64,000 bases of DNA from Cyanophora paradoxa CCMP329 (lineage: Eukaryota; Plantae; Glaucophyta), in contig QPMI01000058.1 in assembly GCA_004431415.1 (NCBI GenBank), positions 1-64,000 on the forward strand, written 5' to 3'. Below the pieces are notes generated by a model that was given only the letters and a program-made list of their open reading frames with translations, was not told where the DNA came from and did not search any database. Of this stretch, positions 1 to 64,000 are shown one piece after another. Position 1 is the stretch's first letter, and each line of letters begins with the position of its first letter. The translations under genes were made by a program, and so were the position numbers.

Positions 1-921
1 ATGCCTCGCCGGAGACGGGCGGCTCGTGCCGGTGGACCATGTGCCCGAGCAGGTCGCTGTCCTTCAGCGTGTACTCGATGTGCGTCTTCTTCCCGTTCAC
101 CGTCACCCGCCCGTTCCGTATCGCCCCCTCCTGCATGCCATGCGACGTCGCGCGCGATCGGCGATCGCGATCGGCGGCGCCGGCGGCGTGGCGTGCGCGC
201 GGGCGGGCGGCTGCGGGGCGGGCGCGGGGGCGGAACGCACGTAGTACTCTGCGGTGGGGGCGGGGGCGGCGGCCCGGTCAGCTCTGGCCGGCGCCGAAGG
301 CACGCGGGCGGGGCGGACCGCGGCTGTAGTAGGGGAACTCGGTCGTGAAGACCTCGACCAGCTTGCGGCCGATCCACCGCCGCTGCCCGGCCGCCCGCGC
401 CGCCCGCCCGCAGCCGCGTCAGGACCCGCTGCCGCCGCCGGCCGGCCCGCCTGCACCGCCCCGCCCCGCCCCGCCCCGGCGCACCTTTGTAGAGACCATG
501 AAGTTGAACGGGTAAGGCGCGACGTAGCGCATGCCTGCCGCGCCGCGGAGCGCACGCGTCAGCGATCGCCAGCGCCGGGCGCGGCGGCGCGCGGCCCACC
601 GTTCGAGTGGAAGTAATCGAACTTCTTGATCTCCTCCGGCCTGCGCTCGGCCGCGGCGCGCGCGCGTCATACGATGCTTAGATATGCGGCGCGCGGCGCG
701 CGCCCGCACCACGTGAACTTGCTGTCGGTGCCCACGTCCTCTCCTTCCATCATTCTACGGTACCTCGAGCGCCGGATCGCTAGGACCTCGAAGGTCGGAT
801 TCGCGCGTCTAGCTCTCGTGCTCCGGATGGGCAGGGCTCGCCCGAGGAACTGCCGCCGCTCTGCCGGCTCCCGCTGGCTCGTCGCCGGTACCGCTGCTGT
901 CACCAAGAAGGTCACGGGCAT
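1..921 (-). CDS. RluA-family pseudouridine synthase (RPUSD2/RIB2-like), 5' exons; the gene runs off the left edge
   Basis: Spliced minus-strand exons read GMRYVAPYPFNFMVSTK / RWIGRKLVEVFTTEFPYYS / EYY / GAIRNGRVTVNGKKTHIEYTLKDSDLLGHMVHRHEPPV. This matches the N-terminal S4-like region and HRHEPPV motif of eukaryotic RPUSD2. The start codon is uncertain. Confidence 0.85.
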
Positions 922-1268
922 CCGCTATCGTCGTTCTCACTTGTACCCCCACATCGCCCACAAACAGAGCAAGCGCCCTCGGAGCGCACCTCTGCGGCAT
1001 CTCAGACACGCATCAGGAGCGCCGCTAGTTTGTATCAGTCGGCCAGCGCGCGGGCAGGAGTGTCCCGTAGTTTCCCAGCGTCACGCTCAAGCTTAAGTGG
1101 CCTCCTTCAGCGGCAATTCGGCCTCAGGAGCACTTCTAGGAGTGTGACGGACGGGACAGAGGCGTTGGCAAGGTCGGGGCACTTAGCTAGGATTGGCTTG
1201 GAGGTCGCTGCGCACAAGGCCCGCGAGCCGCGCTGGAGGCGGGCTAGGTAGCTAGCTATAGCGGCGCC

Positions 1269-4200
1269 ATGCTTCAGCGGCTCGCGCGCCGCGAGGGCAA
1301 GGATGGAGGCCCGAGACCGTTCACGGCGCCGGAGGCGCTGCCGCCGCTGGCCGCGGCCCCGCCGCCGCGCTCCGTGTCACCGCCGCCGATCCGGGCGCTG
1401 GCTTCGCGCTCGAGCTCCCACGGCGTGCTGCGGACGAGCACGCCGCAGCCGGGCACGAAGTCGGGCACGCCCATGTCGCGGATGCGGGCGAAGCTGGCCG
1501 GCGCGATGGACGCCTCGCACACGCTGGACGGCACGAAGAGCGCGGCGGACTTGGGCGGCGTCCCCCTCTACCGCCTCAACCTGGTGCGCCCGCTCCTCGT
1601 CCCGCGCGCTGCCCTGCGCCCCGCGCGCCGGGAGCGAGCGAGCGCGCGGGGCGGCGGGGCGCAGGCGAAGGGGAACAACACGCTGCAGCACAGCGCGACG
1701 GAGCCCAGGCTGCTGCGGCCGAAGACTGCGCCCGAGGCGGCGGCGAAGGGCGCCGCGAGCGGGTCGGACGAGGAGCAGCCGTCGTCGCCCCCGCCGGCCG
1801 CCGCCGCCGCCTGGGGCGAGGGCTCCTCCCAGGCACGTAACCCCCCGCCCGCCCTACTTCTGCCCCGCCGCCTGCCAACCTCCTTCTCAGCGCTCCTGTA
1901 AGTAATGATAAAATCTTAGCAAAACTTCAAAGTTCTAGATTCTTTAAAAATTTTGAAGTAAAGAACAGCTTACCAGTATTTATAAACGATAAACTTTATG
2001 GTTATTCTGACCCTCCGCTCAGCGCTCGGCGAAGCTGCGGCGGCCGGTGATGAGCGCCTTCACGAAGGAGATGAACGAGATCGCGGGGCGAGCGCTCGCC
2101 GACCTCTCGGCGTCGAGCGAGGTCGAGGGCAAGAGCGTCATGGCCCAGCTCAGGAAGCTCCAGGTCCGCGATGGGCCGGGCCGGGGCGGGGCGGAGCGGG
2201 GCGGAGCTGGGCTGAGCTAGGCTGAGCTAGGCTGAGCTAGGCTGCCCGCGCCCCTCCTAGAAGCTGGGTCGCCAGCATCCGGCTCGAGCTCGAGCTCGAG
2301 CTCCGGGCGGCCCCGCACGCACGCTCTCCCCGCCCCCACGACGGCGCCTGACGCCGCCTCGCCCCTCCCTCCCTCCCCCGGGCAGGAGGTGGACCGGGAG
2401 ATCGCGATGGGGCGGTCGGCGCTGCAGCAGACGCTCGACGACATCCGCACGATGATCGGCTCCGGCTCCGACGTCTCCGGCTACCGCGGCCTCGGTGCCG
2501 TACCCCCCCGCCCCCGCCTCTCGGTCTCGGCGCCCCTCACGCCCCCGGGCTTCAGACCTGGTGGACTCGGTCTCGAAGCGCGGCTTCGCGGCCCCCGAGC
2601 AGGGCCGCTTCTACCGCATGCTCGTCCACGAGGTCAGCGGCGAGGGGCGGGGCGGGGCGAGCGGGGCTAGAGGCTAGAGGCGGGAGGCGGGAGGCTAGAG
2701 GCGGGGCGGGGGGCCGGGCGGCGCCCTCCGGAGCCAAAACCCTCATCTCCGCCCCGCGCAGGCGTGCTCGGCGGTGCGGATCGCGTGCACGTCGCCGAAC
2801 GGGGGCAAGCCGCTCGTGTACGTCTCCAACGCGGCGACGAACGTGCCGTACCCCTCCAAGGGCGCCGCCACCTGGCAGACCAAGATCCCCAACGAGGTAC
2901 CCCCCACCCCATCCGCGCCTTCTCGCCCTGCGGCGCTCACCTCTGCCGGGCCGCCTCGCCTCCCCGCCGCCCCGCGCTCAGGTGATCCAGATCCTGCCGG
3001 AGCACCCCGCCTTCCGCGCAACGGGGCCCTACTACATCGGCGTGCGTCCCAGGCGTAGGGGGCGAGGGCGAGGGCGAGGGCGGGGGCGTGCTGAGGCGGG
3101 GCGCAGGTGGCGTCGCCGTTCGGGCACTGCGACTTCGACATCACCGTCTCCGCCGTCTCCGTCCTGCGCGATGGCATCCCCCGCGCCGCCCAGGCCCGCC
3201 CTGACCCGCCCGACCCGCGGCCCTGCCCCCCCTGTCTGACCCCGGGCGCCTCGCTCGCTCAGGTGAGCCGGGGCTCCTACAAGTGGTTCAAGACGGCGGT
3301 GCCCGACGCCCACTCCTCCCTCGTCATCGACTTCCAGGTACCCCCCTTCTTCTCCCCCTCCCCTCCCCCTTCCCCTCCCCTCCTCGAGCGAGCGCGCGCG
3401 CGCAGACGACGGACGGGGCGGCGCGCCTCTTCGTCACCAACGAGCACGGCAAGGTGCCGTGACTGCCGTCATCGATCGATCACGCGTGATCGATCGCGCG
3501 TGACGCGACGTGATGCGATAGATGGCGTCGTGGGAGGAGTGCGTGTGGAAGGTGGAAGGCGCGCGGGGCCGCATCGTCGTTGCGCCCAAGGACCCGAGCC
3601 ACGCCAAGGGGCCCTACTCCATCGGCGTCCTCGGCGAGACCGAGGTCCCCGCGTACCCCGCCCCCTCGGCTCAGCTGATCTGAGCTTATCTGAGCTTCGT
3701 TCGCAGGCGGCGTCGTTCTCGATCACGACGGCGGCGATCACGGAGCTGCAGCCCGGCATCGTTGTCGACGGCCACGTCGCCCCGGACACCTACAAGGCGA
3801 GCCCGCCGGAGGGCCGAAGAGCGGGCGCCCTCACGCCCGCCCGCCCCCGCGACCCTTGTCCTTCTCCTCGGCCCCTGAAGCCGCCGGCCCTCCGCCCCCG
3901 CAGTACTACTCGTTCCGGGTACCCGTCGTCTGCGGCTTCAAGGTCGGCCCGCGCCCCGCCCCGCCCCGCCCCGCCCTCGGCTGCCTTCGGCGCCTTGACG
4001 CGGCGCCGCGGCTCCAGGTGGAGCTGCGCTCGCAGCTGGGATCCCCCGAGGCGTACCTCTCCCTCCGAGACGAGTTCCCCTCCAAGGCAAGGCGGCGGGG
4101 GGGGGGGTACAGGAGGGAGCCGCTTCGTTCGGGCTCGCTGACTTCGCCGCGCGGGCGCGCGGGCGCAGGCGCGGTGCACGTGGGCGATGAAAGGCATCGC

Positions 4201-7200
4201 GACCCGCGGCTTCGGCACCATCGTCGTGCGCCTCTACCCCCCTCACCCTCCATTCTTTCATGTACCCCTCACTCCCGAGCCCCTCCTCGCCGCGCAGGTG
4301 GGCCCCTCGGACCCCGACTTCGGGATGGGTACCTACTCCCTCGCCATCTTCGGGTGCCCGATCCCCGCGTACCCCCTCCATTCCCGTACCCCCATCTCAC
4401 CGCGGGCGGGGGCAGGGCGGAGCGCGCCGAGTTCCACGTGATGCTCTCCATCCTCTCCAGTACCCCCCTCCCTTTCTCCCCCCCCCCTCCTCCCCTCCCG
4501 CCCACGCTCCGGCACCCCTCTCGCAGCGCACGCGGTGCAGATCTACCCGACGGTGTCGGTGTACCCCTCGGCGAAGGTCGGGGGCCGGCGGAGCGCTCTG
4601 GAGGCTGAGCTCATGCAGCAGATCGCCCAGATCCAGGCGCGCGCGTACCCCCCTCCAGCACCTTCCGTCTCGTACCCCCCTCCTGAACGCCGGGCGCAGG
4701 CGGAGCCGGAGAGCGCGGACGCGTGGATGGCGAAGATGGACGCGGAGATAAGGCAGCTGGCGGAGTCGCGGGCGACGGGGGGCCGGCCCCTCGAGCCGGG
4801 CGCCCTCATCCTCTCGCCCGAGGGGCGCCTGGCCCGCATCGAGACGCTGGGCGCGCTGCGGGCGGCCCGGGGCGAGCGGGCGCGCGAGGAGAAGGGGCGG
4901 CTGATGGCCGAGCGGGCCGAGGCCATCACCGAGGACCTCCGCCGCAAGGCGGCGCGCCCCCTCCCCCCCCCTTTCCCCCCCCCCCTCACTCCGGCTCAGG
5001 TGATCGCGGAGCACGGGCGGCTGCTGCAGCGGCAGAAGCTCTGGCTCGGCGTCGTCGCCTTCGCCGTCCGCGCCCGCTTCTTCGTCCGCCAGGTCCGCTC
5101 AGATCAGATCAGATCGGATCGGATCGGATCTGACCTCGCCCGCCGCAGCTGGAGCACCACAAGTGGTGGCAGGGGCGGCTGCGGCTGATGGAGGCCTCGG
5201 CGCGCGTGATCCAGCGCTCCTGGCGCGCCCACTTCCTCCGCGTCCGATTCAAGGAGCGCCTCGGGGCCATCAAGACCATGCGCAAGCGCGCCCCCGCCCC
5301 CGCCCTCGCCCCCGCCCCCGCCCTCTCTGCCGGATGTGGCCTGCCCTCTCACGCTTTGGGACCGGCTGGCAGGTACGCGTTCTTCATGGTGCTGCGGCGG
5401 GGCATCGAGCGGAAGCGGGCGGGGGCCAAGGCGATCCGCCAGTTCGTGGGCTACTACTCGGGCGTGCGGCGCTACCTCGAGGCCTTCCGCTCCTTCCGCA
5501 CCCGCGGTCCGCCCAGCAGGCTCCGCCGCCTCCCGGCTCCCGTCTGAGAGTCCTCCCGCCCGCAGCGATCAAGGCGCAGCGGTTCATAGGGACGTGGTCG
5601 CGGGCCACGTTCGCCCGCCTGCGCCTCCTCGGCATCCAGTGGGATAACGCCCTCCGCGTCCGCCCGCCCCGCCCCGCCCCGCCCCGCCCGACCGAGCCCC
5701 GCCCCCGCCCGCCCGCCTCCGCCTAGCTAGGCCTCGTTACGCTTCCCCCTCCCTCCCTCGCGCCCCCGAACGACCGAGCCCCGCGTGCTTTCGGCGCAGG
5801 CGATGGAGCCGGGGGAGCGGCCGCCGATCCCGGAGGGCATCAAGTGGGACGTCCTCAGGGCCTACCTCCGCAAGGCGCCCCGCCCCGCCCCGCCCGCCTT
5901 CTCCGCGAAGCTGACGCGCGCGCCCGGCCCGTGCAGACGCGGCTGGACTACTGGTACGCCAAGCTCGCCTGGCTCGAGGTCCGCGGGCCTAGCGGGCCTC
6001 GCTTCGACACGGGCTGAGGCGAGGGCGCGCGCAGGCGCACGGGCTGCCGCTGCCGTCGCTGGAGGTCGAGTCGCCGCGGACGGTAAAGCGGAAGATGGCG
6101 GAGGCCGAGGAGCAGCGGCTCCGCGACCAGCGCGAGGCCGAGGAGGAGTTCTTCCGCGGGTCCGCACCCCGCGCGCCCCCGCTGCCCCCGCCCCGCGCCC
6201 CGCCCCGCCCTACGCGAGGGCGGGGGGCTTGCAACCTCCCTATCCATCCCTATGTGCCGCCCTGGCCCGGCCCGGCCCCGCCCGGCCTGAACCCGGCCCC
6301 GCAGGGTGGAGGAGGAGAGGCGGGCGGCCGCCCTCGCCGCAGAGGAGGCTGTGCGCCGCCGCCCCCGCCCCCGCCCCTGTAGCCCGCCGGCTGCTGCTCC
6401 CCCCCCCTGACTCGTCCCCCCACTCAGAGGGCGGAGCTGGCGGCGGCGACGGCGCCGGCCAAGAAGGGGAGGGGCAGGGCGGCCAAGGACGTGCGCCCTT
6501 CCTTCTCACCTGAACTTGTCGCATCGTGTCTCATCGGCCGGGCCGCAGGGCGCCAAGGAGAAGGAGAAGGAGAAGAAGGGCGAGGCGTCGCGGCGGGCGT
6601 CGGTCGATGCGGCGGCGGCGGCAGCAGCGGCGGAGTCGTCCGACAAGGCCGACAAGAAGAAGAAGAAGAAAGAGAAGGTGCGCCGGCGCGGGACGGCGCG
6701 GCGCGGCGCGGCGCGGCGCAGGGCCTAGGACCAGAGCCGGGGTCGCGGGCGCTCGCGGCGCGGCCGGCCCCGGCCCCGGCCGACGGGGCGGGCGGGGGCG
6801 GGGCAGGAGGGGAGGCGTCGCCGAAGAAGAAGGAGAAGTCGGAGGACGAGGGCGGGAGGAGAAGAAGGGGGGAAGAAAAAGAAGCCCGGCGCCAAGGTCA
6901 AGATCTCCATCCAGGCCCGCCCGCCCGCCCCGCCCCGCCCCGCCCCGCAAGGCTGACGGGCCCGGGGGCGCGCGCGCGCAGGAGGCGCGGCCCGGGGGGG
7001 ACTCGAGCCCGGGGCGGGCGATGGGCCTGGCGACGGCGCGGCGCAAGGCCTCGTCGCTGTCGGGGGCGGAGCACTCGGCCAAGATCCGCCGCCGCCTCGC
7101 CAAGGAGTGGAAGGCGCGCCCGCCCGCCCGCCCGCCCCCTCTGAGCGGTCCGAGCGGGCTGAGCGAGCGGCGGCGTGATCCGCAGGGGGCGCCGCGGGTG

Positions 7201-8092
7201 CGGTGCGTGCTGATGGACGAAGAGATCGCGGCCCTCATCGAGCGTGCGCCCCGCCCCGGCCCCGCCCCGCCCCCGCCCCCGGCCCCGGCCCTCTCCGACG
7301 CGGCGTGGGGTCAGAGGCGGTGACGATCCTGCGGCACGAAGCGCTCTACGGTCCCGTCGAGTGCGCCCCGCCGCTCCCCTCCGCAGGACGGAGGCGGGGG
7401 AACTAGGTCCCCAGCTAGCGCGAGATCGATGGATGGGTCCCAGGGGCCGGGCCGAAGCGGGGGCCCTTCCTCGCTAGAAGCCGGCCGGCCGCCCCGCCCG
7501 CGTTTGACGGCGCCCCCGCAGCCACTTGGAGGAGGACGGGGCGGCGCCGCTGAGCGCGCGCTCGGCCCGCTCGGCGCGCTCGGCGCGGCGGACCTCGGAG
7601 GGCGAGTCGGGGCTCGCGAGCCTCGGGGGCGCCCGCGGCGGCCTCGGCCTGGCGCCCCCGGGGCCTACCCCGCCGAGCGCCGCCTCTCCCGCGGCTCGGC
7701 CCTCAACGCCTCCGAGGGCAGCGACGGCGCCCCGGCACCGCCGACGGCGCCCGCCCCGGCTCCCGCGGCACGGGCGACGGGCGGCCGGGCTCGCGGGAGC
7801 GCGGGGAGGGCGGGCGGCCGGGCTCGCGGGGGTCGACGGACTCGCGGCCCTCGTCCTCGGGCCTCCTCGCGCTGGCGCTGCCGCGGGGCGCGCCGGCGTC
7901 GCGCCAGCGCAAGAAGAGCGTCCAGATGCTGGGCGAGCTGCTCGGGGCGCAGGCGGCGCAGAACGCCGCCGGCTCGCGCCGCCCCTCGTACGCCGTCCTG
8001 CCCTCCGAGGCGGCCGCCATCGTCGTCAGCGAGCCTCCGTAGCTATAGCGCCCCGGCCCGCGCGCCGGCGCCCTTCCCCCGGATCTAGCTAG
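1269..8092 (+). CDS. Large multi-exon hypothetical protein: disordered N-terminus, three tandem PPC-like beta-sandwich repeats, coiled coil, IQ-like motif, Lys/Glu-rich tail
   Basis: More than 25 exons can be linked by GT/GC-AG introns. The three repeats end ILPEHPAFRATGPYYIG, VAPKDPSHAKGPYSIGVLG and VGPSDPDFGMGTYSLAIFG. An IQ-like ARVIQRSWRAHFLR lies at about 5200. The 3' end is approximate. Confidence 0.65.
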
Positions 8093-9017
8093 ACCCAGAG
8101 CGAGAAGATCAGAATTAGCCCCGTAGTGCTGCTCGCCTTCGATTCCTAGACTCCGGCGGACGGGCGCGCGAGTTCCAATTTATGGACATCATCGTATGAT
8201 TCGTATCATAGTATGTACATGTCATCAAATCAATTGAATGAGAGCCCGAAAGCTTCAATCTCATGAAATTGCAATAATTTTGCCTTTGAAGAACTAGGTC
8301 GACGCGTACGTCTAGCTAGCCTGGGAAAGGATCCCGGATCCGGAAGGCTACGCACACTTCCAAAGACGCTACGTATACATGCACACGTGAAAGCGCTCGA
8401 ATTAAGCAGCGATCCAAGCTTCACATGTCCGTCTAGATCTAGACAAGAAGTCTGCGCATGCACACATCTGTACAAGACAAGAAGACTGTACACAGACTAG
8501 ACAATTTAGATATAGACTCTGAGACAAGAAGACTGTACAAATCAAAATATATCTAGATCTGGAGCTGCACGCACACTGAATCTTTACATTTTAGAAATTT
8601 ACACAACTGCAAAAGCACACTGCTCGAAGATCCGATCGAAGTACGCGTGCGCACGCAATTCTAACGTTAACACGACACATGACACGTGATCGATGCAGAA
8701 AATGTACTAGCTATATAGGCAGGATGAGGGCAGGCCTAGGTGCTCAGACTGGCAGATCTGGAACGCACGGAACCCCCAACGTGAGACTCTAAGAAACAAA
8801 TCAAGAATGACTGATCAAAGCTCGCGATCGGAGAAACTCGCAGATCAAAAGGCGAAATGATTCGAATTAAAGCTGCAGCTGAAATTGAAGGAGCCGTTGA
8901 ACGGCCCCCCCCCCCCCCCCCGGGCCGAAATCGAGCTACATGAGCCGCAAAGGAGTTTAAAAAGAGGTTGCCGATATCGATATCGGTGGATCCTGGTCGC
9001 TAATTTACAAATACAAG

Positions 9018-12000
9018 TCACTGCGTGAGGGCAGCGGATCCGGAGGGGCGAGGGGGCTGCGGGGCCAGGGGGCCCGGGCCCGGGCGAGAGCCGCCTGAGT
9101 TCGTGTACGCCGATCCGGATCCGGATCCGGATCCGGAGCCGTGGCCAGACGTCGACGCGGTGGAGGTCGACGCAGACAAGGGGCCGGATCCGGATCCGGA
9201 GCCCCCGCCTGCGTTGGCGTTGGGCGGGCGCGGGGGCCGCCAGCCGGTGAACTTCTCGAGGGCGGCGAGGAGCTCGTCGCGCTTGACGGGCTTGCGCAGC
9301 ACGGCGTCCATCCCGCTGCTGTAGCACCGCCGCTCGTCCGCGCTCATCGCGTTCGCCCTGCCCGGCCGTGAGGCGCAAAGGAAGCGGGCGCCCCGCGTGG
9401 CCTAAGATATCGAGCTGGATCTAGATCTTGATCTGAAGCTCAAGTTTAAATCTAAAATGCTCTAAGACTTCGACCGCGCGCGGGGGCGGGCGCACGTGAG
9501 GGCGACGATGGGGACGCGGGGGCGCGGCGACCCGGAGCCGCGCCCGACAGCCCCGCCGCCGCCGGCGCCGGCCTCGCGCTCGCGCTCAAGGCGGCGGATC
9601 TCGAGGGAGGCCTCGCAGCCGTCCAACCGCGGCATCTGCATGTCTGCCCCGGCGTCAGTCATGATCAGCCTCGACCGGGGGCGCGGAGGGAGGGGAGAGG
9701 AGAGCGGCCCGGCGGCCGCACCCATGAGGATGAAGTCTGCCGAGGCGGAACGGGGCGTCAGCTGAGCGGAAGGAGAGGCGGGGCGGGGCGGGGCGGGGGG
9801 GACCGGGGGCGGGGCCGGCGGCGAAGCGGTCGACGGCCTGCTGGCCGTCCCACGCGACCTCGATCTCGATGCCGACGCGGCGCAGCATCTGCTCCACAAT
9901 CTTCTGGTTCAGCGCCTGGTCCTCCACCAGCAGCACCCGCGGCGGGCCCCCGGCCCCGGCCGTCAGAAGAAGCCGCCCCGACGACCCCCCGCCCGAGACC
10001 GGTGCGCCCGGCGCCGCCGAGGCGGCCGGCGCGGGGCGGGGAGCCGGTGGCCATGGCCCCTCGGAAGCGGGGGAGGCCTCCGGAGAGCACGAGGCGAGCA
10101 GGCCGCCGCCGCCGCCGCCGCCGCCCGCCGCCGACGCCGCTACCGCCGGCGGCGCATCGCCGCCGGCGGGGAAGCCGCTGGCGAGGGCGAGGGCGCGGCC
10201 CATCTGGAGGGCGGCGTGCTGCTGGGCCTGCCGCGAGACCGCGGCGAGGAGGAGGCGGAGCTTGACGAGCCGCACCGGCTTCCCCAGCCACATCGGCGCC
10301 CTGCGGGGATCCGGAGCTAGCTCAGCGGCGGCGGGCGCGGCCACGGCAGCGATCGGATCGCGAACCGCTCACAATCGGCCGCGCCGGCGCCGGCGCCGGG
10401 CGCGGGGCCGTCCCGCTTGCCGTTGGGCGACGAGGAGAAGGAGGCGCCGGATGCGGGCGCTGGGGGGCGGAGCTGCCCCGAGGCGGTGAGGACCGCCCCG
10501 CGGCGGTTGATGCTGGAGACGAGCACGGGGGCCGGCCCCGGCCGCGGCCGCGGCCGCGGCGCAGCGCCGGCGCCAGCCGCCGGCGCCGGCCCGGACGCCT
10601 CGCAGTCGCCCTCGCCCTCGCTGACGCTGTCGCAGGCCGAGTTCGAAGGGCGGCGCGTCATCGCGGCGACGGCGCGCAGGAGGGTGATCGCCACGCAGGG
10701 GCCCCGCTCGGCCGCCGCGAAGGGCGCCCCGCCCAGGGGGCTCCCCCGGTAGGATGAGCCGGCGCCCGGCCCCGCCCCCGCCGGCCCCTCCTCGGCTCCC
10801 ACCGGCCCCCCCTCGGCGTTGAGGGCGCGGCTGACCGTGAGCTGCAGCGGGAGCGGGAGCGGGAGCGGGAGGGGGCCCTCCGCAAGGCCCAGAGGCGACG
10901 CCATCTGCGCGCTGGGCTTGGGACCCAGCGCGAAGCGCCCGCTGGAGCCCTCTCCGCCGGCCCCGTCGTGCGCTGCAGCCGCAATCGGTCAGCAGCGAAG
11001 AGGGGGCCTAGCCTCAGGCCTGAGGGGCGGACAGGGGAGGTCGTCGTCGACGAAGATGGCGTCGAAGCGGAGCGGGCCGCGGAGGAGGCCCCGCGCCCGC
11101 GCCGCCGAGCGCGCGAAGACCGCCGGGCACCCGAGCGCCGCGAGGTACGCCGCCAGCGCCTCCCGCACCGGCGCGCTGCCGCCGACGCCGCCGGCCAGTT
11201 AACGCTAGCTCGAGATCTAGATCTAGGAGGCACGCGCACCAGCTGGTTGCGACGAGGACGGAGACCGGCGGATCGAGCTGCGGGCCGGGCCGGACGGGAG
11301 TCGATGCGGTCAGCGCCGCGCGACGCAAGCTTAAGCGCGTTGCTGCACACTGCGCGCGCTCGCCTTTAGGTCTTCTGGGCTGGAGGGCAGCTGCGTCGTC
11401 GAGGCCCGCCGCTCGGCCAGGCGCCGCGGCCCGCCGCCCCCCTGCGACTCGCTCAGATCAGATCTGAGCTCAGAGGCCCAGAGGCCCCGAGAGCGACTGG
11501 ATGGGCTGGGAGGGTCATATCTGGAGCTCACCGGGGGGGAGCAGAGTGGCAGGAAGGCAGATCCGGGGGTACCGGTGGCGGGGCTGTCGACGAGGCTGAA
11601 GGGCAGGTCGACGACGAAGGTGGTGCCGGCGCCGAGGGTCGACGAGGCGGAGATGCGCCCGCCCATCAGCTCCGCCAGCTGCTTCGAGATGCTCAGGCCT
11701 GCCCTCGCGATCGCCCGCCCGTCCGCCCGCCGCGTGAGACCGGCCACCGGCGCGGGGCGGGGCGGGGCGGGCGGGCGGACCCATGCCGGTGCCGCCGTAC
11801 TTGCGGGTGATGGTCTCGTTGACCTGCACGAAGTCCTGGAAGAGGCGTGCCACCCCCTCCCGGTCCATCCCCATCCCCTGCGCACGCGCCCCCGCTAGCG
11901 TCGGCCCGCGGTGCACGGGCGGGGCGGGCGGGGCGGGGCGGGGCGGGCGGACGGTGTCGGTGACAGAGATGGTGTAGACTGGGCGATGCGGGCCCCGGCT

Positions 12001-15000
12001 GCCGCCGCCGCGGGACGAAGCTAAAGGGGCCGGCCGCGGGCTCTGCTGGCCCTGATCGTGAGCGGGGGAGGCCTCGGCCTCGGCCTCCCGCGCGTGCTGC
12101 ACCGCCTCGGCGCTCTCGCAGCGGATGAGCACGTGGCCGTCGTGCGTGAACTTGCACGCGTTGTGCTGCCGCCCGCTCAGCCGGCGCGCCGGGCGGCGGC
12201 GGGGCCGGCACGGGCACCGCGAGGTTGATGAGGATCTGGCGGAGGCGCGTCGGGTCGCCGTAGACGCGCGTCGGGATGTCCGGGCTGATCGCGCACACGA
12301 TCTGGCGCCCCGCGGCGTGGGCGGCGTGCATACTCAAGCTTAAGGAGCGAGAAGGCCGCAGGGGACCTCGATGCCCTTGGTGTAGCCGGCGGGGGCGACG
12401 AGCTCGGCGACGCACTCGACGACGTCGCGCAGGTCGAACGCGACGCTCTCCAGCGACACCATCCCCGCCTCCAGCTTCGAGAGGTCTGATCGCGATCACG
12501 AAAGGCGGAGGCGCGGAGAGGCGGGTCGGAGGCGCGGTGGCGGCGGCGGCGGAGGCGGCGGAGGCGGCGGCGGGCGCGTGCGGACCGAGCAGGTCGTTCG
12601 TGACGGAGATGAGCTGCTCGGAGCACTGCGCGCGCTACTCAGAGAGCGCACGTGGCGGGGCAAGCTTAGGCTGAGCCGCTGAGCGGCGGGGGCCGACGGA
12701 GGCGGGCCTGGTTCATGGACTGGAGGTAGTCGTGCTGCTCGGCGGTGAGCTCCGTGTCGGCGAGCAGCTGCACCATCCCCGTGATCCCGTTCAGCGGCGT
12801 CCGCACTTCGTGGCACCTGCACACGCCCCGCGCCGTCAGCGCGAGCAGCAGAGACGTGGACCAGCTGCAGGGCCCGTCGGCGCCAGCGCTCCGGATCCGC
12901 ACGCACACTGCGGCGGGCGGTGGTCAGAGTCCGAGGTGAGGCGGGACGTATGGGGAAGTTGAAGGGAAGCCAGAGGCGGCGGCGCACCGTAGGCGATGAG
13001 GCGGGCCTTGGCATGCGCGGCGGCTGCGGCGGCCTGTGAGGGGCGGCGCGGGGCGGGGCTGGGCGGGGCGCGGGGGCGGGCGGGAGGGCGCACCCTTCAT
13101 CTCGATCACGCGGACCTTCTCGCTCATGTCCTGCCCCACGCAGATGGCGCCGACGATGGAACCGGCGAGGTCCCGCCGCCCCGCCGCGTTCACCATCAGC
13201 CGCACCGGCCGCCGCCCCTGCAGCACCGCTGGCTCCTGCCTGGGGACCGCCCCCCCCTCGGGATCCACCGGCGTCTTAGGTTCGCTATCAGAGACTGCGG
13301 CAAGCGCGTCGGCGCACGCAGGACGGCGGAGGGCGCGCGGGGCCGGGCCGGGGGCGGCGGGCAGGCACCGGAGACGCCGGAGGCGGGGGCGCGGCGGCCG
13401 AGGAACTCGACCTCGTGGTTCTCGACCTCGCGCCCGCGCTCGAGCACGCCGGCGAGCGTCTCCCGCAGCGCGGCGCGGCCCTCCTCCGCCACGAACGAGA
13501 GCGCCGACTGCCCCAGCGCCTCCTCCCGCCGGCACCCAGTCGCCTTCTTCTCGGCCCGCGTCGGGCTCGGGGCGGGGCGGGGCGGGGCGGGGCGCGGGGC
13601 GCGGGGCGGGGCGGGGCGGGGCGCACGGCCATAGCGGCGTTCCACTCAACGACGAGGCCGGCTGGGTCGACGGCGAAGATGGGGGCGTTGCTGTACTGGA
13701 TGAGGCAGCGCAGGTCGTGGGCGAGGAGGACGGCCTTGGACTCGGACTCGCGCAGCGACTCGAGCAGCGCGTGCCGCTCGCTCACGTCCCGCACCACCAG
13801 CACCAGCATCTCCTCGCCGCCCGCCCGCATGCGGCCCACCGAGATCTCGGCGGGGAATCGCGCCCCCGCGGCTGGCGCCGGCCCGCCGGCGCCGCCCCGC
13901 CGCACGCAGACGAACTCGCGGGCGCTGGCGCCGGCGCCGACAGAGTCCGTCGAGGCGGGCGCGGGGCCGGGGGCCTTGGCGCCGCGGGCGGCCGGGGCCG
14001 GGGCCGGGGCCGGGGCCGGGGCGGGGAGGAGAAGCTCGCAGAAGCGCTCGCGGCAGGCGGCGTCGACGAAGAGCTCCGCGAAGGCGGCCCCGAGGACCTC
14101 CTCCGCCCGCCCCACGCCGAAGAGCGCCAGCGCCCGCGCGTTGAGCTTCGCCACGCGCCCCGCCCCGTCCACGACGAGGACGGCGTCCATCATGCCGCTG
14201 ATGATGGCGAGGAGGGAGCGCATCTTGCCGATGGCGGCGCCGAAGGTGTGCAGCTCCTTCACGAACGAGCCGGGGCGCCGCTCGGGCTCCTCGGCCCCGG
14301 TCCGCAGCGCCGCCACCGCCTCCACCTCGCGCGAGAAGCGCCGCAGCTGCCGCGTCATCTGCGCCACACGCTCAGCAGTCTGCCCGCAGCCGCCTGCCCG
14401 GGCCGGGCAGGGCCGGCAACGGGCCGCGGGCGCGCGCGCCTCGGTTGCGACGACGGCGGCGATGGCAATGAGCACTATGACGCCGACGGAGCCGACGATC
14501 GACGAGACCTGAGCTGCGCATGAGCCGCATGCGCAGCCGCAGCCGCCTCCGCCGGCGCCGCGAGCGCCGCGGGGGCGCGCCCTGGCGTTGAGGTGCACGA
14601 GGGCGCGGATGTCGTCGTCCGGCATCACCACCCCGATCAGGATCTGCGCATGCGCCGGGCCGTGCGCGCCGGGCCCCGCGGCCGCAAGTCAGACCCAGGC
14701 CCAGGAGGCAGGGAGGGAGGGCCGGGCGCGCCTTGAGCTCGCCGGGGGCGCCGGCGCCGGCCCCGCCGGCCCCGTGGGCGTGCGCATCGATATCGGCCCC
14801 GAGATCTAGAGCCGTCTGGACGCGCGCGGGGAAGAAGCGCGACCGGTAGACGCGCCCGCCGTGCGAGAAGTCGTTCGCTCCGACCGCGACGCCCGAGACG
14901 GGGTCGAGCCGCGCGCTCCCCTCCGCGTCCGCCGGCAGCGACTGCACGAACGCCCGCAGCAGCGGGTCCTGCGGCGGAGCGCGCGCACGGCTCAGCGGGG

Positions 15001-17621
15001 CGCGGACGGCCGGCCCGCAGAGCGCACGGAGAGCTTCTCGACGGGGGTGAGGGTGAACGCGGGGCCGCCGCCCGCGCCCGCATCGGATCCGGATCCAGCG
15101 GCGCTCGCCTCGGTCGACGCCGACGCCGACGCCGTCAGCACGGAGGGGTCGCGGTAGGCGATGACGCGGCGCTGGCCGGCGGCGTCCGTGCTGAGGACGA
15201 CCGAGAAGCCGTTCTCCGCCACCTGAGGCAAAGGCAACGCATGAGGCCTGCCGCAGGGCGCCGGCGAGCGGAGAACGGGGATCCATCCATGCGGACTTGG
15301 AGGGAGGCGAGGAACTCGGAGAGGCGCTTGAGGTCCATGGTCACCGACACGATCCTGCGCCCACGCGAGGGAGGGCCGGGAGGGCGAGGGCGAGTGCGCG
15401 CCTCGGGATCAGCTGCCGACCGCGGCCGCGGCACGGGCGGGGCCGCATGCAGCGGCTCATGATTCACCCCTGCATCTTCTCGTGCTCAGAGTCGGAATCC
15501 GCCCGCCTCGAGTTCGTCGGGTCCGAGCTGTAGAAGAACGGCTGCACGCACGCGCGCGCGGCGTTAAACGTTCAAATCTCAATGCAACGCGGCGCGCGGT
15601 CATGATCTAGACCGGCGCACGAGGCTGTACGAGACGCCGAGGCCGTCGACGGTGAGCGAGCTGGCGCCGCCGTACATCAGCACGTACGGCGGCGTCCACG
15701 CCGCCGCCTGCGTCGCCTCCACCGCCTGCGGCCGCGGCGCGCGCTCGCGCGTCGGTCTTTATCTCCGCCGCTACGATCCGCGCATGCGCGCATCCCGACG
15801 CGCGCGCGACGCATCCTCACCTCCCAGAAAGGCCGCTGCCTGCGCGTGCCGGGCGCCCAGCCACGGCGTACGCTTCATCTCCACTTCCGCAATGCGTAGA
15901 GGGGGGTACGCGTACCGCGGGTCGAGGAGGGCGGGCCGCTCGGTCCACATGAGCTGCCGCTCGAGCGTGTCCTCGCGAAAGTAGTACCCGTGGCGGTCGA
16001 GGCGCGAGCCGTTCGTCAGCACCGTCTCGATGAACGTGAAGGGCTCGACGGGCCGCGGCGCCGCAGCCGGCGCCTGCCAGCCGGCCTGCTCGCGGCGGTA
16101 CAGGAAGCCCGTCCCGTCGTTCAGAATGAGCGCCACGGAGCGGACCATAGGGTTCAGATCTGCCGCCCGAGCCCGCCCTTGAATTAACTTTCAAGTTTCA
16201 AAGCTTATGTATAATTAAAATGAGCTTCGAGGTCTAGAGGGAGAGGCCGGGCCCGGCCGCGGGGCGTAGAAGCGCATGATCAAGCGCGGGCCAGAGAGGG
16301 GGCGGGCCGGGGGGGCGGCGGGGCGTAGAAGCTTAAGCGTGGGCTCGAGATGTGTAGAGGGGGCGGGGCGGGGGGCCGGGGGCCGGGCGGGGGCGCACGC
16401 AGGGAGCCCCGCGCGATGGCCATCACGCGCTCGAAGTCCGCCGGCGTCACCCGCACCGGCTTCACCAAAGGCGCCCCCGCCACTCGCGCGCTCTGCGTCC
16501 GCGCGCGCGCGCCGCGGCGCCGGCGCACCACGAGATCAGCCAGCTGCAGGGTTCTAAATTTAAATTTCAGCCAGGCGCTCCGATGCCAATCAATTAAATT
16601 TAATTCCGAAGTTCGGGCTCTCCCTTCTCCCGAGTCCGGGCACATGTACAAGAGATCTAAAATCGATTCGATCGCCCCGCCCCTCCCCCTCCCGCCCCCC
16701 CCCCCCCCCCCCCCCCCCCCCCGCCGGCCGCTCCCCCTCTCCCTTCTTTTTCCCCCTTCCTCATTAGACCCTGAAGGCCTCCTAGAACGAGATCCTAGCC
16801 CGCGCAAAAAATGACGTAGGCCTCGGAATACATCGCGTAGGCCTCCCCCCGCCTAAACCGGTACCCCGGGGGCCGCACCGTTTCGGCGACGCGCATCGCC
16901 CGCGAGAAGACCGTCACGACGTTCTCGTACACGTGCCGCCCGACGTGCATCAGCACTGCGGGCCCCGTGCCTCGCGTCATGATCATGAGAATTAATTTTA
17001 TATTGGATGGATACGGCCGGCGCGCCGCGGGGCCTCATTATAATTAGCACGTGAAGCTTTAGATCCAGTTTTTTAATTAAGTAATATAATCATAAGTTGC
17101 GAATGAGAGTCGGCCCGGCGGCAGGGCGGGCTTCGGGCGGGCCGGGGGCGCACGCTGGCTGCTGAGGGTTTCAGCCGTCGCGTCGGCGTTGCGGTAGTTG
17201 ACCAGAGCGATGGCGAGCGTCACGGCGACCTGCGCCGACTTCGTCAACGCTCTACGGCGCTCTAATGATCATCGCGCTGACGGCGGGCGCGTGCGGGGGC
17301 GCGCGGGGCCACGGTGGGGCCGCCGCGCACCAGCACGCCCACGACGAACGGCAGCACCACGAAGCGCAGGCTGACGCGGAAGAAATTCGAGGGCCCTTCA
17401 GCCTCCAGCTGCAGGTCCTTAAGCTTGATCTTGGAATTCCCGCCCTCGCGCTCGCGCCGAGGCCGGCCGCGGGGAAACTGCATCGCCCCGCGGCCGCCCT
17501 CGACGTCGACGTCGCACGGGCGATCTTGGCATGCGGAAGGCGTCGAGCTGTCGACGGCGTCGTCCACCGCGAAGTCGCGCGAGCTCGAGCTCGTCGCCCG
17601 AGGATGGACGCGCGCCTCCAT
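9018..17621 (-). CDS. Membrane-bound hybrid histidine kinase (TM-dCache-like-TM-HAMP-like-PAS-PAS-HisKA-HATPase-degenerate REC-REC)
   Basis: H-box [12 protein letters not shown]; DLSKLEAG; [19 protein letters not shown]; ISVTDTGMG; [22 protein letters not shown]. The receiver reads [36 protein letters not shown] segments are [16 protein letters not shown] and [15 protein letters not shown]. Hydrophobic segments lie at about 17200-17360 and about 14450-14510. Confidence 0.93.
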
Positions 17622-18340
17622 GATCGAATCGCAGCTTCAGCGCGCGTGAGCGCGCGGGCGAATGCGTCTGCAGCTGGACGTCGACGCCTCGAGCTGCGAT
17701 CGGACGTCGACGCGTACGTCCCCGATGCTCCCTATATATAGGATCTGGTGTCGTCCCTTGCCGATCTGATCATGACCGTGCTGCGCTGCGCATGCTGGCG
17801 TCCGGCCCGCGCTCACATCGACATCGACCATGCGCCGCGCCGCGCGCGCGCGCCGGCAGCGGCCTCCAAATCTTGAAGCCTTGAAGCCTTGAATTTTCGA
17901 AGCTTGCAACTCGGCAACTACAGCTGCAGCCTGCAGGTTGCCATCCATGCAGCTGCGCATGCGCCAGCTGCAGGCTCCCCGCCGGCAGCTTCTTAAAGCT
18001 TGCGCCTCGAGCTTGCCAGGCTTGCGACACTGGCTGTCCATGAAAAGGGAGCAGTTCAAGAGACACGTACAGCGCGAGGCGTTTCAAAGGCTGAAACGGC
18101 CATGCATGATGGATCGATCATGATGGTGCCGTATGGCGACCGGATCGGGCGCTCGCTTGCAAACATCAGACGGGTACGCAAGTTGGACGGCCCCACCACG
18201 TCCACGTCTGCAAGACGCGCATCATCTGCTGCTGGATTCGCAGGAGCGCTTCTGCTCCGCTCGCCAGCGCCGGAGCCGTGCGTCGACGCGAATCCCGCGA
18301 CCGACGGTCCGGGTCTTCTCGGTCCGGATCCTCCGCCGCG

Positions 18341-20035
18341 ATGGAAGAGGACGGCGAGCGTACGCGCGTGGACGCCTCCAGCTTGCCCGACGCAATCCTA
18401 GCGCGCGTTTTCAGCCTCCTGTCCGCGGCGGAGCGCCTCAAGGCGGTGGCGGCCGTGTGCAGGCGATGGCGGAGCGTCGCGCGGCACCCGTCGGCGTGGC
18501 CGACGGAAGCGGAGCTCCTCATCGACTCGCGGCGCGGGCGCCGGAGCGGCGCTCCGACCGCGGGCAACACCGTCGGGCCTCTTGACGACGCGGCTTCGCT
18601 CAGGCGCATGCCGTGCGCGCCCGCCGATCCGGAGCGCCCGGCGGCGCGTGCGCAAGCTGAGCGGCCGTCGCAGGTGGCTCGCGGACACCTCTAAGCTGAC
18701 GCTCGTCGCGGACGGTGCGCGGGCACCCTTCCCGCCGCCGCGCCGCGCGCCCGCGCTCGCCGCGCCCGCTCGCGCCCGCGCCGACGTCGGATTCGAAACA
18801 GGCGACGAGCGGGAGTGGCGGTCGTACCGCAAGGGACCCGCGCTCTCGTTCCTCTCGGCGCTGCGGTTCCTGACGCACCTGCGCATCTGCGGCGAGGAGG
18901 GCGCAGCCGGCGGCGGCGGGCGGCGGGGCGAGCTGCGGCCCTCGCGCATCGTCAGCTGCACGGCCTCGATGCTCTCCGTCGTCGCCGCCGCCTGCCCGGC
19001 GCTCGCCGCCGTGAGCCTCTTCCCCGTGGACGGCTTCGAGCGGGTCGCGGCGGCCCTCGCGCCCCTCGCGTCGCTCCGCGAGGTCGACCTCCAGCTCCAG
19101 AGCGTCCGGCACCCCTCCCTCCTCGCCGCCCGCTTCCCCGCCCTCCGCGCCGTCCACGGTACCCCCCCCCCCATCCCGGCTCCCGCGCTCTCCCGTACCC
19201 CCCTCACCCCTCCTCCTCCGCAGACCTCGCGCCATCGGATCCCGAGGAGGCCCTTTTCCTCGGCAGGCGACGCCTCCTCTGCCACTCCGTCCTCCTCATG
19301 CCGCAGCGGTCCTGGGCCCACGAGTTCGAATCCCCGTCGGACCTTTTCGGCTTCGAGTGCCGCGCCAGCCTCCAAGTCCTCTCCGCAGAGTGCATAGGTC
19401 CCTGCCCCTCTCTGAATCGCGTACCCCGGCCCCCGGCGACGCCCCGGCAGGGCCGGCGCTGTACCCCGGGATCCTGGGTTCCCCCTCCCTGCCCCACCTC
19501 CGGGTCCTTTCGCTGTACTGCTCCCGGGGGGTAGACGAGCCGCTCCCGTGCCCCTTCCTCGCGGCCCTCGGCGGCGCCCCCTCCCTCCGAGCCGTGACGG
19601 TACCCCTCTTTTTTGTTCCACTCGGATTGGAGTACCCCGTCAACACGCCCGCAGCTCGGGGAGTACACCGCTCGGAGCTGCGAGGAGCTCGCGGCTGCCC
19701 TCCGGGAGTTGCTCCGGTGCGCTCTCGCCCCGCCCCGTACCCCCCGTAACGCCGTCCGAGCCGCGGTACCCCCCGCCCCAGCGCCCCGCGACTCTCGACG
19801 GTCGATCTGAGGGGGGTTGCCTTCAAGGGCTTCGACGCAGTGCGCCGCCGCTGCACCCCCGAGAGCCCTGTACCCCCTCGCTACTCACCGCGCCCAGGCG
19901 GCGCTGCGCGCCCGCTTGGCGGGCGACGGTCGCGAGCTCTCGCGGCTCCGGCTGCCCCTGGACGGCTCGGAGGGCGGGGACGGCTCGGGAGGCCCCGAGG
20001 CGGAGCTTGAGGCGGCCTTCGCGTGGCTCACTTAG
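18341..20035 (+). CDS. F-box protein with degenerate LRR-like C-terminus
   Basis: F-box SSLPDAILARVFSLLSAAERLKAVAAVCRRWRSVA, followed by LRR-like FLTHLRI, LREVDLQ and LPHLRVLSL segments across introns. Confidence 0.8.
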
Positions 20036-20175
20036 TTAGGCCCCCGCGCCCCGCGCCCGAAGGCCTCACACCTGTCGTTGTTTTGAGACTCGTCGAATTC
20101 ATGATATGATACGCATGATACTACGATAGCATGGTATGCATTTGCGATTGCACAATTCGGACTGCCGAGCGCTAG

Positions 20176-20177
<2 letters not shown>

Positions 20178-20220
<43 letters not shown>
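20178..20220. repeat. Poly-G homopolymer (about 43 nt) between convergent genes
   Basis: Uninterrupted G run. The upstream GAGCGCTAGCCGGGG recurs just downstream as GAGCGCTTAGCCGGGG. Confidence 0.95.
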
Positions 20221-20782
20221 CTCTTCGCTTAGAGCGCTTAGCCGGGGAGGCTAGGCTATGCGCTGGGCCCTGGGGGCGCTAAATCTGGAGCGCTTAGAGG
20301 GAGGGGCCTGGCCATGGGCCATGGCGCCAGAGAGGCTAACTTGGCAAGTGAAGAAGGACCTGGACACTGTGACATGTACGGCCACGAGCTCTCCCGCACA
20401 GCGAAAGGATAACGGACCAGGATCACCTCTGGACCACCGCTGGCCTTCAACGATGGGGTCGTGGGATCGAAGGGGGGGTCATGGGATCAGAGGGGTGAAC
20501 CGATCCTTGAACGCCTGCGGGGGAAGCCCTGAGAAGTCAGGAGGGGGTGCGGGTTGAGGGGCGGGGAGGGAGGTGAGGGGAGGGCGAGGGGCGTACGGAC
20601 CTTCAACGATGGGATCACGGGGTCGGAGGGGTGCAAGAACCAGGCGAGCGGCACAGGCATCGATGGAACCAATTCGGAGCTTTAACGCCTGCGGAGGAAG
20701 CCCTGAGAAGTCAGGAGGGGGCGGAGGGGGGGGAGGGGGGACGGGGGGGGGGGAAGGGGAGGGAGGGGGCGTGGGTATGGAC

Positions 20783-21330
20783 CTGCTGGACCACCGCGGG
20801 CCCCTCGAGGCCCACCGCTGGGGAGTCCGCCGCTTCGAAGCTCCGCATCCGCTCGCGTGGATGTACCCCTGTACCCCCCCCCGCTCGGCCGCGCCCCCCA
20901 CGGACACGGAGCGGGCGTCCCCGCGGGAGGCGAGGAGGCGCCGCAGCTTCGCCAACGCCTTCTCCCGCGGCCCGTCGTACATCCACGGCTCCGCAAAGTG
21001 CGCCTCGTCCTGCACCGCCGCCGGTCAGGGGCGGGGCCGGCGGGGCGGGGCGGGGCGGGGCGGGGCGGGGCCCGCCTCGTTGAAGACGCTGACGCAGCTG
21101 CGGGAGCTCTCCGAGCACTGAGCGATCGACACGGCGTCCTCCACGGGGCACGAGGGCGGGTATCCGGCTGGACGGCGTTGGCCGAGGCGCGGTCAGCGGC
21201 CGCGCGTGGCGCGGGCGCGGTGCCGGCAGCGACGCAGGCGTGCAGAAGGCATTCGCGTCCTGCTGTAGACGCGAGGGGCGCGGCTGGGACCTCCGCAATG
21301 GCCGATGCGGGGGCTAGCTGCGGGCCTGGC
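20783..21330 (-). pseudogene. DUF1499-family gene, apparently frameshifted and 3'-truncated
   Basis: Reads CSESSRSCVSVFNE / DEAHFAEPWMYDGPREKALAKLRRLLAS...GYIHAS, typical of DUF1499. An 11-nt insertion (GGATGCGGAGC) shifts the frame before FEAADSP. The conserved C-terminal SASR.G.SDLG.N motif was not found. The 5' exons are unresolved. Confidence 0.6.
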
Positions 21331-21983
21331 GCGCGCCTTCCGCAGCGGCTGGGCGCGGGACGGCTTGTTGCTTCAGCGCAGCTGCTCGAGGCTTGCCAAC
21401 CGACTGCGCGGCGAAGGCATGATTTGAATCTCCCGCGCGCGCATCAGGGCGCCTTCCTCAGCGGGCTTTGATACTGCTCAGCGGACGGCATGGTTGGTAT
21501 CGCCGGCACGCGCGTGCAGGGCCGCCTCGCACGCGTACGATGTAAACATCAGCATTGCCGACCATTGCAGGGCCGTGCAAGTGCACAGGTTGCCGATGGG
21601 CGATGGGCCATGGCCCATGGGGCTGGTTTGGGTACGTGAGCAGTCCAGTTTGCAATGCTGGCGACAAGGTCGGCCTCGAGCTCGGCCCGCGCGTGGGCTG
21701 GGGCGCTGCGGGCGGCGCGGTTGGCACACGCGGGACCAGCAAAAGGCGTCGGCAGGTCGGAAATCGCGGCGGCGGCGCTTTCGGTCACAGGTGGCGTGGG
21801 CGCGCCAGCGAGCCCGGCGGCGACGCAGCGGAGCGCTGTGCTCGATGACCGGAGTTGTCCGCGCGCGGGTGTTCGCCATCGACCGCCTGCGCTGCCTCGT
21901 CGTGCAGACATCTGCACGGCCGCGGGCTGGCTCCAGCGCGGTGCGCCTTAAGCCTATGTGCCGGCCAACAGCTTCGGTTCATA

Positions 21984-23656
21984 ATGTGCACAGGGATCGG
22001 CTTTTCGTCCGCGCACAGGCCTCCATGGCCAGCTGCGCATGCAGCGCCGGCTGGCGCCGCAGCGCTGCGGGAGCTGCAGACAGAAGCCAGCATGCGAAGC
22101 GCAATCGTTAGCCGCGGCAACAGCGTCGTCAGCTTTGCGTCCGCGGAACCAGCACGGCGACCGCGCACTCGGCCAGCGCGGCCGAAGCCCCCGGCGCCCG
22201 GCGCGTCGCTCGCGGACACGCACCCGCACCTGATCGCCGAGTGGGACGTGGAGGACAACGAACTGCTGGAGCCGGACGGCAGGCAGCTGCAGGTCACGCC
22301 GCGGGACGTGTCGGCGGGCTCGGCCTACAGAGCGAGCTGGAGATGCAGCGACTGCGGGCACCGCTGGAGAGTGCCGGTCACATCGAGAGCACATGTCCGG
22401 CATCCAGCGGGCTGCCCCGAGTGCGCCAAGCTTCAGAGGATTTCTCCTCAGACGGGCAGGCCGCCGCGGACCGCGCCGTTCGAGGAGCGCAGGCTGAGCG
22501 TCGTTTGTCCCGACGTGGTGCGCTTCAGCCGTCGTGCTCGCGCGAACAAGGTACGCATTCCGAAGTTCACGCGTGCGATTTCAGGCCCTGGAGTGGCACG
22601 AGAAGAACGAGCTGACCCCGGACGATGTCACGTACGGGAGCAACAAGCGCGTCTGGTGCGCTGAATTCGGCAATGCTTTCCTGCTTTGAAGCCAATTCAG
22701 CCACTTCGCGCGGCCAGGTGGCGATGCCCGGTGGACCAGGCGCACGAATGGGAGGCGGTAATAACCGACCGCACACTCAAACGATCCAGCTGTCCCTTTT
22801 GCGCACCTTCGGTGCAACCGCTTCGTCTCCTTGTCTTCACTGCAGTGTGTATTTTTTTTATGCCCTAAATGTTTTTCTCGGGCGAAGGGCCGGGCTGTTC
22901 CGCCGGAGAAGAGCCTCGCCACACTGAACAAGAAGGCGGCCGCCGAGTGGCATCCAGAGAGGAACGGCACTCGCACGCCTGAGGTGAGCTTTCGTCTGCA
23001 GCCCTGTTTCGAATTCTCACGGCGCGCGCGCACCGCAGACCATCCGTGCGCAGTCGAACCTGGTGTGTTGGTGGCAATGCCAAGACTGCTCGCATGAGTG
23101 CGTTTCTAGATCTAATCCTCCTTTGATTCGCCGACGGCCGGGCAGGTGGCAGACGACTCCAAACTGCCGCACCGGTACCACTACTCAAAGCGAGTGCGTT
23201 TCCAATACACATAATTATGCGCATGCGCTCGCGATCGGTGATCGTGATCGTTTGAGAGCGCATGCCCGGCGGCCTCGCAGCTGCCCCGCCTGCGCGGGAC
23301 TTGCGGTGACGGACCAGAACAACCTGGAGGCGCGTTTCCCCGAGGTGGCCGCGGAGTGGGACGTCGAGGCGAACGGCGGCCTCAAGCCGAGTGAGGTGAT
23401 GCCGGGCTCGAACAAGAAGTACTGGTGCGTCCGGCGCACGCGTGCTTTCGAGACGCATGGCCTGACATCGCACGAACAGGTGGCGCTGCAGGGAGTGCGG
23501 GCACAAGTGGCAGGCACAGCCCAATAATCGCACATCGAGAAAGAGCGGCTGCCCTCCGTGCGGCTTGCGCAAGGGAGGAGAGAGCATCCGGCGGCTCGCG
23601 CAAGAGAGGCGGGCGGCGCGGCTGCTGCAGGCGAGCAGCGCGGGACCGCACGCGTA
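21984..23656 (+). CDS. Protein with four tandem DUF4379 (PF14311, treble-clef zinc-ribbon) repeats and a possible organelle transit peptide
   Basis: Four units of the form SL...P.+A.EW...N...P..V..GS....WW.C..CGH.W......R....CP.C, for example WRCSDCGHRW..GCPEC, WRCPVDQAHEW..SCPFC, WWQCQDCSHEW..CPAC and WRCRECGHKW..GCPPC. The N-terminus is Ala/Ser/Arg-rich and the start is uncertain. Confidence 0.85.
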
Positions 23657-23764
23657 GCTCCTCGTGACTTCCATCACATAATAAGAGATATTAAAACAAC
23701 ACACTGATTCTGCCTGGTCCTGGCTTGGACCCTTGCCCTGGCCCTTGTCCGGGGCCTCGGGGGG

Positions 23765-26600
23765 CTAGGGCCGGCGGCGGCGGCGCGGGGAGGGCGACCG
23801 CGGGCGGCTGCGGCTGCGGCTGCGCCTCCGCTGCGGCGAGCGCGAGCGCCCGTCGTCGCCGCCGCCGCCCCTCGCGCCCCGCTCCCGATCCCGCTCCCGA
23901 TCCCGATCCCTGTCCCGCTCTCGGCTGCCCCGGCGGTCCGCGTCGGCCCGCCCGCGCCCACGGGCGTCGGCGTCCCCCGCGCCGCCCTCCCCCGCCGGTC
24001 CTCCGGCGGCCGCCCCGCGCCGGCCGCGCGGTCGGCGAGCTCCCCCTCTTCTTCCCGCTCCCGGCCCCGCTTCTCGGCCCGCGCCCTGCGCCCTCCCTCT
24101 CAGCGCGGCGCCCCGCGCGCCTCGCGGCGCCGGCTCGCGCGCATGCGCACCCGTCGCGGGGCGGCGAGGGCGGCGGCGGCTGCGGGGCCGCCGGCCGCTC
24201 GGGCTCGGCGGCGGCCTCGCGGCGGGCCTCCGCCAGGCGCGAGGCCGCCTCGAGCTCGCCCATCTTCCCCGCTATGATCTCCCGGTGGATCTGAGCCGAC
24301 GCGGTTAGGACCTGAGGCAGAGAGAGGGGGGGCGGTGCGAGGCGGGGCGGGGCGGGGCGGGGCGGGCGGGCCTGGAGCGGGGTGCGGCGGACGTTCTTGC
24401 CGCGGTACGTGGCGCGCCGCCGCTTGTAGTCGCGCGCCTCGGCGAGCTCCTCGAGCCGCGACTTGACGCGCGCCTCCTCCGCCTTCGGCATCGGCTGCAG
24501 CGCCGACTCCGCGTCCCGCTCCCGCTCCTGCCCACGGGGCGGCTCAGGCGGGGCTCAGACGCTCAGGCGACCCGAGCCCGGCTCGCCTGGCGGATGAGGT
24601 CCGATCGGAGGGATCGGATGGCGTCCGCCCGCGCCACGTCCTGGTCGTACTGGAGGGGGGAAGAAGTCGGGGGGGGGGGTACGGGGGGAGCGGGGAGGGG
24701 AGGGGGGTACGTGCCTGCAGGAGCCGCTCGTTGACGGCCCGCCGCGCCACGATCTCGTCGGCCTGGAGGAGGGGGGAGGGGGGGGGGGCAGAGACATCAG
24801 GGGGAGGGAGAAGGAGCGAGAGGGGTACGCCAAATCGGCGCACGATGGCCTGCCGCCGCCGCTGCGCCTCGCGGATCCTCCGCAGCCGCTCCTCCTGCGC
24901 TCTCTGCGGGGGACTCAGGAGAGGGGGGGGGGAAGCGGAGGGGGGTACGGCGCGCTCGCCTGCTGGGCGTCGAGCTCGGCGCGGATCCACTCGTCGAGCT
25001 CGAGGGACTCGCCCCCCGCCTCCATCCCGGGGGGTAGGGGCTCCGCCCCCGATGGGGGTACCGCAGCCGGCGGGGGCAGGGAAGGGGCGGCGGGGATGGG
25101 AACGAGTGGATGAGGCCGGGAGAAGAAGGAGGATTCCGCGTACCCCGCCGGGGCTGCCGGGGCCGGGGCCGCCGCAGCGGCTGCGGCGGCCGACGTGCGG
25201 ATGGCAGCCGCACGCTGCGAGGCGTCAGCGACGGACGAGAACCGCGGAGCTCGGATCTAATGATGATTACATAAAAACGCGCCTTCTCGACGATAGCGAG
25301 CGCCAGAAACTTCCACAGGGCCAGCACGAAGGCCCCAGTGCCTGGCGGGTGGTAAGGCGTCGAAGTCCGGGGGGGATAGATCGGAGGGGGGTACGCGGGG
25401 CGGTGAACTCGTGGAGCTCGGCGGCGACGCGGTCGGCGTGACGTCGCTCCGGGTGCTGCAGGAGGCTGCGCGGGGGCGGCTCGGAAGGAGGGGGGTACGA
25501 AAAGCAGCAGGGGGGTACGCCGCGCCTGTATACGAGGCTCACGAGCTCCATGTCGAACACGGGGACGAAGCTGCGGCGCGGGTCAGGTCGGGTTGGGGGG
25601 GGTTAAGTCCGGGGGGTACGGGGGCGTACCGATCCATGTTGGAGATGAGCCACCCGGTGACGCGGCTGCGGGAGAGCTGCTCTACGGGTAGTCGGGCGAA
25701 GGGCCGCGGCACGCGGCGTGTCCATCCCTGCACGAAGCTGCGCGGGCCTCAGGGGTTGGAGGGAGAGGGGGAGGCCAAGCGAGGCCCCGCGCGCGCGCGC
25801 CTGCGGATGTGGGGGAGGGGGGTGAGAGAGGGGTCCAGCATTCCCGCGATGCGAGCGTCCTCCTCCTCGTCCTCCTCCCCCTCCTGCACCACGGCGGGCG
25901 CCGGGCCGCCCTCCCCGCCCTGCGCCACGGCGGGTCAGGGGACGGAACCGGAGCGGCCGAAACGGGGCCCGCACGGGATCGAGCCCGTCCTCGAGGGCGG
26001 CCTCGTCCTCCGGGTCGATGGCGACCATCGCGGCGGCCGCCTCCTGCGCCACCCGCCGCAGCGTCGCCTCCTCTGCGCGCCCCGCGCTCGCCTCGCCGCG
26101 CTCTCGACTCGACGAGGGGGCGAGCGCCGCACCGATGTCGTCGCTGAGCGTCACGACGTTTGGGGCGTTCTCGTAGAAGAAGAGCGAGCTCGGCCGCACG
26201 TCCTGCGGGGCGCTCGGGGCCAGCGGAGGCGCACGGGGTCGCCACGCAACAGTAGATCCCGCACCACTTTGTCGGGGTCGATGCCCTGCCGCCGAAGCCT
26301 GCACCGGAAGACGTGCCTGTCGAGCGACCGCGGCGGCATCGTGTGGCTCGGATCCACGGGGCAGCGTACGAGGCCTGCATCTTCCCGCTGCGCGTGCGAC
26401 AGTGCTTGAGTACACGCCGCGATGAGCGCCCCCGTGGCGCTCGCCTTGGGCTGCAGCTCGTCCGGCTCAATGCCGAGGCTCTTCGCGACCCGGTGCAGGC
26501 GCTGCTCCACCTCGTGCGCCCACAACAAGAGCTCCGCCTGCGGATCGCACGCTCCCGGAGGGCCGTCCTCGCCGGGCGGCCCATCCTCGCTCGGCCACAT
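23765..26600 (-). CDS. SNRNP48: U11/U12 snRNP 48 kDa protein (minor spliceosome)
   Basis: CHHC zinc finger LVRCPVDPSHTMPPRSLDRHVFRC; conserved C-terminal motif EELAEARDYKRRRATYRGKNVRRTPLQIHREII; RD/RS-rich tail ending at a TAG at about 23765. Confidence 0.85.
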
Positions 26601-26753
26601 CGTTTACGCCGTACCCGTCGACTTTCGGCGCCAACTCAAAGTCCGCCGCAACCAGCGCTCTACCACAGCCAGGAGCGCTCAAAATCGCTTTGAGTTTAAA
26701 TCAGCATCGAACTTGGGCGTCCGCACCGCCGAAACACCGCCCAGCAACCGAAG

Positions 26754-29700
26754 ATGTTCGGCAACCCGAAGCTGAAGAAGCCGTCGTTGCATATCAGAAC
26801 GCAGGAGGATGCCAACTCTCTGCTTCAGGTGCGCGAAGCGGGCCAGGCGCCGCGCGCCGCCGACGAACATTGAGCGGGTTTGAGCATCCCGCCGCAGATA
26901 ACGACGGTCTGCACGCCCCTTTCGATGTACTGCACAAAGGACGCGCGGGCGGTAGTCGTCTACTACGACAGGTCGCCGCGCTCGGACCGCGCGTCGGCGT
27001 GCGCGGGCTGGGCTGACTTCCGACGCGGCGCGACAGGACGATGCACTCGCTCGGGAAAGACGGTTGGGGTGACAAGCCGAGCGCGGACCACGTGAGCCTG
27101 CGGGCGCTGCTGGAGGTGGCGAGCGCGTGCACGACGGCGGCGACGGGCGCGGCGGCCGAGGAGACGAAGCCTCTGGAGGCGGCCATCGTGCAGATGTGCT
27201 CGACGCTCGCTATGCCCGTCGAGAAGACGCGGAGCCGCCTGCAGAGGATAGCGAACGTCGAGTGGAACACGCACAACCGCTGGTCCCTCACCGTCAACAC
27301 GAGCGACGGTGCGCGAGCCCGCGCGCGCGCGCCTCCGCCGGCCGCTCGCGCTCCGTCCCGACGCGGGCGCAGCGCCGACGGATGCGGGATTCAAGTACGT
27401 TATGCTCATGGGCGCCGCCGAGCGCGTCTTCTCGCGCTGCTCGTCGGTCCTCGTCAACGGGTACGTGAACATTGGCCCAGCCGCTCGCGGCGCTGATTTG
27501 ATCGCGTGCGGCGGCAGGTCCATGATGCCCATGAGCATGGTCGAGAAGGTGCGAGGGCCGACGGCCCAGCCCCGCCCCAGGCGGGCGGGCGCCCCGCCGA
27601 CCGCCCCGCCCCGCCCCGCCCCCTCGCAGCGCGAATTCGAGGCCGGATTCGTCACCATGGCGACGAAGGGCCTCCGCGTCGTCGGATTCGCGGTACCCCC
27701 CTCCCACCTCGCACCGGTACCCCCCCGCCCGCCCACCGGCCGGGCGCGCAGTGCATGCGGCTCGAGGACGCGGAGCTGCCGTTCGAGCAGGGCCAGCCCT
27801 TCCACCTCGACCGCATCCCCACGGTACCCCTCCCCGCTTCTTCCCTCCCCCCGAACCGTCATCTGACGTCGTACCCCCCATCCGCAGTCTGAGCTGACGT
27901 TCTGCGGGATGGTCGGCATCGTGCAGCAGCCGCGGGCGAACGCGCGTCTCGCGCTGCAGGCCCGCCCGATCCTTCCGAGTGCCCTCTCCAAATCTTTGAA
28001 GCCTGACGCCGGCGGCAGACGCTGCGGCAGGCCGGCGTTCGCGTCATCGTGACGACGGGGCAGCACCCCCTGATCGCCGAGGCGAGCTCCGCGTACCCCC
28101 CCTCCGCTCCGCCCCCCGCGCTGATCGATCTCCCGGGGGCAGAGCCTGGCCCGGGAGATCGGGCTGCTGGGCGGGGGCGCCCCCGAGTCGGTCGCCGACG
28201 GCGTCGCCCCGGACCACGTACTACCCCCCCCCTCACTCCCCCCCCCCCGCTTAGACCGACTTCTTCGTTCGCAGCCGCAGTTCTACATGTTCCCGACGCC
28301 GCCCAACTCGGAGCACTACCGCGGGTCCCCCCAGCGCAGCGCCCAGAACGGCGCGGCGGCGGCGGCGATGGCGGCGCCGGCGTCGCCCGCGTCGCCCAAC
28401 GGGTCGGCGGTGCCGTCGCCGCTGCCGCCGCGGGCGCCGGGTACGGGCGCCGCGCTCGAGTTCGGGTCCTCCTCCTCCCCGTCCAAGGTGAAGCTATCGT
28501 CCCCCCTCCTCCCATCTCTCTCCTCTCATCCCCCTCCCTCCCTCCCTCGCGAGCAGAGCGGGGCGCTGATCGTGAGCGGCGAGGAGCTCGGCTCGCTCTC
28601 CTCGGCCGAGATGGAGAAGGCGCTTCGGAAGCCCCAGCTCATCCTCGCAATGTCCACCCCCCAGGTGCTCGAGAAGAGCTGAGCGCCGCAGCTAAGAAAG
28701 AGAGCCTAGGAAACGCCATGCTCAAGAGAGCTTTAGAAGCGCCTAAGAAACGCAAGCCCCAGCTCATCCTCGCAATGTCGACGCCCCAGGTGCCCCAAGG
28801 AGAAAGCTAACAATAAAAAGACGCTCAAGAACGCTTTAATAACGCTTTGAAATGCCTCTAGAGGTTCACGAACGTCTAAAAACGCTCAAAAAACGCTTGA
28901 AAATTCCCCGAGAGGAAGCGCCAGCTTCGCCAGCCCGCCAGCTTCGAACATCCGATCCGCCTAGACACGCCCCGCGCCGAGTCGCGCCGCCCCGAGTCGC
29001 GCCGCGCCCGCGCTGACGCCGGGCGCCCTCCCCCCTCCCTCCCCTCCACCGCCTCGCATCTAGCATCCCGCCTCGAAGAGACCACCGATCCTCCCGAAAC
29101 CGCCCCGCCACGCGCCGCGCCCGCGCTGACGCGGGGCGCCCTCCCCTCTCCCTCCCCTCCAGCACCGGCTGCAGCTGGTGGCGGCGCTGCACGGGCGCCC
29201 TTAGAACGCTTTAAACCCTTAAGAAACGCTTTAAAACGCCCCTAGAGAAACGCTTTAAAACGCCCCTAGAGTGTGCGCCCGCGCTAGCTTCTTGCATCCC
29301 GCCTCGAAGCCGCCCCGCCCCGCCCCGCCCCGCGCCTGCGCCCCGCGCTGACGCGGGGCGTCCTCCCCCCTCCCTCCCCTCCAGCACCGGCTGCAGCTGG
29401 TGGCGGCGCTGCACGGGCGGGGCGAGCGCTGCCTCGCCGTCTCCTCCGGTTCCTCCGAGGACATCCCCCGTGCGCCGGCCCGCCCCCCGTTCTAGAGGGG
29501 GGCCGCTCTAGAGGGGCGCCTAGAGGGAGACGTTAGGTTTATTCTTGAGGACATCCCCCGTGCGCCGCCCCGCGCCAAACAGAAGAGAAGGGGGGGGGGA
29601 GGGGGGGGTAGATCACTTTTATAGTCCTCGACTCGAGATGGACGCCCCGAGAGACCCGGGCGCCGCCCTTTGGCCGCCCAGAGACGCGCCGGCCGGACCT

Positions 29701-30305
29701 CAAGGACCCTCAAGAGGGATCTTGGAAGCCTTCGGATTTTAGAGGCCCGCGCCGTTGGAGCGGCCAGAGACGCGCCGGCCGACCCGTGACCGCGCGGGGG
29801 CGGCGGGCGGCAGTGCTGCTGCAGACGTGGGGCGTCGTACCCGACGGCGCCGCCTGCCCCGAGGCCCGCACCATGTCCAAGGGCGTCCTCGGTGAGCGGT
29901 ACCCCCCCTCGAGATCTAGAGCGGTACCCCTGCTTCCTCCTCTGACGGCGTACCACCCTTCTTTCGTAGCGGAGTACAGCGTGGAGGAGCTGGTGCGGGG
30001 CCTCCTCGCCGTCCGCAAGTTCCAGAGCCAGCAGGTGCGGAGGGGGGGTACGGGCTCGGCGGTGGGGGCGGGGGAAGGAGGGGGAGGGGTGAGGGTGGCG
30101 CAGCTTGATCCTTAGATGGCGGGAGTGGGCCCTAGGCGCCCCGGGGAAAATCAAGGGGGCGGTGCTGGCCGTTGCATGTATTTATGGCGCTGCGCCGGCG
30201 CCTCCCGGAGCCTTTTTTTCCCGCGCCGAATCGGTGGCTCTGAGATGGACCGGTACCCCGCAGGAGGGCAAGGAGGGCTGCTACGACGCTTGCTCCGTCA
30301 TGTAG
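26754..30305 (+). CDS. Catalytically dead, membrane-less P2C (Na/K)-type ATPase cytoplasmic loop (N and P domains) with a C-terminal CaaX motif
   Basis: Colinear with the M4-M5 loop: ITTVCTPLSMYCT (cf. [13 protein letters not shown]), EWNTHNRW (FNSTNKY), MGAAERVFSRCS (KGAPERILDRCS), GLRVVGFA, LTFCGMVGIVQQPR (DPPR), VTTGQHP (TGDHP), AVSSGSSEDIP (TGDGVNDSP). The last exon reads EGKEGCYDACSVM-stop. Confidence 0.85.
28990..29420 (+). repeat. Imperfect tandem triplication of a branch point, pyrimidine tract and 3' splice site, plus the exon start in two copies
   Basis: CCGCGCTGACGC(G/C)GGGCG..CTCCCC..CCCTCCCCTCCA occurs at about 29008, 29121 and 29343. The last two copies continue GCACCGGCTGCAGCTGGTGGCGGCGCTGCACGGGCG. 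Confidence 0.9.
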
Positions 30306-30798
30306 CGCGCTATGTATAGCTACCCCCCGCCCGCCGGCCCGGCCGGGCCCGGGGCGCCGCCCTCGCCCCCCTCCCTTCAGATTTCAGATGCCTTCAAATT
30401 CGCACAAAGTTCCTAGTCCCTCGTTCTGCTGGGACTTGCGCGTGGCGCTATAAATAGCTATGCCCCACCGAGGCTCCGAGGCTCCCTGTTAACTTGTTTC
30501 GAATTCGCGCCACCCTCCAGAGAATCAATATTCAAGTGGCCAGTGAATTCGAAGTGAAAACAATATGCAAGCTGAAGAAGAAGCTGCGCGGTCCGGATCC
30601 GGAGGCTCCACAGGCTCGCTAATCATATAAGTCGGTGGCCCGAAGCAAGACACTGCATGCGCACAGTGGTACTATAGCTATGATAACGATTTGACGTCGA
30701 CGTGGACTCAATCGCTCGAACACAAAGCCTTGAAGGGCGTAAGAAGGTCGGGGCCGTAACTTAGGAAGGGGCCACGCGGCCGCGAGTACTTGTTAAGA

Positions 30799-31826
30799 TT
30801 ACGTATACACGCATGTGTATATGAGCAAAACGCTTAAGACAGTGCAAACCCACATCGCAGCGCGAGTCAAGACGGAGAGGTCCTCGGACGTGACAGGCCT
30901 AGGTACGTATACCTGTATACGTACATGTTAGGTTGCAGTTAATATATATATTGATCCATGAGGCTGATTATGACTCGATGAGGGCTCCGCTGGCATATTG
31001 CAGGCTACTAACTAATTATAACATTCTAGATCTAGATCGCGCTGGTATACGTATCTAGATCTAGAGCGCGAGCTCGAGACTGGGGCGGGTAGACGTAATC
31101 ATGATCACCTGCTCCGGATCCATTCGTTGTTGCGATTTTAGTTCGCTCTCCTGACTTAAGCTTTCGGCCTTGCTCTCCAGGGCCTCGATCCTCCTCTCCA
31201 GGCCTTCGAGGCGCCGCCTGTACGTGGCCAACACCCTCACCTCCCGCCGAGCTCTGGCGCGCGACGTCGACGGCTCCTGCTCCAGATCTAGACGCGATGT
31301 ACATATGCATGCTCTCCCGGAGCCCGAGCCCGCCTCTGAATTCGAAGCAGCCTGCGAGAAGATTATATAAATCAGTACGGAACGAAACGAATTTGCATGC
31401 ATACGGGGATCGATTTCCATGCAGCGGCCAGATCTAGATGTAGATCGATATCTATAGCTAGATCTAGACCAACGCGTACGCGTACCGCCGCTGGACATGC
31501 CCGTTCGCCTGCGACCGCGCAACGAATCAAATTTAGACCTATAAAGAGCAGGGATTTCCCGCGGGCAGCGCCGCCGGGCGTACGCGTCCAAGTTCACCTT
31601 GATCGTGATTTCGCGAATCGATATCGATTCCGCCGCTCCGCTGCCTGACCATCATGCAGGCCGACTTGCGCACCTCCTTGACCGCCGAGTCGCCCAGCGG
31701 AAGGGAAAGTTCATGGGAGAAAGCTCGCGGCGTGGCGTGGCTAAAGATGTCACCGACAGCGCTGTGGTTGAAACTGTTCGCAGCTCGCGCTGCTCCTCGG
31801 CCGAGTGGCCGGATAGCCGCCAGCAT
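30799..31826 (-). CDS. Possible small orphan: presequence-like N-terminus, coiled coil, C-terminal hydrophobic helix
   Basis: MLAAIRPLGRGAARAANSF...; RRRLEGLERRIEALESKAESLSQESELK; putative last exon AAMWVCTVLSVLLIYTCVYT-stop. The exon linkage is not fully resolved. Confidence 0.3.
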
Positions 31827-32039
31827 CGCCGCCGCAATCGATATACCCAACCAGAAGAGAAAAAAACGCTGCCTTGGCTTGTGGCCCAGGCGGAACCGGG
31901 GCCTGGCGCACCGCGAGATGCTGCGGATCGTGCGGCCAATCGGTCTGACGGCCCGTGCCCCGTCGCGCTTTGATGTTTTCTGACCAAGCCGCCGCTCGCA
32001 GCAGCAGCGGAGCTCCCACTGCGAGCTTGCGGCGCATGG

Positions 32040-35000
32040 GCGCTGCTTCGATCCCGTGCGGCGCTCCGGTGGACCGGCGTCAGCCCGTGCCGTGCACACC
32101 GATGCCGCAGCGTTTGGACTCGGGCCGCGCCCCTGAGACTCGGGCGGCCGGGCACCAGTCGGTTCCTGACCACTGATCGGCTACCCGCGGACCCGCCGGC
32201 TTCAGGATCTGTGGGGCCAGCGCAGGAGCTCGGCACGCGGGCGCTGGCAGCGCCCGCGCTCCGCAGTGCTCCACAGCACGGCCCGCCGACAGCACGCGCA
32301 GAGGAAGCGCGGTCGGAGGGCGGAGCGATGCAGAGGGGTTCGAGCGCCGGCGGGCAGTCGGGGCCCGGCGAGCGGTGCGTGCGGCCCGCCTCCGCGAGGC
32401 GGGCGGGCGCCGGCGCGAGGCGGGCCGCGGCGCAGGTTCAACTTTCGTTCGGTTGTGAACGCCGTACACGCGCGCGCGAAGAAGGTCCCTCTGGGTCCGG
32501 GCGGCGCGGAGGCAGCTGAGGCAGACGAGGCGTTGGCGAGCGCGCCCTGCCCGCCCCGCCCCGCGCCCCCGACCGCCGCGGCCGCAGGCGGCGGCGCTGC
32601 GCTCGGCGCTGCTGGAGCGGATCGGGCCGCAGAAGGCGGACTGGTCCAAGGCCTACGCGGCGGTGGTCCGGCGGCTGGCCCTGGAGGACGGCGACGGCCC
32701 CCGCGCCGCCGCCGTCGCCCGCTGCGCCCCGCGCGTCGGCGTCGCCCCCTCCCACTGGATCCAATCCCCCCTCGTCTTCTACCACGTGCGCCGCCGCCGT
32801 ACCCCGGGGGCCGCCATTGCCCCCCCCCTTACGAATCCGGGGTACAGGTGGCGCGGAACCGTTTCGATGACTGGTCGGCTGTGCACGCGGGGCTCGAGGC
32901 GCGGCATCGGAGCGGCCCGCCCTCGGAGCGGCTGCCCGTGCCGTACTGGCGCGAGATCGCGGTGGGGTACGCGCTCCGCGGGCAGTGGGCGGCCGGCCGG
33001 CGGGCCTGGGAGGAGGGCTCCGGCGAGCCCTGGCCCCCCGACCAGGACCTCTACCTTTCGGTACCCCCCCCGCTCATCTCCCCCCACGTACCCTCCGCCT
33101 TTTGTTTCCGACGCGGCGCGGCGGCAGCTTACAGTGGCGTGGCGCTCGGCGTGCATCGGGGCCGGAGTCCTTCCAGGCGCGCTGACGGACGGCCTGGAGG
33201 CCCCTTCCGCCGCCCTCCGGCGCTTCGCTGAGAGCGGCGGGCGGGCGACCGACGTCTCCGCCCTCGCCGCGACTTGCTTCGCCGGCCTGATCGCAGCCAC
33301 GGCCGAAACGGCGGCGGTCCACCCGGCCGCCCTGGAGGCAGCCATCGAGTCCCTGCTCGCGGCGTGCGCGGCGGCCGGGCCGGAGGTGGGCCCCCGCCTC
33401 AGGGACGCGGCGCTGGAGGTCTCCATGGGCGTCGTCGCCCCCCGCTTCGGGGCGGCGCTCCTGGAGCCCCTCGCGGCTCGGCACCTACCCTCCCTCGAGC
33501 CCCGCGCCGCGGAGGCCGCCGCCGCAGCGGCCGCCGCCGCAGCGGCCGCCTCATCCGCCTCCACCGCCTCCGCCTCCGCCGCCTCCGCCTCCGCCGCCTC
33601 CTCCGTCTCCTCCGCCACCGCCGCCGCCGACAACTCATCCGCCTCCTCCGCGCCGCCTTCCGAGCTGGACGAGTTCGAGCGGGCGCGCCCCCGCCTCCTC
33701 TTCGACGCGGCCCGCCTCCTCGCCGCCGAGCTGGCGGTGGCGGCGGCGCCGAGGGGCCCCGGCGTCGCCCAGCTCTTCGAGGTGCTGGACGAGGGCCGCC
33801 GCGCCGCCTGGGCCCCCGACCCCGAGCTCGCCCTCCGTTCCGGACGGCTCCTAGTCTACGCCGCGAGCCTCGCGGCGGCCTCGTCCTCCTCGGCAGCGTG
33901 GCGCCCGGCCGCGCGCCTGGCCGGCCCCGTGGTGGACCTCGTGCTCGCGACGGGGGCGGCGGGGGGCGCCCTGGCCTTCGCCTCGGCCGCCGTTCGGGCC
34001 CTGGCGGGGGCGGGACACCCGGCGGCCGAGCTGGCGTTCCAGGCCGCCTCGGCCCTCGAGATCGCCCGCCGCCCAGAAGACGCCCAGGTCCGTCCCCCCC
34101 CCCTTCCCAGAGCCTAGTCTAGCCAAGTTTAGTCGAAGTCTAGTCGAGAGCCCACTCTAAGCCTAGCCTAATCCTAAGCCTAATCCTTAGCCTAGTCGAT
34201 ATCGGCTAGCCCAAGCCTAGGCCAAACCTAGCCTAAGGATTTCTTTCGCAGGCGATGATGCAGCTGGGGCGGGAGCTGATGGGCGGCGGGGGCGCGGGCG
34301 AGCCGGCCCCTTCCGACGCCGCCTCGGCGCCCGTGCGTCCCGCGCTCCCCCCCGCCCGCTCGCCCGTCGCTTACAGCTGCGAACAACAGCAGCAGCAGCA
34401 GCCGGGGGGCCGGCGCCCCGCGGTGGACCCCTTGGATTTCTGGACCGAGCTGCCCCGCGTGACGCGCAGCGTGCTGCACGGCCACACGGAGCCGGACGCG
34501 CACGTACCCCCCGGGCGGGAGGGTGGCCTCGAGCAGCTGGCGCTCGCGGCGGCGCGCTCGGGGGACGACTCGCGGCTCTCGGCCGTGCGGCACCTTCTGA
34601 GCCAGGGCGACACGCTGGACCCGGTCCTACGGGACGCGGCCGGGCTCGCCCTGGACATGCACGCGCTGCCCGCCCCCGTCGTACTCGCCCGCCTCCTTCC
34701 GCTCCTCGCCCGCGCCGGCGCCGGCGTGCCCGCCGGCGCGAACCCGCGCATCGCCGCCCGCCGCGCCTACCTCGCCGACCGCACCGCCTTCCTCGCCCTG
34801 TGCTACCTGTCCCTGCCGGCCCCGCTGGGCAAGGGCAGCCCCGACATCGGCCTCCGCGTCGCGACGGCCGCGTTCCCGGGGGGCCGGCCCGTGCCGCCCC
34901 TCGCCCTCCGCGTTCTCTACTACTCCCTCCGCGTCTCCCGCCCCGTTCTGGACGCGGACTCTCAGTTCTTTTGGGAGGCGCTGCAGCGCCGGGCCGGGCA

Positions 35001-35259
35001 CGGGCACGGCTCGGGGCTCCCGCCTGCCTCGCCCGGCAGGGGCCGATCCCGCACCGTCCGGCCCGAGTCCGATCCCGAGCCCCCGGCGCAGGGCGGGGCC
35101 GCCGCCGCCGCCTCCGCCTCCTCCTCCCCCCGCGCCGCCCCCGCCGCCCGCACCGCCCGAGCCCCGGCAAGGGCGCCGGCCCCGCCCCGACCCCGTCCCC
35201 GCCCCGTCCCGCCCCCGAGCCGCCCCCCGCGCCGCCCCTCCTGGCCCCCCGACGTCTGA
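32040..35259 (+). CDS. Hypothetical Ala/Leu-rich, probably alpha-helical protein
   Basis: Long GC3-biased exons (about 33130-34087 and 34252-35259) and shorter upstream exons bounded by splice signals. No recognisable motif; the start is uncertain. Confidence 0.6.
34113..34240. repeat. Intronic degenerate CCTAAG/CCTAG/CTAA pentamer-hexamer tract
   Basis: AGCCTAGTCTAGCCAAG...CTAAGCCTAGCCTAATCCTAAGCCTAATCCTTAGCCTAG. Similar tracts occur at 47305-47480, 47700-47765 and 56965-57195. Confidence 0.8.
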
Positions 35260-35285
35260 ATGCTGTACCCGTCCGCTTTAACATG

Positions 35286-37005
35286 CTAACTGGCCGGCTT
35301 GGAGTACTCGAATACTAGGAAGGACTGCCCGGGGCGCAGGTCGATACCCGCCACCAGCGGGTGCCCCGCCGCCACCTGCGCGGCCCCGTACCCCTCAGCG
35401 ATTGGCCCCGGAAGGGACGCGCGAGTGCGGGGGTACAGCATCATCGATCCCCGCACCTCGTAGGATGTACCCCGGAGCCCGAGGCCCTCGAGGCCGGCCC
35501 TCAAATCGTGTATCCCGAAGCGGTACGAGTCCCCCACGATGACGAGGCGCCCGCCGGGCTTTAAGAAAGCGTCGATCGTCGCGAGGAGCATCGTCGGGTG
35601 CATCGACTCGTAGACGACCTGCGGGGGTACCCGTCGTCTAACGTTCGGGGGGGGGGGAAGATGAAAGGGGGGTACGTCGGCGCCGAGGATGACGTCGGCG
35701 GGCCCGAACGAGACGTCGCAGCGGCCCATCTCTACTTCCATCCAGTCGAGCTTCCTGCGGCATGGTTTTAGATTTGAGGGGAGAAGCGGCAGGGGGGTAC
35801 GGGGCCGCACTCGACGGCGATGCGGCGGGAGACGTCGACGTCGGAAGGGCCGTCCCAGCGAGCGTTCGCCTGAACGTTCTCCCGCAGCGTCTCAAGGATC
35901 CGCGGCAGGTAGTCCGTCGTGACGACCCGCCGCGCGTAGCGCGCAGCAACTATGCCGACAAGGCCGCAGCCGGCGCCTGCGTTCCTTCCGGTCAGAGCGA
36001 GGGACGGCAGGGCGAGGGCGGGCGGGCGGGCGGGTCGGCGGCGGACCGAGCTCGATGACCTCCTTGCCTTCGACGAGGGAGGAGTCCGACACGATGTGCC
36101 TGCGCCGCGCCGCGGCCGGGAGCCGTGAGGCTGGGACGAGGCGCGGGCCGGGAGGAGGGAGCGGACGCACTGCGCGAGGACGAGGGCGCTGTCCCACACT
36201 TTGTCTGCGGAGGCATGCCGTCAGAAGCGAACGACGGCGCGCCGGGATCCGGAGAGCCCGGCCGACGCACAGGCCACGTCGACTTCGGCGAAGGCCATCT
36301 GCCGCAGCCGGATCGGGTGCCCTGCCACGACCACCTCCCGCACCGGCGGCACGCTGCACGAGTCGCTGTTCGACGCGATGATCTGCTCGAGCGGCGGCGG
36401 CGGAGTCGGCGGCGGCGTCGGGGCGGGCGCGGGCGGGCGCGCTCGCTCGCTCGCGCCGCCGACCTGCGCAGCGCTGTCCTGCTCGTCCGCGTCCTCGCTT
36501 TCGAGCAGCGGCAGCACAACGTTGCACACTGCGATGTACGACTGCGTCAACGCTCGGAACGGGGACGTCCGCAGGTCGCGCACCTCCCAGCCGCCGCAGA
36601 GCGATCGACACATCGCCTGCGGCCCGCTCAGCTCTGCCGCGTTGTCCGCCGTGGGGCAGCGGCGCGCGTCACCAACCTTTGCGGCAGATGACCGATGCAG
36701 AGTCGCCATTTGCCGGCTTGGTCAGCGCGAGCATCGCCGCCAAGCCAGTCCGCCGCAACTTCGCGTCCCGCCCTCGGACGAGCGCGAGCAGCGAATCAAG
36801 CGCATCGCTGTCGATCAGCCCGTCCTTGGAATCGTCTGCGTCGTCGTCCGCGTCAGCTCGAAGCCGTCAACGATCGCGGCGCCAACGCCCGCATGCCTGA
36901 CGCCACGGCTTCCCTGCAGCACGCCAGCAGCTGATCGGTGCTATGTTCCGCGCGCGATCTCAGCGCCTGGATCGCTTCGTGCAGCCTGCCTACAAGGTCC
37001 GCCAT
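35286..37005 (-). CDS. Family-16 (METTL21/EEF2KMT-like) SAM-dependent protein methyltransferase with an N-terminal helical extension
   Basis: KVWDSALVLA, VEGKEVIELG/AGCGLVGI (motif I), VVTTDY, LRENVQAN, LDW, DVILGAD/VVY, LKPGG. Confidence 0.9.
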
Positions 37006-37618
37006 CGGTGGCAATTTGATCTGGACCCCCCCCCCCCCCCCCCCCCCCCCCTTCGATCAAATTCTTCCTTGACAGGCTATGAGCTCCAAGCTAGGTCTGA
37101 ATGCAATCGTCCTGTCCTGGAGCCCTTCGCATGGGTGCCCTACGAGGACGGATCACCGGCCCCCAACCCCACCCAGAGAGGAGGGATGGTCGACGTCCAA
37201 AGCTCGTGTATCTCATCTAGATCATCCGCCAAGTCGAACAAATCGATCTAGCAGTCTGATCACGATCCTGTAGAATGGGTACGGAATGACAACTGTTCCC
37301 TCGCCGATCTATCGCTAGCCATAAACTCCCCACAAAACTCCGGCAAAAAAGCCGAATCTGTCAAGGCCAGCGGCCTGTGTTGATGAAAGCATGAAAGTTA
37401 TTATGTGTCGAACGCATGCAGCTCGCGCTGCATCGCCCGAGGGCGCATGGGGCCGGGATGACTAGTAATTACAACAGGGCAAGGCAGGGGAGTACCCTGC
37501 CGCGAGGAGGGAAAAGAGGTTTCAAGAAAAAGGGAAGGGACCTCGTGAAAAAGGAAGGAAAGATCCCATGAGAGAGTCGGAAGAGGTAAGGGGGAGGGAA
37601 GGCGAGGAAGCGGGCCGG

Positions 37619-38967
37619 CTACAAGGGGGCGTGGCGCCCCCTGCCCGAGTCACCGCCGCCCCGCCCCGCCGTTGATCGCGGCGCATCTACCGCGCGCCTC
37701 CAGCGTAGAACTGCTGCTGCTGCTGCTGAGGCGCCTGGGGCGAGCCCGCCTGGCCGGGGAACGCCTGGCCCGTCTGGTAGTTCGCGCCGTTGGAGCCGGC
37801 CCCCGCGGGAGCAGCAGCCGCGCCGTTGTAGTTGGGCTGGCCCTGGAACCCGCCGTGCTGCGCGTACTGGCCCTGCGGGAAGCTGTTCGGCTGGCCGCCG
37901 CCTGCGCAACGGCCCGTCCGTCAACCGAAATCGCAGCCGGGCGGCCGGCCAGGGGGAAAGCGGGATCGGGCGAACCCTGGAAACCACCCTGCGCGCCGGG
38001 AGCGAAGCCGCCGCCCCCCGGGCCCTGCTGGCCCGGGAACTGGGCCGCCGGGAACGGCTGCCCGTACGGTCCGGGCTCAGCACCCGCGGGAGCAGCAGCT
38101 GGAATCCGCCGTACGCGCCCGGGAACTGTCCAGGAGGACCACCGAAGCCCTGCTGGTAGCCCCCATAGCCCGGCCCGTACGCCGGCGCGCCCGCGAAGCC
38201 TGCCGGGGCGCCGTACTGCTGGAACCCCTGGGGGTACCTGCGGCCGAACCCGCCTCAGCCGACGCAGGTCATGGAACACAGTCAGGAAACGCGCTGACCC
38301 GCCCGGGCCACCGGGGAACGTGCCCTGGAAGCCGCGCCCCCGTCCGTACCCAGGGCCGGGGGGTCCTGCGGCGTGACGGGCGTCTCAGAACTGGAGTCTT
38401 TGACCCAAGAGTGGTCACTGGAGAGATTGTGCACCAGTTCGCTGCTTCGCGCCGATCGCAGCCAGGTTGCAGTTGGCCCGACGCCCCTCGATCGTCGGCG
38501 TTGGGTTCTGGCAGCACTTCTCAGCTGCTTCCACCGTGTTGAACGTCTGTCACCAACCCCAATGAGACCGTGTGGGGCCCTATAAGCCCGTCCGGTCACG
38601 CACGACGAAACCATAGCCCTTCGACCTTCCGGTATTACGATCCATCTGGCACGGGCGGCACGTCAGCGGCAAGTACGCACGTTTAATCGAAAGAAAGAAA
38701 TAACAACGCACGATCACAACGGCCTCCTTCAAGGGCCCGAACCTAGATACCAGAGGTCAATCAGCGTCTCGGAGTCGAACGAACGGTTTCACGCACTGTT
38801 CCGCCCATTGCCGGAGTCCGTCGGTGGTCGTCTCCCACGAAAGGCCACCAACAAAGACCTACGCAGCGAGAGCGATGAGCTCGGGCCCCCGGGACGAGCG
38901 CTACCCATGGCTAAGAGCGGCTCGCCTTGGTCTTTGAGGTGTCCTCCGCCTGCAGCGGAGCCGCCAT
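37619..38967 (-). CDS. RBM24/RBM38-like single-RRM RNA-binding protein with a Gly/Pro/Gln/Tyr-rich tail
   Basis: Short exons missed by the ORF track splice to EDTSKTK/VFVGGLSWETTTDGLRQWAEQ/FGPLKEAVVI/MDRNTGRSKGYGFV/TFNTVEAAEKCCQNPTPTIEGRRANCNLAAIGAK. This contains RNP2, RNP1 and the family-specific GRxANxNLA. Confidence 0.92.
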
Positions 38968-39360
38968 TGAACGTACGATGGCCTACTCGATCAGGCGGAC
39001 ATCCCTACAGGGTCGAACAGGCGCGCTGTGCCGGCGCCTCCGCCGATCAAGCTTCAATCAACTCTCCGTGACACGTACCCTCGAGCCAAACAGACGCACG
39101 TACCCCCGCCGCACGAATTTGCGATGCTCCGAAGCCAGCCCACGCTTTGCCCTGGGCCTCGAACGCCTGTCGCGGGGACGTGAAGTCGTGCAGCTCGGAC
39201 GCGGTCAATGGTGGTCGACTGACCTCGGCCACTGGTCAAGTCACCTGCGAATGCCGACGGCGCTAGCTTCTCGAAGCATTCGCGCATTCGCTCGTCCAGC
39301 ACTGGCTCTTGCCTCGTGCCGCAGAGTGCTCCAACGAGCTCGAGCTCGAATCGAGCGGCG

Positions 39361-42300
39361 ATGGCGTTCGAGCTTCTTCCAGGTTCGCTGACACCGCCGG
39401 TTCAATCTGACACTCGCGCCGTCCCCTCGTTTCGCCGCCGACCGGCCGCTCGTTCAGAGGATCTGCTGCTGGACATCCTGCGGCGCGTGGTCGAGCGTGA
39501 CGGGCTGCAGGCGCTGGCGCTGGGCCTTGGGCGCTCGTCCCGCTTCCTCCGTGCCGCCTCCTGGCATCGCGCTTTGTACGAGGAACCGCGCTTCTCGGTG
39601 CGCCCTTCTGCTCTTCGCTTCTCGCGCGCGCGCGCGCGCGCCAACGACTGCGGCCACAGCGGAAGGACAGCGGCGTGTTCATCGTCGCGGCATGCCAGCG
39701 CATGGGGCCGCACATACGTCGCCTCTGCCTTAGCGGGTTGCCGCAGCTCGCAATTGCCGACGTCGAGCAGGTCGGGTCCACCGGCCTCCGATCCTCCGCC
39801 TCGCGCCGAGGACGGCGGCTGATTCGATCGCGCTGGCCGCCCGCCGCAGTGCCTCGTGGCGGCGGCGCCCGGCCTGACGCACATTTCCCTCGCCTTCCTG
39901 GACGGCCGCGGGGCGACCCCGCAGGCCTTCGCCTTCGAATCCCTGCCGCCTCTGCCGCGCCTCGAGCTCTTCAACGCCGCCGCCGTCGGCCTCGGCGCTG
40001 TCGCTCTCGACGCGCTCCTCGCCTCCTGCGCCGGAACCCTCCGCCACCTGTACCTCCCGTGCGCACGGCAATCCCCGCCGTGAACTCCGCCCCGCCGCCT
40101 CGACAGCCTTCCCGACGCATCGTATCGCAGCTCGGCGAACGTTGGCGCGTCTCCCTCGCTTCCCGTTGCCGCGCTCGACATCGTCGTTCGCCACAGGCGC
40201 GCCGACCCGCCCGCCCGCCCGCGCGCCGCCGCCTGTCCGTGCGCCACCCCTGACAGTGGCTCCAGGCTCCCAGAGCTGCTCTCGCTGGACTTGGCGGACG
40301 CGCCCGTCTCGGAGTCGGCGCTGCAGGCCCTCCTCGCCGGCGACGACCCCGCCGCCCCGCAGCTCCGCCACCTCTTCCTGGTTCTCCCGCCCCAAGGGCC
40401 CCTCCCTCCCCTCGCGTCTGAGGCCGGCGCAGGTCCGCGCGCGTCTGGTCGGGGGCGGCGCCAGCGGCGACGGCCTGGCGAGGTTACTGGACACTTTCGC
40501 CCCCGCCGGGCTCCGCGTTCACGTCGTGGACTTCCACGCTGAGGTACCCCCCCTCCCGCGGCGATCGGTCGCGTACCCCCGGGCAACACCGCGGCATGCG
40601 CAGCTCTCGAAGGTCGTGAGCAAGAGCAACGCCGACGAGCAGCTTTCCCGCCTCGGCGACCTTGTTGTGCGCTTTCGTACCCCCTTTCTCCCCCCCTACC
40701 TTATCATCCCCCCAGGCCCGCCTGCCGAAGGACATTCCCTGCGCGGGGCTCGACGGCCCGAACGAAGCCGGCAGGACCCCCTTCCTGAGTCAGCGTACCC
40801 CCCTCAGCGCCCCGCCGCCCCCCTAACTCCGGTTCGAACCCGCGCAGGGGCGATCGAGGCGGGGCGGCTGGACGTGGCGCGTCGGCTCGTCGAGCTGGGG
40901 GCCTCGCCCCTCTGCTGTACCCTCCCCGGCCCCTGGCGCCGCCAGCCGCGTCCCTGGGACGCGCCGCACCCGATGCGCGGGGCCGCCCACCCGTGCGCTG
41001 CAGCCGGCGCCGCGCCGCGCCGCGCCGCGCCGCTCCAGCTGAATGCGTACCCCTGCCTCCAGATCGCACAAGGCCGCCGGCTGGACGGCGCTGCACCTGG
41101 CGGCCCCGATGACGGAGAGGGGAAGGGCGTACCCCCTGGAGGAGTGGCTGGAGGCGGCGCGGGAGTGGGGCCTGGCCGCGCTCGCTGAAGCCCGCACGTA
41201 CACCCTCGGCGAGACGCCTCTCCAGGCCCGCGCGCGTCTAGAATCGGTCCCGTCGGGGTTCGAACCCGAATGATCGCAGGCCATCAACGACTCTCCGAGG
41301 GCCGTCCGCCTGCTTGTCGCGCTGGGGTGCGACCCGGCGGCCCCGCTACGGCGGCGCCAAGGGCGGAGCAAGGCCGGAGGGTCGCTTGCGCACGTCTACG
41401 CGGCGGGGGACCACGGCGGGGCGCTGGCAGCGCTCCTGGCCGTCCGCCCCGACTACGCATCCCTGAAGGGTGCGCGGGCGGTGGTCTGCTCGGGAGTGGC
41501 GAAGTTGGGTTTGAGTTTCCGAGTCGCGCAGACGACGAGGGGAGGACGCCGCTCGTGCGGGCGGCGGCGAAGGGCGCGGGCGCGGCGTTGCGGGCGCTGC
41601 TGGAGGCGCGGGGCCCCTGCGGGCCGCTCGATTTGGACCTGCTCGCGGCGGGGCGGGACGGCCGCACGGCGCTGCACTTCTCTCCCGGGGGCGACGGCCA
41701 CGGCGGGGCAACGGCCCGCTCCTGGCGCCGCGGGTCGACCGCAAGGCCTTTGGAGCCCACTTTGGCCCAGGGCGCGTTCGTCCAACTCGCGGGTGCGGCG
41801 CCGGCGCCAGCCAGCGCTGTCGCGCCTCCGCCGCCCGACCGGCCGCCGCCGACCGCCCCGCCCCGTCCGATCCGCAGCGCGGGCCCGACGCGAGGCGCTG
41901 GCCGCTCGGGACGCGCGGGGGCGGACGCCGCTGATCGCCGCGGCGGAGCGCGCGGACGTCTGGGCGGTGCGCGCGCTGCTGTCGGCCCCGGCCGGGTCCG
42001 GCGACGCCGACGCGCTGAGCGTGAACGCCGCCGATTTGGCGGGAAGGTGCCCGGGCCCGCCTCCACCCGCGGAGAGGTCCCAAGCTCACGGCGGCGGCGC
42101 GCGCGCAGGACGGCGCTCCACGCGGCTTGCGCGGGGTACCAAAGCACGGACCTCGATCCGTCCTTCCTCGAGATCGCCGCCCTGCTCGTGGAGCGGGGGG
42201 CGGACGCGTACCCGGCGCCCCGGCGGACGGGGGACCCTTCGCTCCTGCCCGCGTTCCTCTGGGCCGGCGCCCGGTTCGGCTTCTGCGAGTGGGGCGAGGC

Positions 42301-44016
42301 GCGGCGGGAGGGGCTGCGCCGCGTCCTCGCCGCCTTCCGCTCGCGCGGCTTGGATGCCGACGCCTTCACGGCCACCGACGAGCACGGCTGCACCGTCTTC
42401 CACTACGTGCGCGCGCGCCCCGCCGCGCGCCGCCGAGCCGCCGCATATGAGCCTAACTTTGCTTAGCCTCAACCTTTCTATGCCTAGCTATGCTATATGA
42501 GCTCTGCCCGATGCTCTCTAGCGCCGGGCCGCCGCACGGGCGTGTATAACAGCGCCCGCGCCACCGAGCCGCCCGGCCAGGACCCAAGCCCGCCACCGAT
42601 CGATCGACCGTGAGCGCAGGCCGCGGAGAACAAGTCGTGTCTCCCACTGAAGGAGCTCCTCGATGCGTGCCCCGACCCGCGGGCCGCCCTCGCGGTCCCG
42701 AACTCCGCCGGTCCGAACGAACGAACGAAGAATCCTTTGCCTTCTGATACGGCGCGTTGCACGTATCGACCAGGGGCGCAGGTCGGAGTCCCCTGGCCCT
42801 GGCGTGCGGCAAGGGCCGCTACCACTTCGAGGCCGCGGTGGCGCTTCTCCCCTACTCCGACCCGCTGGCTCAGGTACCCGCCCTCCCCCGCCCCCCTCGC
42901 CTCGCCTCGCCCTGGTTCTTGACCTCGTTTCGCGTGCGTGCAGGACCGGGACGGCAACTGCTGCCTGCACCTCGTGCCCTCGGACGACTTCGGGTACCTC
43001 AAGGATCCGGGCCGGCTCTTCTCCCTCGTCTCCGCGATCCTGCGGCGGAGCCCCGAGGTGCCCCCCAGCCCGCCTCCCATCCCCGGCCAGCCTGACCGGC
43101 GGCCCGCGGCCGACGCCGCTGCAGGCGGCGCTCCTGCGGAACGCGGAGGGACAGACGCCCCTCCACTGCTTTGCTTGGCAGCGGCCGTGGTCGCTGAACC
43201 CTCTAGATCTGGCCGAAGAGAGGGACGACCCGATTCGCACCATCTTCGCCTCCCCCTCCGGAATCATGTTTGGCCTCCTCGGGCGCCAGCGGCACAAGGA
43301 ACTATGCGACGCGTGGGAAAAACAGCGGGCTCAGATCCTCGAGGATCGCAGGAAGGCGAGAGAGGCACGGCTGCGGTAACCCCCCTGCGCTACCTCCCCT
43401 CCCCCTCGCCTGGCCCCATCGAGCGGGTCGGGCGCAGGGAGTACATGGATAAAGCGCGGCGTGCCTCCGAGGAGCTCGTGGCCGCGTCGGACGTGGCCGC
43501 TCAGGACGCCGCCGGCCGTACCCCGGCGCGCCCGTGTACCCCACCCCCACCCCCCGCGCGGCCCCGCCCGTCTAGATATCTCAACGGCGGCCCAGATCTA
43601 CGTGAAGCTTAAGCAGCCTTCTTAGCCGTCTTTCTTAAGCCTCTTCAAGCTTCTTTGTGCTTCTTCGTCTTCTTCTTCTTCTTACGGTGCGGCCCAGATC
43701 CACGTGGCGGTGGCGGCGGCCTCGGGCCCGGTCGAGCCGCTGCTCGCGGCGATGCTGGCGGCCCCGCGGGCGCGCGCCGCGCTGGCGCTGCGGGACCGGG
43801 GTGGGTCGACCCCGCTCGACCTCGCCCGCCGCGTGCGCCCCGCCCGCTTGCCCCCTTGCCCTTCGGCTCGGCGTGACTGACGCCCGCTTCGATTCTCGCC
43901 CGAATTCGTAGCTGGCGCGGGGGCGCGAGTCTGTGGTGCGGGCGCTGCGGGAGGCGGGGGCGCCGGAGCCTGAGCCTCCTCCAGGGGACGGCGGCAGCTA
44001 CGGGTGCGGCCTCTAG
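39361..44016 (+). CDS. F-box-like / LRR / ankyrin-repeat protein
   Basis: MAFELLP/EDLLLDILRRV (F-box-like); LRR segments IRRLCLSGL, LTHISL, LPRLELFN; ankyrin motifs GWTALHLAA, GETPLQ, EGRTPLVRAAAKG, DGRTALHF, RGRTPLIAAA, RTALHAAC, GCTVFHY, DGNCCLHL, EGQTPLHC, AGRTP/IHVA. Confidence 0.85.
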
Positions 44017-44574
44017 GTCTTGCCCAGCGAGGCGGGCCGGGGCCCGAGGCCCAGCGTGGCAGCTTCAGTGTTAGTCACGGCTTGGTTGAGCTTCCGAAGT
44101 TCCAAAACTAGCCTAGTAGTACTCTCGTTAGATCTTCAAGGCTAGATTAGATCTAGATCCGATCCTATCCGATTGGGGAAAATGCAACCAACCAACGCCG
44201 GCGCCCCGCAGCCGGCGTGGCGCCTCTCAAGCTCCGATCATGCAGTCGGCCGGCCCGCCGGGCCGGGCTGCAAATTAAAGGGCGGAATTCGAGACGAATT
44301 CGAATTCGAATTCGGTGATCGATCATATGAGATCGACACGGGGGTACTCGTGATCATCTACGGCTTTGCCAACCGAAGCCCCGCGTGCTGCAGCTGTATA
44401 CGTGGCCCATCGCGGATATCGATCGCTATATAAAGCTAGCGCTAGATAGAACTAGCGCCTCCGAGGCTCTTGAGCTGCAGCCGCGGCCGCTAAGCCGGTG
44501 CGTCACGAGGATACACGTGTGAAGTTGTGTTACCTGAAACTTGACGCTGTGTCAAAGCAGATCCCCCGGAAGAA

Positions 44575-45192
44575 ATGGAGGAGCCTGCGGCCGATGATCG
44601 TGAGTCCGAGGAAGAAGAGGAAGATGGGTCTGATGATCATGAAGAACAGGAAGGGCTCGAGGAAGAAGATGAAGACGACCGCGAGCTCAATGGCTCTGAA
44701 GAAGACGAAGGTGATCATGACTTAGTGGCCGCGGACGATCGCGATCCCGAAAATGCCGACGAGCCGGTGAAAAACGACGCGGCGGAGTGTATACGTACGC
44801 GTACGTGCATGTTGAACCTAAAGCTAAGCTAGGTCTTCAGGCCTAGGGCCTGCGCATGCGTGCAGGAACTGATCATGACGCCCCCCCCGCGCGCGCCCGC
44901 GCTTGCGATCGTTTACGTATCAGGACTTCGACGTCTGGTTGTACAGCTGCGAGACTTTTGGGGTTCTCGATGGGTCTCCATCTTCCTGGTGGTCTCCCTG
45001 GCCTTGAATCTCTTCTTGGCGTCCAGGCCGTGTCCGGCCTGCCGCTGCCCTGAGTGCAATTGCGGTCTCGGCGCTTTTCAAGTTTTCGGTAGTGCTGTAG
45101 GCGAAGCTGTCGGCAACCGCGGATCGCGTTTCATAGATAACCTGGCTTTTGGTTTGCTCGATAGGCTTCTGGGCAGCGATTGCAGGCGCTGA
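44575..45192 (+). CDS. Possible orphan: highly acidic N-terminus, single TM helix, CxxCxCxxCxC motif
   Basis: ORF 44575 (E/D-rich) and ORF 44860 (WVSIFLVVSLALNLFLA then RPCPACRCPECNC) can be joined only through a weak GC donor. The locus lies in a lower-GC island. Confidence 0.4.
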
Positions 45193-46280
45193 TCATGATA
45201 TCGATCATTTCGAATTCTTTGTGAGAGCAAGCTTAAGCACGTTAATTAGAGTTCGTCGTACTGGTATACATTAATATTCGAAACTGTACGCGTACGTATA
45301 CGTATACATTCGAAGTTCGAACCTGTACGTATACGTACCGCAGTTTGTCTACTGTACATGCGTTCAATGATCATTATCGATATACCGTAGTACATCATGG
45401 CATTGCAAATGAACAATTAGCCAGGGCACATGTACAGCACTCGATCGCGACGGTCTTCAGTGTTATCTATAGCTATAGCTAGCTAGAGTCGGAGGGATAA
45501 ATCGCGATCGGGCGATGTGAAACTCCTGTGTGCACGTTGCATGCACGTTGCTTCAATTTATAATCATGAGCTGCGAGAGATGAAACGATAAACAAGAATG
45601 CAATAGAACGCTACCCGGATACATCCGAGAAATACTGCAGCAACGCTCGTAAAGGAGCAGACACTGCCTGGCGGGCAGTACTTTTTAACGGCATATGCTC
45701 TTGCATCAGCGAGTGTAGTACTCTGTGAGACATGAAGCTCGATGATCGCTTCGCATAGAACAGAGACGAGAAACGCAATGAAGAAAGCCTTATCTGCCGG
45801 CCAGCGGATGATGCCGCGGTCGCTATCAGCCGCGGCGCCGGTCGCGCCCGCCCGCCCGGATGACTGGGCGCGGACGCCTGTCCCAGCTGCAGCGCCAGAC
45901 TTGGCAACAGACTTTGCAGATGACGTACGCGCCTAACCACGTGCACCCGAGCAACGTTTCAATTCAACAGCGCTTCGAACAGCGCACAAATAGGCGTACC
46001 ACACGTGTCTCGGGCTCGCTGGATTGCTGCCGCACGGGTGCGCAGAAAGTTTAGCCGAAGGAACTGCGAAGGAACTTCGGACGCACCTTCAACCCGACTG
46101 GACCGTTTGACAGCTTTCTCGATCGGCTGGGGCTGCGGCTAGGGCTCCGATCGCGGTCGGCCATTGCGGGAATAACGAGTAACCAAGTTGGCTCCGGCGA
46201 ATGCACGTACCCCCATTCCCGAAAAAGCGCAGCATTGCCGAGAGCAGAACAAGCACGCGGCGGCAGCGGCTAGCGGCGGG

Positions 46281-49200
46281 ATGGCGGAGACAACGACAAC
46301 GATGGATCGGGAGGCGAGGATAGCGCAGCGCATGGCCCGCATAGAGGCGAGGCGCAAGGCGGCGGAGCTGGGCGAGGGTCAGCGTCTGCCCACTTAGCTT
46401 TAGCACCGCACGCACACGTAGCATGCATAGCACAAGCTGATGCGCCTCCTGCAGGGCGCAAGGAAGGCGGCGAAGAGAAGAAGGAAATCGGCAAGGGCCA
46501 GAAGCAGATTCTCGAGAGCCGCTTCCGCCTAGAGCGCATCATGGTAGCTGACGCCACGGCGCACGCGCTGCGGTCCCGGCTCACGCCCGCCCGCAGGACG
46601 ACACGAACTCGGACGTGACAGTGGTCCGGGTGCAGTCGGACGACAGGGAGAACGCGCGGCGAATCGTTGAGGAGGCAAAGCGGCAAGAGCGGCGACAGAA
46701 GCTGCTGGACGAGGCGGAGAACAGCGCGAAGCGCAACGCCGCGGTGGCGATGAAGTGGGCCAGTTTGCTGGAGAAGGACGTGCCGCAGGACCTAGTCAAG
46801 GCGCGCCCCGCCCCGCCCCGCCCCGCCCCGCCCCGCGCCGTGCGGCGGCTGAGCGCCGCGCAGGAGATGGAAGCGCAGCGAGACGCGTGCAACCGCATCA
46901 TAGCATCGAAGGAGCGGATGATCAAAGGTACGGGGCGCCCGCCGCGCGGGGCCGCGGGGCCGCGCAAGGCGCGGTGCGAGGGGCGCGGCGGCAGCGTTCC
47001 AGCTGGAGCTGAAGGCGAAGGACGACGAGTACGTCAAGGCGCTCAAGAAGCAGGCGGAGGACATCGGTGCGTGCGGGCGGCGCGGCTCTGCGCGCCTCCC
47101 GCTCGCTCTCAAATGGGGCGGACGGCAGACGCGCTGTTCGAGAAGATGGGGAAGCAGTTCATCATGCTGCGCAAGGGCTTCGAGGACGAGCTGGAGGAGG
47201 TGGAGCGGGCCTTCACGCAGGAGCGCGCGGAGCTGCTCGAGGCCTCCCGCAGGGAGCTCGAGGGCCTCTACGAGAAGCGCCGCCAGATGGAGCAGTGCGC
47301 ACGGAGCTAAGTTAAATGCTGAGCTGAGCTAGCTATCGCCCTTAAGATGCTAAGATGCACCTAGAACTCATAGCTAAGCTATCACCCGGAAGATGCTAAG
47401 ATGCGCCTCGACTAAAAGATGCCACGTCATCGCCCTTAAGATGCCCAGCTAGCTAAGCTGAGCCGAGCCGAGCTGAGCCGAGCTCCGCAGGCGGTTCATG
47501 GACGCGAAGTTCGAGCGGGTGGAGGAGGACGCGAAGCACCTGGACGACCTGCGGAGGCAGGACGCCGAGGAGTACAACATCCTCAAGATCAAGCTCGAGG
47601 GCGAGATCCAGATGCTCGAGCAGCAGCTCGAGGAGATGCGCGCCACGTACCAGGTGCGGAGGAGGAGGAGCAGAGGAGCGAGCGCCGCGCGCTTCCAAAG
47701 CCTAACTAAGCCTAACTGGCTAGCTACTTTAAGTAGCCATCTAGACTAGCTAGCTAGCTAACTGACGAACGCCCGCGGCGCCGCAGCTGAACACGGAGAA
47801 GCTGGAGTACAACTACCGCGTGCTGCACGAGCGCGACGTGGAGAACGCGCAGACGATCACGCAGCAGAAGCGCAAGCTCGCGCGCCTCCAGGACGCCCTC
47901 TCCAACGCCATGGCCAGGTGCTCATGGCCCGCTTCCAAGGGGCTAAGGGACCTAAGGTCATGCTCTAGGAAGGACCTAAGGGCTAAGGGCTAAGGGGCGA
48001 CTCAAAAAACTCCTGTCTGGGCCCGTCTGCTCTAGAACCGAACAGGAGGAGGAGCGATGGGAGCCTAACGGAGGACGCAGGTACGCGAAGGAGGACAGGA
48101 AGTACCGGCAGCGGAACGTGGAGATCACGGAGGAGTACCGCCGCATCACCGACCAGTTCAAGGACCTCCAGTCCAAGGCAAGGCCGTCTCCGTGCCCGCC
48201 CAAACTCTCACTCGCCCCTTGCTAACTTCGCCCCCTTAGTTCCGGCACTTCGAGCTGTCGGACAACCGGAAGTACCGAGACGTGTGGCGCATGAACGAGG
48301 GCACGGTCTCCGACCTCGTCCGCAAGCTCCTCCTGGTGCGCTGTTGGCTGGCTTGTAGAAAAGTTACGCTTAGCTTCGAGGCTGACGCGGTTCGGTTTGC
48401 AGGCGGACAAGATCATACACGAGCAGCAGCTGGGCTGGGTCTGGTTCCCCCCCAACGAGGAGGTCTTCCGCAGCGGGCAGTCCTTCTCCGAGACGCAGAA
48501 CGTCGCATCGGCCTCGGCGCAGCAGAAGGGCGCCGAGGAGGAGGGGGAGGGGGAGGCCCCGGGGGTACCCCCCTCGGCCGGCGGATCCGGGGAGGGCGGC
48601 GAGGCGGCGAAGGGCGGCGAGGCCGCGAAGGGGGCCGGGGCGGAGGCGCCGCTGTCGGCGGGGCGCGCCGAGAACGTGCGGAAGATGCTCCTCATGCTCT
48701 GCGACGAGGCGGGGTTCCTGGTGGAGCACAAGGTGCAGCGGGTGCTGGAGGGTCTGGACGCCAACGAGCAGAGCCTGCTCCGCGTCGACTCGATCCTGAA
48801 GGCGCTGGGCGTGGAGTCCAGCGAGGACGTCGAGCTGCTCCTCACGTACTTCATCGGGGACGAGTCCGAGGGCGAGTTCATCCACCCCAACGAGGCGATC
48901 AAGGCTTTGAAACAGTTCGTGGAGGACCACCAGCTCGACGCCAAGCGCACCTGTGCGCCCTATGCTCCTCCTTCTGTGTTTAGCCCTGTTCGCTGACGGC
49001 GCGTGCGTGCGCCAGCCAAGCGGCCGGCGGCCGGCGAGGAGAAGGCGGAGGGCGGCGCGGGCGGGGCGGCGGCGGGCGGCGCGGCCGGCGCGGGCGCGGC
49101 CGGCCCGTCGGGCCCGAGCCCGCGGGGGCGGCACGCGGCGGACGACGAGGACGAGTTCTGGGGGCGAATGGAGGGCGTCATCTCGGACAAGACGGGGCGC

Positions 49201-49398
49201 GTGTGGGAGGGCCTGCAGAAGGCGCTGGAGAAGTACCACGGCGTCCTTCAGGAGCGCGCCTCGCTCATCGACGACACGACGCTCCTCCGGCGGCAGAACG
49301 AGGAGCTGAAGGCCCTGCTGAACCAGTACCTCTCCTCCCGCATAAACGAGGAGCTGCGGATCCCCCCCACGCAGGTCATATACGGCGGGAAGCGGTAG
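46281..49398 (+). CDS. DRC1: Dynein regulatory complex subunit 1 (CCDC164)
   Basis: REARIAQRMARIEAR; KW..L.KDVPQDL; LKAKDDEYVKALKKQAEDI; EEYNILKIKLE..IQ.LEQQLEEMRATYQLNTEKLEYNYRVL; QADKIIHEQQLG; C-terminal QNEELKALLNQYLSSRINEELRIPPT. Confidence 0.95.
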
Positions 49399-49602
49399 CC
49401 CGGGCTTGTGCGTGTACAGCATTTCCATATGCATTCCAGGGCAGCGTCAATTCAGGCGTGCATGCGAAGCCGCGTTAGCGCTGGGCGTGCCGCGGGTGTG
49501 GGGGCCCTCGAAGCCTAGCCTAGTAGGGCGGCACCGGACGCGCGCATGCACAGAAATTGAATAGATCCATGTACACATATATCTGTAAGCGATCGGTTGC
49601 AA

Positions 49603-50837
49603 TTAGAAGCAGTCGAAGAGGCTAGCGCAGCCGCTCTTGCCGCCGGCGCCCTGGGGACCCGAGCCGAAGACCGTAGACGGGGCCGGCCGGAACTGCGCGC
49701 GCACAGGGGGCGTCAGGGGCGGCCGCGGGCTTCGAGGGGGGCGCGGGGCGGGGTTCGGGCATCCGGACCTGCCGGGCGCACTCGAGGGCCTTCGCTACGT
49801 GGTCGTTGTACCCTGAAACGTGGGGGTACAATCAGAGAGGGGAGAGGGGGAAGCAAGCGGCGGGGGATACCGGTCAAGCTGTCGAAGACGAGGCGAACGA
49901 CGCCGGTCGAGTCGATGACGTACGTGACGCGGCCTGCGGGGGGTACGTTCTTATCGGAGGCGTCGAAGGAAAAAGAGCACGCCCGCCGCACCGTCGACCA
50001 TGCCCATCATTCCGTTCGGAACCTGATCATAAGGGCGTGTGCGCGGTCAGGAAGCGGCGTCGGGCCGGCTGGCAGGGCGGGGCGGGGCGGGGCGCGCGCG
50101 CCTTGAAAGAGGACCGGATCGAACCCTTGTTGTCGGCGATAAGGGGGTAGTTGAGGCCGAACTTCGAGGCGAAGGCCTGGTGCGACTTGACCGAATCGGA
50201 GCTGATGCCGATCACTGCGCGCGCGACGCGCAGGGGAAGGCGGACGGAGCGTCAGCGCGGGGCCAGAGAGTCCGCGTACGCGTGGGCCGATTCGACGGTC
50301 TCACCCTGGGCATCGACGGCAGCGAAGCTCGAGGACGAGTCGCGGAACCCGCACGCCTCCTGCGCACGCGCGCTCGCGTGAGGCAGGCAGGAACCGTCAG
50401 AGGCAACGAGCAGGGAGCACCTTCGTGCAGCCGGGAGTTTCGTCCTTCGCTGCGCGAGGGTGAGCGTTGCGGGGAGCGCAGCGATGGGAGCGCACGATAG
50501 AAGAACAACACAACGGTCTTCCGGCCGAGGAAGTCCTGCAGACTAACCTGCCGCGCGCGTACGTTCCTTCGTTAGATGTGTTCGAGCAGCGTCTCGACAC
50601 AGCCCGCGAAGGGCTCGCGTGCCCCCTGGCTAGGGCTCGCGGGCGACGCAGCATGTCGCAACGGGCACGCGTGACCCTAGGCGATTGGCGGTCCGCTTAC
50701 CACGTTGCCGGTCTGGTCCATACCGCTGCGGAACGTACGTAACACGTCAAGCGAGCCCGCAAGAGCCCGAGAAAAGGGAGGGCGATTAGTGGATAGTCGC
50801 ACCTGAAGAGGGGAGCGCGCTCGCCGACCTTCACCAT
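49603..50837 (-). CDS. Peroxiredoxin Q / BCP family
   Basis: [34 protein letters not shown] (CxxxxC); VIGISSDSVKSHQAFASKFGLNYPLIAD; GRVTYVID; C-terminal extension ending KSGCASLFDCF. Confidence 0.95.
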
Positions 50838-51050
50838 CTCGAGGGAGTTCTCGTTCGTAAGGGGCTGGTTGCGAGATGCTGACGAGCGAGACGAGCGAGG
50901 TCTTGGACAATGCCGTACCCACGTGGAATTGATCCCCCATCGGTTTGAAACTCTTGCGAGCCCTCCCGGCTTCCAGCGGTGACGCGGGCCCGCCGGCGTT
51001 TGAACTTCAGAGAGAGCGCCTTCCCGGCGCTGTCCGGCTGCAGCTAAAAG

Positions 51051-54000
51051 ATGCCCGGCGACCTCGTGCTCGTGCCGGCCGCGGGCGGCGCCTCGGCGGC
51101 TGCGGGCAAGGTGGGCGCGGCGCGCGTCTGGCGTTCGATGCAAGGTCCGCGGCTGACGTCCCTCATCGCAGACGGCCGGCCTGAACCACCAGCGCGAGCT
51201 CTACGCCCCTGTTGATCGCTACGACAGCGGCTTCCTGCAGGCGCGTTCCGATCCCGCGTGACGTCGGTTTGCGGCAATGATCCCTCCTTACTCTATGCTT
51301 GCAGGTCGACGGAATCCACAAGCTCTACTACGAACAGGCGGGCAACCCGTCCGGTGCGCGCCCGCGATCCTTTGCCGCCGATTCGGCGACGGGGTTCGAA
51401 GTCCGGCGGGGCGTGCGCAGGGAAGCCGGTCCTCTTTTTGAGCTTTGGAAAGACGGGATGCATCGATCCGGCGCTGGCGAGGCCGCCCCCCTCCCGGCCC
51501 GTGCCCGTGCCGGCGCGCCGAGTCTGACGCGCCGCCGGCCGCAGCGGCGCCTCTTCGACGCGGCGGCGTTCCGGTTGGTGCAGTTCGACCAGCGGGGCGT
51601 GGGACGGAGCACCCCCCGGGGCTGCGTCGAGAGCAACACGACCTGGCACACCGTCGACGATATCGAGGCGCGGCGCCTTCCCCGTCCGCCCCCGTCGGGC
51701 CGCCGGCCGCAGCTGACGGCCCCCGCACGCACCTCTCTGCAGGCCCTCCGCCGCCACCTCAACGTCGAGCGCTGGCTGCTCTTCGGAGGTGCGCCGCGCC
51801 GCGTACCCCCCGCCCGCCGCGCCCCAGCCTCCCGCCGACCCGCTTCGCAGTGTCGTGGGGCGCCTCGCTGGCGCTCGCGTACGCCCAGACGCACCCCGAG
51901 CGTGTCACGGAGCTTCTTCTCTGCGGGGCCTTCCTCCCCCGCGAACGCGAGCTCTCCTGGCTCTTCCGCCCCGGAGGCGGCGCGAGCTCGCTGTACCCCG
52001 ACGCCTTCGAGCGCTTCGCGGAGGCGTGCCCCGGCCGCGAGCGCGAGCGCGACCGTGACGCGGCGGAGCGCGCCGCCTCGCTGCTCCCGGCGTACCACAA
52101 GGCCCTCGTGACCGGGGCGGACGAGGCCGCGCGGCAGCGCGCCGCGCAGTCGTGGTGGGCCTGGCGAGCCGCCCTCTCCGGACCCCAGCCGTGCGCCCGC
52201 TCCCGCGCCCAGGCCCCCCCCCCCCCCCCCCCCCCGCGTTTCTTGACGGGCGGTACTACGTACCCCCCACAGGTCCTCGAACGAGTTCTCCTTCGCGAGG
52301 CGCGCACCCCCCCCTTCTGCAACCCCCGCCCCCTTCTCCGCCTCCCTTATGCCTCTTCGCAGCGCGCTGCCGGGGCTTGGGGACGCGGCGGGCGTGGCGG
52401 CGGCGCGGGTCGAGTGCCACTGGCTCTTCCACAAGGGGTTCCTCCGCTACGAGGAGCAGCTCCTGGAGGAGGCGGCGCGCGCCCCGCGCGTCCCGACCCT
52501 CCTCGTCCAGGCGTGTACCTTGAACCCCCATCCTCGCTTCTTGTTTTCATTCCGTGACTCACTCTCTTGTTAGGGGCGGCACGATGCGGCGAGCCCCGCG
52601 GCGGCGGCGATGGACCTGCACCGCGCCCTCCCGCACTCGGCGCTGCGCCTCCTGCCGGACGCCGGGCACTCGCCCTTCGAGCCGGCGGCGGCGCGGGAGC
52701 TCCTCGACGCGACCGACGGCATGCGGCGCGCCCTTTCCGTTGCTTCCCTTTGCTTTGATTTGCCGTCTTCGCTCTGACGCGCTCGGCAGTGGGGACCTCT
52801 CTCTCTCGGAGTGGGACGAGCGACGCCGCGCCGCGGCGGAGCTCCGCGCCGCCTCCCGCCGCGCGTGCGTTCGGCGGCCAGCCGGCCGCGCCCCCTGCTG
52901 ACGTCGCCCGCCCTGGCGCAGGGTCCCCGCGGTGCCGCCGAAGACGCCCGAGCACCGGCGGCGGGCGCGGGCGCGGGCCGAGGAGGAGATGGCGTCCACC
53001 TTCGACGGGGGTACGGCCTTCGGATTCGGGCCGGAGCGCCGCTGTTGGACCGCCGAGCGGCTCGAGCGGCTGCACCGCGGCGAGGGCGGCATCATCGCCG
53101 TACCCGCCTGCAACCCCTCCCCCGTCGCCGCCCGCCGGCCCTGCCTCGGATCCCCCGCGCGCTCTCCTGCCCGCTCCCCGGCCCGATCCCCGCTCCGCGG
53201 TTCCGCCGCCGCCGCCCCCGCCGCCGAGCCGGCGCCGCCCGTCGGGCCGCTGGAGCTGCGGATCCCGGAGGGCGCGCTGGCCGTGCGCTGGCAGGAATCC
53301 GCCTCGGTGCAGGTCCGTCCGTGTGGGCGCTGGGGGCGATGGAAACCGCTCTGAGCGGTTTCTATCCTTCGACATCACACCGCTCCACTCGCCGAGCTCG
53401 CCTAGGGATCTATCTACCTTGCCGCTCTCGCCTTCACCTGGGAGCTCGCCTTGAGATCGGTCTTGCCGGTCTCGCCTGAACCCGCTCTCGGTGCAGGGCC
53501 TCGTCCGCGGGGAGTGGCTCGGCTGCCCCGTCGCCATCAAGCAGGCCCGCCCCTCTTCTCCCTCCTTCGGCTTCCACTTCTGAGCCTCTTCTCCTCCCGC
53601 AGGTGGTGGTCGGGGGCAGCGCGGCGGCGCGGCGGGACGCGGAGCGCGAGGCCGCCATCCACGCCTCCCTCCGCCACCCCAACGTTCTCCAGGCGCACTT
53701 TCCTTTCAAGACTTCATGATCACAATCATATTCTGAGATCCTTCCGCCGCGCAGTTCTTCGGCGTGGCGGAGGGCCCCGAGGAGAGCGCCCTCCTCGTGC
53801 TCGAGCTCGCCGAGGGGGGTACGCTGGGCGAGCACCTGCGCGCCGCCCACGCGCGGGGCGCGCCCCTGCACGAGCGCGCCGCCGCGCTCCTCCCGCTCGC
53901 CCGCGCCATGCAGTACCTCGCGACCCGGCCCAACCCCGTGGCCCACGGCGATCTGCGCCCGGCGGCCGCCCTGATGGCCGGGGGGGTACCCAAGCTCGCC

Positions 54001-57000
54001 GACTTCGGCAACGCGCGGCTCCAGCGGGAGACGCTGCCCTCGGCCGCCTGCCTCTCAGCCGTGGGGGGTACCCCCAACTACGGCCCCCCCGAGATGTGGG
54101 ACGACGACTTCTACCCATGCGAGGCCGCCGACGTCTTCTCGTTCGGCTGCTGCCTCTGGGCGCGCCGTACCCCCCTCCTCCGTCCCCCCCTTCCCCCCTC
54201 TTACGTTCGCTTCCAGGAGGCGCTGGCGGGGCGGGAGCCGTGGGGGGGTATGTCGCCCGAGGACGTGCGGGCGGCGGTGCGCGAGGGCGGGGGCCGCCCC
54301 GAGGTCGACGCGGCGTGGCCTACCCCCCTCCGCTCCCTCCTCGCCGCCTGCTGGAACCCGGACCCCGAGCGCCGGCCCTCCTTCTCCCGCGTCCTCCAGG
54401 CGCGTACCGTACCCCCCTCCTCTGACCCATCCCGCCGTACCCCTCGTAACCCCCCCCCCCCACCCCAACAGATGCTGGAGTTCGCGTGCCAGACGCGCTC
54501 CCCGCTCCCCGCCCGCTCCAAGGCGCGCCGTACCCCCCCGGCGCCCCCCTCCCCTCCCTTACGGGCTGCGCGAGCAGCAGCGGCCGCCGCGGAGCGGTGC
54601 CGTCCCCGCGCCGGCGCGGGAGGCCGCCGCGCCGCCGGCCGGCCGCGCCTCCTTCGACGCTGTGCGCTCCCTCTCGTCGGCCCTCGCCGCCGCCGCCGCC
54701 GCCGCCACGCCCCCGCCCTTGCCGCGCACCAACTCCCTCGAGTCGGTGCGCGCGCGCGCCCCCCCAAAAGCCGCGCGCGCCGCCCTTTCTTCCGTCCGAA
54801 ACACGTCCGAAACGTCAGATGCCCCGTCGGCTCCGCGTGGAGCCTGGCGAGCGCCTGGGGGAGGCGGTCAGGCGGGCGGGCCCCGGGCGGGTCGTCGCGC
54901 TGGCCCCGGGCGTCTACCGCGAGGGCATCGTCCTCGAGTCCGACGTCCACATCGAGGTCCCTCCTTCCTTCATTTGTTCTCTTTCTCTTCTTCCGGCTGC
55001 GCCGGCGCCGCTGAGCTAGGGCGGCGGCGCCTGCGTGCAGGGTCCCCGCGAGGCCATCATTGAGTGGGACGGCGGCCCCGCGATCCACTGCTCCGTGCGC
55101 CCCGCCCCGCCCCGCCCCACTTCCAAGTCCTAGGATCGATTTCGCTAAGATAGATAGAAGAATAGATAGATAAAGGTAAAAAGATAGATAGATCCCAGCC
55201 GGGCTCCGTGCGCCCCGCGATCCACTGCTCCGTGCGCGCGCCCCGCGGGCCCCGCTTCTAAGTCCCAGTCTAACCTCGGCCTCTACCAGGCTAACCGTAG
55301 CGAAATCGATCCTGCGCTAACCTCAGCTGAACCTTCGATCTTAGATCTCTAGATCTAAAAACCAAATTTGCTCGGATAGGTCCGGCCAGGCAGGGATTCG
55401 ATCTTAGATCTCTATCTATCTAATCTTAGTTAGCGGCTTCTAAGTCCCAGCCTGCGCCCTCCGTCCGCCTCGCGTTTCCTCGAGCGCCGACCCGCGGGCA
55501 TGCAGGGCGCGGCGGCGCCGAGCGTGCGGGGCATCACGATCCGGGGGCTCGCCCCGGGGGCCCCCGCCGTCCTCGTCACGGGCGGCTCGCGCGCCACCAT
55601 CGAGGACTGCGACGGTCCGCCTTTCGATCCTTGGCTAGATCTTCGATCCTAGATCTCTATCTATCGATCTATTTATCTGATCTTAGCCTCCTTCAAAGAG
55701 GACGATCTTCTTCTTCTCCGCCTCCTTCGTCCTAAGCTTTCTTCCTTGCGCAGTGAGCAGCGCGGGGTGGAGCGGGGTGGAGGTGGCCCACGAGGGGACG
55801 GCCCCCGCCCTCCGCAGCAACTCCGTCCACAGCTGCGGCGGCGGTGCGCCCCAGCGCCCCCTCCGCTCCGCTCCATTCCATTCGTTTCTTAATTAACACT
55901 AACACTATTTGTTCCCCTCTCCGCTCCGCCCCGCTTCGCTCTTTTCGCTCCTGAACACTGCATACTGCCGCCGCCGCGCAGCCGGCCTGCTCTTCCACCG
56001 GGGGGCGAGGGGCCTCGCCGAGCAGAACGACGTCTTCGCGAACTCCAGGGCGCGCGCCCTTCGATTTATCGTCCCCTGTTAACCTTGGCTAAACCTTCTA
56101 TCTCAACTCTCTACCTATCTATCTATCTTATCTTAGCTGACCTCGGCTGATCGGCAGGCCGGGGTGGAGGTGGAGGGCGGGGCGGACCCCACGGTGCGGG
56201 GCAACCGCATCCACGACGGGCGCCAGGTCCGTCCGTGTCTGACTGACTAAGCGGCGCGGCGCCCGCTCGCTCTCCGGCGCCCTCCTTCCTTCCTCGCCTT
56301 AGTTGGCCTTCGTTAGCGCTTTAGCTAGTTCGCCCTCTGCTCCCCGCCCTCCGGCGCCCTCCGCTGCCATTCTCGCCTCGCATCTGACCCACGGCGGGCG
56401 GCAGGGTGGCGTCCACATCCGCCGCGGCGCCCGCGGCACTGTCGAGGGGTACGCGAACCTATCTACCGCCCCCGGCTTGCCCCCTACCTGCCCCCCTCCC
56501 CCAGCTTGCCCTCGCCCCCCTGCCCCCTCCTTCCCCCCCCCCCCAGCTTGCCCCCTCCCCCCCCCCCCGCCCCCTACCCCCCGTCCGCCCTCCTCAAAGC
56601 CGAGGCCCGCTTTCTGCCGCTCTCTGAGGGCCGGCCCGGCCCGCAGGAACGACATCTTCGGGAACGCGCTCGCCGGCATCGGCATCGAGGACTCCGAGCC
56701 CGTCGTCCGGTGCGCGCGCGCCGCGGAGAGAGAGGGTGGGAGGAAGATAGCGTCACCCTAGGCGGAAGTTGCAGGAACAGCAACCTTCGCGAGCGAGCCG
56801 CTGAGAGGGAAGAATGAGCGCCTACCACAGAGAGAGCCTCCGCCTGACCTCTCGATCGTCGGGCAGGAACAACCGGGTGCATGACCAGCGCTTCGGGGTC
56901 GTCTGCTGCGAGGCGAGCCGCGGGGCCGTCACGGGCAACCTGCTGGCCCGAATCAGGTGCTCATCTGAGCCAACCTCAGCTAAACCTTAGCCAACCTTAG

Positions 57001-57325
57001 CTAATTCTTAGCTAAAGTTAGCTAAATCAATCCTCAGCTAACCTTGGCTAAACCTCTTTTTCACCTTATTTTTCCTAATCCTCTCCCCCTCCCCCTGGGG
57101 CTTCAGCGACCCCGCGTACGCGGCCTGCCGGGGCATCAGCTAAATCTTAGCTAACCTTAGCTAAATCGATCCTCAGCTAGCTTACCTTAGCTAAACCTCT
57201 TTCTTTCTCACCTGATCTTCCCTAACCTGCTCGCGCGCACCAGCGACCCGGCGTACGCGGCCTGCCGGGGCATCAAGGTCGCCCCGGACTGCCGCACCCT
57301 CCTCCAGAACAACGCCTGGCGCTAG
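51051..57325 (+). CDS. Putative fusion: proline iminopeptidase (S33) + TKL-type (pseudo)kinase + right-handed beta-helix (NosD/FBXO11-like)
   Basis: Peptidase: LYYEQAGNPSG, FDQRGVGRSTP, FGVSWGASL, GRHD, AGHS. Kinase: VAIK, LRHPNVLQ, HGDLRP, KLADFG, GTPNYGPPE, DVFSFG, CW..DPERRPSF. Beta-helix: LAPGVYREGI, PTVRGNRIHDGRQ, NDIFGNALAGI. The three parts join in frame via normal-looking introns. The individual domains are high confidence; the fusion is less so. Confidence 0.7.
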
Positions 57326-57664
57326 CCCCAGCGCTAGCACAGCGCTGTGCCCGTTCCAACGACGAATCAACAAGCAACGGATCAACGACGGTTGCACTCC
57401 GATCCTGTATTCGTTCTCGACGCGGCTGCGCTCCGATCCTTTGTTCTGTGCCCTGTCTGTGCCCTTTGCCTCCCCCGCCGCTTTCTCAAGTTTCAAGCAC
57501 TAAATAACGACGTCAACGCGGCCCTTGGGCGCTGCATCAGCGGGCGAGGCCCTGCTGAGGTGCCTCCATGACTTGTGCATGCATGCGTACGCGTGGTGCA
57601 TCCGCAAGTATATATCGTCGAGTGTGAAGAATGCATATGCTATCTTACGTACAGGCACATAGAG

Positions 57665-59743
57665 CTAGCCCTCGTCTTCCTTGATGCCAGAGAACGAGAC
57701 TCGCACGTCCAGCAGAGTGCTGACCACGACCTGCCGCTCCAGCTTGCTCATCTTCTTCGCGGCCTCGTTGGACACCTGCAAAAGCAGCAGACTGAGGAGG
57801 GCTGGCCACCGCGCGGCGGGGGGAGGGGGGGCACGGCGCGGGGAGGGGAGCTCCGGGGGCGCGCGTGGGGGAGGGGGGGGAGGCGTGGAGGGGGGGGGGG
57901 GGGGGGGGGGGCAGGGCGTGGAAGGGGGGGGGAGGGGAGGACGGGGGCTAGTCGCTCACCCGGAGTTCAGCGAGAAAGTTGAGTGAGCTAATGGAAATCA
58001 GGTCCGTCGTCACGGGCAGGACGGAGTTAGCAGTTAGCATGCGAAGAGTTGGCACGTCGGATGCGAGGCGCTGGAGACGAGATCAGAAGATAAGATAAGA
58101 GGACGCGATACGCCGGCGGCAAGTAAGAGGTCCGCAGGCACACCTTCAGAAAGGAGCCCGGAATCAGCGGCGGAGGGTCTTCCCGGTGTCTGCTCAGCAG
58201 CTGGAGGCCGAGGCGCTTCAACTGGGCCCAAGACTGAAGGGGCCTGGCTGCAAGGGCCTCGCAGGCATCCAGTGTTATGCGCAAGTCGGCAACCTGATGC
58301 AGAAGGCTCAATGTCAAAAGCGGAGGGAAAGATGAGGAGGAGGAGGTGGAGGGGCGGGGGGGGAGGGGGGGGGACAGGGAGCGGAGGAGAAGGAGGGGGG
58401 GGGGGGGGGGCAAGGAAAACGTGTATTTCGGGTACCTCGAGCGATGTAGAACTCGCCAGTCCCGATGCGAACGCAGCCGCGTGCTCAGCAGAGGCCGAGT
58501 GGAAGATAAGATGTGCCTTCCTAAGAACTGGGGCTGCAAAAAGAGGCATGAAGTCCGCTCTCTCTCCGGTCATTGAGGAACCGACGATTCCGCTGAAGGA
58601 CTGCAGCTGGGGCATGTGCGAGATGAAGCCAATCCAGCCGAGATGTACACCAATGGAAACATCTGAACGCGATGTATTGAGACAATGCGAAGAGCGCAGG
58701 GAATAGACTATTGAATATTGGCTGGATTGCACCTTGGATCTGTGTGAGGGAGCACAGCGGGCGGAGATGGTCTTCATCTTGAACCGAGCAGGAGAGCAAG
58801 AGGCCGGAATCTGCACTATAGAAGAAGAGCTCCAGTCTCTCCAACGCCGTGAACTTTGCTGCTGCCGCGAACGCCGCGGCGGGACTCTCGTTGTTGTTGA
58901 TCGCAGCACGAAAGTGCAAGGCTCGAAGCGAGGGGGCGAAAGGACCTCGAAAAAACGCATCGAGGACTGAGACGGGAAGAGGGATGCCGAGATCGAGCAT
59001 CTGCAACGGGTTCGAGTTGAAAAGACCCGCCGAGGTCATCGAAGCCCATGATATTACACGCGAACCTGCAGGTTCGGAAGGAGGGAGAGGACCGACAAGG
59101 ACTGCATGACGGCTGGTGCTGCAAACGCTGACACGGATGCGTATGCGGAGTCAACGTTCGCAATCCCTAAGTACAGCTTGCGAAGACCATGCATGCGGTG
59201 GATGGAAGCAATCCCGGCGACAGGGAAAAGAGCGGCGCTTTCGGTCGAGATGCTGAGTTCCTCCAGCTGATCCCGAAACGCTGCCGCCAGCTTGCAGAGA
59301 CCGCGAGCGGAGACGCTGCCTCTTCTAAGTACTATTCGCCGCACGGCCTTCCGCAACTGCTCCGGCAGCTTCGTCAGCGCCTCCACCGCCGCGTCGTTCG
59401 GCTCCCGCAGGGCCAGGCGACCCCAGAGGCTGCCGTCGTCCACGATCCGCCGGAACCGCCGGCACACCGCCTTCAGCTGCACGAGCTGCTTCGGCTGCAC
59501 ATCTGGCTCCGCGTCCTCCGAACTGAGCAGCGAGCCCTCACCACTACCACATGTTGGCCGGCTGAACCAGTCTCGCCGCGCCACCTCGAACAGCACGCGG
59601 CCCAGCAGCTCGTCCGGCAGCGCGTCCAGCGGGCTGCCGCCGGCCACCATCTCTGCTGCAACGGTCGATGCGGTAGCTCCGTTGCTGCCCGACCCGCTCG
59701 CCGCGCCCGCGCTCGCGGGGGCCGCGCGACTGCCTGCGGGCAA
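57665..59743 (-). CDS. F-box/LRR-like protein with lower-GC exons
   Basis: LDALPDELLGRVL...LKAVCRRFRRIVDDGSLW; LRR-like LEELSI, LRKLYL, LRALHF, LERLEL, LKRLGL. The frame changes coincide with GT-AG introns. The start is uncertain (ATG at 59650). Confidence 0.8.
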
Positions 59744-60276
59744 TTTGAATCAGCGAACGCAGCGGACTAGTCGCACGCCAGCCGCACCGCTCGAGGACGC
59801 TGCATCTGCGGTGCTCGATGTGGTGGTGTGCGTCCCGCCCTGCCCGCTCGCCCCGACTGCCACGCCATCGATATCGCCTACAAGAGGAGGGCGCCGCTCA
59901 ATCAGCACGCCCGAACTCCGATCAATCGGGAAAGCTCACTTCCGCCGGTGCCTCCATTCGCCGCCGTGCGCGCTCGCTTGGCCCGGCTCTCGTACGCCAT
60001 TCCGCCTGGGGGATCGAGCGGATTGCGGGTACGCTGACATTCCAGTGGCCACAATTTAATCGCCTGCAGCTGAGGCTCGCTGATAAATCGCCGAGCTCAG
60101 CGGCTCGAGTATAGCGACAGCTGCAGCTGCAGCGTTGGCCGCGGCCGCGGCCGCTGGCCGGGGCCAGTACTACTAGGCTAGTCATGAATATTTAATTACG
60201 TATACAGCGCGGCCGCGGGCGCTGCCTTCTTGTGCTTTAGACAGATAGCAATCTGGCGAGCGCACCTACACGCAGC

Positions 60277-62607
60277 TCAATCCGGGGGCGGGCTCGGGGG
60301 CGGGGAGGGCCGCGGCGGGGTGCCAGTGCGGAGGCGCCCCAGGTCGGCGGGGCGGAGGGGCTCCAGGCGGGGCGGAGCCTCGAGCTCGCCCCCCGACTCC
60401 GATCCCGACCCGGCGGGCCGCACCCGCACGAGCTGCAGGTTGCCCTCCGTGCGGCAGCGAGGCGAGAAGATCGCGAGCGGGCGCGCGACGTCCTCGAAGA
60501 CGTTCCCGCAGACGCTCCCCGCCGCGTCCTCGTCCGCGAAGACGCCCCACGCCTAAATTTGAATACGGAGATCAAATGTCGTTGAGGCGGGGGGGGGGGG
60601 GGGGGGACGTGTAAAGGGCGCGCCTGGAGGGATATGCGGTTGTTGCGGATGGCGGGGGCGGCGCCGGTGACGAGGGACACGGCGTTGTTGCCGTTGCCCC
60701 GGATCTCATTCTCCTCGGCCTCCCCGCCCGCCCGGTTGCAGTAGAAGATGCCCCCGTCCTGCCGGCCGCTAAGTCTTCTTTCATGGAGGGGGGCGGGGGT
60801 GGGGGGGGGTACCCTGCATCCCACGATGAGGTTGCGGCGGAGCGTCGGGGCCGTGCCGGCCCCGCGGACCGCCACCCCGTGGAAATTGCCCTGGCAGGAC
60901 CGAACTGCGGGCCGCTTGAGTAAGCTTAAGTTGAAGAGATCGAAAACGGGTCCCGCGGGGTTCGAACCCTCGTTTCCCTCCACGAGGGGCCGCGCCCCCG
61001 CCAGAAAGAAGAGGCCGCCCTGCGTGAGGGCGTCACGGCCAGCGAGGGGAAAGGGGCCCCGCGCGGGATCGAACCTGCGCGCAGTCGCGCACGACGTTCC
61101 GAAGGAGGGAGGGCCGTGTACCCTCCCCCCGCACCACGATCCCCTGCGTCCCCGCCTGCGACACTGAGGGGGGTGCGCGTGTGTGAGACGCGGCGACGTC
61201 GACGCGGGGGGGGGGGGGGGATTGCAAATGGGGGTACAGCGGCGCGCCTTCGTTCGCCTCGGCGAGGCCCTCGGATCCGGCGCAGAAGAAGAGGCCTGCG
61301 TCGCTGGTGCCCGAGACGCGGTTCGCCCGCAGCGCGGGGCGCGTGGCCTCCCCCCGCACCACGATCCCGAAAGAGCCCGTCCCGCTCACTGTACCCGCCG
61401 GGATCGGCGCGGGCCGGGCGGGCGCGAGGAGGGCTAACTGGGGGGCACGCACGCTCGTTGGCCTCCACGGTACCCCCGCTGGAGCCGCTGAAGAACATCC
61501 CGGCGTCGCTCGTACCCCGCAGCTCGTTCCGCCGCACGGAGGGCGCCGTCCCCGCACCCCGTGAGAGGATCCCGAAGTGGCCCGTACCCTCCACTGGCCG
61601 CGGCGTGAGGCGAGGCGAGGGACGGAGGGCTCAGAGGGGCGCGGGCCGGGGCCGCACGGCGATTGCCCTCCACGATGCCGCCGCCGCCGTCCGAGAATGC
61701 GATACCCCAGCTCGCGCAGCTGTGCACCGTGCACCCCCGGATCGTCGGCGCCGTACCCTCCCCGCGCACGTCGACACCGCCGAGGCGTCCCGGGGCGCTC
61801 ACTGCGGGCGCGCAGAGCGTGAGCAGCAAGCGCAGAGCGCAGGAAGGGCGGGTGGCGCGGGCACCATCGCAGTCCTCGATGAGCGCGCGGGAGCCGCCCT
61901 CGATCGCGAGGGCGACCTGCCCCGCCGAGGCGCGCAGCGTGAGGCCCGTCAGGCTCGGCGCCGCCCGCTCCGCGCAGATGACGTCCTCCAGCACCGCCTT
62001 GCGAGTCCCCAGCAGCCGCACGCTCTTCGTCAGAATTAAACGGTCCTTGTACTCTCCCGGGCGAAGAAGGATCAGCTGGCCCGCAGCAGCGCGGCGGAGG
62101 GCGGACGAGATCTTGCTGCCCGCGTCCACGACGAGCGCCGACTGCGCGAAGGGCGAGTTTCAGGGCAAAAAGGGTCTCTAAACAACATAAAAGCACACGT
62201 ACACCAAGTGCCGCGATCCCCCGCCAGCGTTTGCAGGTGAAGGACGCCCGGAGTTGGTCGCCGAGGGCCAGAAACCCGAAAATTGACCGGAGGAGCTCGT
62301 TGGCGAGGAAGCCAGTGAAGCTTTGCGATTCAGCTGCGCTGACTAGATCTCCTCTCTGATCGTCTCCCGCGTCGCTGGGCGCATCAGATTGCGCGCTGCT
62401 GACGCTACCGCGGCCTCGCGCTGACGCGCCGGAGGCACCGTCTTCCCTCGATCGCTTCGCCGGTTGCTCTGGAGCCTCGATCACTGTGCCAGAAGAGGCT
62501 GATTGGGCATCATCGGCCGACCTGGGGCGCTTTCTCCGGGGATCGGATGGAAATGGGCAATCGAATGGCTCCGTGTCACCGCCTGCGTCGTCCTGTGCCG
62601 CCTCCAT
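60277..62607 (-). CDS. F-box + right-handed beta-helix (FBXO10/FBXO11-like) protein
   Basis: LANELLRSIFGFL..QLRASFTCKRWR; LRPGEYKDRL; tandem repeats G+.VRG.GT.P.+R.N (e.g. GVDVRGEGTAPTIRGC, GILSRGAGTAPSVRRN, GIVVRGEATRPALRAN). Confidence 0.9.
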
Positions 62608-62672
62608 GAAAACTAGCAGACGAATGAATTCGGGGTACAGTGGTCGGAAACGTCAGTCGGGGTACAGCAGGA

Positions 62673-64000
62673 ATGGCGAGGAGGGTTCTCGGTGCGCCTG
62701 GCCGGGCGCGGGCGACGCCTTGAGCGGAGGGTGTCGCGAGGCATTGGCTGCCGCGTGGGAGCGCCCCGCCTCGCTGATCCCCGGCAAACAGGCCTCTTGG
62801 CGCTCCTGGCGCTGGCGGCCGTTGCTTCCGCCCAACTATCGAGCATTTTCGACGCATCGGACTCGGGGGCGCTCGAGAAGGTCGTCCTTGCCGCGCAGAA
62901 GGATGTGCGTTCGAGTTGCACCCGCCTGGCCCACCGCCGCGCCCCGCGATACGTTGCAAACGCCGCGATACCGCTCTCTGACCATTAGCTCGCTGGACCT
63001 ATCGCAGGATGGCTCGTTCGGGAACGCCAAGACGACCTATGAGGCCGTGGAGGCTCTGAAGCTCCTCGGGAAGCCCATCCCGAAGCAGGCGCAGCTCTGC
63101 TCTTATGCGTCCGGCGCCCTCGCCAAGGTGAGCCGTCGAGAGACCGCGCCGCCGATCGCCGTGTGTTCGCGCTCGACTCATTGACGTCGCTCAGGCGGCC
63201 GGCAAGCAGGCGGGCCCCGCGTTCTACGCGGCCCGCGCGCTGGCTGCCGCGGGCTGCAAGGGCTCGCCGGCGGGCGACGAGGTCGTGAAGGCCGTCGCTG
63301 CCAAGCTGGAGCAGGCGAAGACGCTGGTCGACCTCCACCAGGCGGTCGGCGCGGCCGCGGCCCTGCAGGAGGCCGGCCTCGCCCCCGCTTCGACTTTCAA
63401 CATCGCCGCCGCCGTCCCCAAGGTTCCTACCGGCCCGCACTCTTCTGACCGCAGGCCGCTGATGGGAGCCGCGCCGGCAGATCCTCGCTCTCATGGAGGA
63501 TGACGGCTCTTTCCGCGCGTCCGAGTCGTCCGACAGCGGCTCTGCGGCACTCTCCGCTTACGCCTTCGACGCCCTCGCCGCTGCCGCCCGCGTCGGCGCC
63601 GGTGACAAGTCGGCCATCCGCGGCGCCCTGGACAAGGCTCGCCCGCGCTCTCGCCTTCTCGCGGCCGCTCGTCGCTGACCGCCGCTCTCTTCTGCAGATG
63701 GAGCAGCTTTCCGGCCTCGCTGACGAGGTGACCGGCGAGTCGGGCGAGAAGGCCCTCGCCTTCGCCAACGCGGACAAGAAGGCACCCGCGCTCCGCGCCA
63801 CCGCTCTCATCCTTTCCTCTGCGAGCCAGCTCGCCTCGGCCCTCGGCGCCTCCGCGCCCAAGGTCCCCCGCGTGCGCTCCTCCCCTCGTCTTCTTATCCT
63901 GCATCCTCTCGCCCCGCCGACCTTTCTTTCGTGCCAGACGGAGGCTGCGAAGATCGCCGACTTCGTCCTGCTCCACAAGTTCGCCTCGAACGTTGAGGAG
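62673..64000 (+). CDS. Probable ribophorin II (oligosaccharyltransferase subunit), N-terminal part; runs off the right edge
   Basis: Spliced signal peptide MARRVLG/LLALLALAAVASA, then DGSFGNAKTTYEAVEALKLLG..C, which resembles the helical lumenal N-terminus of plant/animal RPN2. The diagnostic C-terminus lies outside the window. Confidence 0.6.

Follow-up and report, generated by a model that had tools for sequence, protein, structure and literature searches.

A transcribed gene in the glaucophyte Cyanophora paradoxa with a predicted product resembling a catalytically dead, CaaX-ended cytoplasmic loop of a P2-type ATPase

P-type ATPases rank among the best-studied membrane proteins, and their cytoplasmic headpiece is not known to function apart from the transmembrane domain. 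The archaeal "soluble P-type ATPase" MJ0968 is a soluble HAD-superfamily phosphatase that resembles P-type ATPases. CaaX-prenylated peripheral membrane proteins include those of the Ras type (CVIM, CVVM) and prelamin A (CSIM), and a CaaX box in which X is Met directs farnesyltransferase. Parts of pump headpieces also exist as isolated N or N+P constructs (PDB 1q3i and 1mo7), and the recombinant PfATP4 catalytic-domain construct is another isolated pump-domain example (PMC12152296).

One gene in the window analyzed here (the whole stretch of 64,000 nt from contig QPMI01000058.1 of C. paradoxa CCMP329) can be compared with each of these systems. Its predicted product is the M4-M5 cytoplasmic loop of a P2-type pump, that is, a P domain split by an N domain, and nothing more, and on sequence comparison the loop appears most like those of the Na,K/H,K (P2C) pumps. 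Like the P2C ATPases (Na,K- and H,K-ATPase alpha; TIGR01106), the protein is collinear over the M4-M5 loop, and it carries degraded versions of strings typical of this subfamily: ERxxxRCSS, which follows the KGAPE position, and TG(D)HPxxA. In contrast to them, it is without transmembrane helices, A domain, phosphorylated Asp, or GDGxND, it contains a low-complexity insertion of 71 aa and ends in a CaaX tail, and it is approximately half the length of a pump. The isolated-domain constructs represent the same part of the pump as a soluble polypeptide, but these were cut from active pumps in the laboratory, whereas here the predicted protein comes from a natural gene, is dead, and carries a probable lipidation signal. 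MJ0968-type HAD phosphatases are also free of transmembrane segments and have P-domain ancestry in common with this protein; unlike it, they have kept the nucleophile Asp and are active, and they have neither the large P2-type N domain nor a CaaX end. The CaaX proteins are similar in that they end in C-a-a-X with Met as X, have another Cys shortly before this box, and carry a basic patch in a different part of the chain, but their cargo is a GTPase or a lamin, whereas here it would be a pump headpiece with predicted prenylation.

The locus is a real, spliced, and transcribed gene of 16 exons, all on the + strand. RNA contigs assembled from runs X1, X3, and X4, which belong to two studies (contigs of 1720, 1730, and 1769 nt), described one spliced + strand transcript of 1.72-1.77 kb at about 26615-30459 of the window, and each contig aligned to the window in 16 blocks with 15 joints. 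The 15 joints were absent from DNA run X14. The coding sequence of 1476 nt (491 aa and a stop) opens with the ATG at 26754 and closes with the TAG at 30303-30305. It is preceded by a 5' UTR of 139 nt (26615..26753, +) and followed by a 3' UTR (30306..30459, +) that is 110-155 nt long across the contigs, which end at 30416, 30422, and 30459. Thirteen of the 15 introns were GT-AG; for the other two, which follow exons 8 and 9 (27960-28018 and 28082-28142), GC-AG was the sole possible reading within the ambiguity range of the tool. Introns 12 and 13 carry local duplications of exon ends. An earlier, sequence-only reading of this DNA had proposed an intact frame over about a dozen exons, the last of them a small exon encoding CSVM. 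The transcript, its intact frame, and its last exon were present in contigs of all three runs, though the exons number 16. The proposed chain was otherwise right, except that the RNA sets the exon 9/10 junction between ...LIAE and SLAREIGLL.

These contigs also bear on the possibility that the gene is a fragment of a longer one, seen here as an alternative isoform or through mis-assembly, and that the complete version has transmembrane exons upstream or downstream. Contigs cannot prove transcript ends, and there were 29 further joints beyond those listed, but the three independent assemblies share their starting point to within 7 nt (26615-26621), and the TAG is followed by a UTR in every contig. 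A scan for ATG and stop codons showed that the 5' UTR is free of ATG and that a TAA lies in frame at 26697-26699, inside the transcript and ahead of the start codon, and therefore there are no transmembrane exons upstream. The upstream DNA is occupied by a head-to-head neighbor on the minus strand, the first two exons of which lie at 26264..26600 (RNA contigs at 26445-26596 and 26264-26387). Exon 2 of this neighbor matched the Pfam family zf-U11-48K (38 bits, cut-off 21.1, E 1.5e-09), which identifies it as U11/U12 48K (SNRNP48)-like. The two start codons, at 26754 (+) and 26600 (-), are 154 nt apart, as the earlier reading had stated for an SNRNP48 neighbor, and the neighbor transcript ends approximately 20 nt from that of the gene on the opposite strand. 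The related claim that there was no room for missing N-terminal exons is upheld by the ATG-free 5' UTR, the in-frame TAA, and the adjoining minus-strand transcript. Stop codons thus close the frame on both sides, the 5' UTR TAA on one and the TAG at 30303 on the other, and M1-M10 and the A domain are missing. None of the exons contained a hydrophobic helix (the highest 15-residue hydropathy was 1.22) or matched the Pfam families E1-E2_ATPase and Cation_ATPase_C, and a search of all six frames of the 64-kb window for the pump signatures DKTG[TS] and GDGxND found zero occurrences. A longer form that spans the membrane is therefore considered very improbable.

Comparisons with Pfam, NCBIfam, the PDB, the Atlas, and E. 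coli MgtA were all run exon by exon. Exon 1 (26754..26828) contains the start codon and encodes a basic N-terminus, KLKKPSLHIR, which is proposed to be a remnant of the post-M4 stalk; its best alignment inside MgtA 335-375 was to MgtA 343-355 and was not significant (z 0.7). In exon 2 (26898..26971), VCTPLSMYCT is found at the expected position of the phosphorylation loop (xCxDKTGTLT). This exon was in register with MgtA LCTDKTGTLTQD in an alignment that was not significant, and within it VCTPLSMYCT was in register with MgtA LCTDKTGTLT, which puts Pro at the position of the motif I nucleophile Asp. Exon 3 (27037..27308), the first part of the nucleotide-binding (N) domain, matched Pfam PF13246 Cation_ATPase with 23.4 bits (curated cut-off 21.7) at profile positions 22-67, its Atlas feature matches led to PF13246 clusters (score 0.94), and it aligned with NCBIfam TIGR01522 at positions 351-421. 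Exon 4 (27373..27460) encodes the end of the N-domain core, where MGAAERVFSRCSS replaces KGAPERILDRCSS. Its PDB matches, 37 distinct sequences, were all Na,K- or H,K-ATPases, the best of them being the isolated N domain 1q3i (E 0.011), and it matched TIGR01106 at positions 476-498, continued the PF13246 profile at positions 74-91, and aligned with MgtA at z 4.5. The N-domain GLRVV motif is retained in exon 6 (27630..27692) and is identical to MgtA 506-510 (z 5.1, a score reached by 1 of 1000 shuffles); we take its Arg to be the nucleotide-contacting arginine. The joints of exon 5 (27518..27548, 31 nt) and exon 7 (27752..27823, which alone had no match) were taken from the RNA contigs.

Exon 8 (27888..27959) marks the re-entry into the P domain. 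Its PDB matches were to the DPPR region of the SPCA1 Ca-ATPase, and it also aligned with TIGR01522 at positions 488-509 and with MgtA (z 4.2). Exon 9 (28019..28081) has TTGQHPLIA for VTGDHPITA; its PDB matches, 36 distinct sequences, were all Na,K- or H,K-ATPases, it matched TIGR01106 at positions 581-598, and its alignment with MgtA (z 6.2) had a score reached by none of 1000 shuffles. Exon 10 (28143..28217) was in register with MgtA 578-587, which was not significant. Exon 11 (28275..28487) encodes 71 amino acids that are rich in Pro, Ala, and Ser and have no pump counterpart. It had no family match in Pfam or NCBIfam, the diagonal of the MgtA alignment jumps by about 90 residues across it, and it is probably a disordered insertion. 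The second half of the P domain, to AMSTPQ (the ARxxPxxK region), is encoded by exon 12 (28557..28664), which aligned with MgtA 589-619 (z 3.7, a score reached by 3 of 1000 shuffles) and had no usable match in the Atlas feature search. In exon 13 (29385..29469), SSGSSED is found at the expected GDGxND position, and the start of the exon was in register with MgtA 620-632, which was not significant. The joints of exon 14 (29814..29891) came from the RNA contigs, and its best unrestricted MgtA alignment, to 655-661, fell on the diagonal of exon 12. Exon 15 (29970..30034), the proposed final P-domain helix, ends where M5 would begin; its register with MgtA 674-689, just before M5, was not significant.

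Five of the exons (4, 6, 8, 9, and 12) aligned in order to MgtA 469-619, with z from 3.7 to 6.2, and four exons fell on one MgtA diagonal, a result reached by 5 of 500 shuffles in a narrow-diagonal test. This test replaced a collinear-chain statistic with an 80-residue tolerance, which was equaled by 157 of 200 shuffles and was not discriminating. The Pfam and NCBIfam scans covered 14 exons, all but the short exons 5 and 16, and 12 of these had no match; the single-exon PDB searches gave no match for exons 2, 6, 12, 14, and 15. PDB matches of exons 3 and 13 were attributable to chance only. Exons 1, 2, and 13-15 had no significant match alone, and the exact domain boundaries were placed by register and collinearity. 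The subfamily signal was mixed: exons 4 and 9 pointed to TIGR01106 and, in the PDB, to Na,K/H,K-ATPases only, exons 3 and 8 matched best with the P2A model TIGR01522, exon 8 also matched SPCA1, and all of the single-exon E-values were weak (0.01-1). The identity of the protein as a pump loop, which had been proposed from the sequence, agrees with the passage of the PF13246 cut-off by exon 3 in the Cation_ATPase profile check, with the PDB matches, and with the collinear MgtA alignment. The end points proposed at TM4 and TM5 have the expected MgtA register, but in exons 1, 2, and 13-15 this register is not statistically significant.

The substitutions that had been noted at three motifs were present in the exon alignments with PDB proteins. 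The Lys of KGAPE is Met in exon 4 (MGAAE), the Asp of DPPR is Gln in exon 8 (QQPR), and the Asp of TGD is Gln in exon 9 (TGQHP for TGDHP). The reported loss of DKTGT is in accord with the absence of DKTG from every frame of the window. For the reported change of GDGVND to SGSSED, GDGxND was likewise missing from every frame, but the register of exon 13 at this point was not significant. With the phosphorylated Asp missing, the protein can neither transport ions nor go through the E1-E2 cycle, and it cannot be classed as a pump. The loss of the KGAPE Lys, a nucleotide-pocket residue, makes ATP binding uncertain. The pocket is retained in part, with GLRVV identical to that of MgtA and with a Trp aligned to the Phe that is conserved in the PF(D/N) motif, in an alignment that was not significant. 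The layout of P and N domains that has been kept and the nucleotide-pocket residues that survive might also suit a still-active soluble HAD-type phosphatase or ATPase with a non-canonical nucleophile. However, the HAD nucleophile Asp and the acidic residues of motif IV are missing and TGD has become TGQ, and since we know of no HAD or P-type enzyme that works without the motif I Asp, an active enzyme of this kind seems highly unlikely.

The mRNA ends in ...GCYDACSVM and a stop codon, encoded on exon 16 (30264..30305; EGKEGCYDACSVM and the stop). This ending is of the CaaX type, and another Cys precedes the CaaX Cys by four residues. The joint from 30034 to 30264 was present in 3 of 3 RNA contigs, and the CSVM final exon that had been predicted is thus spliced into the mRNA. 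It is the sole CaaX-like end among the 677 stop-to-stop segments of the window. The protein may be prenylated and tethered to the membrane, and it may act, as the sequence-only reading proposed, as a nucleotide sensor, a scaffold, or a regulator of true pumps.

We consider it moderately probable that the locus as a whole is best explained as an expressed gene for a dead P2-type headpiece that is lipid-anchored and acts non-catalytically at the membrane. It would probably have originated when part of a P2C pump gene was duplicated, and the duplicate would then have lost its catalytic residues and acquired the Pro/Ala/Ser-rich insertion of 71 aa and the terminal CSVM mini-exon. CSVM would be farnesylated, and the Cys four residues upstream perhaps palmitoylated. 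The lipid would take the place at which helix M5 goes into the membrane in a pump, and the basic N-terminus KLKKPSLHIR the place at which M4 comes out of it, so that the dead headpiece would lie on the cytoplasmic face of the membrane, oriented much as in its ancestor. In this position it might act by binding an adenine nucleotide in the partly kept N-domain pocket and/or by binding partners of the true pumps. The broader idea that pump headpieces can be reused as lipid-anchored non-catalytic modules, with this farnesylated pseudo-ATPase binding adenine nucleotide or the partners of P2C pumps and so sensing the local energy state or tuning the pumps, is speculative and unlikely; if true, it would define a new class of transporter-derived pseudoenzyme. 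If the lipid-anchored headpiece is real, no transporter-derived pseudo-ATPase of its type would have preceded it, and it would offer a natural experiment on lone N and P domains (nucleotide sensing, regulator docking, or decoy). It would also represent gene birth in progress, through a partial duplication that took up a small CaaX exon. The glaucophytes, to which C. paradoxa belongs, have very little functional annotation.

Relatives of the gene were sought with exon 3 (90 aa). Among 1.84 billion representative proteins there were none at E ≤ 0.001, the query's own protein included, and of 599 pattern matches in metagenome contigs, 0 were confirmed by tblastn. The gene is an orphan so far, known from a single genome. 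Literature searches on P-type ATPases that are pseudoenzymes or lack transmembrane segments, and on prenylation in Cyanophora, returned nothing relevant, and we found no published description of a dead, CaaX-ended pump headpiece without transmembrane segments. The sequence-only reading had not recognized the protein as a described family, which is consistent with the outcome of these literature and sequence searches.

The lack of relatives in proteins and metagenome contigs would also be expected of an expressed relic, a functionless partial duplicate of a P2C gene that is transcribed by the bidirectional promoter of the SNRNP48-like neighbor and ends in a CaaX-like sequence by accident. All of the catalytic motifs are degraded, as in a relic, and the exon-end duplications in introns 12 and 13 would be signs of recent structural churn. 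Open frames are cheap at this GC content, a wrong frame of the exons having just 2 stops in 478 codons, and in such GC-rich DNA an intact frame is weak evidence. On the other hand, the divergence of the motifs implies a long time, yet GC3 is 0.94, splice sites work at 15 of 15 introns, and the frame has been kept; neutral sequence that old should have lost its periodicity, splicing, and frame. GC content at codon positions 1, 2, and 3 was 0.65, 0.51, and 0.94 in the exons and flat in the introns (0.70, 0.67, and 0.72), and a GC3 so far from the intron level near 0.70 argues for coding sequence that is maintained rather than decaying. This signal of selection, drawn solely from inside the gene (codon-position GC, splice sites, and frame), argues for a maintained gene. 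The CaaX end also has a spliced exon of its own and is unique among the open segments of the window, which does not favor an accidental ending. The relic is possible but, in our judgment, doubtful. The end of exon 12 differs from its intron copy at 3 positions, all of them third codon positions, which also speaks for a maintained coding sequence.

The exon chain of the pump-like gene (26754-30305, + strand) was rebuilt via three-frame translation and then checked against public sequencing runs; GC content across the region is 0.60-0.76 per 500 nt and short introns are abundant. Parts of the stretch were present in 16 runs from one organism, seven of which contained 0.29-0.39 of the sampled words, the share expected for exons only (1476 of 3801 nt) plus UTRs. 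Contigs from three RNA-type runs of two studies (X1, X3, and X4) and from one DNA-like run (X14) were aligned to window positions 25100-31000. Each RNA-type run contained one contig of the gene (1720, 1730, and 1769 nt), starting at 26615-26621, ending at 30416-30459, and skipping exactly 15 intervals. X14 spanned the gene with none of the 15 joints, and therefore the skipped intervals are introns in the genome that are removed in RNA. No variant was seen in the gene in these four runs. The coding sequence, spread over 16 exons, is 1476 nt long (491 codons and a TAG stop), the end of exon 9 (28081) being set by the RNA joints. The 15 joints in X1, X3, and X4 bear out the spliced transcript proposed in the sequence-only reading, as well as its small CSVM exon (42 nt, 30264-30305), which encodes the ...GCYDACSVM end and is spliced in all three RNA contigs.

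Thirteen of the 15 introns are GT-AG. The other two (27960-28018 and 28082-28142) are readable only as GC-AG within the ambiguity of the joint, a high share for one gene. The exon-intron rhythm over the first ten exons (26754-28217) is unusually regular: six measure 72-75 nt and another two 63 nt, and the lengths of the ten introns lying among them range over 57-81 nt.

The 5' UTR (139 nt) has no ATG and contains an in-frame TAA at 26697, so the protein starts at 26754. The neighboring gene on the opposite strand (-) begins at 26600, with transcript contigs that end at 26596. Its second exon gave a 38-bit match to the U11-48K CHHC zinc finger, which confirms the earlier assignment of this neighbor as SNRNP48 with 154 nt between the two ATGs. 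The pump-like and SNRNP48-like transcripts lie about 20 nt apart (26596-26621), the head-to-head promoter region between them being extremely compact. At 30691-30915, three runs have RNA contigs of about 600-730 nt that continue past a joint at 30915 and represent another expressed gene just downstream. No hydrophobic stretch was found in any exon peptide (highest 15-residue Kyte-Doolittle mean 1.22), and neither DKTG nor GDGxND, the pump signatures, occurs in any frame of the 64-kb window.

Family, PDB, and feature searches were run exon by exon, with single-exon queries. Exon 3 matched the Pfam Cation_ATPase profile (N domain) at positions 22-67 with 23.4 bits (curated cut-off 21.7), and exon 4 carried on along the profile at positions 74-91. 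P-type ATPase N-domain clusters also came top for exon 3 in a language-model feature search (score 0.94, 18 of 30 hits). All 37 distinct PDB hits of exon 4 and all 36 hits of exon 9 were Na,K- or H,K-ATPases. For exon 4 the top hit was the isolated Na,K-ATPase N domain (E 0.011), with VMLMGAAERVFSRCSSVLV aligned to LVMKGAPERILDRCSSILV, and in exon 9 RQAGVRVIVTTGQHPLIA aligned to RTAGIRVIMVTGDHPITA. Exon 8 aligned to the DPPR region of SPCA1 (QQPR vs DPPR). Among NCBIfam profiles, TIGR01106 (P2C) was matched by exons 4 and 9 and TIGR01522 (P2A) by exons 3 and 8, with collinear profile coordinates. The single-exon E-values are each weak, yet the hits are mutually consistent, in the correct order and with the correct spacing.

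Each exon was also aligned separately to a true P-type pump, E. coli MgtA (L001:12626-15322), with shuffled-exon controls. Without restriction, exons 4, 6, 8, 9, 12, and 14 fell at MgtA positions 469, 504, 533, 558, 590, and 655, keeping exon order. Four exons shared one alignment diagonal, which was reached by 5 of 500 shuffles, and exons 12 and 14 shared a second, about 90 residues off; this offset fits exon 11, a 71-aa Pro/Ala/Ser-rich stretch without a counterpart in pumps. When alignment was confined to the expected MgtA stretches, exons 4, 6, 8, 9, and 12 gave z of 3.7-6.2. Exons 1, 2, 10, 13, 14, and 15 were individually not significant, yet each was in the expected register, for example VCTPLSMYCTKD on LCTDKTGTLTQD, HRLQLVAALHGRG on HKERIVTLLKREG, and, at the last helix before M5, EYSVEELVRGLLAVRK on EKSLMVLEEGVIEGRR (none significant alone). 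The proposed start after M4 and stop before M5 therefore agree with every alignment; statistical support is confined to the central two thirds of the protein.

In the alignments the Lys of KGAPE is replaced by Met, and the Asp of DPPR and that of TGD are each replaced by Gln; the nucleophile Asp and GDGxND are missing. The loss of catalytic motifs noted previously was thus upheld, and the protein is predicted to be dead as an enzyme. The N-domain string GLRVV, whose Arg is a nucleotide-contacting residue in the pump family, is identical to that of MgtA, and the conserved Phe of the PF(D/N) motif is matched in register by a Trp in an alignment that is not significant. Since some N-domain features survive, nucleotide binding is possible but uncertain.

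Farnesyltransferase recognizes C-a-a-X ends in which X is Met, as in prelamin A (CSIM) and N-Ras (CVVM), and the CSVM end fits this rule. Four residues before the CaaX Cys there is another Cys. The window has 677 stop-to-stop segments of 60 aa or more; of these, 18 had a Cys at -4, and the CaaX pattern was found in the CSVM end only. The observation behind the sequence-only reading was confirmed and its interpretation in part: the gene, its splicing, pump ancestry, absence of transmembrane helices and catalytic residues, and CaaX-type end all stood, and a lipid anchor is inferred, as would be any role as sensor, scaffold, or regulator.

The main rival, that the gene is an expressed relic without function, is unlikely in our judgment. 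No orthologue was found: exon 3 had no hit at E ≤ 0.001, self-hit included, among 1.84 billion representative proteins, so the gene appears to be absent from those public protein sets, and no relative of exon 3 was found in metagenome contigs. Each of the 15 splice sites is functional, with the frame intact over 16 exons; an open frame alone is weak evidence, because as few as 2 stops interrupt the 478 codons of one wrong frame. GC at codon positions 1/2/3 is 0.65/0.51/0.94, while introns are flat (0.70/0.67/0.72), a three-base periodicity that sits poorly with prolonged neutral decay in view of how far even the best-conserved motifs have drifted. A 43-nt copy of the exon 12 end within intron 12 differs at three positions, all third codon positions, a small hint toward a maintained coding sequence. 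The gene combines an unusual architecture and solid transcript support with being an orphan of one genome. A literature search for natural TM-less or pseudoenzyme P-type ATPases found nothing; the nearest item, as far as the available part of that source goes, was the PfATP4 catalytic domain made as a laboratory construct (PMC12152296).

The two long introns, 12 (28665-29384) and 13 (29470-29813), carry duplicates of the exon borders that flank them, including splice sites: the final 39 nt of exon 12 with the donor (28751-28793, 93% identical), the acceptor of intron 12 with the opening 35 nt of exon 13 (29120-29197, 97%), a weaker third copy of the latter border (29007-29084), and the exon 13 end plus donor (29547-29576). 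The RNA joints fall at the first donor and at the last acceptor. This looks like local tandem duplication making decoy splice sites or longer introns. Intron 12 also contains AT-richer short repeats, AACGCTTTAAAA / AAGAAACGC, amid GC-rich DNA (28811-28906 and 29216-29263). One RNA run had a low-depth 257-nt contig at 28715-28971, so part of intron 12 is retained or is transcribed elsewhere in the genome. In intron 5, a C-rich simple repeat, (CCCCG)n (27590-27625), had an X14 depth of 291 in its bin and dozens of loose ends; given the many foreign X14 DNA contigs on it, this repeat is dispersed through the genome. Across the 64-kb window there are 37 copies of GTACCCCC on the + strand and 27 of its reverse complement GGGGGTAC. 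The motif is often exactly at intron donors (GTACCCCCC; for example 27693, 27824, and 28218), and may represent an extended consensus for donors or a repeat carried by introns in this genome.
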